Sequence record: PQ863256.1
DNA: 64,000 nucleotides
Reading direction: 5' to 3' (one strand)
From: Escherichia phage Ptacy1479
The notes under the pieces were generated by a model. The model worked only from the letters and a program-made list of their open reading frames with translations. It ran no database searches and was not told the origin of the DNA. Below are positions 1 through 64,000 of this stretch, one piece after another. Position numbers and translations under genes: made by a program. Positions within the stretch are counted from its first letter, which is position 1. Each line of letters begins with the position of its first letter.

Positions 1-23
1 GTTAATATATAGGAGACACTAAG

Positions 24-242
24 ATGAAAATGATGAAACAAGCTGTATATGGTTTAGTTTGCTTAGGTGCTGGGGTTGCTGTATCAACAGCAGTTCCTGT
101 TAGTGCAGTCCATCCATTAGTCACTACCCCTGCTCCAGTGGAGAAACTTAGTTCACAATGCAAGCAGCGAACCATTCAAAACAATTTGGTTGTTATTTGC
201 CCTGATGCTGAATCTAACGCTCTGAGAAAGATACTACCTTAA
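24..242 (+). CDS. small exported or membrane-anchored protein directly upstream of endolysin (lysis accessory candidate)
   Basis: ORF with N-terminal hydrophobic segment AVYGLVCLGAGVAVSTAVPV; AGGAG 9 nt upstream of ATG; position 5' of lysozyme gene. Confidence 0.3.
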   Translation: MKMMKQAVYGLVCLGAGVAVSTAVPVSAVHPLVTTPAPVEKLSSQCKQRTIQNNLVVICPDAESNALRKILP

Positions 243-271
243 TTTAAAGGGACCATGAAAGGAGGTTAGAA

Positions 272-763
272 ATGGATAACGTCGCATTGCCACCTGTACA
301 ATTAAACTTAAGCCCAGCTGGAATGGAATTCATCATGAAGCATGAGGGTATGAGAACCAAGGCTTATAAAGATTCCGCAGGTATCTGGACGATATGTGTA
401 GGGGCTACGCGCGATATGAATGGTTATCCGGTTAGGCAAGGATTAACATATTCTATAGAGGATTGTCTAGCTCTGCTAGATAGAGACACACAAGACTCTG
501 TTCGTGCTACTCAGAAAAACATAAGGGTTCCTTTGCTAGTTCATGAATTTGATGCACTCACATCCTTCAATTTCAATGTTGGGGGCGGTGCACTAAGCAC
601 ATCTAAGCTGAGGAAAGTTATCAATGGAGAAGTTAAGGGTGACATATACTCAGAGTTTCTTCGTTGGGATAAAATTACGGTGAAAGGAAAGAAGCAGAGA
701 AGTCAGGGTCTTCATAACAGAAGGGTTGCGGAAGCTGATCTTTATACCGAAGGTAAATATTAA
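272..763 (+). CDS. endolysin, phage lysozyme (GH24, lambda R / P22 gp19 / T4 e type)
   Basis: Motif HEGMRTKAYKDSAGIWTICVG matches the lysozyme catalytic region (E...D...T); FNFNVGGGAL and RRVAEADLY segments; strong RBS GAAAGGAGG. Confidence 0.85.
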   Translation: MDNVALPPVQLNLSPAGMEFIMKHEGMRTKAYKDSAGIWTICVGATRDMNGYPVRQGLTYSIEDCLALLDRDTQDSVRATQKNIRVPLLVHEFDALTSFNFNVGGGALSTSKLRKVINGEVKGDIYSEFLRWDKITVKGKKQRSQGLHNRRVAEADLYTEGKY

Positions 764-775
764 TGGAGGTGCCTT

Positions 776-1579
776 TTGGCTATTGAAACTAATGCGGTCG
801 TCATTACTGACCTGAACCCGCTCTATCCCAGAGATAGGGATTATATCTACGAAGGGGCGGCTCAAATCCGCCTCATCAAACAAACACTAAAGAACACATT
901 CCCTAATGTCACTGAACCTGTTGAGATTGATTCTGATACCTTTAAGATCATGTCAGAGAAACTCAAATTTACCGGTGATGCAATGGATGTTGGCGGTCTT
1001 ATGATTAAGAACGCTGCTCCGGGAACTGGAGATAAAGATGTTGTTACTAAAGGCCAGATGGAGGCTTTTATGAACAACTGGATGGAAAATAAAGTATTCC
1101 GTATTGGGTCTTACTATATCACTGAAGAAGATGTTAATCCAGGTGATTCTGTCTCTCTTGGATTTGGCTCTTGGGCTAAAGTTACTGGCGTTATCATGGG
1201 TACTGGTGTGGTCAACCCTGATGGTACAGTTCCTAATGCCTCTAGGGTTGAGTTTACTTCTGGGGCTACTGGTGGTAGGATCTTCAACACAGTTCAGACA
1301 GAGAACTTACCGTTGATGACTATTAATGGTTCGAGCTTTTCTGTTTCCAGTAACACTCACGCACACAACATTAACTTTGGTCGTGGGGATGCTAGCGGTC
1401 ACAACAGTTCCCCTAACTGGTATAGTCCCGGTTCTGGATTTACCCACAGAACAGAGTCTGATACTCACACCCACACAATATCTGGTTCTGTTAGTTTTGG
1501 ACGTGACGACATATCTCGTCAACCTATTAACACTTTGCCACCATTCAGAGCGGCTCATATTTGGAGACGTATTAGCTAA
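776..1579 (+). CDS. tail fibre / virion structural protein with His-rich C-terminal HxH motifs
   Basis: TTG start 6 nt after GGAGGT; C-terminus THAHNINFG...SDTHTHTISGS resembles metal-binding HxH motifs of phage fibre proteins; function tentative. Confidence 0.4.
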   Translation: MAIETNAVVITDLNPLYPRDRDYIYEGAAQIRLIKQTLKNTFPNVTEPVEIDSDTFKIMSEKLKFTGDAMDVGGLMIKNAAPGTGDKDVVTKGQMEAFMNNWMENKVFRIGSYYITEEDVNPGDSVSLGFGSWAKVTGVIMGTGVVNPDGTVPNASRVEFTSGATGGRIFNTVQTENLPLMTINGSSFSVSSNTHAHNINFGRGDASGHNSSPNWYSPGSGFTHRTESDTHTHTISGSVSFGRDDISRQPINTLPPFRAAHIWRRIS

Positions 1580-1588
1580 GGAGGAATT

Positions 1589-4500
1589 ATGGCGTTGTAT
1601 CCAATAAAATCACTCGGTGCTGTCGGTGTTATTGCTGACCAAGCACCTACTGATTTAGCTCCTAATGCTTTCACTAACGCTATAAACGCTCGGTTTGTTG
1701 AGCAGAGAGTTTTTAAGACGGGGGGCAACGCCCCTCTTTCTTACGTAGATGAAGATAAAGATTTAACTCCTCTGTCTTTCATATCTATGCCTTTCGATTA
1801 CTATAGTGCAGGTAATAGCTTTCTTATTGTAGGCACTGACAAGAAGCTATATAAACTGACAGATGAAAGCTTGACTGATATCAGCAGAAAAGTCGCTACG
1901 GTGACTAAAAAAGCCTCTGCTACTATCAAAATATATCCTGTAGTCTCTAAGATTACCCCTAAAGAGTCTACTATTTCCATGAACTTCAATCAAACTAAAT
2001 CTTTAGAAGTTACAATCTCTCCGGAAGATGCTAATAACCCTGAACTTGTTTGGAGTGTTAGTAACTCTTCTTACGGTCAGGTTACTGTAGACCCTACTGA
2101 CTCTAAGAAAGCCTCTTTGACCTCTTTGAATAAAGAAGGCAATCTTGTAGTGACAGTCCAGACTAAGGATGAATCTGTATCAGCTCAGATTGCTGTCAAC
2201 ATCATCGATGGGGATTCAGGTATTTTCTTGAGTCAAGATACCATAACCGTTCGTAAAGGTGGGAATACCACGATAACTGCGGTGACTGGTAAGACTCCTG
2301 TAAGTTGGTCTACTACCAATGGTTCTATCGTTTCTGTGACCCCTAATGCTAACACACTCACGGCAGTACTTGTAGCTAATGGAGAAGGGACAGCAACTAT
2401 TACAGCGGATAATGGAACAAAAGCTGCATCATGTGTTGTTAATGTAATCCCACAGATTGATAGCATCACTCTGAGCCAAACAGATGTTACCATTAACAGA
2501 GGGACTCAATATATCCTTACAGCTACAGTATCTCCAACGAATGCTCCTAATAAAAACATAACATGGACTTCCTCTAACCCGAATATTGCTACAGTATCTG
2601 GTACAGGTACAGAGGCAACCATTACTGCGATTACAGCTGGCTTCACTGAGATTACCGCTACTACTCAAGAAGGCAACAGAACCGCTGTCTGTATAGTTCG
2701 TGTAGATTTGTCTGGAAGGATGATGAGAACCTCTCTTATGGCTACGTCTTCTACTGAACCAGATGCTCCAGAAGTGGTTGAGGATATAGTAGTTCCTGAG
2801 TCAGAAGAGGTTTTGTATTTTGCATCACCTTCCTCTGGGATATATACTACTGGAATGTCTGAAGGAAATAGCTTCTATGATTACTCAAACGTGGATGACA
2901 TGGAGGGTTTTGCAAGAGCTTCTCTTTTTGCCACCCCTTTAGATTCTGTAACGTTAGATGTAGTTAGTGCTTCTCTGGATGTAGGGGAGGAGATTGTTAT
3001 TACAGCTACAGCTTCTCCAGAGGGTGATTATTCTTACTTGTGGTCTGTGGATAAGACTGGGTATGTCTCCACTACTTCTGTAACTGGCAAGTCTATCAAA
3101 CTTACAGCTCTTCGTAAAGGTGAGATTAACATAACATGTTCTGTCAGTCAAATGACGCAGAGGGATTATGATGCGTTTGATGATTACCCTTGGTATCATG
3201 CTGTTATATCAAACTGTGTTGTTGCTACCACTCACTATGAAACCCCTCAAGTAAAAGAGTTCGAATCTGAATATTTTACCGATCTTCCGGGATGGGGAGA
3301 ACAAACAGTAGTGGATAACGATGGGAACCCCTCGGTTAAGAAGTTCAACTGGAAGTGTGAAAGGGTTCGCTCTTTTAATAACAGACTCTTTGCTCTGAAT
3401 ATGAGGGAGTCAAACGCTTCTGGTGTTACAACTAACTACCCGCTTCGTCTTCGTTGGTCTAATTTTGCTAATGAGAACAAAGCTCCTACTCTGTGGGATG
3501 ACTTTGCCTATGATCGTTTAGTAACATCTGACTTGGCTTCGAACATAGTGGGACAGACTGAGGCTCTAGAAAATGGTTATGCTGGTTACATTGATTTAGC
3601 AGACTCTAACGGGAGTTTAATTGATATCCTACCTCTTAAAGATTACTTATTCGTTTACACAGAGTTTGAAACGTATATTGGTTCTCCAACTAATAACACG
3701 TACCAACCACTGATGTTCAAGAAACTCTTTAATGATTCTGGTATCCTTGCCCCAGAGTGTGTAGTAGAAGTTGAAGGCAGTCATTTCGTTGTTACTCAGA
3801 ATGATGTGATCTTGCATAATGGTGCAACTAAGAAGTCAATTGCTTCCAACCGTGTTAAGAATATGTTGATTAACGAGATATGTCTGGTCAACCCGTTAGC
3901 TACCAGAGTTCACTTACATCAAGATAAAAAGGAGGTTTGGATTCTTTATGTAGGTCCGGGAGAGCCTAAGGAAAGCTATGCTTGTACTAAAGCCGCTGTA
4001 TGGAATTATGAGTTTGATACTTGGTCTTTCCGTACTATTCCTTATGCCCAATGCATCGGTTTGGTTGATCCTCCTGTTCTTGAAAGAGGTCCAATTTGGG
4101 CTGACTTCCAAGAGATTTCTTGGGATGACCCATCAATCAAGGAGCTTGTCTGGAGAAAAGATGCAACAAACTTCCGTCAGAGGATAACCATAGTAGGTTC
4201 TTTCTTACGTGGATTCTATCAAGTGGATATTGGTGCTTTAGATTATTTCTATGATAGGCTCAATGACACTGTTATAGAAAAACCCTTGGAGATGAGGTTA
4301 GAGAGAACAGGCATTGATTTTGATAACGTCACTAATGAATGGAATCAGAAGCATGTCAACAGATTCAGACCTCAAACCACAGGTTCTGGGACTTACATAT
4401 TCGAAGCAGGAGGTAGTCAATTCTCAAACGAATATGGTCATCCACACACATCTAAAACATACACAATCGGTGTTGATAGGCATGTCTCTGTGAGACTGAA

Positions 4501-4600
4501 CCATCCATACCTTTTCTATAATGTTATAGATAATGATGTTAACAGTAATGCTGCTATCAATGGTTTAACGATAGAGTTTGCTGTTGGCGGGCGGAGATAA
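1589..4600 (+). CDS. large virion protein with tandem Ig-like (Big_2-type) repeats, probable tail fibre or spike
   Basis: 1003 aa ORF with RBS AAGGAGG; repeated about 80 aa segments (e.g. LVVTVQTKDESVSAQIAVNII, TATITADNGTKAASCVVNVIP) typical of bacterial Ig-like domains. Confidence 0.5.
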   Translation: MALYPIKSLGAVGVIADQAPTDLAPNAFTNAINARFVEQRVFKTGGNAPLSYVDEDKDLTPLSFISMPFDYYSAGNSFLIVGTDKKLYKLTDESLTDISRKVATVTKKASATIKIYPVVSKITPKESTISMNFNQTKSLEVTISPEDANNPELVWSVSNSSYGQVTVDPTDSKKASLTSLNKEGNLVVTVQTKDESVSAQIAVNIIDGDSGIFLSQDTITVRKGGNTTITAVTGKTPVSWSTTNGSIVSVTPNANTLTAVLVANGEGTATITADNGTKAASCVVNVIPQIDSITLSQTDVTINRGTQYILTATVSPTNAPNKNITWTSSNPNIATVSGTGTEATITAITAGFTEITATTQEGNRTAVCIVRVDLSGRMMRTSLMATSSTEPDAPEVVEDIVVPESEEVLYFASPSSGIYTTGMSEGNSFYDYSNVDDMEGFARASLFATPLDSVTLDVVSASLDVGEEIVITATASPEGDYSYLWSVDKTGYVSTTSVTGKSIKLTALRKGEINITCSVSQMTQRDYDAFDDYPWYHAVISNCVVATTHYETPQVKEFESEYFTDLPGWGEQTVVDNDGNPSVKKFNWKCERVRSFNNRLFALNMRESNASGVTTNYPLRLRWSNFANENKAPTLWDDFAYDRLVTSDLASNIVGQTEALENGYAGYIDLADSNGSLIDILPLKDYLFVYTEFETYIGSPTNNTYQPLMFKKLFNDSGILAPECVVEVEGSHFVVTQNDVILHNGATKKSIASNRVKNMLINEICLVNPLATRVHLHQDKKEVWILYVGPGEPKESYACTKAAVWNYEFDTWSFRTIPYAQCIGLVDPPVLERGPIWADFQEISWDDPSIKELVWRKDATNFRQRITIVGSFLRGFYQVDIGALDYFYDRLNDTVIEKPLEMRLERTGIDFDNVTNEWNQKHVNRFRPQTTGSGTYIFEAGGSQFSNEYGHPHTSKTYTIGVDRHVSVRLNHPYLFYNVIDNDVNSNAAINGLTIEFAVGGRR

Positions 4601-4604
4601 CAAC

Positions 4605-4633
4605 AAGGGGCTTCGTGCCCCTTTTATTGTTTT
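4605..4633 (+). terminator. rho-independent terminator (GGGGC-TTCGT-GCCCC followed by TTTTATTGTTTT)
   Basis: Perfect 5 bp GC stem plus T-tract immediately after the stop of the 1003 aa gene. Confidence 0.5.
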
Positions 4634-4643
4634 GGAGGAACTT

Positions 4644-5654
4644 ATGGGTGCAGGTGGTTTTCGTAAGAACACAGGTCGCAACAACACCACACTCCCGTAC
4701 AACGTTGGGTTTCTCAATAATGTACAGGATACAGAAAATTATAACGTAGCCGTATACGATGAATTACAGAAAGTAAGTACAGCTACTAATCAGATGTTCC
4801 AAGCTATAGATGAAATTCATGATGAAATAGATGTTCGTATCAAAGCTCTAAATGCGATGAATCTACAGTTTGATGAACTTGAGAATAGAATCACTACAGA
4901 GATTGAAACTGCTATTGCAGATATTCAAACACAGATGGGTAATCTATCCACTGATGACATTTGGGATAACTCGGTACAACCACCTGTCAAGCTTGAAAGT
5001 TCTATCTCAGGGATTAAGACTAGCATTGAAGGGAATGATCTAAAGATTCAAACTGTGCAAGGTATCGTCAATGACCAAGGGGAGGAGATAGCTCTAGTTC
5101 AAACAGAACTCACTTCACAAGGGCAACAGATTACCGATGTTGATGGAAGAGTAACTACAGTTCAGAACTCTCTTTCTCAGTATATGAAGCTATCTGAATA
5201 TGAAGCTACTTGGGGTGTTAACTCTTCTGTAAACGGAAAATATGCTGGTGTTAAATTAACTAACAATGGAGTTAACAGCCAATTCCAAGTAACAGCAGAT
5301 AAATTTGTTGTTGGTAATGGAACAACAGGGAACACTCCTTTTGTTTTTGAAAACGGTAGAGCAAAAATGGAGTTTGCTGACATAAAGAACGTCAACATAA
5401 CTACTGCTCAGATCGCTAACGCTAGAATACAGTGGGCCCAAATTGATAATGTCAACATCACAAACGCACAGATTCAGAGTTTGTCCGCTGATAAAATTAC
5501 AGCTGGTTCTATGAGTGGGTCTAATTGGAGACTAACTGTTGGTGGTGATTTTGTCATGGGTGGTACGGGTGGTTCTCAGTTGTGGATGAATGGAAACAGA
5601 ATAGATTTTTATGATGGAAGTGGTGTTCTCAGAATAAGAATAGGGAGTTGGTAA
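4644..5654 (+). CDS. tail fibre-like protein with coiled-coil region
   Basis: Start moved to ATG 4644 preceded by GGAGG and downstream of the terminator; heptad-like N-terminal half, beta-rich C-terminal half with repeated NVNIT(N/T)AQI segments. Confidence 0.4.
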   Translation: MGAGGFRKNTGRNNTTLPYNVGFLNNVQDTENYNVAVYDELQKVSTATNQMFQAIDEIHDEIDVRIKALNAMNLQFDELENRITTEIETAIADIQTQMGNLSTDDIWDNSVQPPVKLESSISGIKTSIEGNDLKIQTVQGIVNDQGEEIALVQTELTSQGQQITDVDGRVTTVQNSLSQYMKLSEYEATWGVNSSVNGKYAGVKLTNNGVNSQFQVTADKFVVGNGTTGNTPFVFENGRAKMEFADIKNVNITTAQIANARIQWAQIDNVNITNAQIQSLSADKITAGSMSGSNWRLTVGGDFVMGGTGGSQLWMNGNRIDFYDGSGVLRIRIGSW

Positions 5655-5655
5655 C

Positions 5656-6690
5656 ATGGCTTATGGAATATGGACAAGACCTGTCGGTCCCGGACCTGCG
5701 GCAGCTTCTGATATTTACATTGACAGTAATTCTACTTTCCCTCAATTTAAGAACAGGGTTAGTGGTAATTACAACTTTAATGGGGGTAGTAGAGATTTCC
5801 CTATTTCTGGATGGGATGGCTCAGGCCAAATCGTTGTAGTTCCTACCGGCTCTTTGTGTTGGCAATGGGAAGTACCTCCTAATCTTGTCCCTGATGTGTA
5901 TGTTGTAAACAATATCAGTATTGTAAATAACTCAACTTTCAGGGTTAGCATAAACATGAATCCCGGAAGTAACCCGCTGTTTGACGTAGCTTTCAACGTG
6001 TATCAAATATGGCCTAGAGCCAATAGAAACTATGGTATAACCTTTTCAAACACAGCTGATTACTTCTCTATATCAGATGCTGGAGTTGTTGGTCAATGCA
6101 TTTGGGCTTGGGAAGGAAATATTAATGGCTCTATGCAAGTTCCTGCCATTAGTGGTTTTGATATGTCAAGAGCTTCGGTATTTGCTAATTGGTCTGGAGG
6201 GCAAGGTTTACTATACGATGCAGGTAGTCGTAATATCAGAGTTTATCAAAATAGGACATACGACAATGGAAACAACAACCAAACAGGTACAATTAATAAT
6301 GTTAGGGTTGCAGTATTCTGTGACGGGGCTGGAGTCCCTACGCACAACGGTGGATTGAATATCTACTCACCTAATGGATCTCAATGCGTATTTTCTACCT
6401 ACAGGACGCCTTTTATAGTTGATCGTTTTATGGCGATGAGTGGAGGGAATACTGGATTATCATACCCTATGATTCCTCTGACAAATGGGGCTGGTTCGAT
6501 TAGAGGTCAAGCTGGTAGTTGGTATTTCCAACACGCAAGATCCCATATAATGAACGGGTCTTCTTTTGGCACAGGGTATGGTCGATATATGTTCCAGTGG
6601 GATAGAAGTTACGATATGGGTGGTGGTGGAGCTATCTCCCTTCAGGTTCCAGTGCTAGATGCTAGGAAGATTTTTAGAAGCATACAATAA
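5656..6690 (+). CDS. virion structural protein (unknown function)
   Basis: 344 aa ORF, RBS GGGAG, co-oriented and tightly packed within structural block. Confidence 0.4.
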   Translation: MAYGIWTRPVGPGPAAASDIYIDSNSTFPQFKNRVSGNYNFNGGSRDFPISGWDGSGQIVVVPTGSLCWQWEVPPNLVPDVYVVNNISIVNNSTFRVSINMNPGSNPLFDVAFNVYQIWPRANRNYGITFSNTADYFSISDAGVVGQCIWAWEGNINGSMQVPAISGFDMSRASVFANWSGGQGLLYDAGSRNIRVYQNRTYDNGNNNQTGTINNVRVAVFCDGAGVPTHNGGLNIYSPNGSQCVFSTYRTPFIVDRFMAMSGGNTGLSYPMIPLTNGAGSIRGQAGSWYFQHARSHIMNGSSFGTGYGRYMFQWDRSYDMGGGGAISLQVPVLDARKIFRSIQ

Positions 6691-6699
6691 GGAGAACTT

Positions 6700-7482
6700 A
6701 TGGCAATTAGAATGGGTATAGAAGAACTAGACCCGATGGTTCAACAGGCTTCAAAGAAGTATGGTATACCAGCTGCTTTGATTCATGCTGTAATTCAAAG
6801 GGAGTCTAGTGGTCGTCCTAAGGTGGCTTCCGGAACTGGTCCTGTTGGTTTGATGCAGATCAGTAAAGGATTAGCCAAAGATTATGGTTACAAGCTAGAA
6901 GATAGGCTTGACCCAGCCAAGAATATCGATATGGGTGTTCGTTACATCAGAGATAACCTGAAAGCTTTTAATGGTGATGTTAGGAAGGCAATGGTTGGCT
7001 ACTCAGAGGGAACTGGTGGTGCTAAGCAGATGTTCGCTGGTAAGAAAGGATTTACCCCTCAGGCTCTTGACTCAATGAACAACAAACACTTTCTTCCTTT
7101 CTATGGTGATGCAGCTTCTCAGATTGCTAACCCTATTGGGGCTTTACAAGCTGTTCAACCAGTTAATCAGTTTAATCCTGACTTGTTAGACAGAGAGAAG
7201 GCTGCACAAGCTCCAACTCAGGCAGAGATTGCTGCTTCTAAGACAGGTGCTTTAGGAGGTAATCCTGTAGAGTTCTACTCTGATGAAGTGCAGGAAGGAG
7301 AAGATCAGAAGCCTCGACAGAACTTTGGTAATGCAGTATTAGGGGTAGCTGCTATGCTTGCTGGTAAACCTCCTACTTCTCAAACAGTTCAGAGGGCAAG
7401 TGCACCACATGCAGCAGGTTCTCAGTACAGTCCACAAACACAAGCAGTGCTCAGACGTTTGGCTAGCATTGGTGTAAAGTAA
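6700..7482 (+). CDS. virion-associated lytic transglycosylase (SLT domain) protein
   Basis: Motif AVIQRESSGRPKVASGTGPVGLMQI matches the soluble lytic transglycosylase catalytic E-S signature; RBS AAGGAG. Confidence 0.75.
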   Translation: MAIRMGIEELDPMVQQASKKYGIPAALIHAVIQRESSGRPKVASGTGPVGLMQISKGLAKDYGYKLEDRLDPAKNIDMGVRYIRDNLKAFNGDVRKAMVGYSEGTGGAKQMFAGKKGFTPQALDSMNNKHFLPFYGDAASQIANPIGALQAVQPVNQFNPDLLDREKAAQAPTQAEIAASKTGALGGNPVEFYSDEVQEGEDQKPRQNFGNAVLGVAAMLAGKPPTSQTVQRASAPHAAGSQYSPQTQAVLRRLASIGVK

Positions 7483-7501
7483 TAATCTTTAAGGAGGACT
7501 T

Positions 7502-8554
7502 ATGTCTTTATTTGGAAAATCAGCTTCTAGCAAAACCACAGTGGCTCCTTCCTCTCAGGTTGATGCCCTGCTGAAGCAGATTGTTGCTAATGCTCAGAAT
7601 ATGCAGAACAACGATCCGGGATTCATTTCCCAACAGCTGGCTGGGTTTAATGGCAACCAACAGGGTGCTCTGAATAATTTGGCAGCTTCTACAACTCAGA
7701 AGCAACTAGCTGATATGTACACGCCTCGTACTCAGCAAGGGTTGGACCAACTAAACTCTCTTGCCCAACAGTATCAGGATATCATAAACGGTGGCGGTAT
7801 AACTGCTGATGGTGTTAATAACTTTAATAAAGGGTTGAATAATTCAGCTCTTGCTCAAGCCACTAGTAAAGCAGCTTCCAACGTATCTCTCGGGAATGGC
7901 TCTGATTCAGGTTCTCTTCGTAGAGCTGCTGCTCAGGGTGCTGCTTTGAATGGTGCTAATACAAACCTAGCTCGAACTATCAATGGAAAGAATATGGGAA
8001 TTAATGCCCTTCAACAAGACCAAAACTTCCAGAGAGGGTTACTTGGTGCTCAGTCGGGGTTAGCTGGACAGAATCTTAATCTTGGTGCACAAGGTGTTCA
8101 GGAAACCCAACAAGCTATCCAGAATCAACTCTTGGCTGGTAATTTACAACAGCGACAAGATCAAGCTCAAGCTGACATTAATTGGCAGAATGCTATTGGC
8201 TCTAGGCAGTATGGATGGAATCAGCTTAACAACCAGCTTAATGTATTAAACAGTGTAAGTCCAATGGCTGGATATACAATTAAGAATGCCGCTCCGGGTG
8301 TTAACACAGGACAGCAGATTCTTGGTGCTGGTATTACTGGATTAGGTATTGCAGGTCGTATGGGCGCTTTCTCTCCTAACCAGCAGACTCAAAATGCTTG
8401 GAGTTCCTATAACAACTCAGGTGGGCAATCTGGAATGGCTGGTCCTATGATTGGAGGTTCTAATCTCTCTCAACAGAGAGGTCAGTCTAACTGGTTATCC
8501 ACAGCAGGTAGTAATATCTTAGGTGGTGTCTTAGGGGCATTCGGAGCAAACTAA
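7502..8554 (+). CDS. Gln/Asn/Gly-rich internal virion or ejection protein
   Basis: 350 aa low-complexity Q/N/G/A-rich ORF with RBS AAGGAGG; paralogous to next gene. Confidence 0.4.
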   Translation: MSLFGKSASSKTTVAPSSQVDALLKQIVANAQNMQNNDPGFISQQLAGFNGNQQGALNNLAASTTQKQLADMYTPRTQQGLDQLNSLAQQYQDIINGGGITADGVNNFNKGLNNSALAQATSKAASNVSLGNGSDSGSLRRAAAQGAALNGANTNLARTINGKNMGINALQQDQNFQRGLLGAQSGLAGQNLNLGAQGVQETQQAIQNQLLAGNLQQRQDQAQADINWQNAIGSRQYGWNQLNNQLNVLNSVSPMAGYTIKNAAPGVNTGQQILGAGITGLGIAGRMGAFSPNQQTQNAWSSYNNSGGQSGMAGPMIGGSNLSQQRGQSNWLSTAGSNILGGVLGAFGAN

Positions 8555-8566
8555 AGGAGATTTGAT

Positions 8567-9535
8567 ATGGGACTTTTCGGAGGCGGGGGTAGTAAAACTA
8601 CTTCCCAAATGATTCGCCCTGAATACATTCAACAGTATATTGACCAGCTTAACAAGCAGATTGGTAATACCAGTTCAGGGGATTATGTTTATCGAGATAA
8701 TGTAGGGTTTAATAACAACCAGACAGAGGCACTTAACAACTTAGCACAATCTGGTGCTCTAGGAACTCTCTCACAGCAGTACATGGATGCAGCAGGTCAA
8801 GGGTTAGGGTATCTAGATAATGCTTATAAAGGCTATCAGAGCCTCTCTGGACAAGGTGGGATTACTGGAGAACAGATTGGTGCTCTCGCTGGTCAACTGT
8901 ATGATGATGACGCTGTGCAAGCAGCTATAACAGCTAATAACGAGCAGGTTCAACAGAACTTGGCACGTAATGCTCTTCCTCAGTTAGCTCAACAGTTTGC
9001 TGGTCAACAAGGATCAGGTGCTCGTATGGCTAAGTCTTTTGCCCAAGGTGATGCTCTGAATCAGATGCAAGGGCAAGCAACAGATATTACCAACAGTGCC
9101 TATAACTCGGCTATTAGCCAAGCTGAAAGCATCCTCTCTGGTAATAGACAGAATCAGGCAGCTGCTCTCTCAGGTCTTTCTAATATTGGTTCTAACCTTT
9201 CTAACCTAGGTCAGCAGGGTGCTAATTTGTCTCAACAGCAAATGATGAATCAATGGAATGCAGGGTTGCAGCAACAACAGCAACAACAGAATGAATATGA
9301 TAATGCCTACCAGAATGCTCAGAACGCAGCTAATTGGGGATGGCAGGATATCAACAACCAACTCGGTGCAGCAGGCGTACTTAACGGTGCTCTCGGACAA
9401 ACCACAACTACTAAAACATCTGGTGGCAAAGGTGGTTTCCTTGGTGGAGCTATGAGTGGTGCAGCAGCTGGCTCTTCCTTTGGGCCTTGGGGCGCATTAG
9501 CTGGGGGTGTAATCGGTGGGTTGGCTAGTACTTAA
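8567..9535 (+). CDS. Gln/Asn/Gly-rich internal virion or ejection protein (paralogue of 7502..8554)
   Basis: 322 aa, similar composition and N-terminal MxLFG motif as preceding gene; RBS AAAGGAG. Confidence 0.4.
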   Translation: MGLFGGGGSKTTSQMIRPEYIQQYIDQLNKQIGNTSSGDYVYRDNVGFNNNQTEALNNLAQSGALGTLSQQYMDAAGQGLGYLDNAYKGYQSLSGQGGITGEQIGALAGQLYDDDAVQAAITANNEQVQQNLARNALPQLAQQFAGQQGSGARMAKSFAQGDALNQMQGQATDITNSAYNSAISQAESILSGNRQNQAAALSGLSNIGSNLSNLGQQGANLSQQQMMNQWNAGLQQQQQQQNEYDNAYQNAQNAANWGWQDINNQLGAAGVLNGALGQTTTTKTSGGKGGFLGGAMSGAAAGSSFGPWGALAGGVIGGLAST

Positions 9536-9548
9536 TTAGGAGATAAAT

Positions 9549-11204
9549 ATGCAACAGACAACTTACGCTCAGGTCAGAAGTCGTGACCCGAGAAATACTT
9601 TCTATGGTGTTAATCCGGGAGCGGCTTCGGCCTCTCCTTATATGGCTAGACCAACTCAGACAGCAGATATTTCTATGTACCAACGTCCTGCTGTACCTTC
9701 ATCTCTTGCGGGTCTTGTCTCTCAGGCAGAAGAAGATCAGAATGCTATGATTAATCCTGGATTCCAGCAACGTCTTATGGAACAGCAGAATCAAGGAACC
9801 CCTACCAGTCTTCAGGGTATTGACATTGGAGCACCAGCCCCTGTAGTGGCTAATCCTAACCTATCCACTGATCAAGGTTTACAAGATGCAGGGCTTATGC
9901 CTAGTGACCCTCTTCCGGTAACACCTCCCCCTAAACCACTAGAAGCTGGTCCTATGGAGTTTACTCCCTCTCAGGTGGAACAGGCACAAGGTGTGATTAA
10001 CACTCTTGCTCAAGGACAAGACACTGGTGATGGGATGGCTGCTGCTACTCGTGCTAAAGATCAAGAACGTGTTAACAATGATATCTTACAGGTTGCGAAA
10101 GCTAAAGACCCCTCAGAAGCTTGGAACAAACTACAGAAAGAACCATTCTACCAAAACTCTAGTTTCTATACAGGTTTGATGGGTGTAGGTCTTTCAATCA
10201 TGTCAGGTAAGTCTCCTATCGAAGCTTTCCAGATTGGTCAGGGAATGGCTAATCAGGATGAGACTAAGAAACAACTAGAAGCTAACCGTGATGCTCTGAT
10301 AGAACAAGGTTTCTCTCAAGACTCAATTGCAGCTGCTATTGCTAATGGAGACCCGTCCCTGCTGAAGATGAAGGCTGTAGACCCTGCTCAGAAAGAAGCG
10401 TTGTATGCTGCTCGTGAAGAACGACAGAATGCTGAATGGGATAGACGTCAGCAGATTCAAGAACAGACTATGCGTGAGCGTGCTGATGAAACTCGTCGTG
10501 CCGCTGAAGAAAGAGCCAACATGAACTTCGAACGTCAGAAAGAACTTATTGGTTATCGTGATCAAGTTAAGGCTGAACGTGCTGAACAAGCTGCTCAGAG
10601 TTTTAACTTTAACCCGAAAGAAGTTCGTCTTGCTCAGAACACAGCTGAAGGTACAGTTGCTAAGCAGTGGGCAGAGAAAGGTGGTCTGTTTAACCAGTCC
10701 AACAAAGACTTGGATTTGGCTGACAAGGCTGTTAAGGATAAAGATTACCAGACAGCTCGTTCTGCTTACATGCAGGCTATCATGAACTCCGCAAGGGCTG
10801 AAATCGGTGCTACTCGTTCTCTTACCGAAGAAGACTTGGGGCACTTTGCAGAAGACCCATCAATCTTTGTTCGTGTTGGCAACAAGTTTGCACTGAAATC
10901 TGGGTGGCGTCCTACTGATTCAGCTCTTGCTTATGCTCGCAAGCAAGCTAACGTTGGTCACACCTCTGCAATGAAAGGCGTTGCTGATGCTAAGAGAGCT
11001 ACTATCGAAGCGTACATTGGTTCAGGTATGGATAAGAAGAGAGCTACTGCATTGGTTAACCGTGCAATTCCTTCTGGCGGTTTCTATGACCCTCTCGGTG
11101 TTTTCTCTGATGAAGCAGAAGAGTATGTTGGTGGTGCAGCAACCAACCCTAAACTGAACGGTGCTTTATCGGCTGTTGAAGACACTAGCTGGTTCACGCA
11201 ATAA
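9549..11204 (+). CDS. virion or ejection protein (unknown function)
   Basis: 551 aa ORF in structural block, charged coiled-coil-like C-terminal half. Confidence 0.4.
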   Translation: MQQTTYAQVRSRDPRNTFYGVNPGAASASPYMARPTQTADISMYQRPAVPSSLAGLVSQAEEDQNAMINPGFQQRLMEQQNQGTPTSLQGIDIGAPAPVVANPNLSTDQGLQDAGLMPSDPLPVTPPPKPLEAGPMEFTPSQVEQAQGVINTLAQGQDTGDGMAAATRAKDQERVNNDILQVAKAKDPSEAWNKLQKEPFYQNSSFYTGLMGVGLSIMSGKSPIEAFQIGQGMANQDETKKQLEANRDALIEQGFSQDSIAAAIANGDPSLLKMKAVDPAQKEALYAAREERQNAEWDRRQQIQEQTMRERADETRRAAEERANMNFERQKELIGYRDQVKAERAEQAAQSFNFNPKEVRLAQNTAEGTVAKQWAEKGGLFNQSNKDLDLADKAVKDKDYQTARSAYMQAIMNSARAEIGATRSLTEEDLGHFAEDPSIFVRVGNKFALKSGWRPTDSALAYARKQANVGHTSAMKGVADAKRATIEAYIGSGMDKKRATALVNRAIPSGGFYDPLGVFSDEAEEYVGGAATNPKLNGALSAVEDTSWFTQ

Positions 11205-11224
11205 GACCTAAGTCCTGCCTTCTA

Positions 11225-11233
11225 TAATGTATA
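11225..11233 (+). promoter_or_regulatory. TAATGTATA promoter-like motif upstream of large virion gene
   Basis: Motif TAATGTATATAGG lies about 40 nt upstream of ATG 11272; same core recurs upstream of four other genes. Confidence 0.4.
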
Positions 11234-11271
11234 TAGGGGGTAGGACATTTTTATTTATAAAAGGAGACGTT

Positions 11272-14200
11272 ATGGCTAACATTAAACCGTGGGAAGAAGC
11301 TTCCAAAGCTCCTGCGTATCTGAATGCCTCTCCGGAGCAACAAGCTCAAATGAGAGAACAATATAAGGCAGCAGGTGGCTCTATTCCTGAGGAACAACCA
11401 GTAGCACAACCACAACAAGAAGAACGTGGTGCTATAGGTGAGTTTGCTCAAGGTGTGTCAAATGCTCTTCAATCTGGTGGTGCAAATATTGCAGCTAGTG
11501 CTGCTAAAGGTATTGGTGGTTTAGTTGAGATTGGTGAGAATCTAGCTGGAACACAAACTAGTTATGGTAAGCGTATCCAAGAGAACTCTCAGAACCTTCT
11601 GAAAGAGCGTATGGATAAGATTGAGGATGGGGTTGGTAAAACTGTTGGTCAGTATGCTGGCGTTGCTGGTGATATTGGTATGACTGTTGCTAACCCATTG
11701 GCTGCTGCTGCTATCATCGCAGGTCGTGAGACAGGCCGTGCATACGCAGACCAAACCCCTGAAGAGGGAGAAGATAAGTCTATTCTAGATGCGGCCTTAG
11801 TGGGTGGTGCTAACTATGCGGCTCAGAGAATCCTTCCGGGTGCTGTTGGTACGGCTGAGTCCACACTTGGACGTATTGGTCAGAACGTTGCTAGTAACGC
11901 AGTGGCTGGTGCTAAAGGTGGCGCTCTTGTCGGTGCTGCTGAAGTTCAGAACAAGTATGGCGATGATAATGATCTAGCTAAGACATTGGAAGGTGTTATC
12001 GAAGAAGGTGCTATGGGTGCTGCATTCGGTGGTGCAGTTGGTGGGGTTCATGGTTTGATTAGCCGTCCGGATTCTGCTGTCTTCAAGAATACTCCAGAGT
12101 ATGCGAAGACTGATATTGCTGCTGATGATGAACTAATTCGCAGTGCTAAGAATATTGATGAATTGAAAGAAGCCTATTCTAAAGCTGAAACTGCTAACGC
12201 TGCTTCTGCTCTGAATCTTCTGGATGAGAATGGATTCCGTATTACAGATGCTGTTGCTGTAGATTCTCCTGCTGCTCAGCGTATTCTTAATACTGACCAA
12301 GCTCGTGCTGAGAAGGCTGCTTCCGTTCAGAAAGAACATTCCAACATTCCGGGCCTTAATCCTTTAGCTTCTCCTGCTAAGACTCGTGGTAAAGCCTTCG
12401 CTGATAACGAGCACAACCAGAAGCAGGCTGTTGCTATGAAGGATGCAATGGCTGATTACACCAAAGACAACACTAAAGCTCTTACGGATGTTCTAGATAA
12501 CCTAGACCGTGAATTAACATCTCTCCGAGCTTCTGGTGATTTTACTGGTAGTCCGATTGATATTAAGAATCGTACACAAGCCGACCGTGACTTCATTGAT
12601 GCTTACAAGACTTTCTACAACGAAGCAAACAGATTCAAAGCTCGTGAAGGTGAAGACTTTAACAACTTTGTAGAGAAAGCTGCTGAACTACAGAAGATGG
12701 CTGATAATGTCTCTCCAGAGATGAAGAAAGCTATCAGTGGGTTGAAGAAACTGAAAGGTATGCCTGAAGGTTTTAATCCTATCCAAGATGCTTACACTCT
12801 GAACAATACAGCTAAGTTCATGAGCAACCAAGATCGTGGTTGGACTTCCCTGACTGATGATGGATTCCGTGAGGCTTCTTCACCTAGTCTGGTAATGAAT
12901 ACTCTTGGTGCTGCTAAGTATGCTCTGAATCGCTTCTCTTCTCAGCGTGCTCGCTCTCAACGTGTTAAGCAACAAGAGTCTAACAGTGAAGCTATCCGCT
13001 CTCTTGCTCGTGGTGATTTGGAAGTTGCTCGTGCTAAATCTACTGCCGAGGAAGCTCGTGCTAGGATGGAAGAAGAACCAGTTGTTGATGACATTAAATT
13101 TAAGACGCAAAATGACGTAGAAACCGAACCGGTTCGGGAGCCTTCTTCTAGTACTGTGACGGAAGAAAATCTTCCTTCTTCTGCTCCTCAAGAAACTCCT
13201 CTTACAGCTCGTGATTTAGTTGCTCAAAGACGTGCTATCCGTCAGGCTGAACAGCGTCGCGCTGAAGAAGAGGCAGCTGCTGCTCAAGAAGCTCCGGTCG
13301 AACAAGCTCCACAGGCTGAACCTCTCCCTGCTCGTAACCCTCTAGAGGAGCGTCGTGCAATGGAACAGCAACGTGCTCAAGAAGAGGCCGCACAGGCTCC
13401 AGAACCAGCCGTAGAGGAACCAACAGTCAAAGCTGAGCCATTACCTGCTCGTGCTCCTAAAGCTCCTAAGGAAGCTGTACAGGACGTTAAACCGGCAAGT
13501 GGTGTAGAACGTTTAGCTGCTATGTCTAGTGCTGCTCGTCAGGCTACCAAAGATCGTGCAGAACGTTTTGCCCGTTCTCTGTACTCTAAGGCTGCTAAGG
13601 CTAAAGCTACTGCTGAAAACTTCTTGGCTTATAAGGGTGATCCTAAGGAATTGATGCGTCGTATTCGTCAGGAAGACAATGCTATCAATACTGAACGTCA
13701 TGAAGAAATGGCTCGTAACCAGCTGGCTTCTCAGCAAGGTATTGCTACTGCTAAGAACAACACTGTACGAACTAATTTTGCTGAATGGGTTAAAGAACGT
13801 GGTCTGCCAGAAGACATTGCTACTAAGGCATTACGTGCTGAAGAGAAAGGTTTAGGTGGGAACGTAACTAACTTGGATAGTCTGAAACGCCGTGCTGAAA
13901 GGTTGTATCAGAAGCAGCGTGAGGATGAATTTGATAGACTGTACCAACAGGCTCTAGAAGAGAACAAAGCTTTCGATAACAAGAATGCTCCTAAACTGAT
14001 TGACCAGAAGAAAGAGCTTCAGTCCGAGATTGACGCTTTGATTGATTCAGAACCTTTACGTCCTGCTCAGAAAGATGCTATGCGTAAGCTGATGAATGAT
14101 TTTGTAGATGGGAAGTTTAAATCTTCAGAGAAGGCTGGTAGGGAAGAGGCTTTGGAAGTTGGTCAGATGAAGGATATTTGGGATGGGTTTATTAATACCT

Positions 14201-15693
14201 ACAACAGAGAAGTGAATGCCTTCAACAAAGCTAACAAGAACTCTCAGTACGAAGCTGCTGCTAAGCACTTACAGGCTCGTGAAGAACGTCTTGCTACCCT
14301 CAGGAAAAAGGCTCAGGCTCGTTCAGATGCTAAGGCTGCTGTTGAGAATGAACGTAAAACTCTAGAGGCTATTGCAGCTCAGAAGAGTGAGATTGAGAAG
14401 ATGATGGAAGGTTTACCTAAACCTGTTCGTGAGGCTCAGGAATCTCGTACATTGAAACAGTTGGCTGCTCACCACGATAAGAATTCTCCAGTTCCTCCAG
14501 AGAAATTCCGTAGTTATATTGAACGTATCCACAACGCCGAGTCAGATTACCTTGATCGTCAGCGTCGTTTAACTGATGCAGAGGAAGATGCTCGTCAGGC
14601 TAAGTGGAATAAGATGTATGAGCAAGCGGAAGAGATGAACCGTAAGTTTGATGTGGACAAGAGAGTTAAGCGCAGTGAAGAGCTTAAAGCGGCCCAAGAG
14701 CGTGAGAATGACCTTATGGCAGTACAACGTCAACGTGATGACATTCATCGCCGCCTGATGCGTACTATGGAAGATAAGGGCATATCTAGAGAGGATGCTG
14801 AAGCATTTGCTGGTTCCTATATGGACAACCGTTATGCACTTCTTGAGAAGCCTATGACTCCTACTGAACATCAGAATGCTCGCTCTCGTATCGAAGCTGA
14901 TGTTGAGAAGTTTGCTAAGAAGTACGAATCAATGACTCCTATCGAGAAAGAGATTGTTAAGGTTACTGGAGATACTGAAGGTAAGCTTGATAACTTGGAT
15001 GCGGATACTAGGAAGGCTATTGAGGAGGCTCAGAAGGTTGACTCTGATATTAAGAAACTGCAAGAGGAAGAGATGGAGATGGAGAAGATTCGTTCTGCTC
15101 TGCCTGACGATGAAAGATCTCAAGCAAATTCTGATATCTTGGAAAGCATTAAACAACAGGAAGAGGTCTTTGCTGATAAAGTAGAGAAAGCTTTCTTGAG
15201 TGGGAAAAGCTTGGATGAATTGGTTAGTGTGGCTGAAGTTTTAGACAGGGTTCATGGTGCAGATAAGGCTGGTAACAACCGTCGCTTTGTACGTGCATTG
15301 CAGACTGCTGCTGAAAACAAGAAGAAGTATGGTGATAATCCGGTAGCTTGGTTTAGTGCTGATGATTACTCTGCCATTGCTAAACTTGGTGCTTCTTCCG
15401 CAGGTGGTAACAAATCCAGAGCACTGGAGAAGATCTTTGGTTCTACAGCTGAACAGGCTAAGAGTAAGTTGCTTGGTAGGGATGATGTAGCGAAGATGAG
15501 ACGTGTGATTGAAGAGAACCCTGATATTAAGATTCCTTCTTACAAGACAACGAATCGTACTGAGTACTTGCAGTTCTTGGAGAAGTTTAATGACGAAGGG
15601 AAGCCGAAGATTAAACGTGGCTCATTGTCAGAGAAGCTTGAACGCAGTAAGCGTCAATCGAGACTCCGTGTAAGAGTTCGACCTAAGGAGTGA
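11272..15693 (+). CDS. very large charged coiled-coil virion or ejection protein
   Basis: Start at ATG 11272 with RBS AAAGGAG; about 1470 aa, E/K/R/A-rich with internal AEPLPAR(N/A)P repeats; function unassigned. Confidence 0.45.
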   Translation: MANIKPWEEASKAPAYLNASPEQQAQMREQYKAAGGSIPEEQPVAQPQQEERGAIGEFAQGVSNALQSGGANIAASAAKGIGGLVEIGENLAGTQTSYGKRIQENSQNLLKERMDKIEDGVGKTVGQYAGVAGDIGMTVANPLAAAAIIAGRETGRAYADQTPEEGEDKSILDAALVGGANYAAQRILPGAVGTAESTLGRIGQNVASNAVAGAKGGALVGAAEVQNKYGDDNDLAKTLEGVIEEGAMGAAFGGAVGGVHGLISRPDSAVFKNTPEYAKTDIAADDELIRSAKNIDELKEAYSKAETANAASALNLLDENGFRITDAVAVDSPAAQRILNTDQARAEKAASVQKEHSNIPGLNPLASPAKTRGKAFADNEHNQKQAVAMKDAMADYTKDNTKALTDVLDNLDRELTSLRASGDFTGSPIDIKNRTQADRDFIDAYKTFYNEANRFKAREGEDFNNFVEKAAELQKMADNVSPEMKKAISGLKKLKGMPEGFNPIQDAYTLNNTAKFMSNQDRGWTSLTDDGFREASSPSLVMNTLGAAKYALNRFSSQRARSQRVKQQESNSEAIRSLARGDLEVARAKSTAEEARARMEEEPVVDDIKFKTQNDVETEPVREPSSSTVTEENLPSSAPQETPLTARDLVAQRRAIRQAEQRRAEEEAAAAQEAPVEQAPQAEPLPARNPLEERRAMEQQRAQEEAAQAPEPAVEEPTVKAEPLPARAPKAPKEAVQDVKPASGVERLAAMSSAARQATKDRAERFARSLYSKAAKAKATAENFLAYKGDPKELMRRIRQEDNAINTERHEEMARNQLASQQGIATAKNNTVRTNFAEWVKERGLPEDIATKALRAEEKGLGGNVTNLDSLKRRAERLYQKQREDEFDRLYQQALEENKAFDNKNAPKLIDQKKELQSEIDALIDSEPLRPAQKDAMRKLMNDFVDGKFKSSEKAGREEALEVGQMKDIWDGFINTYNREVNAFNKANKNSQYEAAAKHLQAREERLATLRKKAQARSDAKAAVENERKTLEAIAAQKSEIEKMMEGLPKPVREAQESRTLKQLAAHHDKNSPVPPEKFRSYIERIHNAESDYLDRQRRLTDAEEDARQAKWNKMYEQAEEMNRKFDVDKRVKRSEELKAAQERENDLMAVQRQRDDIHRRLMRTMEDKGISREDAEAFAGSYMDNRYALLEKPMTPTEHQNARSRIEADVEKFAKKYESMTPIEKEIVKVTGDTEGKLDNLDADTRKAIEEAQKVDSDIKKLQEEEMEMEKIRSALPDDERSQANSDILESIKQQEEVFADKVEKAFLSGKSLDELVSVAEVLDRVHGADKAGNNRRFVRALQTAAENKKKYGDNPVAWFSADDYSAIAKLGASSAGGNKSRALEKIFGSTAEQAKSKLLGRDDVAKMRRVIEENPDIKIPSYKTTNRTEYLQFLEKFNDEGKPKIKRGSLSEKLERSKRQSRLRVRVRPKE

Positions 15694-15699
15694 TAAAAG

Positions 15700-15742
15700 A
15701 AAAGCCCTCAAGGAGAAATCCAAGAGGGCTTTATTTGTTTCT
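15700..15742. terminator. bidirectional rho-independent terminator at convergence of + and - gene blocks
   Basis: Stem GCCCTC...GAGGGC followed by TTTATTTGTTTC on + strand and a T-rich run on - strand, directly after stop of 11272..15693. Confidence 0.5.
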
Positions 15743-16057
15743 AAGTTTTAAAAACCATCAAATTCGTCATACATCCCAATTCTCTTCAGAGGTCTGGATG
15801 TTCATCTTCAAAGCACCCTGAGATGCCTCCGTAGAACCAATCTGATTTACTTCCAAGAATAACAACCTCTTCATTCATATAACCCCCTTAGATTGTGTTT
15901 ATAAAATTAATAAGCTTCTCTTCACTTTCATCAAAAGCTTTTCCAGCTGCTTCCATCTCCCAAGTATCGGCATTGTCAATAAAGCTCTGAGCTTCTAATA
16001 GATCGTGGATTAAGTCGAAGAGTTTATTTTTATCTGATTGTGTGATCATGTCAGTTC

Positions 16058-16282
16058 CTAGATTAAATCGTAATACTGAATAATGTCAGAGAGTTTGAAC
16101 TCTCGAACCTCATCTTTCTCTACATCTATCGCTGTCATAATCCAACAAGGTTTGCCACCATTATGAAAACGGGAGCTAGCAACGGAGGTTCGGAGTGGAA
16201 TAACGGACCGGTCAGCAACCTCGCCTCTCCAATTGCGATAGCGAAAGCGAAGCACTTGTTGCGTAGATTTTTGATCATCACT
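16058..16282 (-). CDS. hypothetical protein
   Basis: ORF starting at internal Met (MSDDQK) abutting upstream HNH gene stop. Confidence 0.3.
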   Translation of the reverse strand, partial: SDDQKSTQQVLRFRYRNWRGEVADRSVIPLRTSVASSRFHNGGKPCWIMTAIDVEKDEVREFKLSDIIQYYDLI

Positions 16283-16679
16283 CATTTCCTTTTTTGAATT
16301 GTTTTCTTGCATCATTTTCCATCTTAGTTTTAATCTTATGACAAGGGTCTTTACACAGAACTTGAAACCCATCTTTCTCACACAGAGCACGAGAGATTAT
16401 TTCATCCCAAGTGGCTTCATGGTCAAGAGGAACTATAGGCTCTATGTGATCAATAGCCATATCCTTTACAGGGTGGTCAGAACCACACATGGCACACTTA
16501 AAGTGCATTGCCAGTCTACCTGTCTTTGGATTAATCTTCTGCTCTGTCTTGGCGTCTGCTAGTGCATCGAACATGGGCTTCCACTTTCTAGTCAGAGAAC
16601 GAATCCCTGACTTGATGAAAGAGTTGTAACGAGCTTCAGTCCACATTCCACTACAGCGAGTCTTCTCAGACTTCGCCAT
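16278..16679 (-). CDS. HNH endonuclease
   Basis: Cys/His pattern CAMCGSDHPVKDMAIDHIEPIV...LCKDPCHKIK consistent with HNH nuclease motif. Confidence 0.55.
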   Translation of the reverse strand: MAKSEKTRCSGMWTEARYNSFIKSGIRSLTRKWKPMFDALADAKTEQKINPKTGRLAMHFKCAMCGSDHPVKDMAIDHIEPIVPLDHEATWDEIISRALCEKDGFQVLCKDPCHKIKTKMENDARKQFKKGNE

Positions 16680-16858
16680 AATCAGCTTCTTCCCAAACTC
16701 GTTTGTTTACACGATGGCTCACTTTGCCCTCACGAGGAATACGACCAGTTCGCTGATCAAACAGTTGATGTTTAATCTTTTGGTCTTTACGAGATTCACG
16801 ATTGGAGGAGTTTTCATCATATGAACGATAATCAAATTTACCCATTATAATATCCTTA

Positions 16859-17677
16859 TTACCAAGATTTATCTAACCATGTCCAGTCGAACAGGTCTTC
16901 CGGAGTCTGACCAACAAAGAGTAGCCGAGCATTCTCAAGCATCTTCTCTTCATCTTCAGTATCGAACTTCTTATAATATTCCATTCGTACTATATGATAC
17001 ATGGTCCACTTATCTGTAACACCAGCCAATAGTTTAGCTGCTGCTTTCTTCCCTATTCCTTGACGTCGAAGCTGGAGCTTACCACCCCACATAACTTCTT
17101 TACGTTCTCCACACCCGGGGATATTATCTGTACCATCTCCAATAAGCATCTGATAGAAGAAATTTTGCCATGAAACTAAATCAGATACGTAGTGAGGAGG
17201 AACCTCTTTCTGTCTTTCTCCACAAGCCCAACGATAATGCCATCCGGGAGTTATCAACAAATCTTTGTCTCTAGTACAGATGATAGTGTTCTTATCTCTA
17301 CGTTGCCTTTCAGCTAGTGCATCATCAGCCTCTCTCCCAAATACATCTATGTATTCATATTTACCTTTAATGTAATCACCAACGTTTTGCCAGTGAAAAG
17401 GCCTTTCTCCGGGAGGTCTATTTGCTTTGTAGTCTTGCTGCTTAGCAACATCGAAACGGAAGTTACCACCTTCGCTGAAGTAGAACACAATCTTACTACA
17501 ACCTGATCGAGCTATGATTGTATCAATCTTATACTGAAGTCGTTCAATCATGAAATTGTAATCAACTGGAACACGTCCTGTGTCAAGAAAGGGATGCTCC
17601 TGAGTAAGAGCACCCACTTCATATCGAAGAACGTCAGCATCCACTATAGCTACTTCAGGGAGCTTAACGTCTTCCAT
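16859..17677 (-). CDS. 5'-3' exonuclease (FEN-type / T7 gene 6-like)
   Basis: Motifs IVDADVLRYEVG and IGDGTDNIPG typical of 5'-3' exonuclease PIN and H3TH regions. Confidence 0.7.
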   Translation of the reverse strand: MEDVKLPEVAIVDADVLRYEVGALTQEHPFLDTGRVPVDYNFMIERLQYKIDTIIARSGCSKIVFYFSEGGNFRFDVAKQQDYKANRPPGERPFHWQNVGDYIKGKYEYIDVFGREADDALAERQRRDKNTIICTRDKDLLITPGWHYRWACGERQKEVPPHYVSDLVSWQNFFYQMLIGDGTDNIPGCGERKEVMWGGKLQLRRQGIGKKAAAKLLAGVTDKWTMYHIVRMEYYKKFDTEDEEKMLENARLLFVGQTPEDLFDWTWLDKSW

Positions 17678-17678
17678 A

Positions 17679-18205
17679 TTATTCTCCTAGCAGCTTACGT
17701 ATTCCATTGCGGAAATTATCGTACTCTTCAGGGTATTCAAACCCACACTCAAGAAGAGCATAGTGAACAACCTTCAACAAATCCTGAACCTTATTCTTAT
17801 CTTTGTGTCGATAAGCATATTTGATCATGTTGGTTTGTTGGAAGTTCAACTGTGGGTTTGCATGATAAAACTCAACAGGTTGAATGATTTTAGATTCCGG
17901 GTTATAGTGTGCCCCACCAACCATAGTATCTAAAGCTGGACTTCTTTTGCTGGTTTGTTCGGTTGTAGGCTTAAAACTAACCACAGGAACAGATGAGTAG
18001 ATTGGGTATTCTTCGCCTACTGGTGGTTTTACTATCAACCTTTTCATTGTATACCGAATCTCTGTATCAGAGGAACCGGATGAAATCTCTTCAATAGATT
18101 TACGATAACTGTCAATAATTGCACGTAACATAGAGATTGTTTTAGTCTTCTCTTTTAATTTCTCTGTTAGTACAATAACTTCTGCTTTTTTGGATTCAAA
18201 CTCGG

Positions 18206-18215
<10 letters not shown>
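17679..18215 (-). CDS. hypothetical protein
   Basis: 178 aa ORF, translationally coupled neighbours. Confidence 0.4.
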
Positions 18216-19499
<1,284 letters not shown>

Positions 19500-19744
19500 A
19501 ATGCATCTCTTTATAAACAGTTTCCGTGTTCTTCTTCCAGTTAGATAAACCGGTAAGAACTCTCTGAGCAACTTCATCAGCTGCCCTACTTCTTTCAATC
19601 TCTAACTCTTGTTGATGCTTTTCTTTATCCAGATTGTTACTGTCTGTTCTGTACTCATTAAACTTCATGCCACCAAAGAATACAAGAGCTGAAAAGATAA
19701 CAAATCCTAGATTATCACTTAAAGTGCTTTGCATATTGTCTCCA

Positions 19745-19770
19745 ACGAAAAAAGCCACCCGGAGGTGGCT
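19745..19770 (-). terminator. rho-independent terminator
   Basis: - strand stem AGCCACC-TCCG-GGTGGCT followed by TTTTTTCG, directly downstream of SSB-like gene. Confidence 0.45.
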
Positions 19771-19791
19771 AAGCTATAACAAGGAGAGTTA

Positions 19792-20538
19792 TTAGAATGG
19801 GCTATCGTTGTCGTCTTCATAAGTAGAAGCAGGCTCTTTATCAATCGTAGGGATTGAAGGGGTAGCTTCTTTCTGCTCTGTTTCAGAAGCACGAGTAATT
19901 TCACGACCAGCCAGAGGCATGTTCTTAGCGTCATTAGCTTGAGTAAGCAGGTTGCGCTGGAACGGGAACATCAGTTGATAGGATGCTACGTTCTCATCGG
20001 TTTCAGCATACGGTTCGAAGAATACCAGAGGACTACGAGCTTCACCAACTGCTGCACGATATTTGGTTGGGATTGGAGAAATGGTCTTGATGGAGTTTTT
20101 AACTTCACCAGCTTTGTTAGTATAAGAGTTAACCAGAATGTTAACAGGCTGACCTAACAGAACATCCTTGAACCAAGACAGATCACCTTTCAGTGCTTGA
20201 ATGCTTGGGTCAATCATCTTGCAAAGATCAAGAATACCAGAGTTCTTAGCTCGTGGGTTTACATCATAGCTCTTGAACTGGCAAGCCGGACGTGGTTCTA
20301 ATGCCTTACCATCGGAATCTTTACCAGTAGCATCAACACCAATCAGCTCGAAAGCCAAATCCATACGGAAAGCCGGATTCTTAGGGGTTACTGCTTTGGT
20401 CTTCGGGTCAATCCAAGGGTCACGATTGTGAACACCCAAACCTACTACACGAACGATACGTGCTTCGTATTCACCATCAGGGATTACATCGTAGTTGGAT
20501 TTACGGGAAGCAGTTGCGATAGTTGGAATCATAGACAT
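19792..20538 (-). CDS. single-stranded DNA-binding protein (T7 gp2.5-like, tentative)
   Basis: 248 aa with acidic C-terminal tail ending EDDNDSPF, analogous to the acidic Phe-terminated SSB tail; located in replication block. Confidence 0.45.
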   Translation of the reverse strand: MSMIPTIATASRKSNYDVIPDGEYEARIVRVVGLGVHNRDPWIDPKTKAVTPKNPAFRMDLAFELIGVDATGKDSDGKALEPRPACQFKSYDVNPRAKNSGILDLCKMIDPSIQALKGDLSWFKDVLLGQPVNILVNSYTNKAGEVKNSIKTISPIPTKYRAAVGEARSPLVFFEPYAETDENVASYQLMFPFQRNLLTQANDAKNMPLAGREITRASETEQKEATPSIPTIDKEPASTYEDDNDSPF

Positions 20539-20597
20539 ATTGTAATTTCCTTATTTAGTTTGAAAGATTGTTGCTCTCTTTGAGCGGTTATGTATAG

Positions 20598-20606
20598 TAT
20601 ACATTA
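20598..20606 (-). promoter_or_regulatory. TAATGTATA promoter-like motif (palindromic with + strand TTATGTATA at 20588..20596)
   Basis: - strand TAATGTATACTATACAT about 55 nt upstream of SSB-like gene start. Confidence 0.35.
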
Positions 20607-20669
20607 CGCTTATACCGATAAGAGTACTATATAATATAAGTATCTTTGGTAGTAGATATAACACACTAG

Positions 20670-20678
20670 TAATGTATA
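20670..20678 (+). promoter_or_regulatory. TAATGTATA promoter-like motif on + strand inside a - strand gene region
   Basis: + strand AGTAATGTATATATTGTATAG in a 415 bp intergenic region; orientation is antisense to flanking genes. Confidence 0.3.
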
Positions 20679-21084
20679 TATTGTATAGCTGATAAAGTTA
20701 TTGCAGGCTTGTATATTGGGCAATTCACAGAATCCCTTGCAAGTACCGAAGGGCAGGAGCCACCTGCGAGATAAAAATAGAGAATTAAGGAATCCTTGAT
20801 TTAGGTTGTAGGGACTCCTAGGGACTTTGATTCTCTAATTAAAAGAATAATAATTACTTATTACCCAAATAATTAACTAACTTACTTAAACCAAATTCAA
20901 GAATAATAGATAAAAAGATTATTCCTAATAAAGCCAAGAAGTAAACAATATAAGTTACCATTCAAGTAAACCTTTAAAATTAGATTTTTCTACTATCCTC
21001 TGATAACGAAGATTAGAATCAGCTTGTTTCTTTAACATCTCATTATATTGATCTCTGATAGAGTCTTTATGAATTACAGGTTCT

Positions 21085-21588
21085 TTAAATAATGAGATCT
21101 TGTTCTTTTCTTCTTTCATCGAAAACCTTCCTAATCTCTTGCAGAGAAACAGCTTTATAATTAATTTGCTCCATTGATGTACAGAAATATCTCCAATCAT
21201 CAATTACATGATTATGTGTATGAGCATAAATATTAAACTTCCCTCTCATCTCATCAGAGTGAATAGGAATGTGAGTTATCCAAAACTCTTTATATTTATA
21301 ATCACCAGAGATTCTACGGAAGACTTTCATCATATCAGGGAGAAGTTCTAATCTGTCATGATTTCCTAAGACCAGATGTTTCTCTCCTTTTACTTCAGCG
21401 ATGATATCAAGGGCATACTTTTCAAACACCCAATCACCAGTAAAGAAAATTTTATCACGCTTAGTTACATGATCAAATGCAGCTAGAATTGCTTTGTCAT
21501 GTTCTTCGATGGTTTTAAATTGCTTACGAAAACTACAGATGTTGCGATGGCCTAAGTGACCGTCTCCTGCAAAATAAACTTCAGCCAT
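21085..21588 (-). CDS. metallophosphoesterase (calcineurin-like Ser/Thr phosphatase fold)
   Basis: Motifs GDGHLGH, GNHD and HTHNH match phosphoesterase metal-binding signatures. Confidence 0.65.
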   Translation of the reverse strand: MAEVYFAGDGHLGHRNICSFRKQFKTIEEHDKAILAAFDHVTKRDKIFFTGDWVFEKYALDIIAEVKGEKHLVLGNHDRLELLPDMMKVFRRISGDYKYKEFWITHIPIHSDEMRGKFNIYAHTHNHVIDDWRYFCTSMEQINYKAVSLQEIRKVFDERRKEQDLII

Positions 21589-21597
21589 AAAGACCTC

Positions 21598-21813
21598 TTA
21601 GATAGTACACCCATCGCAAGTTAAATCACCTAGAAGGGATAGAGAAAGTAATCTGGATTGCTCATCACTGTATAATTGATCAATCTCTTCTTTAAGTTTT
21701 GCCAACTCTGTGAAATTGATAAGTTGACCATGTTCAAGACAGTCTGTTTTTAGTATAAATAAAACTTCAGCGTCTGTTGAATCTTCACTTGAATATTTAT
21801 CAATGTATTCCAT
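21598..21813 (-). CDS. hypothetical protein
   Basis: 71 aa ORF co-oriented in operon. Confidence 0.3.
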   Translation of the reverse strand: MEYIDKYSSEDSTDAEVLFILKTDCLEHGQLINFTELAKLKEEIDQLYSDEQSRLLSLSLLGDLTCDGCTI

Positions 21814-22305
21814 TTTTACTCCTATTAATTATGACCAAGATTTAGCTTTTACTTCGACGTATGTTTTAACTTCACCTTTCAAGACTTCCTGAGAAGTCTT
21901 TGCACTTTCCTCAGAGTGATGTACAACGGTGATCTCTTTCTTTCCAATCTTATAAGTGTGAATCCAAATCATACTTCTTCCTTATATTCCCAATTTCTTT
22001 CATAATACCCAGAGTTGTAGTTTAGGGCGCACTTCTCGGCCTCTTCTATGTCGTCAGTGTTTAGGATATTTACCCATCCTCCAACTTCATCAAAACCTTC
22101 TTCTACTTCGTTAAACCATACGCTATACTTTTTCATCGAGAAGTTCTTCCCCAATCTTTTACATAGCATCGCCCGTTAACCCACTTTGTCTCTGACTTAA
22201 ACTCTTGAGACAATCTCACTTCACAGTCTTCTCTACTGGCATCTCCTCCGATATCAATCAGATATAGGAATAGGGCTATACCTAAAGACCAAAGAATTAT
22301 CTTCT

Positions 22306-22698
22306 TCATCGAATCACCAAAGGCTCTTCAGAGTACACAGGAGCGGCTATTTCTACAGGAGGTGCTGCCCTAAGGTCATTAAGTCTTACGCCCTTCAGCA
22401 TACCGTCTAGGTGGTCCTTTTTGGGGATTCCAACAGGGAAGTCGTCAATCCAGATATCTACAAAGAAACCTAGCTGCCGACATACCTCATCCTTCTGGAC
22501 ACCATTGCAAAAGATGATAGGAATTTGCAAACACTCTGCATCAATCTTAATATCGTGATTATCATACCCATTAGGTTCTGCAAAGCGATAAGTTACAAAA
22601 CGTACATCATAGCCTTTTTCTTGCATTAAAGCCACCACAGAGCGCCACAGCTTTTTATCTGAGGTGTAAGTGTCATCGTAATCTAAACCAATATTCAT
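22306..22698 (-). CDS. HAD-like phosphatase (tentative)
   Basis: N-terminal MNIGLDYDDT resembles HAD motif I (DxDxT); WIDDF resembles motif IV. Confidence 0.3.
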   Translation of the reverse strand: MNIGLDYDDTYTSDKKLWRSVVALMQEKGYDVRFVTYRFAEPNGYDNHDIKIDAECLQIPIIFCNGVQKDEVCRQLGFFVDIWIDDFPVGIPKKDHLDGMLKGVRLNDLRAAPPVEIAAPVYSEEPLVIR

Positions 22699-22832
22699 TC
22701 CCCTAACTCCTCATGTTCGTGACCACAAATAGGGCATTTGTATAAATGGACAGGTGTTTCGAAGATCTCTGACCATTGAGTATCTATCCTTTTAGATACC
22801 GAGCCACATTTATCACATTCAGATTCTAACAT
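22695..22832 (-). CDS. small zinc-ribbon protein
   Basis: 45 aa ORF MLESECDKCG...CPICGHEH with two CxxC pairs; stop overlaps next start (ATGA). Confidence 0.3.
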   Translation of the reverse strand: MLESECDKCGSVSKRIDTQWSEIFETPVHLYKCPICGHEHEELGE

Positions 22833-22847
22833 TTCTAAATCCTTTAG

Positions 22848-22880
22848 ACAAGAAAAGCCGCCCGAAGGCAGCTTCTTATT
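22848..22880 (-). terminator. rho-independent terminator-like hairpin
   Basis: Stem GCTGCC-TTCG-GGCGGC with flanking T-runs on both strands, just after stop of 22878..23058. Confidence 0.4.
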
Positions 22881-23058
22881 TAACTGTTCACTTTAGCTTC
22901 AAGTGTTTCATTTTCAATACTCAAGTCAATCACTACACCAGTAAGCTCAACGACTGCTTGGCGAAGTGCATCTTTACCCATAGAGTGTACTTGAGATAAG
23001 AAGAAAGCTTTACCTTCTTCCGTGGATAGGGTTTCTTTCAGTTCAGTTGCAGTCATTC
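22878..23058 (-). CDS. small hypothetical protein
   Basis: 59 aa ORF MTATELKETL... with GAGG RBS, below the ORF-track length cut-off. Confidence 0.25.
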
Positions 23059-23235
23059 TTTTCCTCTCTCTCTTTCCATAATTCAGCCAGTTCTAAATAA
23101 TATTGTGCTTCATCAGCACGTCCTTGTTCACTACAGATGGCGCTTTGACGATAACACCAATCCGATGGCATCTCTTCCACTTCAATCTCCTTGTTACGAA
23201 CTAATCAATAAGAATAGTTCATTCGTCTTGTTTGT

Positions 23236-23472
23236 TCACTCTGCCAATGCAGGTATCTCTAATCTCTTAATTGTGAATGCTTTGTCTGGAAACTTTCGAA
23301 CTAGCTCCGCTGCTTTGCTAATCGCTAAGTTCTCTGTTTCAAAGATACAGAATTGACCATTCAGAGCGGTAATAGTGGAGCCACCACTGAAGATGGCCCA
23401 AGATTTATAATAACCACGAACACTCATAACCCACCTTAGTGCGTATGCATCCAGTTGAGTCCAATCTGACAA
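23236..23472 (-). CDS. hypothetical protein
   Basis: 78 aa ORF, co-oriented. Confidence 0.3.
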   Translation of the reverse strand: MSDWTQLDAYALRWVMSVRGYYKSWAIFSGGSTITALNGQFCIFETENLAISKAAELVRKFPDKAFTIKRLEIPALAE

Positions 23473-25280
23473 TCAGAGGCCAGAGGACATTCCATGTTCA
23501 AGTACTCACCCGCTTTCTTAACACAAAGCTCAGTGTGTTCTTTGAGTTTCTGTACATCATTACGATTCACTGAGAATTGGCCCTCATCATGCATATCAAT
23601 TACCTTAGCACAACGAACCCCATCCCTCTCAATCCACTTGTTTAGGAACATCATAGCATATTTCATAACAACAGCACCAGCACATTGCAGTAGAGTGTTA
23701 AGTGCTTTATGAACCATAACCTTACCAGTGGCATCTCGTCTCATTGTAATCTTACGACCATCAACACCAATCAAGTATCCTTGAGCAGCTTTCTCTGTCA
23801 TACGATCAATGAGGATTGCAATACATGGGTTCTCTGCCAAGAAACGTGCTCGCATCACTGAACCTTCTTCAGCCCCACCACCTACAATTGAACCAAGCTT
23901 AGCGTCGCCAGCACCGTAGTTGAATGCATAGATAAATGTTTTAGCGTTGTCACGAGTAGGAAGACCAGCAAGTTTCTGGTTATGGGAGTGGATATCACCT
24001 TCAAGGAGAATATCACGATACATAATAGCAGAAGCTAAACCACGTTCTGCCAGAGCTTTCTTAGCCGGATTGTTCTCTTCAATTGCCTCAGCAAGCATAT
24101 CTCTACACTCTTTAATGAGGTAGTGAGCGAGCATACGAAGTTCAAGTCCAGAACCATCATACCCTAAGAATACTTCTTTACCAGCGGGTATGTAATATTT
24201 GTAAGCACCTACAGGTTTGTCTTTCTTCCTCGGCTTACCTTTCTCATAAATTACGTTAGTACCTTTTCGTATATAACAACCATCAGGAACAACGTTAGTA
24301 ATAACGAAAGGACGAGAATGATCACTGTCTGAGTTATAGTCAGACTCAAACAAACTGCGACACTCGTGACCAAACAAACCACGGGAGGGAATATTAACCA
24401 CGATACGATGTTTGAATCGAAAAGTTGGCGTAGCGCAGCTGTTAGCTTCTGCCGAAAGTTTACCATCTTCGCGTTCCTTTGCTATGAGTCCACTGATAAG
24501 ACCTAGCCTGTGAGCCGCTACAACGCGTCTCTTAAGCAAACTTCCGACACTCCCTAGATCACCCCCTAGCCCCTCTTCAAGAGTCTCCTCGAGGTTTGTA
24601 GGAGCTGTAGGCCACTTATTTGATGTGGCTAGTGCTTTCTTAATCTCATCAAACGTTACAGGATTACGGCGATTAGGGTTCAATCCCAAACCAAATACGT
24701 AAGCCTTCATATAGTTCTTAGTTTTAAACCTGAAATGCTTTTCTAAGAACTTCTTAATATCAGCGTCAACCATCTCGGCTGTCTGCTTTTGCTTAGCATT
24801 GCCTCTCATCCAAGCAGTATACCATGCTTGGTATGTTCCATACTTTCGCATATCTTTCTTAATTTCGAAAGTATTCCAAGGTTTCTTAGATACGTTAAAC
24901 TCTGGAGGAAGAAAGCCCTCATCCATAAGAGCCTCTTTAACTCGTGCATCTTTCGATGGGTCAAAGTCTACGTATTCGACACAGGTGAATGCTCCACCAA
25001 TATCTTCTCTCTTCAGCCCAACCCTATCACAATAGGCTTGAGGCCACTTCTGTAAAGCTCCAGACTTCTTAAACGGCTTCATGTAAGTAGAGCCATCTAA
25101 TCTCATCTTAGGTAAGAGAGGAATCAACTCTCTGTCAATATTAACAATAATCTCTTTAAGGAGGTGAACATACCACCGAGCATTTCTTCGGTTGAAACTC
25201 ACTCCGTGCTTTGCTTGCTTAGAGATTATATCAGCGACAGTCATCTCTGTCAAAAATGGAAGAGCGTCCGGGTTGCTCAC
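23436..25280 (-). CDS. DNA polymerase family A, polymerase domain only (split polymerase, part II)
   Basis: Motif A GYDGSGLELRMLAHY, motif B RDNAKTFIYAFNYGAG, motif C IDMHDEG; no exonuclease motifs in this ORF. Confidence 0.85.
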   Translation of the reverse strand: MSNPDALPFLTEMTVADIISKQAKHGVSFNRRNARWYVHLLKEIIVNIDRELIPLLPKMRLDGSTYMKPFKKSGALQKWPQAYCDRVGLKREDIGGAFTCVEYVDFDPSKDARVKEALMDEGFLPPEFNVSKKPWNTFEIKKDMRKYGTYQAWYTAWMRGNAKQKQTAEMVDADIKKFLEKHFRFKTKNYMKAYVFGLGLNPNRRNPVTFDEIKKALATSNKWPTAPTNLEETLEEGLGGDLGSVGSLLKRRVVAAHRLGLISGLIAKEREDGKLSAEANSCATPTFRFKHRIVVNIPSRGLFGHECRSLFESDYNSDSDHSRPFVITNVVPDGCYIRKGTNVIYEKGKPRKKDKPVGAYKYYIPAGKEVFLGYDGSGLELRMLAHYLIKECRDMLAEAIEENNPAKKALAERGLASAIMYRDILLEGDIHSHNQKLAGLPTRDNAKTFIYAFNYGAGDAKLGSIVGGGAEEGSVMRARFLAENPCIAILIDRMTEKAAQGYLIGVDGRKITMRRDATGKVMVHKALNTLLQCAGAVVMKYAMMFLNKWIERDGVRCAKVIDMHDEGQFSVNRNDVQKLKEHTELCVKKAGEYLNMECPLASDCQIGLNWMHTH

Positions 25281-25296
25281 TTTATACTCCTTTAAA

Positions 25297-25719
25297 TTAT
25301 TGGTAAAGTAAATCTGTAAATGCTTGGTTATCTTCTACTACATTCAGCATGGTTGCTTCATCACTATAAGCCCTAACTGTCCCGTTGACAACTGTCCAAG
25401 GAGGGGGCGGAGGAGGTGTATGTGCAGCTCTGGCTTCACGAGGTTGTTCTCGTACTAGATGATCCACAACCCTCTGACCAGCAAGTTCCTCTCTTTCTCT
25501 AATAGATCTTTGGATGTAAGCCAGCTTCATACCCCAAGCTTCTTCAAACTCTTGAGGGTGCTTATCACTGATAACCACATACTGTCGCTCTGGGCGTCCT
25601 GCCCTAATATCTGACAATAATTCATGGAACAAGTCAAGCTCATGTTCAGTGAGACTTTCTTCGATATCATCCCACTTGAGAACTAGGAAACGGTTTTGAT
25701 ATCTAGTTGGTAATGGCAT
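25297..25719 (-). CDS. hypothetical protein (Pro-rich segment PPPPPPW)
   Basis: 140 aa ORF directly upstream of polymerase gene. Confidence 0.35.
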   Translation of the reverse strand: MPLPTRYQNRFLVLKWDDIEESLTEHELDLFHELLSDIRAGRPERQYVVISDKHPQEFEEAWGMKLAYIQRSIREREELAGQRVVDHLVREQPREARAAHTPPPPPPWTVVNGTVRAYSDEATMLNVVEDNQAFTDLLYQ

Positions 25720-25722
25720 AAC

Positions 25723-26007
25723 TCAACCTTTTGGGAATGGCATTAAAGATTCCATAGCAGCTTTAATTTCGCTATTGATCCGTGAATCTCGATAAGAGAT
25801 AAACTTACCTTTGCTGTCACGTAGCATCACATGGGTTCTGGCTGTTTTGTGAGGGAGTAATGTGATACTGGTCGGGATAGCATCAACCCCCACAGAGTAT
25901 TTGTCAATAGTCTTGCTTTCAGCCAACAGATAAGACCAAGTACGCGGTTTCTGCTCCGGGCGGTTGGGGTATGTATCTCGAATCTGTACCATAGCTAACA
26001 TATTCAT
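25723..26007 (-). CDS. small protein, tandem paralogue pair member
   Basis: Shares KTARTxVxLRxxxGKFISY...PFPxG with 26009..26263. Confidence 0.35.
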   Translation of the reverse strand: MNMLAMVQIRDTYPNRPEQKPRTWSYLLAESKTIDKYSVGVDAIPTSITLLPHKTARTHVMLRDSKGKFISYRDSRINSEIKAAMESLMPFPKG

Positions 26008-26008
26008 A

Positions 26009-26263
26009 TTAAACTCCTTCAGGGAATGGGATGAGATTTTCTACTGCAACACGGAAAGATTTTTCTACGTTCTTATTCTTATAAGAGATGAATTTTCCAT
26101 CAGCTCCGCGAAGGAGTACATTAGTGCGAGCTGTTTTTGGGTTTTGTTGAATCATAGAACGAATGATGTGCTCTGAACCTCTGTGGTTATTGGTGAATTT
26201 CCAACTGGTGGTTTTACCGGTACGGGTTACATCAACGATATTTACGATTTTTACAATAGACAT
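26009..26263 (-). CDS. small protein, tandem paralogue pair member
   Basis: Shares conserved block with 25723..26007. Confidence 0.35.
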   Translation of the reverse strand: MSIVKIVNIVDVTRTGKTTSWKFTNNHRGSEHIIRSMIQQNPKTARTNVLLRGADGKFISYKNKNVEKSFRVAVENLIPFPEGV

Positions 26264-26332
26264 ATTTATTACCTAAGAAGTTTATTTTGGTTTATATAAA
26301 AGAAAAGGCCACCTGATTAGGCAGCCTTTGTT

Positions 26333-26626
26333 CTAGAGACGAAGCCAAGTTTGATAGTCAGCTTCAGTGTAATGGTTGTTCCGAGAGTTGTTTTTCATTT
26401 CCTTGAGAGTAGCTCTCAGGTCGATGTTATGCTCTCTCCTTGTTCTATTCGGGTCTGTATCTTCTAATAGATGGGAGTGATCACTACAAGAGTAGTGCTT
26501 ATAGTGGTCCCTGTACCCCCTATTTGTAGAATACTTGGTCATTAAAGTTGCAACTCTTTTTACACCCTCTGCTTTACAGAATTTACAGTAAGTGTGAATT
26601 GTACATCTTTTTGTTTCTGCTGACAC
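26333..26626 (-). CDS. hypothetical Cys/His-rich protein
   Basis: 97 aa ORF with CKFCK and HYKHYSCSDHSH. Confidence 0.3.
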   Translation of the reverse strand: MSAETKRCTIHTYCKFCKAEGVKRVATLMTKYSTNRGYRDHYKHYSCSDHSHLLEDTDPNRTRREHNIDLRATLKEMKNNSRNNHYTEADYQTWLRL

Positions 26627-26636
26627 TATAACCTCT

Positions 26637-26951
26637 TTATGAGCTTAAAGCTCCTTTGCGTGCTCCAGCTGCTTTTCCAGCTCGATCACCACTTTTGCCG
26701 CCGTTTGAACGGTTTGAGCTGACTGATTCAACACGTAAGTTGCTTGACGCATTAGAACCTCCAGACTTGACAGCTCGTTTGTGTCCAACATCTTTACCTC
26801 TGACAGCAGCTTTTCCATCGCGCTTTTCAACGATGCGACGTGCACGGTGGCGCTGAGCATCTCCGCTCTTGCTCCCAACGCCTGTCTCACCACGGGCAAT
26901 TGCGGTACGTCTTTCTTGTGCATAATCTCTCTTTCCTACATGATCTGCCAT
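26637..26951 (-). CDS. basic Gly/Ser/Lys/Arg-rich protein
   Basis: Strong RBS AAGGAG 7 nt upstream of ATG 26951 and promoter-like motif upstream; overlapping alternative-frame ORF 26645..26923 judged spurious. Confidence 0.4.
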   Translation of the reverse strand: MADHVGKRDYAQERRTAIARGETGVGSKSGDAQRHRARRIVEKRDGKAAVRGKDVGHKRAVKSGGSNASSNLRVESVSSNRSNGGKSGDRAGKAAGARKGALSS

Positions 26952-26987
26952 TTAAAACTCCTTAATATATCAGTGTACACTAAGGAG

Positions 26988-26996
26988 TATACATTA
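26988..26996 (-). promoter_or_regulatory. TAATGTATA promoter-like motif
   Basis: - strand ATAATGTATACTCC about 40 nt upstream of ATG 26951. Confidence 0.35.
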
Positions 26997-27368
26997 TGAA
27001 TGATGTTAAAACTCTGCTAAGTACTTAATATCAGAGGCATATACCTCATCAAAAGAAATAGGCTCTCCGTTGTAGAGGAGTTCTATTTTCAGTATACCAG
27101 AGCATTTGGTGTCTTTAGAGTCAACTCTGATAGAGAGTTTATCAACTATATGAGCTTTAATCTCTTCTATCATTAACTCTTGAGTATTACTCACTCCACC
27201 CTCCCGGTGGTACAAAATCATCAGGAACGTCAATGATAGTAGGTTCTCCATCATTCATGCAGGTGTCTTCATTGAACTCTTCACACTCAAAACATGCTCG
27301 TTCGATATTTTTGTAGAAGTCGATGGTTGCTGAACCATCACCACAATCTCGGATAACTAAAGCGACTT

Positions 27369-28112
27369 TCATTTATCTTGTTCCTTTTCCATAGCTTTAA
27401 CAATGGCTTTACAGAAACCAGAACGAACAATGTCATCTGACTCACCGTCTACAATCTCAGCAAACTCATACAGATCATGTTCATCAATAAAGTTAGTAGC
27501 CCAAGTCAGGCCACTCTCACGACCACGCATATCATGCTGGTTTGTATCACCCATGCAAAACAGCTGAGAGGTTTCTCCCAATCGAGTCATGATGGAGAAG
27601 GCTTCATCCTTAGTTGTGTTCTGGAACTCATCTACGATAACAATAGCATCATTGAAAGAACGACCACGGAGGTATTCCAGAGGTACGAACTCGATGTTGC
27701 TATTACCAAGTTGGCATTCATAGAACCCCTTACCATATCGCTGAGTAATAACATCAATGATAGGCATCAGGTAAGGTTCAAACTTCTCACGCATTCCTCC
27801 CGGAAGTAACCCAAGAGAATTGCCCATGCCAACCGAAGGACGACTCAGAATGATCTTCTGAATCTTACCACTCTTCAGTGCATCGATAACCGTGGAAGTG
27901 ATTACAAAGGTCTTACCACAGCCCGCAGGAGCGTCTGTGAACACAACTTGTTTAGTCTTAATAGCATTGAGTAGCTCAGACTGAAACTGGTTCTGAGGGA
28001 CTACAGGCTTTGCTAAAACCACCTCTTCATACTCTCGCTTACCTTTACGAGTAACAAGTGCTTCCCGACGAAGGTCTTTCCGTGATTCTTTCCGTGATTG
28101 ACGACGACTCAT
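27369..28112 (-). CDS. phoH: PhoH-like ATPase
   Basis: Walker A FTDAPAGCGKTF and Walker B-like IVIVDEFQN in PhoH-type arrangement. Confidence 0.7.
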   Translation of the reverse strand: MSRRQSRKESRKDLRREALVTRKGKREYEEVVLAKPVVPQNQFQSELLNAIKTKQVVFTDAPAGCGKTFVITSTVIDALKSGKIQKIILSRPSVGMGNSLGLLPGGMREKFEPYLMPIIDVITQRYGKGFYECQLGNSNIEFVPLEYLRGRSFNDAIVIVDEFQNTTKDEAFSIMTRLGETSQLFCMGDTNQHDMRGRESGLTWATNFIDEHDLYEFAEIVDGESDDIVRSGFCKAIVKAMEKEQDK

Positions 28113-28306
28113 TTACGCTCTCCAATTTCTTCGTAATGACACTCAGTAGTTAAGCAGTCTTTACAGATTGCTGTATAAACCCTGACGTTAGTAAATCGTT
28201 TGTTCTTCCCTTTGGTTGGAGAGCCTTTGGCAAGCTCTCTGATAACCTTGTTACTTAAATGAAGGTTTGTTCCTTCACATCTAGAGCACTTCACCACAAT
28301 GTCCAT
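28109..28306 (-). CDS. small zinc-ribbon protein
   Basis: 65 aa with CSRCEG...CKDC pairs. Confidence 0.3.
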   Translation of the reverse strand: MDIVVKCSRCEGTNLHLSNKVIRELAKGSPTKGKNKRFTNVRVYTAICKDCLTTECHYEEIGERK

Positions 28307-28653
28307 TCAGTAAGAGACCACAGGGAGTCACCTATGTGGGCATTGTCATTCCTGATGAGGTCTTTGATTTTATCAACATCAGTTAAGTGAGTCACATTCA
28401 AAATATCCTCAACATCCGGGGTATATTTAAATATGGCAATAATACTGTTGTGATCTTCAGCATATCTTTCTAGAACATAAACTACACTCATAAGGCATCA
28501 ACCTCTCTCAGATACCACCATTTAAACTCAACACCTTTACGACCACCACCATTCATAACCCAACGCATCATCTCATCAGGTATTCCAAAAGGTTTAAGTT
28601 TCGCATAGTTAGGTTTTTCTAAGAACACAGCTTCAAAATACTCACCATCTTGA

Positions 28654-29010
28654 TCATACTGGTTGATTGCTCTTGTTAGTACCCATACTTTCATTACTCT
28701 TCTCTTTATGAAGTCTATAAACAGCTGTCGCCATGCAAGCAACAGCTTCATTATGCGGAAGGTGCATCCCTGTAGAACCATCCCAATCTTTGAACTCATT
28801 GTCAAAGACTCCGGTAGGTTCTGGATACAGAGCTTGCAGCTCCACTAGATCATTAGCAACTTGTTGCCATTTATCATCAGACCAGATAGGGTCATCCAAC
28901 CAGTAATACAAATAGGAATGGATGATCAATTGCCTTCTATGCCGATTGATTACTTCAGCGGGACTTATTTCACTTCCATTTGAAGTCCTAAATGTATTAC
29001 CGTCGATCAT
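28654..29010 (-). CDS. stand-alone protein resembling NAD-dependent DNA ligase domain Ia
   Basis: IHSYLYYWLDDPIWSDDKWQQVANDLVELQALYPE aligns with LigA N-terminal HxYLYxxDxPxIxDxxYDxLxxELxxLExxHPE signature; no adenylation domain follows. Confidence 0.4.
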   Translation of the reverse strand: MIDGNTFRTSNGSEISPAEVINRHRRQLIIHSYLYYWLDDPIWSDDKWQQVANDLVELQALYPEPTGVFDNEFKDWDGSTGMHLPHNEAVACMATAVYRLHKEKSNESMGTNKSNQPV

Positions 29011-29755
29011 TATGAAAATTTCCGTTCTGTTAAAAAGTATATAACTTCACTATCTGGAGACCGAACTTTCTCTCCATTTACTAATTTCTTAGCATCTTCA
29101 TATGAAGCACAATCCAAAGCAGGGTTATCAGGTGTTGGCTTCCCTAGGAAATATTTCCAAGTCCAACGCTCTCCGTCATCATCTTGACAGTCAAGAGTCC
29201 ACAATGTTTTCATTTAACAACCTTAAATTTGAATGTTGTTGGGTGATAATAGTGCAACCTGTTGATAGTATGCTTTGTTTCAAGGTATGTCCTACAGGAG
29301 TGGCACATAACATGAGACAAACCAGTCACAGGATTGGGCTTAAAATTGATGATAAGCTTCTCTTTCTTACAGAAGCTACAGACTTTCTTTTCCATCTTTT
29401 CTCCAGTGGTCAACGAATTGCTGAAACACTTTATGGTCGAAGGTGAAACCACGAGCAATCCCACACTCTACGAAAGTAGAAGGCATATAGTCTACATCAC
29501 CTTTAGATGTATGACCATAAACTTGAATAAGCTTTTTAATCTTACCCTTCTCTCTTCGAGGAAGCATCCTAAATGCCTCCTGAATATCTGTAATATGTTT
29601 GACTTTCATCAGAAATTCCTGCTAATCCTCTGGATTATGAGAACAGCAATACTCACATACTCCGCAACATGGACAAATTTCTACACTTGGGTCATATGCA
29701 TCATCCACTGTCATTCCGCACTTGGTACAGAACACGTCGTCATCTTCTTCCAATA

Positions 29756-30412
29756 TTAAATCTCCAATGTTTTCTTCAGAGCTGCCCACGAGATTGGGTA
29801 GATCTTAGTCATCTCTTCGTCTACAGATTTAGCAAACACTCGAACTTCATATTGAGCGTGAGAGGAGAGTCGCTGACGACACAACTCAAACCAGCCATAC
29901 AAAGAACCGGTCCACACCCACTCAGTGATCATCCCCTGAGGAAGAACAAATCGAGCTTGCTCTGGTGCAATAAATTCAATCAACTTGTCATATGCTGCTA
30001 GAGAAGCTTCATATGCATCATTAATCAGCATTAATGCTTCAGCTCGTTCTCCGTCGATGAGTTGAATCCCTGAACCTGCATGGAGGTCCGAAGGTCTCGC
30101 AAAAATCTCTTTAGGGATGAAGACTTCAACTGCTCCATCTTTATACCGCCGGGACATTTCGTTCCACGAGAATCCAACCTGATGCTTGCCCAACTGTCTC
30201 GCAATTGCGATAGGTGCTTTGCATCGGAAACTGACTTGCGGGTGTCGGAATGGGGTAACATGCTTCTCTCTTGCGAGGAAGTTGATGAGACGTTCATCAC
30301 GTTCATTTAAATCACCTTCACGGGTTACGCCAAAGGAAACTCGAGCTGCGTTTACTACGCTACGATCACTTCCCATAGCTTCGATTAATGTTGCTTGTAA
30401 TTGTTCATTCAT
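29756..30412 (-). CDS. thyX: flavin-dependent thymidylate synthase (ThyX-like, divergent)
   Basis: HVTPFRHPQVSFRCKAPIAIARQLGKHQVGFSWNEMSRRY parallels the ThyX core with the RHR triad replaced by KHQ. Confidence 0.55.
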   Translation of the reverse strand: MNEQLQATLIEAMGSDRSVVNAARVSFGVTREGDLNERDERLINFLAREKHVTPFRHPQVSFRCKAPIAIARQLGKHQVGFSWNEMSRRYKDGAVEVFIPKEIFARPSDLHAGSGIQLIDGERAEALMLINDAYEASLAAYDKLIEFIAPEQARFVLPQGMITEWVWTGSLYGWFELCRQRLSSHAQYEVRVFAKSVDEEMTKIYPISWAALKKTLEI

Positions 30413-30427
30413 CCGTGAATTTCCTTA

Positions 30428-30637
30428 TTAATATTCCTTGATTGGGGATACCACAAAACCACCAAGAGGTGAGGTAAAAGATTTATGTAAGCTTATTTTG
30501 CTATAAATCTTTGGAGCCATCTTAAGAGCCTTCTTAAAACGACGAGCATCTTTACGAGTAGCAAAATGCTCTGTAACAGGTATAGAATGGTCTTGGTAGA
30601 TATAATACATCACCGTCCAGTATTTTCCCATAATCAA
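30428..30637 (-). CDS. small protein, member of a ~65 aa paralogue family (TRKxAR..KK ... Y-terminal)
   Basis: Shares TRKDARRFKK and C-terminal Tyr with 32114..32729 triplet. Confidence 0.3.
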   Translation of the reverse strand: MIMGKYWTVMYYIYQDHSIPVTEHFATRKDARRFKKALKMAPKIYSKISLHKSFTSPLGGFVVSPIKEY

Positions 30638-30906
30638 ACACCTAGTGCAGTAGTTAAAAATGCTTTCAGGTTTGCCTCAGTCTGCATACCAGAGAGGCTG
30701 TAGTGTGCGCCACTGTTACGGTCAGGTACGACGAAAGCGGGTATGCTTCGTACACCATATTTAACAGCTTGTTCACGACCATCTCCTTCAAGGATATTGA
30801 TCTCTTCCACTTCTACATCAAACTCCCTAACAACCCTCTCAAAGGTGGGAGCCATTGCTTTACATGGAGCACACTGATCACTATAAAACTTAATTACTTT
30901 AGACAT
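30634..30906 (-). CDS. thioredoxin-like protein
   Basis: CxxC active-site-like FYSDQCAPCK near N-terminus of a 90 aa thioredoxin-fold-sized protein. Confidence 0.6.
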   Translation of the reverse strand: MSKVIKFYSDQCAPCKAMAPTFERVVREFDVEVEEINILEGDGREQAVKYGVRSIPAFVVPDRNSGAHYSLSGMQTEANLKAFLTTALGV

Positions 30907-31155
30907 GTAAATCCTTATGCAGTCAGGAGGTGAAGCAGGAACGGGATAACAACAGCTACGATAACCATGATGGTTGATGCTGTTTGAATCTCACCTTTCT
31001 TATCAGGGGTTTCTTCAATAAGCTTACCAGAAGCCCAATAAATACCACCACCAATAAAGATAGCCCAAATACCCCATACGATTGCTGATAACATATATCT
31101 ATATCCTTATAAATAAGTTCGCCCCACCTCGGGTTAGGAGACAGGGCGGAGGTTT

Positions 31156-39948: not shown

Positions 39949-41979
39949 TTAACCTCTATTCAATGAACATTTAGGAGAATTACAATAAACTTGATTCATA
40001 GAACCAAGCGTACAACTTTCAGCATCGCGCCACGGAATCTGCTTAAAACACTCTGAACAGTAACCGAGGGTTGACCACATTGCTTTGGTGAAGTCAGTGC
40101 TTCGGTTTCCGTCGAAGCTGACAACAGTTTTGCGGAGAGCTGTTCGTGATTCAGGAAACACACCTGCTTTCTCAGCAGGTTCCTCCTTTTTTGGCTTAGT
40201 TGAGATTGCAAAAATACTGTTGCTACGTTTCTCAACATAAGCATCAACAACATCCTCCAGAGTGATGCCTGTCTGTTTCGCTGAGGAAGGTAATACAGTC
40301 ATACGACCAATCATGTCTTCAGTTACACGTAAAGCAAATTCAGGACGACGGGCGTTTGTTGTATCTGTTGCTTTAATCCAGACATAACCATCTTTGATCG
40401 TAGCATTAGACACTTTCTTCTTTACTTCTACAGCGCAGACTTTACAGATATCTTCACCACGAAGACGACTAAGTTCATCATCGAACTCGTTCTCTGTTTT
40501 AACTTCACCGCAGATTTCACAAACACCAATAGGAGTTTCCTCCTCTTCTTCCTCTTTAGGTTTAGTCAAACCTTCCAGACATTCAGGATGCCAGTAGCAT
40601 TGATATGCGAAGACCGCTTTAGGTGCATCCTTCCAATCAATGTGTTTGTCACAACCGCCACAGTCACCATGAGAGTGTGCTTCCCAGAATTTACGAGTGA
40701 TAGTAACGCCATTCTTGTTGACGAAACTATCATTCATGTCAAAAGGGATATCATCATCAAAGTCAGCAGTAGTAGACTCAGGCTCCTTTTTCTCCAGAGA
40801 TGGGTCAACAAAACGACCTGCTGTGATCACTAAACGGACCATAGCATTGACTTCGGAGATGCAGGATACTGTCCCACGGTAAACAATTTTAGGGTCTTTC
40901 AGGGCATCCTGATAAGCCTTAATGTCTACGTTATGAACATCACCTTCGATATACTCTTGAGACTTCTCATCGTAGATATAACCAATCATCTTACCACGAG
41001 AAGGAACAGCACCAGCAGTTGCATAAGGAATAAATTCATGTGGTGTAATCTCCACAGTCATGTCGCGGCGAATGTCAATATTTCGATCGCTTGCGATTTT
41101 GTTTTGACTTACCACTGCGTTTCTTCGACGAACGTCTGCCGCTGTCACGCCCGGCTTCGTGTCGTAAGGATTGCTTGTATTGCTTTTTGAGGAACTTTGA
41201 TAGTTGCTTTGGCTGTAGTTGTTCGAGTAATAACTGCCCCAACGATTGGCTACCGTAAAAACCGGAAGCTCGTGGGCGACCTCTTCAACCAGAGTCATGC
41301 CGTTGTTTGACATATCAAAGATATACTCTGTACCAACTTTACATTCAAAATGCTCGTCAATACGGTTCTTATGAGACTTAGAACGCTTCAGAATCCACAT
41401 CAACATATCTTCTTCAGAAGCACCAAACCAATCTCTGTTACAACGTGCGAGGTGGAATGGACGCTCTTCGTTACGGATGATATGAAGGCGGTTATCAGAA
41501 GCATCATGCCAGATTAAAGTGAAAGCACCATCCAGCTTTTGAATAGTCTCTGCTGCACCAATGGTGTTAATAGAGTGGCAGATGTTCTCACTGTCTACCT
41601 CGAAGTTTTTGCTGTCAGGTAACAGATCTTGGTCCATCAAGGTTCCATTATGAACCAGAGTGATGTTACCATGTTGGAAAGGATGGGCGTTCTTGGCGTT
41701 AACTGCACCTTTCGTTGCATGACGACTGTGACCAACAATCCATGAAGGTGCTACAGTGTAAGCTGTTTCACCAGTGGTGTGCTTCTTGTACTCATCTTGT
41801 AAGATGAATGCGAAAGAAGGAAGAGCTTCTTTATAAGTGAAGACTTCCTTAGTGCTTTTACGCTGACCAAAGATACCAGAGGAATGTTGTCCTCGGAATA
41901 CTCCAGCATAAAAGAGTTGGTTGAATACGTCTAAATCGGTGCTTGACAGATTACCGCCAGCTAATACGATGCCACAAAT
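39949..41979 (-). CDS. class-II (Ntn, PurF-type) glutamine amidotransferase domain fused to a Cys-rich C-terminal domain; catalytic Cys preceded by in-frame TAG
   Basis: My translation upstream of the listed ORF gives KICGIVLAGG...RGQHSSGI...GHSRHATKG...NAHPF...LVHNGTL...DSE, matching PurF/GlmS N-terminal motifs; no canonical start between TAG (41983..41985) and Cys codon (41974..41976); upstream SD-ATG at 42012. Confidence 0.6.
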   Translation of the reverse strand: MCGIVLAGGNLSSTDLDVFNQLFYAGVFRGQHSSGIFGQRKSTKEVFTYKEALPSFAFILQDEYKKHTTGETAYTVAPSWIVGHSRHATKGAVNAKNAHPFQHGNITLVHNGTLMDQDLLPDSKNFEVDSENICHSINTIGAAETIQKLDGAFTLIWHDASDNRLHIIRNEERPFHLARCNRDWFGASEEDMLMWILKRSKSHKNRIDEHFECKVGTEYIFDMSNNGMTLVEEVAHELPVFTVANRWGSYYSNNYSQSNYQSSSKSNTSNPYDTKPGVTAADVRRRNAVVSQNKIASDRNIDIRRDMTVEITPHEFIPYATAGAVPSRGKMIGYIYDEKSQEYIEGDVHNVDIKAYQDALKDPKIVYRGTVSCISEVNAMVRLVITAGRFVDPSLEKKEPESTTADFDDDIPFDMNDSFVNKNGVTITRKFWEAHSHGDCGGCDKHIDWKDAPKAVFAYQCYWHPECLEGLTKPKEEEEEETPIGVCEICGEVKTENEFDDELSRLRGEDICKVCAVEVKKKVSNATIKDGYVWIKATDTTNARRPEFALRVTEDMIGRMTVLPSSAKQTGITLEDVVDAYVEKRSNSIFAISTKPKKEEPAEKAGVFPESRTALRKTVVSFDGNRSTDFTKAMWSTLGYCSECFKQIPWRDAESCTLGSMNQVYCNSPKCSLNRG

Positions 41980-42058
41980 TTTCTAATCCACCTGAAGGGT
42001 AAACCCTTTCATCTAATTAACCTTTAAATTGTGCCCCTTTATCAGAGGCACCCATTGA

Positions 42059-43162
42059 TTACAGCGCTTGCTCTAACTGATTTTCCAGATGGTCTGGAAT
42101 GTACCCTGTGATATTGTTATCACTATGACCTGACTCACGCAGTAAGTCAAAAATAGCACGGATACGTTGTTCTGGAGCGTGTCTTACTTGAGACAGGTCA
42201 GTTGTACGAAGCATAACCAGAATCTCTTGGTACAAGTTGTTAGCGTTCCCTCGGACATACCCAAGGAATCCGTAGAAGTCTGACATAAGACGCAAGTCAA
42301 CAAGAACATCTCCGTTGGAGTTGGTTCGACGTAAACGAATACGACCAGACTGTTCTACTTCATGAGAACGACAATACAAAACATCACGGGCCATACAATA
42401 GCCTGAATGCAAATCCGATTCATCCAGATTGTAATCCAGAGGAAGGTAAGGAAGCATTGGGGCAAATCGTACAGTATTTAAGTGCTCAATAAACTGATCA
42501 TTGCTCATATCTGCGTTATCTAGAGCCAGCTTCTTCAACATCAAGAAGCGGTTAACCAGATTGAGAAGTTGACCACGTTTCCACTTAGGCTCACTGATAC
42601 GGAACTCAATTGAACCGTATTGGGCAAGTGGCAGAAGGTTCAGAGATGTATATTTATCCCATGAACGAACCAGACGGTTGAAGAATTCTTCACCATCGTA
42701 GTTAAATGCGTCAGAGGCATTCATTACCTGTGCTTGTACCACTGCAAACGCAGGGCAGAAATTGCTACGGTAACGATGGTAGCCTGAACACTTGAACAAC
42801 ATCTTTTCGTAGAAGGTCCAAGCAAGGATGGTCTTCTTGAGGATATTACTATCAGCATCCCTCATATCCATATGAACGTGAGTAGAGCAACGCCAAGTCC
42901 CCTCGGCGTGCGATTCAGCTACTGCTTCACTCAGGTTGTTGATAGCGTCTAACAACTCCTGTCCGTTGTAAGGTCGTGAACATACCATTTCACAACCATT
43001 ACGCAGGGAACCATCCTCTGTGCAATCCCACATATCTGCTTCGATATGTTCAGAACCTTCGAGTTCAAGTTCAATACCGACACCGCACTGAAGTGCAATT
43101 GAACTATGCGCCTCAGTTAAACGACCTTCTCGATATCCAAAAGTTTGCGCTACAGTTGTCAT
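42059..43162 (-). CDS. COOH-NH2 ligase-type amidoligase (glutamine-synthetase-like fold)
   Basis: GVGIELELEG, GSLRNGCE and CSTHVHMD segments resemble amidoligase / GCS2-type carboxylate-amine ligase motifs. Confidence 0.5.
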   Translation of the reverse strand: MTTVAQTFGYREGRLTEAHSSIALQCGVGIELELEGSEHIEADMWDCTEDGSLRNGCEMVCSRPYNGQELLDAINNLSEAVAESHAEGTWRCSTHVHMDMRDADSNILKKTILAWTFYEKMLFKCSGYHRYRSNFCPAFAVVQAQVMNASDAFNYDGEEFFNRLVRSWDKYTSLNLLPLAQYGSIEFRISEPKWKRGQLLNLVNRFLMLKKLALDNADMSNDQFIEHLNTVRFAPMLPYLPLDYNLDESDLHSGYCMARDVLYCRSHEVEQSGRIRLRRTNSNGDVLVDLRLMSDFYGFLGYVRGNANNLYQEILVMLRTTDLSQVRHAPEQRIRAIFDLLRESGHSDNNITGYIPDHLENQLEQAL

Positions 43163-43776
43163 AACGAATCCACCAACGTAATATTATAATTGCTAAGGTT
43201 TTCAGAGATGTGATGAAAATACTCCAGAAGTCGCATCGGTTGTTGACCGTAAGAGTCACGAGGCGCTTCCAGATCTACCTGACCTACCAGTGCACCTTTA
43301 TAATGCACTTTACCATCTGTAGGATTGATGTAAATATAACGAGTAACCAATCCATCAAATTCAGGATTGAACAGACTGTAAACCATTTCACCAGAGATAG
43401 AACGACCAATCCCCGGAGCGTTTCGAATCTTATTACCCATCAAACCCTTCGCTCTCTGACGAACAGGGTTGATATGAGTCCAGCTTACGGTATTACCGTT
43501 ATGGAACAGATAACCAACATCAGGTGATTCAAGAATCAAGGTTGGGTCGAACACTGGAATATTCATCGTAGTGTTTCGGAGATTCCCATGCTCATTCTTG
43601 TACCACTGCTCTACAACAAAGTATAGAGCCTGTTCTGCTTCGTGTGAGAAGTCATCGCTGCGGAAGTTACCGCTCTGCTCAACACCAATCACAAAACACG
43701 GAAGGTTGATATTGCCTGCTCGTTTAGCAATCCATGTACCATTATAGTAATGAGAAAAATCAGCTACTAAGCTCAC
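43159..43776 (-). CDS. hypothetical protein in amidoligase island
   Basis: 205 aa ORF, overlapping stop/start with amidoligase. Confidence 0.4.
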   Translation of the reverse strand: MSLVADFSHYYNGTWIAKRAGNINLPCFVIGVEQSGNFRSDDFSHEAEQALYFVVEQWYKNEHGNLRNTTMNIPVFDPTLILESPDVGYLFHNGNTVSWTHINPVRQRAKGLMGNKIRNAPGIGRSISGEMVYSLFNPEFDGLVTRYIYINPTDGKVHYKGALVGQVDLEAPRDSYGQQPMRLLEYFHHISENLSNYNITLVDSL

Positions 43777-43785
43777 GATAACCTC

Positions 43786-44592
43786 TTATGCTACCTGAAG
43801 GAGTTTGATCTGCTGGTCCGCTTCTTTAACGTTGTTCCCGTTAATGATTTCATGAAGCTTCTCAATCGGAAGGCGAGAATGCAATGCCATCAGAGTGGAC
43901 ATATCACACTGCTGAACAACCTTGTCAACCTGATCGTAAACAAACTTACGGTTTTCACGATCACTAATCCAGAAGTTGGACAGCGAACGATATTCGATAC
44001 CGTAGTCCTTATAACGGATTGCAGACGCTTTACCGTAGAGTTCTTTACGGCGAGTATCTTTGTCCATAATTACTGCTGGAAGTGACAGGAAGTAATCACA
44101 CAGCACACCAAGCATCATCTGAGTTTGCAGAGTGATATCCAAAGCACCAACTACGCCAAGATGTACGTGACCACCGGCAGTACGAAGCCCCTTGTTCTGA
44201 GAAGTTGGGGATGGGTTTTTCTGACCAGTGAAAGCGTTGAAGTCAGGAGTGCATCCAAAGATGAACGCTGATTCATTAAAGGTCTTCATCTCTTCTTCGG
44301 TGAAGATGTGAGAGCTGACACCCGGAGCTGTTTCCATATCCAGCTTGTTCAGGACATTATTGGTGAGATCAATACCACGTTGCATGTTATCGTTAAACGC
44401 TTCAAAACCGCTCTGTGGGTCGATATCAAACTCAGCCAATACGTTGTCCTCTTGAAGACGAACATCCTTAGCCAGAGCGATCTTATCGTCCTTAGAACAG
44501 CCTAATAGACCGGCTACAGAGGTGATGATACCGTTGCTGGTACGAACAAACATTTCCGGGTCCGACCCGATAAGGAATTTGCGCTTAGTCAT
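43786..44592 (-). CDS. hypothetical protein, possibly a second divergent carboxylate-amine ligase
   Basis: FLIGSDPEMF and GGHVHLGV loosely parallel GxExE and HVH segments of the adjacent amidoligase. Confidence 0.3.
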   Translation of the reverse strand: MTKRKFLIGSDPEMFVRTSNGIITSVAGLLGCSKDDKIALAKDVRLQEDNVLAEFDIDPQSGFEAFNDNMQRGIDLTNNVLNKLDMETAPGVSSHIFTEEEMKTFNESAFIFGCTPDFNAFTGQKNPSPTSQNKGLRTAGGHVHLGVVGALDITLQTQMMLGVLCDYFLSLPAVIMDKDTRRKELYGKASAIRYKDYGIEYRSLSNFWISDRENRKFVYDQVDKVVQQCDMSTLMALHSRLPIEKLHEIINGNNVKEADQQIKLLQVA

Positions 44593-45556
44593 TGTAATAC
44601 TCCACTAGTTCAGAAAAGAGAGATGAGATTGTGTTACCAACTTCTTCAAGAGTAAGACCGGAATCTGCTCCAGTTCTCTGAATCAGTCGGGCTGTAAAGT
44701 TTTGTACTGTAATGTTTCCCAACTTGTCGTCTATTGCTTCACGTTTGTGACCATAACAGTTGGACCAGAGTCTTAACCACTCTGACATTGTTTCATACTC
44801 GTCTGGGTCTTGATCTTTAGCACGAGCAAATCTTCGTAAGGCATCTTGGTTGTGGTTACGAACATAACCATTCTCATTGTCGCCAACACCGAAGGGGTTT
44901 TGAACCCATACTTGCTTCGTATATTCATCAGAGTCTACAACCAAAGGAAGGAAAGCTGCTGCTGACATATTGTTGTTAATAACAATAGAGGTGCTCTCGC
45001 TACTCCCATTGGCTCTCCCTCGTTGAGACCACCCACCAAAGAAGTCACGACCCAACCCAGCTAACACTAGAGCGATGCCGATGCGTTTACGCTTCAGCCA
45101 CTCTTCCCTGTCTTCAATTCCTTCTGCTAGGAAATCCATTCCACGATACTGTCCTTCCAGAATGCTACGGAAGAGCATAAGTCCTGTGAAGATCTGATCT
45201 GCTGGATGCTCACGGAGGTTGACAGCAACACTATTCGCTGAGGTGATCGTAAATACGTCACGATAGCAAGACATGGAGTTCATAATGTCTGCCGTTTCAA
45301 CCAAGTTCTTTTCAATATCAGATGCAATATGACCGTGAAAAGAGTGAGTCCAGTAATTCAACATCTCCAGTTGCAAGTTGATATCACGGTTGAAGCGACG
45401 ATAACGACCTTCTTCCGAGATAACTTCACCATTAATGTCATTTACACACTGGCCTTGCATGTAGTTGTGGATACCGAAGCACCCACGACCTAAGAACTTC
45501 TGTTCCCCTAAATCCTGTTGAAGATTAAGAGGTACGATCGTTGTGGAGATTGACAT
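44585..45556 (-). CDS. hypothetical protein in amidoligase island
   Basis: 323 aa ORF, overlapping neighbours. Confidence 0.4.
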   Translation of the reverse strand: MSISTTIVPLNLQQDLGEQKFLGRGCFGIHNYMQGQCVNDINGEVISEEGRYRRFNRDINLQLEMLNYWTHSFHGHIASDIEKNLVETADIMNSMSCYRDVFTITSANSVAVNLREHPADQIFTGLMLFRSILEGQYRGMDFLAEGIEDREEWLKRKRIGIALVLAGLGRDFFGGWSQRGRANGSSESTSIVINNNMSAAAFLPLVVDSDEYTKQVWVQNPFGVGDNENGYVRNHNQDALRRFARAKDQDPDEYETMSEWLRLWSNCYGHKREAIDDKLGNITVQNFTARLIQRTGADSGLTLEEVGNTISSLFSELVEYYND

Positions 45557-45566
45557 AACTAACCTT

Positions 45567-46760
45567 TTATTTTCCTAAAAATAATCCGCTCATAACACCA
45601 TCCCACTCAGAGGACGGAATCACTGAATACTCCGAACTTTGGTCCAGAGTTCCACTACTAAATCGCTGAACAATGTTATAGATGTTGAACAGATCTTTAG
45701 TCTCAGCACGAATGCCGTAGATTAACCTGTCAGCTGTTCTTTCATTTTTAGACACGCGACGGGTAAAGTTAACCAAAAGATTATCACCTTTAAGTATCTC
45801 TGACCCATCTTTTACTAGATCGGGGTGCATCACTGGCAAGAACATTGAGTTGTTAACTCGCAATTCTGCTGTTTCGTCGTTCTCATAATGAATCCACTTA
45901 AAGTCTTCATCACGGAAGTGACCGCATCCATCTCTGTATGACTGTTGACGCCAAGGAACTTGAAATGCTTCAGCGTATTTATCAGCCATGCCGACTGTAA
46001 ACAGCGACGCTGGGAAGATACAAGCATCCCAATCGTTACCAACCAGAGTTGCTTTCTTTTCCCCTAAGAGGTTAGTGTAAGTGCTAACCATTCGTGAGTA
46101 AGCATAAGCCTGAAGGATTGTCCAGCCTTCAACCAACCATTTATGAAGGAAGGTTTCAACTTGACTCTCTTCATCTTCACAATAGAAGGTTCGGTCTAGC
46201 ATCAAATAGAACAGACAACGATCAGCAGGGATGTTCTCAGTTGCTACCCCCATAAAACCTTTCTCGTGCCAGCGTAAACAGGAGGGACGATCTTTATCCA
46301 CAAATGCTTCCATAGCTTCCAGTACAGCACGAGGTGTGGTTCGATGTTCAGGGTTTTTGTCGTTCCAACGTTCGATGTTATTTTTAAGCTCGCCTTCATG
46401 ATCAATTGCACCCCAACCTAAAGCTGCGGATATAGGTTTTTCATCACGCCAACGTCTAAAACCTAACATCTTCATGTGAGTTCCGGAGTTCCAGATATGC
46501 TTGATTTTACACATATCCATCTCTCGGCTTAATAAGAACTCTTCCCCATCAGCACTACGAACGTTAGCTTCTTCATGCCACACTCGAACGTGCATATTCC
46601 ACCCATGAGTTGCCTCATACATGTTAGGGTCGAAGTATTCATCTTCGTCATCATCTTCATCAACGCCACCATTATAGTTGCGAAGCTGAAGGAACCCATA
46701 ACAAGGAGGATTGACCGTTAAAACATTACCTTCAGTATCTTCTAATGTTACTGGAAACAT
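45567..46760 (-). CDS. hypothetical protein in amidoligase island
   Basis: 397 aa ORF, first large gene of the island. Confidence 0.4.
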   Translation of the reverse strand: MFPVTLEDTEGNVLTVNPPCYGFLQLRNYNGGVDEDDDEDEYFDPNMYEATHGWNMHVRVWHEEANVRSADGEEFLLSREMDMCKIKHIWNSGTHMKMLGFRRWRDEKPISAALGWGAIDHEGELKNNIERWNDKNPEHRTTPRAVLEAMEAFVDKDRPSCLRWHEKGFMGVATENIPADRCLFYLMLDRTFYCEDEESQVETFLHKWLVEGWTILQAYAYSRMVSTYTNLLGEKKATLVGNDWDACIFPASLFTVGMADKYAEAFQVPWRQQSYRDGCGHFRDEDFKWIHYENDETAELRVNNSMFLPVMHPDLVKDGSEILKGDNLLVNFTRRVSKNERTADRLIYGIRAETKDLFNIYNIVQRFSSGTLDQSSEYSVIPSSEWDGVMSGLFLGK

Positions 46761-46771
46761 TACACCAACCT

Positions 46772-47134
46772 CTATTGGTTTTTAATCAACTCAATCGATT
46801 TACGGATATAGAGAATATCTCGGAAGTTTCGATAGTTGTTCATAAATTGATGCTTCTGGAAAGTAGCTTCTTCCAGAGCTTTCTTTGCGTCTGCGTAGCT
46901 TTTACGGGCAAGATGTACAACCCGTTCTGGTAGCATGTTTGCATGACGGATGACATACTTGTGAGCTTTCATGTTGCTTTGCTCACGAGCAATCTTACCT
47001 TTAGCAACTTTGATACCATTTGCAATCCAAGCAAGTTCCTGCTCAAGCTCATCGTTGGACATTCCACCGAGGTTTGATGCAACCTTGTTCAGAGTTTCAA
47101 TATTAACGTTGCCCTTGATGGGACGTGTATTCAT
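46772..47134 (-). CDS. hypothetical protein
   Basis: 120 aa ORF. Confidence 0.35.
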   Translation of the reverse strand: MNTRPIKGNVNIETLNKVASNLGGMSNDELEQELAWIANGIKVAKGKIAREQSNMKAHKYVIRHANMLPERVVHLARKSYADAKKALEEATFQKHQFMNNYRNFRDILYIRKSIELIKNQ

Positions 47135-47742
47135 ACTTACTCCTGTTGTTTACACTCGTCAATAACCCACTGATAAGTGGATTGCTCAGAAAAGAAACAC
47201 TGAATAAATCCAGATGTTCTCTGCGTTACCAGTGCTAGTGCACAAATCACTACCGCTGCTGCTAGCAGTTTTAAATCTAATTTAGACATATTTCCTCTCA
47301 TTGAATTTAAAAAAGGACTCTCCGAAAAGAGCCAAGCTTTAAATCCAAAAAAAAGATATTACCCAATATCTGTGGATAACCTGCTCTTAAAATATCTATC
47401 CGACGGATGTTTGAGGAACACTCCTCGCCCTAGCATCGGCCCCATACGGGAAATATATTAAGATTAGGTTAGTTGAGTCAGAATAACTCACATAGCCCTC
47501 CGAGGAAGGCTATAGGCGTTACTACAACTAAAAATCACCTGATTTTACAAAACTATCACTAAGAATTTCGTCAATCTCTTTGCTAGTCAAATCTTTCCTG
47601 AACCAGCAACAAGGAACATCCACTCATTGACCAGAGTTGTTCTCTACAGAACATCGATTCCCTGTCTTACTCTTGCATTTATAGGATTTTCCTTTATCTA
47701 GGCGATAGTGTAATCTGTAAACGACAGACACAAGTGTTATCA

Positions 47743-47976
47743 TCACTCGCCTTTCTTAGCACGATCTTTGGCAGTTTTGCCAGTGCGGATTCGATGAGAA
47801 ACGTTAACCAGAGTGCCACCATCAACTACGGTAACGCTCTTGTTTTTAGCCAGATCGAACACAGTCTTCTCTGTGCCGCCCAAGCGAATTTGCTTAGGCT
47901 CGCTGAAGGTTTGGGTTGATTTGGATTGGAACTGGAACGGTTGACGGATTGCGTCGATTGCGCTTACTTTAGACAT
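47743..47976 (-). CDS. hypothetical protein
   Basis: 77 aa ORF. Confidence 0.3.
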   Translation of the reverse strand: MSKVSAIDAIRQPFQFQSKSTQTFSEPKQIRLGGTEKTVFDLAKNKSVTVVDGGTLVNVSHRIRTGKTAKDRAKKGE

Positions 47977-48208
47977 AGGGGAAATTCCTTAAAAAGTCAT
48001 GGCTGCGTAGAGGGAATTCCCTACGCAAATTGGGCTGCCCACAGAGAGGCGTCATAGTACTAAAAGGAGGAGAGAAGAGGGCTTATTTAGTTACCTTTTT
48101 TCTGTCCGTTTACAAACCAGATAATTGAGCCGTCAGGCTGTCGTTGACCGAAGCCTTTTTGGTTAATCATATCGTCATAAGAATATGCTTTACGTCTCAT
48201 TTGTTTTC

Positions 48209-48451
48209 CTATGGAGTTAAGATAATTTCAGCCTTACTAAACTTCTCACCAACTTCAAGAGTATCAGCAACAGGACGAGGCACACCTGTACCCAAACAAA
48301 CAGCCCTTCGATACCCTCCAGTCACAGGCATCATCAAATAGATGACCTGATTATCATCTTCTTTTAAAGTGAAGATATCAGCGATCGCTAGATCTTTAAC
48401 AAAGAGTTTCTTTTCTTCTTCATGATGAACTTTGATATGTATTGTGCTCAT
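48209..48451 (-). CDS. ~80 aa multicopy family protein (array 1)
   Basis: Shares L..G..F and (N/C)L.TG motifs with about ten other ORFs. Confidence 0.4.
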   Translation of the reverse strand: MSTIHIKVHHEEEKKLFVKDLAIADIFTLKEDDNQVIYLMMPVTGGYRRAVCLGTGVPRPVADTLEVGEKFSKAEIILTP

Positions 48452-48453
48452 GC

Positions 48454-48705
48454 CTACTCCTGAACCACTGACATACGAATCATTTCTACCTGATCATCAA
48501 GACCTTTAACAGATAATACACCTGTGGAAAGGTTTATCACAGGAACCCAGCCACTGGCTATGCGAATGTTACCAGAAGCATTTTCAACCCTCATGTAATA
48601 CTGAGGAGAAGCACTTCCGTTCTGAACTACGAAGGGGTTTCCGGGAATGATTGTTTCCAATCGTACCGTAGTATCCTTTTTCTTAGGGATGATTTTCATT
48701 AGCAA
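48454..48705 (-). CDS. ~80 aa multicopy family protein (array 1)
   Basis: IPGNPFVVQN and VINLSTGVLSV motifs. Confidence 0.4.
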   Translation of the reverse strand: MLMKIIPKKKDTTVRLETIIPGNPFVVQNGSASPQYYMRVENASGNIRIASGWVPVINLSTGVLSVKGLDDQVEMIRMSVVQE

Positions 48706-48947
48706 TCACTCACTAAAAGTTCTGCCGACACAGGAATAACTTGGCACCAGCTAGACGGTGCTGTTACGTTACCATCAGATAGACGGAGAGAGAGTACTCG
48801 ATCAGAGTTAACGGTTACATTAGGACTTTCAGATACAGTCCCTTTGACATAGAGAGTAGCACTCTCGGGGAATTTAAACACTGCTCCGCTGGGAAGGGTG
48901 TTGAGATCAACCTTGGTCACTTCTTCTTTCTTGTGAGTAATCTTCAT
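48699..48947 (-). CDS. ~80 aa multicopy family protein (array 1)
   Basis: LPSGAVFKFPES motif; tandem with neighbours. Confidence 0.4.
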   Translation of the reverse strand: MKITHKKEEVTKVDLNTLPSGAVFKFPESATLYVKGTVSESPNVTVNSDRVLSLRLSDGNVTAPSSWCQVIPVSAELLVSDC

Positions 48948-49198
48948 TTAGAATCCTTAATAACGTTAGCTTCAACCTTAACAGGAATAACAGAGATGCC
49001 CTCAACGGGGCCACTTAAGTGTCCATCTTCCAGTCTAACACACACGACTCGATCTCGTGCAACTTCTACCCAATTAGTAGATGCCGCAGTACAGACCATA
49101 TGAATTGGACCGTTCTCTTCCAGCCGGAAGGTATCGCCCTTCTTCAGAGTGTGGAGTTTCACAGTCTTGATAGTTTTGTTCAATTCGTTAACTTTCAT
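48944..49198 (-). CDS. ~80 aa multicopy family protein (array 1)
   Basis: LKKGDTFRLEEN motif; tandem with neighbours. Confidence 0.4.
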   Translation of the reverse strand: MKVNELNKTIKTVKLHTLKKGDTFRLEENGPIHMVCTAASTNWVEVARDRVVCVRLEDGHLSGPVEGISVIPVKVEANVIKDSK

Positions 49199-49206
49199 AT
49201 TGATTC

Positions 49207-49518
49207 CTATTTGAGTTTCAGGCTAATATTAAGGTGCATACATGCCCTGTTCTGTACAGCAGCATAGCTTCTGCCGAGCATGTCAGCCATTCTCTGAATA
49301 GACATAAACCCGGCATTACGGATAAGGAACTGGTCTTCTTCTTTAGACCACTTAACTCGGATTACAGCTCTAGAGATACCAAACTTAGTGCAAGCTGTAT
49401 TAACTGCATTCTCCGTTACATTCATAATCTGAGCAACCTCTTGAACAGAGTACTCTTTGATTAGTCTCCGAAGATTTTCAATCTGTATCGGAGTCCATAT
49501 AGTTCTTCGAGCTTTCAT
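49207..49518 (-). CDS. putative DNA-binding protein with two tandem HTH-like repeats
   Basis: Two about 40 aa repeats (WTPIQIENLRRLIKEYSVQEVAQIMNVTENAV / WSKEEDQFLIRNAGFMSIQRMADMLGRSYAAV) resembling sigma region-4 or Myb-like HTH. Confidence 0.35.
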   Translation of the reverse strand: MKARRTIWTPIQIENLRRLIKEYSVQEVAQIMNVTENAVNTACTKFGISRAVIRVKWSKEEDQFLIRNAGFMSIQRMADMLGRSYAAVQNRACMHLNISLKLK

Positions 49519-49563
49519 ACATCCTCCAATTAAATATTTATATAAGACTTGCTTAGATAAAGA

Positions 49564-49597
49564 TTCAATAAAATAGGGGGAGGGGACGAATCCTCCC
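49564..49597 (-). terminator. rho-independent terminator
   Basis: - strand stem GGGAGG-ATTCGTCC-CCTCCC followed by CCTATTTTATTG. Confidence 0.4.
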
Positions 49598-49810
49598 TTA
49601 TCCTATTAATTAATATTGCATGTAAGATCTAACAATCGGTTGCCTTTGTAGGAATAAGCGTTATGCTAATCCAGCACTAAACTCCCGCCCCCCTTAGTGG
49701 GCTGGGTTATTAAAGGGTAACGCCCTTATGGGCTAGTTACGTGAATGTTAGTTTGATAGGAGATCTGAAGTCCTATCTCAAAGGACTCTCGTAAGAATCC
49801 TTCACGATAG

Positions 49811-49996
49811 TCACGCTTTGAGCGTGGTACAGATTAATGTTGCATGTCTTTGGTTATACAGTTCGAAGTAACGAGGCTTGCTCCAGTCTCTGTCTCTGGT
49901 AAATGATTGAAGGATGAAGTGTCTGTCACACCCAAGCCACTCAGAAACATCCATCGCTAGACGTATAGGAGAACCTCTGAACTCTTTCCTTTCCAT
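49811..49996 (-). CDS. hypothetical protein
   Basis: 61 aa ORF. Confidence 0.25.
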   Translation of the reverse strand: MERKEFRGSPIRLAMDVSEWLGCDRHFILQSFTRDRDWSKPRYFELYNQRHATLICTTLKA

Positions 49997-50005
49997 CCTA
50001 ACCTC

Positions 50006-50239
50006 TTACTTTTTGACGGGAAGAATCATATCCCACAGCCATGCCCACAAAATAATGGATATAAGAATCACAGCAACGATGGGCCATAGAAAAACTATAA
50101 TCGCTATCTTTGATAAGTTTGGTTCGTTACCCCACCCTCTGAACTCGACACTACCTTTTACATCGAGGAGTTTTATCAGAGCTGAAACTGTCACCATACC
50201 TATCAAGTAGACAATCAAGATACTAACAAGACTGGTCAC
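50006..50239 (-). CDS. small integral membrane protein (two predicted TM helices)
   Basis: Hydrophobic segments LVSILIVYLIGMVTVSALI and IAIIVFLWPIVAVILISIILWAWLW. Confidence 0.4.
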   Translation of the reverse strand: MTSLVSILIVYLIGMVTVSALIKLLDVKGSVEFRGWGNEPNLSKIAIIVFLWPIVAVILISIILWAWLWDMILPVKK

Positions 50240-50396
50240 AAGGTTGATCTCCGCATGTTTTACAAATTACTGGTGAATAACTACAGGCAGGGTAGACAGA
50301 AACCCCATCCCACGTCTCACACCCACAATCAGGACATGTGCCGTTTGATTCCATGTCATCATCGTCATCTACTTCACCGCCACCAAAACAACTCAT
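50223..50396 (-). CDS. small Cys-rich acidic protein
   Basis: 57 aa ORF MSCFGGGEVDDDDDMESNGTCPDCGCE...CKTCGDQPC with GGGAG RBS; below ORF-track cut-off. Confidence 0.3.
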   Translation of the reverse strand: MSCFGGGEVDDDDDMESNGTCPDCGCETWDGVSVYPACSYSPVICKTCGDQPCDQSC

Positions 50397-50405
50397 ATGA
50401 ACTCC

Positions 50406-50678
50406 CTAGTAATTTACGCCGGTGAGAGTAGCATGTTTCATGGGAACTACTTTAGCGTGTGGAAGAAACCCATCCGTTTCACCATTGGTCAGGTTTACAG
50501 CTTTCTGATACCCACCGCGAAAGGTTGTTGTTTTTATCCAAAAACACCCATTCCATTTAAACACATCACCTCCTGAGAGAGTGGACATTTCTACCGGAGG
50601 TATTCCCTCAGTTGCATTAATTATCATAGCATGTATCCCAATACATATAGTTAACATACGTTCTCGGTTTGAGTCCAT
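50406..50678 (-). CDS. ~80 aa multicopy family protein (singleton copy)
   Basis: LSGGDVFKW and AVNLTNGETDG motifs. Confidence 0.35.
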   Translation of the reverse strand: MDSNRERMLTICIGIHAMIINATEGIPPVEMSTLSGGDVFKWNGCFWIKTTTFRGGYQKAVNLTNGETDGFLPHAKVVPMKHATLTGVNY

Positions 50679-50865
50679 ATATAATGAAGTGAGTCTTCTT
50701 AATTCTTTCCTTCAGTGTGTAATAAAGGCCATCACTGAAGTTACCAATCTTCACTTGGAAACGTAAGGAGCGAGCATCCATTCGAAGCATAGAGTTTAAC
50801 TGGAACTTACTACTCCCAGCCATCTCTTCAAGAAGCTTCTTCGTATTCCAATAATGAGCTGTCAT
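50617..50865 (-). CDS. hypothetical protein
   Basis: Start at ATG 50865 with TAAGGAG RBS. Confidence 0.35.
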   Translation of the reverse strand: MTAHYWNTKKLLEEMAGSSKFQLNSMLRMDARSLRFQVKIGNFSDGLYYTLKERIKKTHFIIYGLKPRTYVNYMYWDTCYDN

Positions 50866-50866
50866 A

Positions 50867-51148
50867 CTACCACTCCTTACCGGTCGTAGTCGTAGAACCA
50901 CCACACCACTGCGCATCTGACAAGGTTTTAGTTTCCTCATCTACTGCTGCACCGTTCAGGCATGAGATACCATTGTAACGCATATCAATTTCACCAGAAG
51001 GAACCTTCTCGCCTTTGTGCCAACGAGAAACACAAACACCTTCCACTGCTACTGCACACCATCCATCAGGACGGCTCTGTACGCAGCCTGTAAGGGCCAC
51101 ACAGACAAGGAAGATACAGATTAAGGATATTACACCACCCCAACTCAT
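50867..51148 (-). CDS. lipoprotein (candidate superinfection-exclusion or envelope protein)
   Basis: Signal peptide with lipobox LTGC (ISLICIFLVCVALTGC). Confidence 0.45.
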   Translation of the reverse strand: MSWGGVISLICIFLVCVALTGCVQSRPDGWCAVAVEGVCVSRWHKGEKVPSGEIDMRYNGISCLNGAAVDEETKTLSDAQWCGGSTTTTGKEW

Positions 51149-51160
51149 AACTACCTCCGA

Positions 51161-51409
51161 TTACATATTGAGAGCCAATTCTGCGTTCTTATAAACTACA
51201 CAGCGGCTGTTGTCAGAGAAGGTATCTAAGGATACAGCGTAACCTTCTTTCATATCCAGAACCCCCTCGAAAGGTTTACCTCTAAGATTACCGGTAATCT
51301 TCATATACAAACCCACCTCTCTTCCATTGAGTTCAAGGATAGAGAAAGGTACATTGAATGGGGTTTCTTTAAATGGAACAGTTGGTTTTGAACCTTCTTT
51401 GAATTTCAT
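51161..51409 (-). CDS. small protein, possible divergent member of the ~80 aa family
   Basis: Start at internal Met 51409 (GAGG RBS); ILELNGREVGLYMKITGNLRG segment. Confidence 0.3.
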   Translation of the reverse strand: MKFKEGSKPTVPFKETPFNVPFSILELNGREVGLYMKITGNLRGKPFEGVLDMKEGYAVSLDTFSDNSRCVVYKNAELALNM

Positions 51410-51426
51410 ATCAACCTCTTGGAATG

Positions 51427-51505
51427 TGGTGCGCCCTACAGGACTCGAACCTGTAACCAATAGCTTAGAAGTAAAGTTTCTATCCTTGTAATGAAGTTTT
51501 CATTG
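51427..51505 (-). other. tRNA-like 3' fragment or pseudo-tRNA (T-arm, acceptor 3' strand and CCA only)
   Basis: - strand ...ACAGG-TTCGAGT-CCTGT-AGGGCGC-A-CCA has a good T-arm and CCA; no complementary 5' acceptor strand or anticodon stem could be folded. Confidence 0.25.
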
Positions 51506-51580
51506 TGGCGTTCCCTCGTGGAATCGAACCACGAATAAGAGCTTAGAAGGCTCCAGTTATATCCGTTTAACTAAGGGAAC
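51506..51580 (-). tRNA. tRNA-Arg(UCU): tRNA-Arg (anticodon UCU)
   Basis: Manual fold: acceptor GTTCCCT/AGGGAAC, D-stem GTTA/TAAC, anticodon stem GGAGC/GCTCT with loop CTTCTAA, T-arm CGTGG-TTCGATT-CCACG, discriminator G, encoded CCA; 75 nt. Confidence 0.8.
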
Positions 51581-51586
51581 ATTACA

Positions 51587-51943
51587 ATGAAAACTTGCAC
51601 AACCTGTCACACCCAAAAGGAAGATTCAGATTTTTACAAGAAAGGAGATCGACTTCATTCTATGTGTAAACAATGCTTCAATGCCTACTGTATTGAACGT
51701 TGGAGACAAAGAAAGACTCAAGCGGTTAAAGATTTCGGAGGTAAATGTCATGACTGCAATCAAGAGTACCCAGATGCAGTCTTTGATTTCCACCACCTAG
51801 ACCCTTCTGAAAAAGATTTTGATTGGAATAAACTAAGACTCCGATCTATTGACTCTATCAGAGAGGAGTTAAGCAAGTGCGTAATGCTCTGTGCTAACTG
51901 TCACCGTATTCGTCACATCGATTGCTCTATACAATTGAGCTAA
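51587..51943 (+). CDS. HNH homing-type endonuclease
   Basis: Cys/His-rich MKTCTTCH...CKQCF...HHLDP...CANCHRIRH; lone + strand gene next to tRNA. Confidence 0.6.
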   Translation: MKTCTTCHTQKEDSDFYKKGDRLHSMCKQCFNAYCIERWRQRKTQAVKDFGGKCHDCNQEYPDAVFDFHHLDPSEKDFDWNKLRLRSIDSIREELSKCVMLCANCHRIRHIDCSIQLS

Positions 51944-51957
51944 CGGCGCAGGGTTAT

Positions 51958-52158
51958 TTAGATCATATCTCGCTTGGTGATATGACCACATGTTTTACAT
52001 CGAAGTATATAACGAGTTCCTGTACTTTCCAGTTTACCAAACTCATTGTATGTATTTAAACTAACCGCTTTGATTGTCTCCCACTCATGGAGGTGGAATA
52101 GGTATTTAAACCACTTGATCATGTCATGAACCTTTGATAGAAAAGGATATAGCTTCAT
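51958..52158 (-). CDS. hypothetical protein (CxxC-containing)
   Basis: 66 aa ORF with RCKTCGH. Confidence 0.25.
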   Translation of the reverse strand: MKLYPFLSKVHDMIKWFKYLFHLHEWETIKAVSLNTYNEFGKLESTGTRYILRCKTCGHITKRDMI

Positions 52159-52307
52159 TTAGGGAACGAAACCGTCCAACATACTGACCTGCGGCAGAGG
52201 TTACAACAAACCACTGACCTATAAGAGTGATTCCTGCAATCCGTCGGTTATCTTTATCAGCCACTCTCCAGTAGTCTTTGTGGATTTGCTTTACATTCAT
52301 ACCAACC

Positions 52308-52559
52308 TCAAGCACAAGCAGGGAGAGTAATGATTTTATACTGACCTTCAAACTCTCCAAATAAGCCCAAGAATGTAGGACTGTAAGTACCAGTGCAAAC
52401 AAACTCATCAAACAATGCGTTATAGCTAGGCTTAATCTTCCAAGCCCATACATAACCCATCTTGTCAATTGCAATGTAACGAGTGTTCAGAGGAACAGTC
52501 ATCATCACATCGTCAACCTCGATCACTTTAGTTATTGGTGCAGCTTGAAAGTTTTTCAT
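52308..52559 (-). CDS. hypothetical protein
   Basis: 83 aa ORF. Confidence 0.3.
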   Translation of the reverse strand: MKNFQAAPITKVIEVDDVMMTVPLNTRYIAIDKMGYVWAWKIKPSYNALFDEFVCTGTYSPTFLGLFGEFEGQYKIITLPACA

Positions 52560-52732
52560 ACTTTACCTTTGATAAAAATGTCATTACCACAGACACAGCA
52601 TGAACGAACAACAGTAGCGCCACGCTGAACGATACGAACCTCTTCCTTAACCAGATTAACACGAGCACCACAGCAAGGAGAGTTAACATAAGAGTAACCA
52701 GCTTGTGTATTCTTGATTGTTTGCTTAGACAT
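52556..52732 (-). CDS. small zinc-ribbon protein
   Basis: 58 aa ORF MSKQTIKNTQ...SPCCGARV...SCCVCGND; below ORF-track cut-off. Confidence 0.3.
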   Translation of the reverse strand: MSKQTIKNTQAGYSYVNSPCCGARVNLVKEEVRIVQRGATVVRSCCVCGNDIFIKGKV

Positions 52733-52733
52733 T

Positions 52734-53081
52734 TTATTCGAGATCTCTTAGTTGTTCAGCCAATTGTTCGCACTCGTTGATGCAGAACTCTTCTGTTCTT
52801 GGAACCCCATTAGGGTTGAACCGTGTCTTATCACACGCATGGGCACAATCAAATCCGACCGTATTTAAACCACCCATTTCTTCGAGAGAATCCTGCCACG
52901 TAACACCGCCATGGACGTCGACATAACAAACCTCTTCCTCGTCCCCATTATATCCGGTGAAGTTTTTACTGCTCAGAGTGTCTGGCAACTCCACATACCC
53001 ACAAAAGTGGGAGTCATTCATGTGCATAATAACAGCACGAAGACCTGATTTAGTTACCCAATCTTTAACCATGCGTCTCAT
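52734..53081 (-). CDS. hypothetical protein
   Basis: 115 aa ORF; VDVHGGVTW and GFDCAHA segments, family not recognised. Confidence 0.35.
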   Translation of the reverse strand: MRRMVKDWVTKSGLRAVIMHMNDSHFCGYVELPDTLSSKNFTGYNGDEEEVCYVDVHGGVTWQDSLEEMGGLNTVGFDCAHACDKTRFNPNGVPRTEEFCINECEQLAEQLRDLE

Positions 53082-53120
53082 ATAAGCACCTCTTGTTAGT
53101 TTAAGTAAGAGCTGACCCTT

Positions 53121-53153
53121 AATTAAAACAACAAAGGCCGCCCGAAGGCAGCC
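53121..53153 (-). terminator. rho-independent terminator
   Basis: - strand stem GGCTGCC-TTCG-GGCGGCC followed by TTTGTTGTTTTAATT, right after stop of 53159..53410. Confidence 0.5.
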
Positions 53154-53158
53154 TCTCT

Positions 53159-53410
53159 TTATTGACTAACACCACAAATCAGATGATTCTGTAGCATTTC
53201 GTCTTCTGCATTATACAGGAATGCAAACATCAACTCCTTAGCCACATCTCTTGAGCAATTAAGACACTTAGAGATTTGCGTTAGTTGCATGTTGCGTTCT
53301 GTGTGTTCCATCAAGGCAATGCGAATGATTTCTCGCATACCTATCACATGGGTTGTCTTAACCGGCATAGGTCCAACTGCCTTGCTTGTTACAGATGGCT
53401 GACATTGCAT
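53159..53410 (-). CDS. hypothetical protein
   Basis: 83 aa ORF followed by terminator. Confidence 0.3.
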   Translation of the reverse strand: MQCQPSVTSKAVGPMPVKTTHVIGMREIIRIALMEHTERNMQLTQISKCLNCSRDVAKELMFAFLYNAEDEMLQNHLICGVSQ

Positions 53411-53856
53411 GAATCCAGAAGCCTTCCAGTTTCAGAGCACCATTAGCTACTGCATCCATACGTTCAGGGCGGTTCATACGTTTGGTTGATACTTTCATAC
53501 CTATCTCTCTTTGTTAGTGGAGGCATTATTGCCAGTTGATATAAGGGATAGCCCTAGTCAGTAGACTAATCCTGACCGCGTACTCATTGCCGACCTTCTC
53601 TGCCTAAGAGTTCAGGTTCTAGAGCTATCTCTTATTCCAACTGGTGAAGACTCCCTACCCCTAGGAAGTCTCCTAAATCCCAAACCAATACGTACCCCTA
53701 CATATCGGAAAGTCTATCGAAAATTAACAGGTTTTAGTCTAACACCGGATGTTCGAGCAAGCTCTCCCTAGCGGTGCGGCATATGCCTGATTGATATAGT
53801 TAATGAGGAACACCCTCACATAGCCCTCTGATAAACACAAGGGCTATAAGTCGATG

Positions 53857-54168
53857 TTACTTAACTGATTCAATCATTTTACGAACGTTAGCCACACCTT
53901 TCTGAATCAAAGGCAGGAACTCATCACCCAAACTAGAAGATAGAAGACTCAAACTCCCCGTCTTAATGCCACGACATGCTGACTCTACTTCTTCCGGCAA
54001 CAATGTCATATTAAACCACGGAGATTTAATCTCTACTGTAAATCCGGGGTTATATCGGCTCTCGCTATGATTAAACTCCAGATAGGTAACACCGGAGCAG
54101 TGTTTCATTTGAGCACGAATTGTTACAGCGGGCTTACATATCACAAAAGAAGAAACAGACATAATCAC
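53857..54168 (-). CDS. hypothetical protein
   Basis: 103 aa ORF. Confidence 0.3.
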   Translation of the reverse strand: MIMSVSSFVICKPAVTIRAQMKHCSGVTYLEFNHSESRYNPGFTVEIKSPWFNMTLLPEEVESACRGIKTGSLSLLSSSLGDEFLPLIQKGVANVRKMIESVK

Positions 54169-54173
54169 TTACC

Positions 54174-54392
54174 TTACTTTTGAGTCACATGTAGATCAGG
54201 GCGAGGTGTAACAGTAGTGCCGCCCTTAAAAAGACCAACATGACCAGTACGAAGATTGGCTGCTTTATGTGAACCATTATTTGCTACCTCTTCAAGCAGC
54301 AACCAGAACCGGCTATCATAAAAGAAAACCGACCCACTTTCTAGATCACATATTTTTGAAAACTTAAGAGGTTTACCTTCATTGATTTCCAT
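54174..54392 (-). CDS. ~80 aa multicopy family protein (array 2)
   Basis: LESGSVFFY and AANLRTGHV motifs. Confidence 0.4.
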   Translation of the reverse strand: MEINEGKPLKFSKICDLESGSVFFYDSRFWLLLEEVANNGSHKAANLRTGHVGLFKGGTTVTPRPDLHVTQK

Positions 54393-54647
54393 TTACTTAC
54401 CCTTGTTGGTAATCACTGCATCAGGAATAAGGACTACAGGAATATCTGAAGCGAGCTTCATAACCTGATTGATGTTTAAATTAAGCACCACACAACCGGC
54501 ACTAGGCTTAACTTCGGCTACGTGTGGAGTGAAGAGTTGCACAATCATGTAATAACTTATACCGGTGTTTTTAACTTGGAACACATCCCCAAGCTTCAGA
54601 TCACTCAACTTAAGTTCTGGATTCTTCCACTCAAGATCAATCTTCAT
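54393..54647 (-). CDS. ~80 aa multicopy family protein (array 2)
   Basis: LKLGDVFQV motif. Confidence 0.4.
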   Translation of the reverse strand: MKIDLEWKNPELKLSDLKLGDVFQVKNTGISYYMIVQLFTPHVAEVKPSAGCVVLNLNINQVMKLASDIPVVLIPDAVITNKGK

Positions 54648-54883
54648 TCTTCCGCCTTGTTCGTGAGTCGAGCGTTGTGAACTTTCTTAACAACTTCATG
54701 AGTGAAACCATCAGAAATCACACCAGTTGAAAGGTTAATATATTTTCTCTGATCTCCTGATTTGTTATAAACACTTGAGGACATATAATAATCGCTCGTG
54801 TTCAGAGGGAATTGAAAAACCTCCCCCGACTCTAAATCACCAAGACAAATAATTTTAGGGGTGTAGTTCATGTCAATCTTCAT
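54644..54883 (-). CDS. ~80 aa multicopy family protein (array 2)
   Basis: LESGEVFQF and INLSTGVISDG motifs. Confidence 0.4.
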   Translation of the reverse strand: MKIDMNYTPKIICLGDLESGEVFQFPLNTSDYYMSSSVYNKSGDQRKYINLSTGVISDGFTHEVVKKVHNARLTNKAEE

Positions 54884-55109
54884 CTTTAGCCTCGATGTTG
54901 GTTATATGAAGATCACTACGTACCTGGCAGACTTCATCCCGTTTAAAAGGCATGAGCTTTCCAGTTACCACATCAACACAGTTCACATAGTTATCTGCGT
55001 ATAATGTGTCGGTTCTGATATAAAGAGAGTCTTTACGCTCAAATAGAACGCCCGGCTTCATGTTATTTAAGCGAAGCATTGTACGATCGGATTTAATATT
55101 AACTTTCAC
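54873..55109 (-). CDS. ~80 aa multicopy family protein (array 2)
   Basis: MKPGVLFER and VDVVTGKL motifs. Confidence 0.4.
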   Translation of the reverse strand: MKVNIKSDRTMLRLNNMKPGVLFERKDSLYIRTDTLYADNYVNCVDVVTGKLMPFKRDEVCQVRSDLHITNIEAKDED

Positions 55110-55111
55110 TG

Positions 55112-55369
55112 TTAATCCACCTTATTAGTAAGACGAACATTATCTACTATCTGAACAACAGTATCTTTTCTTAACATTGTTACTTTATCTGAAGTAAGAT
55201 CTACTACTACCCTTTCATCAGACTTCCAACTAGCCGAATAAACGGTTGAGGAATCTAGCTTTACTGTAAGATATAATTTATTTTTAGGTGGCACAGTTTC
55301 AAAAACACTTCCAACCTTCAGATCTTTCAGCTGCTTAACTACAGGGGCTGTATTAATGTCATGCTTCAT
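55112..55369 (-). CDS. ~80 aa multicopy family protein (array 2)
   Basis: Start at ATG 55369 with AGGAG RBS; LKVGSVFET motif. Confidence 0.4.
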   Translation of the reverse strand: MKHDINTAPVVKQLKDLKVGSVFETVPPKNKLYLTVKLDSSTVYSASWKSDERVVVDLTSDKVTMLRKDTVVQIVDNVRLTNKVD

Positions 55370-55655
55370 TGTTAATCTCCTGCTGCTTAGCAATAGCTAC
55401 TCGCAAGTCTTCATTAGCACGAGCAAGGCGTAATACTTCATGATTAAGGCTCTGAAGACGCTTATTTCTGTCTTCAACTTGCATAATAAGATCGTTAAGT
55501 GTTACTTTAACTTTCTCATTGTACATCTCGTCCACTCGGACTAGGGATTTATACATTCTCTCCCAGCTTGCTGCTTTGTTTCTGAGAACAATAAACCCTA
55601 TAACGCTGATAGTTAAACAGAGTACAAAAAGGAATTTATATACCTCTAAAGTCAT
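55359..55655 (-). CDS. membrane-anchored coiled-coil protein
   Basis: N-terminal TM FLFVLCLTISVIGFIVL followed by heptad-rich segment. Confidence 0.4.
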   Translation of the reverse strand: MTLEVYKFLFVLCLTISVIGFIVLRNKAASWERMYKSLVRVDEMYNEKVKVTLNDLIMQVEDRNKRLQSLNHEVLRLARANEDLRVAIAKQQEINNEA

Positions 55656-55854
55656 ATTATTTACCCTTTATCAGAGATTAAAAGTAATATTATTTAAGTA
55701 AGTTATATTTAGTAAACTTATTTTCTAAGAAATTTTCAAAGGGTCTATATACAGAGCATTACCCATAGTCCCAGAATACTACCATCTTTTTCAATAAATT
55801 TACTAAGTGGTTGGTTTATAAAGGAATTTAGTTTGTCAAATCTGGCACTAGTGA

Positions 55855-56244
55855 TTATTCCCTAGAGCTATTATCGAACACTAAATCACCACAATACATA
55901 GGATTGGCATACCATTTTGGCACCCCTTCGCTCTTACTCTGAAAGTAAGTCCCACTATACAGCGGAACATAATTCTTCTTAAGGGCACGTTTAGCCAGCC
56001 GCTCGCTTTCTCCAATGGCCTGCTTAGTCATCGGATTTTTATCACGAATCAGCTTTACATAACGTTTATAAGGTTTCTCCTGTTTTAATAGTACCGGAAT
56101 CCACTCAAACTGGTTCTTTTGTCTTATCACCTGTTCAGCGGTCAGTTTTCGTTGGGCCATTCTATTTATCACGGTATCCGCAACCATAGCTTTACATGCG
56201 GTTGGCTGATTCCCTGCCTCATAATAAATAGTCAATGTCAACAT
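55855..56244 (-). CDS. SleB/CwlJ-family cell-wall hydrolase-like protein
   Basis: TIYYEAGNQPTACKAMVADTVINRM resembles the conserved N-terminal IYGEARGE...VILNR block of the cell-wall hydrolase family. Confidence 0.45.
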   Translation of the reverse strand: MLTLTIYYEAGNQPTACKAMVADTVINRMAQRKLTAEQVIRQKNQFEWIPVLLKQEKPYKRYVKLIRDKNPMTKQAIGESERLAKRALKKNYVPLYSGTYFQSKSEGVPKWYANPMYCGDLVFDNSSRE

Positions 56245-56630
56245 TAGCTGGGCCGTTGTTATCAGAACTTGCTACCTCCTGTTTTACGGGCATAAAAAAG
56301 CCCCAGCCGTAGCCGGGGCAAACCTGAAAGCAACACATGACCGTTGCTATAAATACACTCGCAAATGCACTTACAGCAACGCAAAAAGCCGCTCAAAGGC
56401 GGCTATGCGGAAGCTTCAAATGGGGAGAGGGCACGGCGCGACAGAAAGAGCGTCATAGTACTAAAAAGAGAGACTATTGGAGAGGTTACTTATTGCCTTC
56501 CTTAATGCCTTGTTTTCTTGTTTAACCAATTCGTTTTCTTCTTGCAAGGATGCTACCAGATGGACCAGAACATCAACTACTGCATCACCTTGCCGCATCT
56601 CTCTGACTTTATTTAGAATCTCTGAATAAA

Positions 56631-57074
56631 TCATTTTACCCTCGCCTCTTTAATGGGGTCGATGTATTTCTCAACGCCCCACTTGTGTTTACTATCTGCG
56701 TAGAAAACATCAGGTGCACATTGGCTTGTTTTAGGGAAGGCTTGCGGGTCTTTCGTGCTCCCCTTAAACTTCTGTTTACCTCGAGTGCGACCATTACAGA
56801 AGATTTCTAACTTCTTCTCTTCTTCTGTTTTAGCGCCCCCGCTCTGTAATAGAGAACGTTTATGATCAGCTAACAACAACGCATCAGCCCGATGGACACG
56901 ATGGCCTACACGTTTTGCCACACTGGAAGGAACATGGGATTCAGCCTCAGCCTTTGCAGCACGACGTTTTAAACTACGCTTGCTAATATGATTGGTTGCC
57001 TTCGGTTTCTCTTTCTCCAGTTCAGAGATAGCAAAACAACGACCGCCCTTCATGCTGATTTTAGATTTAGCCAC
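56631..57074 (-). CDS. hypothetical basic protein
   Basis: 147 aa Lys/Arg-rich ORF. Confidence 0.35.
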   Translation of the reverse strand: MAKSKISMKGGRCFAISELEKEKPKATNHISKRSLKRRAAKAEAESHVPSSVAKRVGHRVHRADALLLADHKRSLLQSGGAKTEEEKKLEIFCNGRTRGKQKFKGSTKDPQAFPKTSQCAPDVFYADSKHKWGVEKYIDPIKEARVK

Positions 57075-57143
57075 AATCTTATTCCTTTCAGTGATAAGTT
57101 ATATCGGGCAAGCCCATCAAGGCGATAGGCTTGAACAAATAAC

Positions 57144-57353
57144 TTAATCAAGTAAACCAAATGATTTCCAACTACGTAACAGGATTGTACCATCGTCCAT
57201 AGCTACACTTAATTGCAATAACTTTTTATTGATACTACTCACCGTTGTAATTCGTCCGGTTGTACATTTACCTTTGTTGCTGTAAAGATATACAACACGA
57301 CGGCCTAACAGTCGGGAGGGAGCTTTCTTAAACTCTGAAATATTAGTGATCAT
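57144..57353 (-). CDS. hypothetical protein
   Basis: 69 aa ORF. Confidence 0.3.
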   Translation of the reverse strand: MITNISEFKKAPSRLLGRRVVYLYSNKGKCTTGRITTVSSINKKLLQLSVAMDDGTILLRSWKSFGLLD

Positions 57354-57574
57354 GATGCTTGATACCTTTGGATGTGTTCAATACGGGTGGATTGAGCAAA
57401 GGATGCTTTAACAGCCATTTTTCTAACTTCTTCTTTACGTTGGTTAGTGTGTACAGTATCCCAATGACTATTATCACGTTGGCGCTGTAATATCTTACTA
57501 CATTTTCGATGGTTGCCCGTGCTGCGATGTTTCTCACAAATAGGACACTTACCAAAATTGTTACTGAATATCAT
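57350..57574 (-). CDS. hypothetical Cys/His-containing protein
   Basis: CPICEKH...H..C near N-terminus. Confidence 0.3.
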   Translation of the reverse strand: MIFSNNFGKCPICEKHRSTGNHRKCSKILQRQRDNSHWDTVHTNQRKEEVRKMAVKASFAQSTRIEHIQRYQAS

Positions 57575-57798
57575 TTTCTTAATCCCAACTTTCTTAAGAT
57601 ACGGCCTAACGTTGTTTCTTGCGTGATAATATAGCTGATCGCTTCACGTTCCAACGTTTCAATCTTCATTGGCGACGGATACCATTCACCGGTAATAACA
57701 CATTTACATTCAACGCCATACTTTTTAGATAGGCGGTAATGTTGACCGTTGACAAGATTTCTATAGATCGTGGTATGTGTAATTAACATGATCGTCAC
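57571..57798 (-). CDS. hypothetical protein
   Basis: 75 aa ORF. Confidence 0.3.
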   Translation of the reverse strand: MTIMLITHTTIYRNLVNGQHYRLSKKYGVECKCVITGEWYPSPMKIETLEREAISYIITQETTLGRILRKLGLRK

Positions 57799-57900
57799 CT
57801 TTGATTAGATTCTTTGATTAATGCACTGAATCAATGCACTGATAAAAGAAAAGGCGCTACCCGTTAAGATAGCGCCTTATGTTTATTCAAATTGTCTTAC

Positions 57901-58800
57901 TTATGCCGCCTGACGTGCCGCCATAATTTCAGCCGCTTTACGCAACACTTCTTCCTCTTCTTCTTTCGCAGCTTGTTCGGTACGGGTAGCAACCGTTGAA
58001 GAGATACGACCGCGCAGGCTTTCTAACTTCTCCTGCATAGCTGCAACAGCCTTTTCCATTTCATCAGCGTATGAATCGAGGGATTCTAATTCCTTGCTTG
58101 ATGCGTTCATCAGATAATCATCAGAGATCGCTACCGTTGAGGCCGTGACTTTCTTGATGAGTGAATCAAAGGATTTTTTAACCTTCCCTACTTCTTCACT
58201 AAGGGCGATAGTGTTGTCGCTGGTAGCGCCATTGCGCTCATCAGCCAGTAATTTGGCTTCAATACGGATTGCGTTCAAGCGTTCAACCAAAGCGTAAATA
58301 TCTTGGTTAAAATCTTCCTTGTTTTTCGCCGGAATTTGCAGGTGTGCCGCCACGTTGTCATTACAACCCTTATAAAAGTTAGGGTTATCGACTTCAATTT
58401 CACGGCCTAAAGCAAAGTTTTCGAAAGCGTTTGACCAGCGAGCGCGGTTTTGTTCCATTTTAGCCTTGATTTGCGCTTCTTTCGCGTCTTCTTTAGCTTT
58501 CGCCTCACCTTCCAGATTAATCCACTTTTTACGACCGTTCGCCGCATCAGTGTTAAACTTGATAGGAGTTAAGAAAGTAATTGCAGTGGCAATAACATCC
58601 ATATCACGGAAACGTTCAGTTAACAAGAAGTCAACCGCCGCCTGCAATACGTCCAGCTTCTTACCATTACTGCGGAAGTGCTGTAAGTGCCCTAACAGGA
58701 AGTTAGAAACATCTTGTTTGATCGCCGCGTTATTACTGCGAATGTTGTTAGCCAGAGCATTAAAACCGGATTCGTTAACCAGAGTAAAGATTTTAGCCAT
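57901..58800 (-). CDS. hypothetical protein, first gene downstream of the long ORF-free region
   Basis: Start at ATG 58800 with AAAGGTGA RBS; about 300 aa with coiled-coil acidic C-terminus. Confidence 0.45.
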   Translation of the reverse strand: MAKIFTLVNESGFNALANNIRSNNAAIKQDVSNFLLGHLQHFRSNGKKLDVLQAAVDFLLTERFRDMDVIATAITFLTPIKFNTDAANGRKKWINLEGEAKAKEDAKEAQIKAKMEQNRARWSNAFENFALGREIEVDNPNFYKGCNDNVAAHLQIPAKNKEDFNQDIYALVERLNAIRIEAKLLADERNGATSDNTIALSEEVGKVKKSFDSLIKKVTASTVAISDDYLMNASSKELESLDSYADEMEKAVAAMQEKLESLRGRISSTVATRTEQAAKEEEEEVLRKAAEIMAARQAA

Positions 58801-59623
58801 GATATTCACCTTTCAATTGTAAGGGCGCTATTGCCCCGCTCTCTATGAGCTTGCTTAAGTCACTATTAACTTAACTCTAACCACTCACTATTAAGTAGTT
58901 ATAGGTAAGTGGGGCGGTCTTATCAGGAGTTAACCTTGCCGCCCCCTTATCCGTGATGTTTCATCTGGTATCTTTAATTAGTCGCTATAAACGAAGCCGA
59001 CCTGATAGCGATGATCAATCATCACAATAAGGCTATGCGTCCGACTCTAATTAGTTACGTTTATTGTAACCGTCGGCAATATCGTCTACTTTGTTTTCGC
59101 TCCCGCCTATCCTTTGTGCCAACTCCTAACCGCTAACCATCGCCCACTACGGGAGGTTATTGCGGAAAGGTCATTGACCGCCTAGTATTCCGGCGTTTTA
59201 TATCTTTCAGCAGGTTTACTACATAACCCGACTATGTACATTCCGATACTCTGGACTCTCAAGCCGTTCACATCGTAAACGTTCGCATTAAACCTTATTG
59301 TTAAATAGCAATTTGCCACTTTTTAACCACTCCCCGCCGCTCTCAATTGAGCGTTATTTCTTCGGGCTTGCCTACCCTGATTAACTTCTTTCACTGTAGC
59401 GCCTTGTTAGCGATGACCGCCGCTACCCTTAACCGTGGGCGATTAGCTTAAGTCTTTGCGTGCACTCAATGAATCCGTTTATCAGTGGTGACGTTTCCAG
59501 TAAGGGATTGTAAGGCTGTTTTCTCTGATAGTTTAGAGAGTCTTACACCGTTTTATCTGGTATGTTATCCGATGGTTATTATCATCTAACATATTCAACC
59601 GATATAGGAGAATGTTTAAATTA

Positions 59624-59634
59624 TTAAAGAGCGG
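59624..59634 (+). repeat. TTAAAGAGCGG repeat copy 1
   Basis: Exact 11-mer shared with the copies at 59859 and 60171. Confidence 0.5.
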
Positions 59635-59858
59635 TAAATCTATCAGCGTGCTTTCTCACGCTATGCAACTGTTAGCCGTTGTTGCGCTTTTCACTGAAGC
59701 GGTGATTTGCTTAGTGAGTGCTCATTATGAATCATGTTGTTTTCGCTGTCAACCACTTTTTTAATCTTTTTTCGTCGTTCCCGCTATTGGGAGGATATAT
59801 CAATCAGCTTTATTTGATTGAGGATTAAGCGGTGAGGCTTAACTTATGATTCATATTG

Positions 59859-59869
59859 TTAAAGAGCGG
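59859..59869 (+). repeat. TTAAAGAGCGG repeat copy 2
   Basis: Exact 11-mer. Confidence 0.5.
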
Positions 59870-60170
59870 TTACTACATTCACAGCTTAACACATCGTGTT
59901 AGCTTGTCAAACTCTTTTTATCATCTTCTTTTATTCCGTTCCCTTATCTCGCGTGAATCTTTGCGAAAGGGCAAGATGATAAGTCTGATTTATCTCTCAG
60001 GAATCTAGTGCGCTTTCAAGCGTTGACCATTTGAAAGTATCGAACAAATGAGGCTTATTTTGTTGCTCATCATCCGCCTGTTTCACGTATGAATCAGGAA
60101 TCAATTCTAGCGGTCAACTAAGCGCCTTATAGTAATGACATTAACGCCACCTGTAAGACAAATCATGTTT

Positions 60171-60181
60171 TTAAAGAGCGG
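60171..60181 (+). repeat. TTAAAGAGCGG repeat copy 3
   Basis: Exact 11-mer preceded by T-run. Confidence 0.5.
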
Positions 60182-60278
60182 GATTTTTCAAGTCATCGCT
60201 GACTTTGCTCATTATGTATCAGGCTTTTTTCGGTGTCAATACTCTTTTTAAGAATATTTTCACTTTCTAGCCTGATTT

Positions 60279-60288
60279 TTAAAGAGCG
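60279..60288 (+). repeat. TTAAAGAGCG repeat copy 4
   Basis: 10-mer core preceded by T-run. Confidence 0.5.
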
Positions 60289-60745
60289 TAGCACTTTCAT
60301 TGTGCGTCTTACTGTCGGTATTCCTACCGCTCCCCGTTGAAGCCTTTTACCGTGATGCTAATCACCTATCGAGGAGTTTTTACTTCTTGTTGCTTACTGC
60401 TTACTACGGGATTCATATTAATATATAGGAAAATCTTGTCAATACCCTTTTTTCAAATTATTTTATATCTTACTGTTTTATAAAGGAATTTATTTTAGGG
60501 AGGATAGGAACTACAAAGAAATCAGGGGATAGAGGAACGGGCGCGCGTGATACATCATAAGAAACGGCTTGTAAAGCAATAATAAGCGGCCTATAACGCA
60601 TCACAACGAGCTAAAGGGGAGTAAGGCATACAATCACCCTATAAAATAGAAAAGCCTCGCATAGAGGCTTATAGGAAGGATTAGAGAATCAGATAGATTA
60701 TGACCATAGGCATGACTACGGCACAATAAAGAAGAAAGAGTAAGC

Positions 60746-61111
60746 CTAAGGATTTACACATTGACCGTTACCGGATTCTACTTCGTTCATGGACTCATCA
60801 AAGAGTGTCAACGATGAGCGCATCAAGTGATCCACCGTGATTTGTTTACCAGTGGATTCATTTACCAACTGTATAGTTTTATCGTATGATTGCACATAAT
60901 CGAAATCATTTACATGCAAAATAATAACCTTAGGTGACTTTTTACCAGTCGAATAGTTTTCTATCAAATAGGTACACTGTAAACCTTCCACCGTAGCAGG
61001 GGAGAATGTTGCAGCTTTAACGCTACCCATAGCCGATAGCAGGACACCTAACAGAAGAATGACCAGAAAGAAGCCTACAACCGTTTTAACGACGAATTTA
61101 ATAAACCACAT
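60746..61111 (-). CDS. membrane-anchored (signal-anchor) protein
   Basis: N-terminal TM VVGFFLVILLLGVLLSAMG then soluble domain. Confidence 0.4.
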   Translation of the reverse strand: MWFIKFVVKTVVGFFLVILLLGVLLSAMGSVKAATFSPATVEGLQCTYLIENYSTGKKSPKVIILHVNDFDYVQSYDKTIQLVNESTGKQITVDHLMRSSLTLFDESMNEVESGNGQCVNP

Positions 61112-61215
61112 AGCAATAAACCTTTTTAATTAAAGAATGTAAGAATAAAGCATATCAGCGACGAATAACGCCACTGTAACAACGAACAAGCAACGCCAAA
61201 AATAATCATGAATCA

Positions 61216-61506
61216 TTAGTTGCCCTTACCTTTAAATAGTGCTACCCTAAGCAGTTCAACTTCTTCCAGCGATAAGAGAATCCGACGTTGCGCCAAATAC
61301 TGACCAGCTAGGATGGTATCCATGATTAAAGCAACAGCGGGAAAACTCACCGTTTTAATATTATCGCCGACAATAAACAAGATTAAGCACTTGTCGGAAT
61401 CGTCAGTATATGAGAAATCGATCTCACCATAATTATGAGTCGGTATAGTAAAGCTATGCTCTTTAGCCATTAGACCAATCCTTATTGTATTTAAGCATAG
61501 ACACAC
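61216..61506 (-). CDS. hypothetical protein
   Basis: 96 aa ORF. Confidence 0.3.
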   Translation of the reverse strand: MCLCLNTIRIGLMAKEHSFTIPTHNYGEIDFSYTDDSDKCLILFIVGDNIKTVSFPAVALIMDTILAGQYLAQRRILLSLEEVELLRVALFKGKGN

Positions 61507-61687
61507 ACTCAGGGCCGGACAAAGTGCCGCCTAAGTAAGTAACCGTCATTCGTGCGCTAAACTCTGAAAGATTGCACAATACGGCAAGGGGTACGCGACT
61601 TTCACCGTGACTACTTGCAACTAACACAACATTATCAAAGATGGTTACGCTATCATTAACAAGGATGTTATTCCCCATTGGTATCAT
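61463..61687 (-). CDS. hypothetical protein
   Basis: 74 aa ORF. Confidence 0.3.
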   Translation of the reverse strand: MIPMGNNILVNDSVTIFDNVVLVASSHGESRVPLAVLCNLSEFSARMTVTYLGGTLSGPECVSMLKYNKDWSNG

Positions 61688-61934
61688 CCTTAATTAGTCC
61701 ATGATTGAGCAGGTTAGCCAGTGATAATCCACCGTCAAAATAAACAGAACGAAAATCTGCGCGGGTAATTTCAAGGCCAGCAAACTTTAACCAGTTTTTA
61801 GCCGATTGAAAATCCATTTTGCAAAAAGTAATGATAGGAACAGTAAGCTGACCATCAAGCGTATTAAACATGATAGCGGTATCGCCAATAAAACAAGAAA
61901 AGCCACTAGATAATCTAATTTCTTTAATAGCCAT
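61668..61934 (-). CDS. hypothetical protein
   Basis: 88 aa ORF. Confidence 0.3.
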   Translation of the reverse strand: MAIKEIRLSSGFSCFIGDTAIMFNTLDGQLTVPIITFCKMDFQSAKNWLKFAGLEITRADFRSVYFDGGLSLANLLNHGLIKDDTNGE

Positions 61935-61970
61935 TATTTATACTCCCAAAAGATTGGCAAATTAATTTAT

Positions 61971-62843
61971 TCACTTACTAGCCTTAATACAGTTGGCTAA
62001 ATTAACGTGAACGGTATAAACAGCATTATCAGCGTTATTATAAACAGTTGTGGCGATCATCGACTCATTGACCGGACCGTAACTCACTAGATTCGTTACA
62101 GCTTTAACGTCTTCATAACGTTGTACAGTGCCAAATGTCACCATATCCGCATCGTTATCGGTACGCTTAAGCACCAAATCATTGTTAGGCTGACCGTCTA
62201 ACGTTTTAGATTGAAAGAGAACGCCATCATTAGTAACGTTGCTAAATTTCATCTTTAGCACGATGGAAGTGTCATCACTATCAGCACCGTTACAAATCAT
62301 CCAACCTTTATTGATGGAACTAGAGAAGACACTAGCCGCATCAGTTGCAGGAGCAGGACTAGCAACAGCCTTATCAGAAAGAGATGTGACCAGTGCACTA
62401 ACACCGATGGCTGCAACCAGTGCATAACTAGCCAGATTGACAGACTTCATTATCTTACTTGCAACAGTAGGCTTGATTGGCTGTTTCTTAGTTTTCTTGT
62501 TCCATGCTTCAACCATGACAGACAAGCGGGATAATTCAGCTTTCACATCGCGGCACGACTCGGGCCAATCCTTCTGATTCCAGCTATCTAAATTTGCCTG
62601 AATGTAACAATTGATAGCGTCCTGCATATCGGTAAAGCCATTCTCTTTGAACGTGCTTTCATCTTCACACTGTAAAGCGTTCGCAGTAGAGTTAATGATC
62701 AAGCAAGCCAACATAACGGAATTTTTGAATCCTTTACGTGCGCTTTCGTTTTCCATCCACGCAATAGGACTACCAACAGTTAAGCCCAAAGAGGAAAGAC
62801 TTTCGTTTGCTTTGTTCAAGTGGTTAATCGCTACTTTTGACAT
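61971..62843 (-). CDS. bitopic membrane protein, first gene of the - strand block
   Basis: 290 aa with central TM LASYALVAAIGVSALVTSL. Confidence 0.4.
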   Translation of the reverse strand: MSKVAINHLNKANESLSSLGLTVGSPIAWMENESARKGFKNSVMLACLIINSTANALQCEDESTFKENGFTDMQDAINCYIQANLDSWNQKDWPESCRDVKAELSRLSVMVEAWNKKTKKQPIKPTVASKIMKSVNLASYALVAAIGVSALVTSLSDKAVASPAPATDAASVFSSSINKGWMICNGADSDDTSIVLKMKFSNVTNDGVLFQSKTLDGQPNNDLVLKRTDNDADMVTFGTVQRYEDVKAVTNLVSYGPVNESMIATTVYNNADNAVYTVHVNLANCIKASK

Positions 62844-63626
62844 TTTGTTAATCCTTTTGGTTGATGAAAAACTACAAACTACACTCGCAACTATATATTA
62901 AAGGAAAAAGCTGTCAACCATTTATTTTCTAACTTTCTTGCATCTTACTGAAAACTAAAGGAATTTAATTTACTAAACTTCCCATACTCAGAGAATCAGC
63001 TTACTGACTATTGTTACTTTATAACACTAATCCTACGGGTAGCAGACCAACATACCAGGGCAAACGGGGATACAACAACCGCAGAACAGACCACGGGGAA
63101 ACATGCCAGATAGTGCGGTAATAATATACCACTTAAATAATTAGTTAACTATTAATGACTCAAACATCAAATACCCTTCGCTTACGCTCAGGTACGCTGA
63201 AAAAGAAAGTAATAAAAGAAACAATAAACATCAAACATAATCTTTCCACTTGATTAATACATATATCATTATTGCACTCATAATCATTACTATTGAAACT
63301 ATTTACAATCAAACTATGGGGGAAGTGGGCTATTACTTATGGGTATTATTAGACCTGTTATTATCACGCCTTAACAGAGTCTAGCCTTTCTCTCACTCTT
63401 TAAAGGGGTACTAAATAAACGGGTAGCTAATGAATAGGATGTTATACACGGGGAAAGAATAACGGGGAGTAGGCACGGGGAAAGGTGGAACGTTGAAAGG
63501 GAAGGTAAAGGCATTGCCAATAACCCTTTTTTAAATGAGGACTCCCCCTTTTTAGGAAACACGCGGGAAGCGGCTAGCCCCACTCGGTCAAATCAGAATT
63601 TTAAACTGTTATATATAAGGTTGAAT
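62844..63626. other. divergent intergenic region with G-rich ACGGGGA iteron-like repeats
   Basis: About 0.8 kb without ORFs, between - strand gene 61971..62843 and + strand genes from 63627; ACGGGGA at 63064, 63093, 63448, 63462, 63475. Confidence 0.5.
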
Positions 63627-63773
63627 ATGAATCTCGATACTAAAGAGTTTATTAAAATTGCAATAGAAGATAATCTAAAGAAGCTCGGTGATATTTCTTT
63701 ATCAGATAGAGAACGAGTGGAAGCAGCTAACATGCTAGTGTTACTAACTAAAGCATTACGGGAGTTGGAATGA
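63627..63773 (+). CDS. small hypothetical protein
   Basis: 48 aa ORF with AAGG RBS. Confidence 0.3.
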   Translation: MNLDTKEFIKIAIEDNLKKLGDISLSDRERVEAANMLVLLTKALRELE

Positions 63774-63931
63774 ATCTAATTAAAGTATTTAGACGGATGA
63801 AATGTAAACATGATTACTATCTTCTTCGTAAAGCTTACGGGGATGAAAGAATACACGGTCTTTACCTGTCAACATGGAAGTGTAAGGAATGTGGTAAGCT
63901 ACGGTTTAGTGAATGGATGGACAGGCCATAA
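63770..63931 (+). CDS. small zinc-ribbon-like protein
   Basis: 53 aa ORF with CKHD...CKECG; ATGA overlap with upstream gene. Confidence 0.3.
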   Translation: MNLIKVFRRMKCKHDYYLLRKAYGDERIHGLYLSTWKCKECGKLRFSEWMDRP

Positions 63932-64000
63932 TGGAATGGATATTCTGGTTAGTAATAATCTTCTCCTTATTCATCTGCTTCTCTATAGCAAGATGTATCA
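63931..64000 (+). CDS. small hydrophobic protein (3' truncated by window end)
   Basis: Starts MEWIFWLVIIFSLFICFSIARCI; TAATG overlap with previous gene. Confidence 0.25.
   Translation, partial: MEWIFWLVIIFSLFICFSIARCI

Follow-up and report, generated by a model that had tools for sequence, protein, structure and literature searches.

Among described systems, the CCTAAAG arrays at the ends of the phage T7 genome are the closest analogue of the heptamer modules analyzed here. These short-repeat arrays were reportedly named SRL and SRR by Dunn and Studier in their T7 sequence, and, to our knowledge, their role is a proposal rather than a settled matter. The computed CCTAAAG positions are 17, 41 and 60 inside the 160-bp terminal repeat (TR), with a further eight between 175 and 332, and 39671 and 39700, the latter two to the left of the right TR. 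Pausing of T7 RNA polymerase at the junction has been linked to maturation. T7 is also the only case for which there is an outline of how short exact terminal repeats are recognised, cut and duplicated. Lambda cosB, with its gpNu1 R sites, and P1 pac, with TGATCA/G hexamer clusters flanking the cut, are terminase sites made up of multiple repeats, and the reading of repeated sub-sites has been discussed for the PaP3 and lambda small terminase subunits (TerS) (PMC7672466).

For the phiEco32 group, a direct terminal repeat (DTR) has been established experimentally in phiEco32, SU10, Paul and YF01 (PMC4281155, PMC9965538). A conserved DTR region at about 130–170 was reported for YF01 (PMC9965538), and a CCCTTTTTTA repeat together with a T-run of varying length in the DTR was reported for SU10 (PMC4281155). 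The literature covered here, which includes the SU10 and YF01 papers, contains no link between ACGGGGA and these phages, nor any mention of heptamer modules, heptamer flavours or shared CT|AGCC boundaries. The DTR and the early promoter were already known; the heptamer modules appear to be undescribed.

The gap as a junction of genome ends

A megablast search with the region, which is part of 64,000 nucleotides of Escherichia phage Ptacy1479 DNA (PQ863256.1; hereafter, the window), matched 96 phiEco32-like records, and the matches break off where the records of phiEco32, SU10 and YF01 end. The window comes from a phiEco32-like Kuravirus. In its 0.8-kb gap, the two physical ends of the linear genome, right and left, are fused, as they are in replicative concatemers and in circularised (in silico joined) assemblies. 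A preliminary description of this DNA had placed the flanking genes correctly (61971..62843 on the minus strand and an ORF from 63627 on the plus strand) but had treated the gap as a divergent intergenic region. The gap is a terminal junction that contains the DTR, and the "divergent" gene sets lie about 77 kb apart in virion DNA.

From left to right, the junction comprises the leftward early promoter, a conserved non-coding stretch of right-end DNA about 465 bp long, the DTR and the left-end leader (Table 1). The DTR has the right-arm gene, a homologue of phi32_128, on its left and the gene-1 homologue on its right; in relatives, TerS and TerL, which belong to the left-arm packaging module, follow 1.5–2 kb further rightward. 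The window holds a single DTR copy between right-end and left-end unique DNA, as a collapsed assembly would give. The phi32_128 homologue, the gene that directly follows the terminal early promoter, is labelled as a hypothetical protein in the phiEco32 and YF01 annotations. No Pfam domain was found in its product or in that of the 48-aa ORF. This ORF has been inserted between the DTR and the homologue of gene 1; the alignment between the window and phiEco32 resumes only from 63800. An Rfam scan of 59000..64000 returned nothing in the gap and two sub-threshold chance matches outside it; the sole tRNA is at 51506..51580.

Table 1 Coordinates of the junction features and of gp99 in the window
Feature	Position	Strand	Basis or remark
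gp99, tandem Myb-like protein	49207..49518	-	two Myb-like three-helix repeats
First right-arm gene, phi32_128 homologue, 290 aa	61971..62843	-	ORF; 96.2% identity to phiEco32 75944..76816
Leftward sigma-70 early promoter, TTGACA-16-TATAGT	62890..62917	-	11/12 consensus match
Module M1: ACGGGTA 63035, ACGGGGA 63064, ACGGGGA 63093; spacing 29, 29 bp	63026..63103	+	unique right-end DNA
Top-conserved block outside the DTR, identity 0.87–1.0	63073..63150		conservation profile, alignment
Leftward promoter-like site, TTAACT-16-TATTAT	63148..63121	-	promoter scan, 9/12
Second conserved non-coding block, 0.95–1.0	63253..63322		conservation profile, alignment
Left DTR boundary, CT|AGCC	63381..63386	+	ends of the phiEco32 and YF01 genomes
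Direct terminal repeat, 193 bp, one copy	63383..63575	+	homology to phiEco32 and YF01 ends
Module M2: ACGGGTA 63419, ACGGGGA 63448, 63462, 63475; spacing 29, 14, 13 bp	63410..63485	+	inside the DTR
Near-invariant 3' DTR block, CCCTTTTTTA + 11 nt + CCCCTTTTTA	63503..63556	+	alignment, conservation profile
Right DTR boundary, centre of palindrome GGCT|AGCC	63572..63579	+	homology and alignment
Left-end leader, 0.98–1.0 over 63583..63602	63580..63620	+	conservation profile
Small ORF, 48 aa (ORF start 63621/63627)	63627..63773	+	without counterpart here in phiEco32
Conserved small Cys/His-rich ORF, 53 aa	63770..63931	+	homologue of phiEco32 ORF 253..417; PHROG 7696

The terminal repeat and its boundaries

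In phiEco32 and in YF01, the first 193 bp of the genome are identical to the last 193 bp, and the corresponding segment of the window falls inside stretches that match the left ends of these genomes at 94% identity. When used alone as a query, the DTR matched 95 phage records at 80–97% identity; 4E8 carries a terminal repeat of 206 bp, present at both ends. We infer the limits of the DTR in the window via homology.

The left boundary is where sequence conservation starts abruptly in the alignment of relatives, and the records of SU7, NC-B, HC-25922 and UKE3 begin precisely at the base homologous to it. The identical hexamer CT|AGCC straddles both boundaries. Variants of this motif are CT|AGGC in phiEco32 and CC|AGCC in 172-1, and the left boundary reads CT|GGCC in MN03, 4E8 and ECBP2. 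The 3' DTR block, which is kept in both of the heptamer clades described below, is a candidate terminase recognition element.

Two heptamer modules in and beside the terminal repeat

The five ACGGGGA copies of the preliminary description (63064, 63093, 63448, 63462 and 63475) are exactly where it put them, all on the plus strand, and the last three, said to lie within 35 bp, cover 34 bp. A sixth copy at 63837, downstream of the DTR, had been overlooked. The window contains 8 copies on both strands compared with 2.77 expected from shuffled sequences; six of the eight are within 63064..63843, every one on the plus strand. The Poisson probability of five copies in the 783-bp gap is 8e-11 relative to the rest of the window and 4e-9 relative to base composition. 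Three of the five are inside the DTR and two in unique right-end DNA, and 9 of the 10 copies in the complete phiEco32 genome are terminal.

Modules were defined with the degenerate core A[CT]GGG[GT]A (A-Y-G-G-G-K-A), which adds conserved copies at 63035 and 63419 and yields two parallel three-site modules, M1 and M2. The two are paralogous, register-matched duplicates, paired by the repeat families D1, D2 and D4 at an offset of 384 bp, with M1 located about 290–350 bp left of the DTR. All heptamers of M1 and M2, and the single one beyond the DTR, share the plus orientation, and the flanks of the 7-bp core vary within the modules. The ATGGGTA at 63339 was rejected as a module site; it is no better conserved than its flanks and was treated as a chance occurrence.

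The repeats are conserved in related phages: the heptamers are kept at homologous positions in 10 typed relatives and one metagenomic contig. Conservation of the M2 heptamers is 0.95–1.0, and the M1 heptamers at 63035 (0.81) and 63064 (0.91) form conserved islands amid variable flanks (0.42–0.5). A sister clade of 20 records has the identical layout with the heptamer ATGGGTA. Each of the two large clades is internally uniform in heptamer flavour, and the GGG tract is the invariant part of every flavour. ECBP2 is a hybrid, with an ACG-type M1 and an ATG-type M2, and the array of 4E8 is heterogeneous. The heptamers are thus confined almost exclusively to the termini, locked in orientation, periodic and conserved, and they very probably bind protein.

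Chance clustering, or passive conservation through the overall conservation of the DTR, might be invoked for part of this pattern, given that three of the five copies belong to the DTR, the overall conservation of which exceeds 90%. In addition, the sixth copy is coding: it is contained in A-Y-G-D-E codons of the 53-aa Cys/His-rich ORF (63837..63843), where protein constraint may hold it, and the same gene carries the same downstream heptamer in ECBP2 and L034. However, a cluster with P of about 1e-9, the diverged flanks around the M1 islands, the recurrence of the same architecture with a different heptamer in the other clade, the terminal position of 9 of the 10 phiEco32 copies and the location of all copies on one strand make this explanation scarcely credible.

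The gap contains 63.5% A+T, compared with 58% in the whole window, so that its characterization as AT-rich is only moderately accurate; the three-copy cluster itself sits in the purine-richest 75 nt. This plus-strand purine peak of the window (63436..63510, in the M2 region) reaches 0.79 compared with a mean of 0.49 (z ~4.3). Such a composition is consistent with an explanation that dispenses with a dedicated sequence reader, whereby the purine-rich G-tract strand would form an R-loop, a triplex or another unusual structure, or would be bound at the termini by an end-protecting virion or host protein after ejection. The invariance of the GGG tract and the tolerance of mixed flavours fit this possibility. 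We nevertheless regard it as very doubtful: no canonical G-quadruplex motif occurs when loops of up to 12 nt are allowed, M1 is not notably purine-rich, and the conservation of the flanking A and Y/K positions, along with the homogeneity of the two large clades, is more specific than a G-tract would need.

Promoters and conserved blocks around the modules

The gap had also been suggested to be a divergent promoter region, and one half of that suggestion stands. The leftward sigma-70 promoter, which is strong and precedes the first minus-strand gene, is nearly identical to what is listed for SU10 as the "early promoter upstream of CDS125" (S2 table). The SU10 paper equates its early promoter with the phiEco32 one, which, by its account, was mapped experimentally (PMC4281155). 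The rightward promoter, in contrast, is putative: the SU10 authors place one in the left-end leader, and no hexamer pair passes a consensus scan of the junction. The top-conserved block outside the DTR overlaps the heptamer at 63093 and the leftward promoter-like site, and the second conserved block is partly kept even in the ATGGGTA clade.

These positions raise the possibility that the heptamers are operators through which a phage early regulator tunes or shuts the terminal early promoters, either by binding upstream or as a roadblock. M1 lies 118–200 bp upstream of the early promoter and just downstream of the promoter-like site, M2 lies about 100–170 bp upstream of the putative left-end promoter, and another ACGGGGA copy is found at 60331, between early promoters. 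The initial candidate regulator was gp99, since its Myb-like three-helix fold reads about 6–7 bp, and the approximately 75 records with gp99 are complemented by the 20 listed ATGGGTA-type records, in which it is absent. Nevertheless, the core promoter is free of any overlap with the heptamers, arrays comparable to M1 and M2 are missing from the three strong early promoters of the 59–60.7 kb spacer, and the ATGGGTA clade retains the entire architecture without gp99. Furthermore, IME267 has complete ACGGGGA modules in M1 and the DTR and yet lacks gp99, carrying instead gp122, gp123, gp121, gp116 and gp69 of the other clade; ECBP2 also lacks gp99 although its M1 is ACG-type. We therefore consider regulation of the terminal promoters quite unlikely as the function of the modules.

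Candidates for the heptamer-binding protein

A proteome-wide co-variation screen, in which phiEco32 ORFs were compared between the window and 4E8 on one side and MLP3 and Bas86 on the other, returned a linked block of small early genes. As readers of the heptamer, gp99, gp122 (Cys/His-rich) and gp123 are ruled out by IME267 and ECBP2, and gp121, gp116 and gp69 failed the same recombinant test. A fold search with a gp99 model gave Myb-like proteins as top matches, none of them significant. The gp127 family follows the M1 flavour in 7 of 7 genomes, which is uninformative because gp127 is within 1.2 kb of M1. The reverse screen, for DNA-binding proteins peculiar to the ATGGGTA clade, turned up no recognisable candidate.

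TerS is 93–95% identical across the clades, and TerS, TerL and the portal protein are nearly invariant while the heptamer flavour differs; the N-termini of TerS are identical in MLP3 (ATGGGTA) and 4E8 (ACGGGG-type). On account of this near-invariance, TerS was rejected as a flavour-specific, co-varying reader, and if flavour reflects specificity, the reader would not be the terminase. Conversely, the viable ECBP2 hybrid and the mixed 4E8 array imply that the reader tolerates A-Y-G-G-G variants, and a flavour-tolerant reader would fit a conserved protein such as TerS, which makes TerS possible as a degenerate heptamer reader. A sequence search of solved structures with TerS found no homologue. 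The YF01 authors noted the resemblance of their TerS to that of PaP3, a nonamer proposed to read repeated sub-sites. Thus, the small terminase, gp99, gp122 and gp123 each fail the co-variation tests in IME267 and ECBP2, which are natural recombinants, and none emerges as the reader. A separate observation is that flavour is uniform within most genomes, for which the degenerate-reader model does not account.

Replication or packaging

The preliminary description suggested a replication origin with protein-binding iterons. In such a scheme, the heptamers would be iterons or priming sites of a terminal origin: an initiator or the primase-helicase would load at M1 and M2, the intervening AT-rich DNA would melt, and plus-sense synthesis would proceed rightward through the DTR, which could also duplicate the terminal repeat at concatemer junctions. 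The disposition of the modules is compatible with this scheme, with regular, conserved, same-orientation short repeats on either side of a stretch of 72–82% A+T (63120..63300), on an extremely purine-rich strand, and oriented so that primed synthesis would cross the DTR. We found, however, no positive support for an origin. The junction is devoid of DnaA boxes and has no neighbouring Rep-like gene, and neither the flanking genes nor the type-linked small genes encode a Rep-like or initiator domain. The repeats are also unlike iterons, with a core of 7 bp rather than the typical 17–22 bp and spacings of 29/29 and 29/14/13 bp; an origin inside the DTR would occur twice per genome; and the primase-helicase, which is 93% identical between the clades, does not co-vary with the heptamer. 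GC skew follows gene orientation, and hence transcription, and is uninformative. A terminal origin is thus unlikely.

We tentatively favour, as plausible though well short of established, the interpretation that this junction of Kuravirus ends, with its heptamers, carries the signals for DNA maturation and packaging. The heptamers would be sub-sites recognised by a DNA-binding protein, which would in this way mark the concatemer junction; the protein is most likely the conserved terminase, through its small subunit (presumably a ring with multiple HTH motifs), or an accessory factor. Once bound, it would allow the terminal repeat to be located, cleaved at both CT|AGCC boundaries and packaged with a single polarity. 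An equivalent role has been proposed for the CCTAAAG arrays of T7, and the multi-repeat cosB and pac sites fulfil it in lambda and P1. The heptamer sites both flank and fill the interval between the two cut sites. A packaging role fits because a terminase signal must be genome-unique and polar, and the heptamers are both. As elements recognised by the terminase, however, the heptamers are no better candidates than the 3' DTR block and the boundary motif.

A different possibility, which we consider speculative and rather improbable, is that the A-Y-G-G-G-K-A modules constitute an exchangeable "terminal code" read by a factor other than the terminase. They may be polar loading or priming sites for plus-sense synthesis rightward through the terminal repeat, or else a polar barrier to replication or transcription at the junction. 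If priming occurred in this manner, each concatemer junction would thereby gain its second DTR copy, a step that is poorly defined in the T7-type regeneration of exact terminal repeats. Under a terminal code, the flavour clades and the hybrids ECBP2 and IME267 would represent natural specificity-swap experiments.

Whichever factor reads the heptamers, recognition of the gap as a terminal junction with exact CT|AGCC limits has practical consequences. Public databases contain about 95 phiEco32-like genomes in arbitrarily permuted form; they can now be oriented and annotated correctly, and the junction need not be misread as an ordinary regulatory region or an origin. The natural flavour variants and viable hybrids provide a tractable system for the study of array function, and for Kuravirus engineering and therapy, the junction defines cis elements to be preserved when genomes are rebooted or rearranged.

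Comparison with known systems

The DTR, early promoter and leader of the window are orthologous to those at the published termini of phiEco32, SU10 and YF01. Iteron origins of plasmids, lambda-type phages and P4 resemble the heptamer modules in having same-orientation direct repeats that adjoin AT-rich DNA, and the two separated modules of P4, ori and crr, with their short octamer repeats, recall M1 and M2. The Kuravirus junction differs in that a linked initiator gene and DnaA boxes are absent and a 7-bp core lies within and beside a terminal repeat.

Lambda cosB and P1 pac are similar to the modules in that several short sub-sites, genome-unique and polar, are located beside the cut. Their sub-sites are read by an oligomeric small terminase, with binding demonstrated, whereas for the heptamers such a reader is a proposal. 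Moreover, those systems produce cohesive ends or headful cuts, in contrast to the two cuts that bound the Kuravirus DTR, and the heptamer flavour does not co-vary with TerS, contrary to what would be expected of a co-evolving site of the cosB or pac type.

The similarity to T7 is more extensive. Both are podoviruses with a linear genome, a short exact DTR and concatemeric replication, and in both, one heptamer in a single orientation occurs within the terminal repeat as well as in arrays that flank it on either side in unique DNA. The heptamers themselves differ, as do the spacings (13 bp in the left array of T7 compared with 29 and 14 bp here), and T7 has its main flanking array on the left-end side, Kuravirus on the right-end side. 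T7 transcribes with its own RNA polymerase, whereas phiEco32-type phages use the host RNA polymerase with a phage sigma factor. No close relationship links the two groups, and the presence of heptamer arrays in and around the DTR of a second, unrelated group of podoviruses suggests a general solution.

Genome ends joined in the window

The gap at 62844-63626, described earlier as a divergent intergenic region with ACGGGGA iteron-like repeats, has matches, together with its flanking DNA, in 96 phage records, every one from a phiEco32-like podovirus (Gordonclarkvirinae: Kuravirus and Suseptimavirus). The matches to phiEco32, SU10 and YF01 end at the physical end of each record. An exact 193-bp repeat present at both genome ends in phiEco32 and in YF01 aligns to 63383..63575, where it is flanked by right-end unique DNA on the left and left-end unique DNA on the right. 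Terminal repeats were established by primer walking and restriction mapping for phiEco32, by a sharp read drop-off, with blunt ends, for SU10, by PhageTerm for Paul, and by full-length nanopore reads for YF01 (PMC4281155, PMC9965538). Because these end repeats of relatives map at 63383..63575, the gap is, judging from the alignments, the place where both ends of a linear genome are fused through a single, collapsed direct terminal repeat (DTR). Such a junction forms when genomes are joined into concatemers during replication, or when an assembly is circularised. The flanking ORFs agree with the original description; the two gene sets, instead of diverging from a shared intergenic region, lie ~77 kb apart in the virion, and the AT-rich context is only moderate (63.5% A+T in the gap vs 58% in the window).

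Features of the genome-end junction and related loci (window positions)
Feature	Position	Strand or direction	Details
gp99 homologue	49207..49518	-	103 aa, PHROG 323
Non-coding region between phi32_124 and phi32_125 homologues	59000..60745		~1.7 kb without an ORF >50 aa
Strong sigma-70-like promoters in this region	60442..60415, 60239..60211, 59752..59724	leftward
phi32_125 homologue	60746..61111	-	121 aa
Three adjacent small ORFs, with phi32_126 and phi32_127 homologues	61216..61934	-	96, 74 and 88 aa
Sigma-70 early promoter	62917..62890	leftward	near-consensus TTGACA, 16 nt, TATAGT
Heptamer module M1	63035, 63064, 63093	+	spacing 29, 29 bp; degenerate-motif scan
Heptamer module M2	63419, 63448, 63462, 63475	+	spacing 29, 14, 13 bp; degenerate-motif scan
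Extra ORF between DTR and gene-1 homologue	63627..63773		48 aa
Downstream heptamer copy	63837	+	degenerate-motif scan

Polar heptamer modules

All five + strand ACGGGGA copies of the preliminary description are present, two in right-end unique DNA (63064, 63093) and three inside the DTR (63448, 63462, 63475); the downstream copy is a sixth, missing from that list. ACGGGGA occurs eight times on both strands of the 64-kb window (2.77 expected from dinucleotide-preserving shuffles), with six of these copies, every one on the + strand, falling in 780 bp. For five copies in 783 bp, the Poisson probability is ~1e-10 with the rest of the window as background and 4e-9 with base composition as background, and a chance origin of the cluster can in practice be dismissed. 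Of the ten copies in the complete phiEco32 genome, nine are terminal. The only two window copies outside the junction (60331..60337 and 53955..53961) are in the opposite orientation, on the - strand, and both read ACGGGGAG, resembling the middle DTR copy; the former sits between two early promoters and is kept in phiEco32, in a region that is unalignable in other clades.

The junction was scanned with the degenerate motif A[CT]GGG[GT]A, and a repeat finder paired the resulting modules in register at an offset of 384 bp. Their context is alike beyond the heptamer (ACTAATCCTACGGGTAGC vs ACTAAATAAACGGGTAGC). The two are paralogous modules, one (M1) in the unique DNA of the right end and the other (M2) within the DTR. 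The preliminary suggestion of a replication origin is favoured by the repeat geometry and by the AT-rich DNA between the modules, but the junction has no DnaA boxes, its flanking genes and the flavour-linked small genes include no initiator, the repeats are not iteron-sized and GC skew is uninformative, making an origin at the heptamers unlikely. M2 lies within the purine-richest 75-nt stretch of the window (63436..63510, + strand; 0.79, against a mean of 0.49, sd 0.07), which is directly followed by a pyrimidine-rich block (CCCTTTTTT...CTCCCCCTTTTT). Purine and G-tract bias would suit a structural or end-biology role, which we consider very unlikely; no G-quadruplex motif is present.

Conservation in two clades

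Heptamers were typed in nine phiEco32-group relatives and one metagenomic contig. Throughout this set, M2 heptamers are essentially invariant, M1 heptamers occupy homologous positions, and the gene-1 homologue carries a further copy past the DTR; the Bas93 heptamers are partly degenerate. The first two M1 heptamers are conserved islands (0.81 and 0.91) within diverged flanks (0.42-0.5). The sister clade (MLP3, Bas86, TH34; 20 records in all) lacks ACGGGGA and reproduces the architecture with ATGGGTA in its place, all copies being on the + strand: an upstream array with 28-30-bp spacing, a 249-bp DTR with ACGGGTA at +36 and ATGGGTA at +65, +93 and +108, and a single copy downstream of the DTR. 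The repeats are thus conserved in related phages.

ECBP2 and IME267 arose by natural recombination between the clades, which makes them useful for association analysis. ECBP2 combines an ACGGGG-type M1 at the right end, an ATGGGTA-type M2 in the DTR, an ACGGGGA downstream copy, phiEco32-type gene 1 and gp121-123 of phiEco32 type, and has no gp99 (gpn, product of phiEco32 gene n). IME267 has full ACGGGGA modules with gp122, gp123, gp121, gp116 and gp69 of the other clade, again with no gp99. The 4E8 DTR array is itself heterogeneous (ACGGGGT, ATGGGTA, ACGGGGC, ACGGGAT, ACGGGGG, ACGGGGA). Mixed-flavour genomes, those carrying heptamer variants typical of different clades, are viable, and because the 4E8 array and the recombinants mix flavours, the invariant core is A-Y-G-G-G.

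Promoters and boundaries

The proposal of a divergent promoter region is supported for the leftward direction: the near-consensus early promoter is approximately the same sequence as that reported upstream of the last gene of SU10, which the SU10 paper equates with the phiEco32 promoter. In the related phage 7-11, too, sigma-70 promoters at the extreme right end initiate early transcription. The rightward promoter is putative: the SU10 authors proposed one across the right edge of the DTR, no rightward hexamer pair in the window passes a consensus scan, and the DNA at 63583..63602 is almost invariant despite the failed scan. Non-coding blocks 63073..63150, which contains a second leftward promoter-like site, and 63253..63322 are conserved at 0.87-1.0. 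Farther left, the long non-coding region (equivalent gap of 1.3-1.9 kb in phiEco32, MLP3, Bas86 and 4E8) contains three promoters that match the three reported for the SU10 spacer; Rfam finds nothing in the transcribed non-coding DNA downstream of them.

CT/AGCC (slash, boundary) straddles both DTR boundaries (63381..63386, 63572..63579), the right one being the centre of the palindrome GGCT/AGCC. With 18 window copies, the hexamer is no rarity; its occurrence in one register at two independently mapped boundaries has a chance probability of ~4^-6, and it recurs with small variants in all relatives examined. It may be a nicking or cutting motif for terminus formation. Conservation among relatives begins abruptly at the left boundary, and four sister-clade records start exactly at the homologous base. 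To the right, the window has an extra ORF inserted before the gene-1 homologue. In phiEco32, group-wide conservation falls on the Cys/His-rich ORF 253..417, not on the annotated phi32_1 (296..496), so the frame chosen in the reference annotation is probably wrong.

Candidate readers of the heptamers

The putative small terminase (TerS) is 93-95% identical across clades, and the large terminase and portal are as invariant. Since TerS N-termini are identical in MLP3 (ATGGGTA) and 4E8 (ACGGGG-type), TerS does not co-vary with flavour. A proteome-wide screen tied flavour to a block of linked, small early genes in the right arm, among which gp99 is the only recognisable DNA binder. Its best solved-structure matches are tandem Myb domains (CEF1 and c-Myb; E 6e-4 and 1.6e-3), and its model comprises two three-helix bundles, Myb/SANT-like repeats, with Myb-like matches in a fold search, none of them significant. 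Across ~75 phage records the second repeat hardly varies, and genomes of Suseptimavirus type lack the gene altogether; the distribution of gp99 seems complementary to the 20-record ATGGGTA clade. As an obligate partner, gp99 is rejected by both recombinants, and gp122, gp123, gp121, gp116 and gp69 are rejected by IME267. That the heptamers are transcriptional operators is quite unlikely, the candidate regulator gp99 having been lost.

The gp127 family is the only one tracking M1 flavour in 7/7 genomes, yet it lies <=1.2 kb from M1. As it has no Pfam match, its public labels 'polymerase' and 'DNA polymerase B region' look unfounded. The three small ORFs in this region appear paralogous by eye, with '...GLSL(E/A)..LL' at their C-termini; a Bas86 counterpart is listed at 32561..32773. 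The phi32_125 homologue, labelled 'terminase' in several records, lacks a terminase domain and has a hydrophobic segment at its N terminus; the label is therefore probably a propagated mis-annotation. In MLP3 and 4E8, a gene with an HNH domain is called 'terminase small subunit', a label that the YF01 authors questioned. The ATGGGTA-clade-specific Bas86_0087 (Bas86 22178..22591; 137 aa) matches ProQ/FinO RNA chaperones (Pfam PF04352, E 1e-5, 25.9 bits, just below the 27-bit cut-off).

No candidate flavour-specific partner survives. A conserved protein with degenerate recognition, possibly TerS, fits at least as well as such a partner, although it does not account for the within-genome homogeneity of the two large clades.

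A possible role in packaging

Earlier publications describe the DTR with its conserved 3' block, as well as the CCCTTTTTTA repeat and the terminal promoter. In literature other than the two primary phiEco32 papers, we found no link between ACGGGGA and these phages, and no mention of the heptamer modules, their periodicity and polarity, the flavour clades, the hybrids or the common boundary motif. The main use of these observations is correct annotation, along with a tractable system for an old question.

We tentatively favor, at somewhat under even odds, a role of the heptamers in DNA maturation and packaging, where they would act on the concatemer junction, flanking and lying between both cut sites. 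The sites are unique to the junction, polar, and located beside and between the two cut sites. In lambda and P1, oligomeric small terminases as a rule recognise multiple repeats. This mode of recognition has also been discussed for TerS of the PaP3 type, and the YF01 authors relate the TerS of these phages to that type. The layout also reproduces that of T7: by our computation, the 160-bp repeat there holds three CCTAAAG copies, with arrays in the same orientation on either side. The modules fall among the terminal short-repeat arrays of DTR podoviruses, a kind already known.
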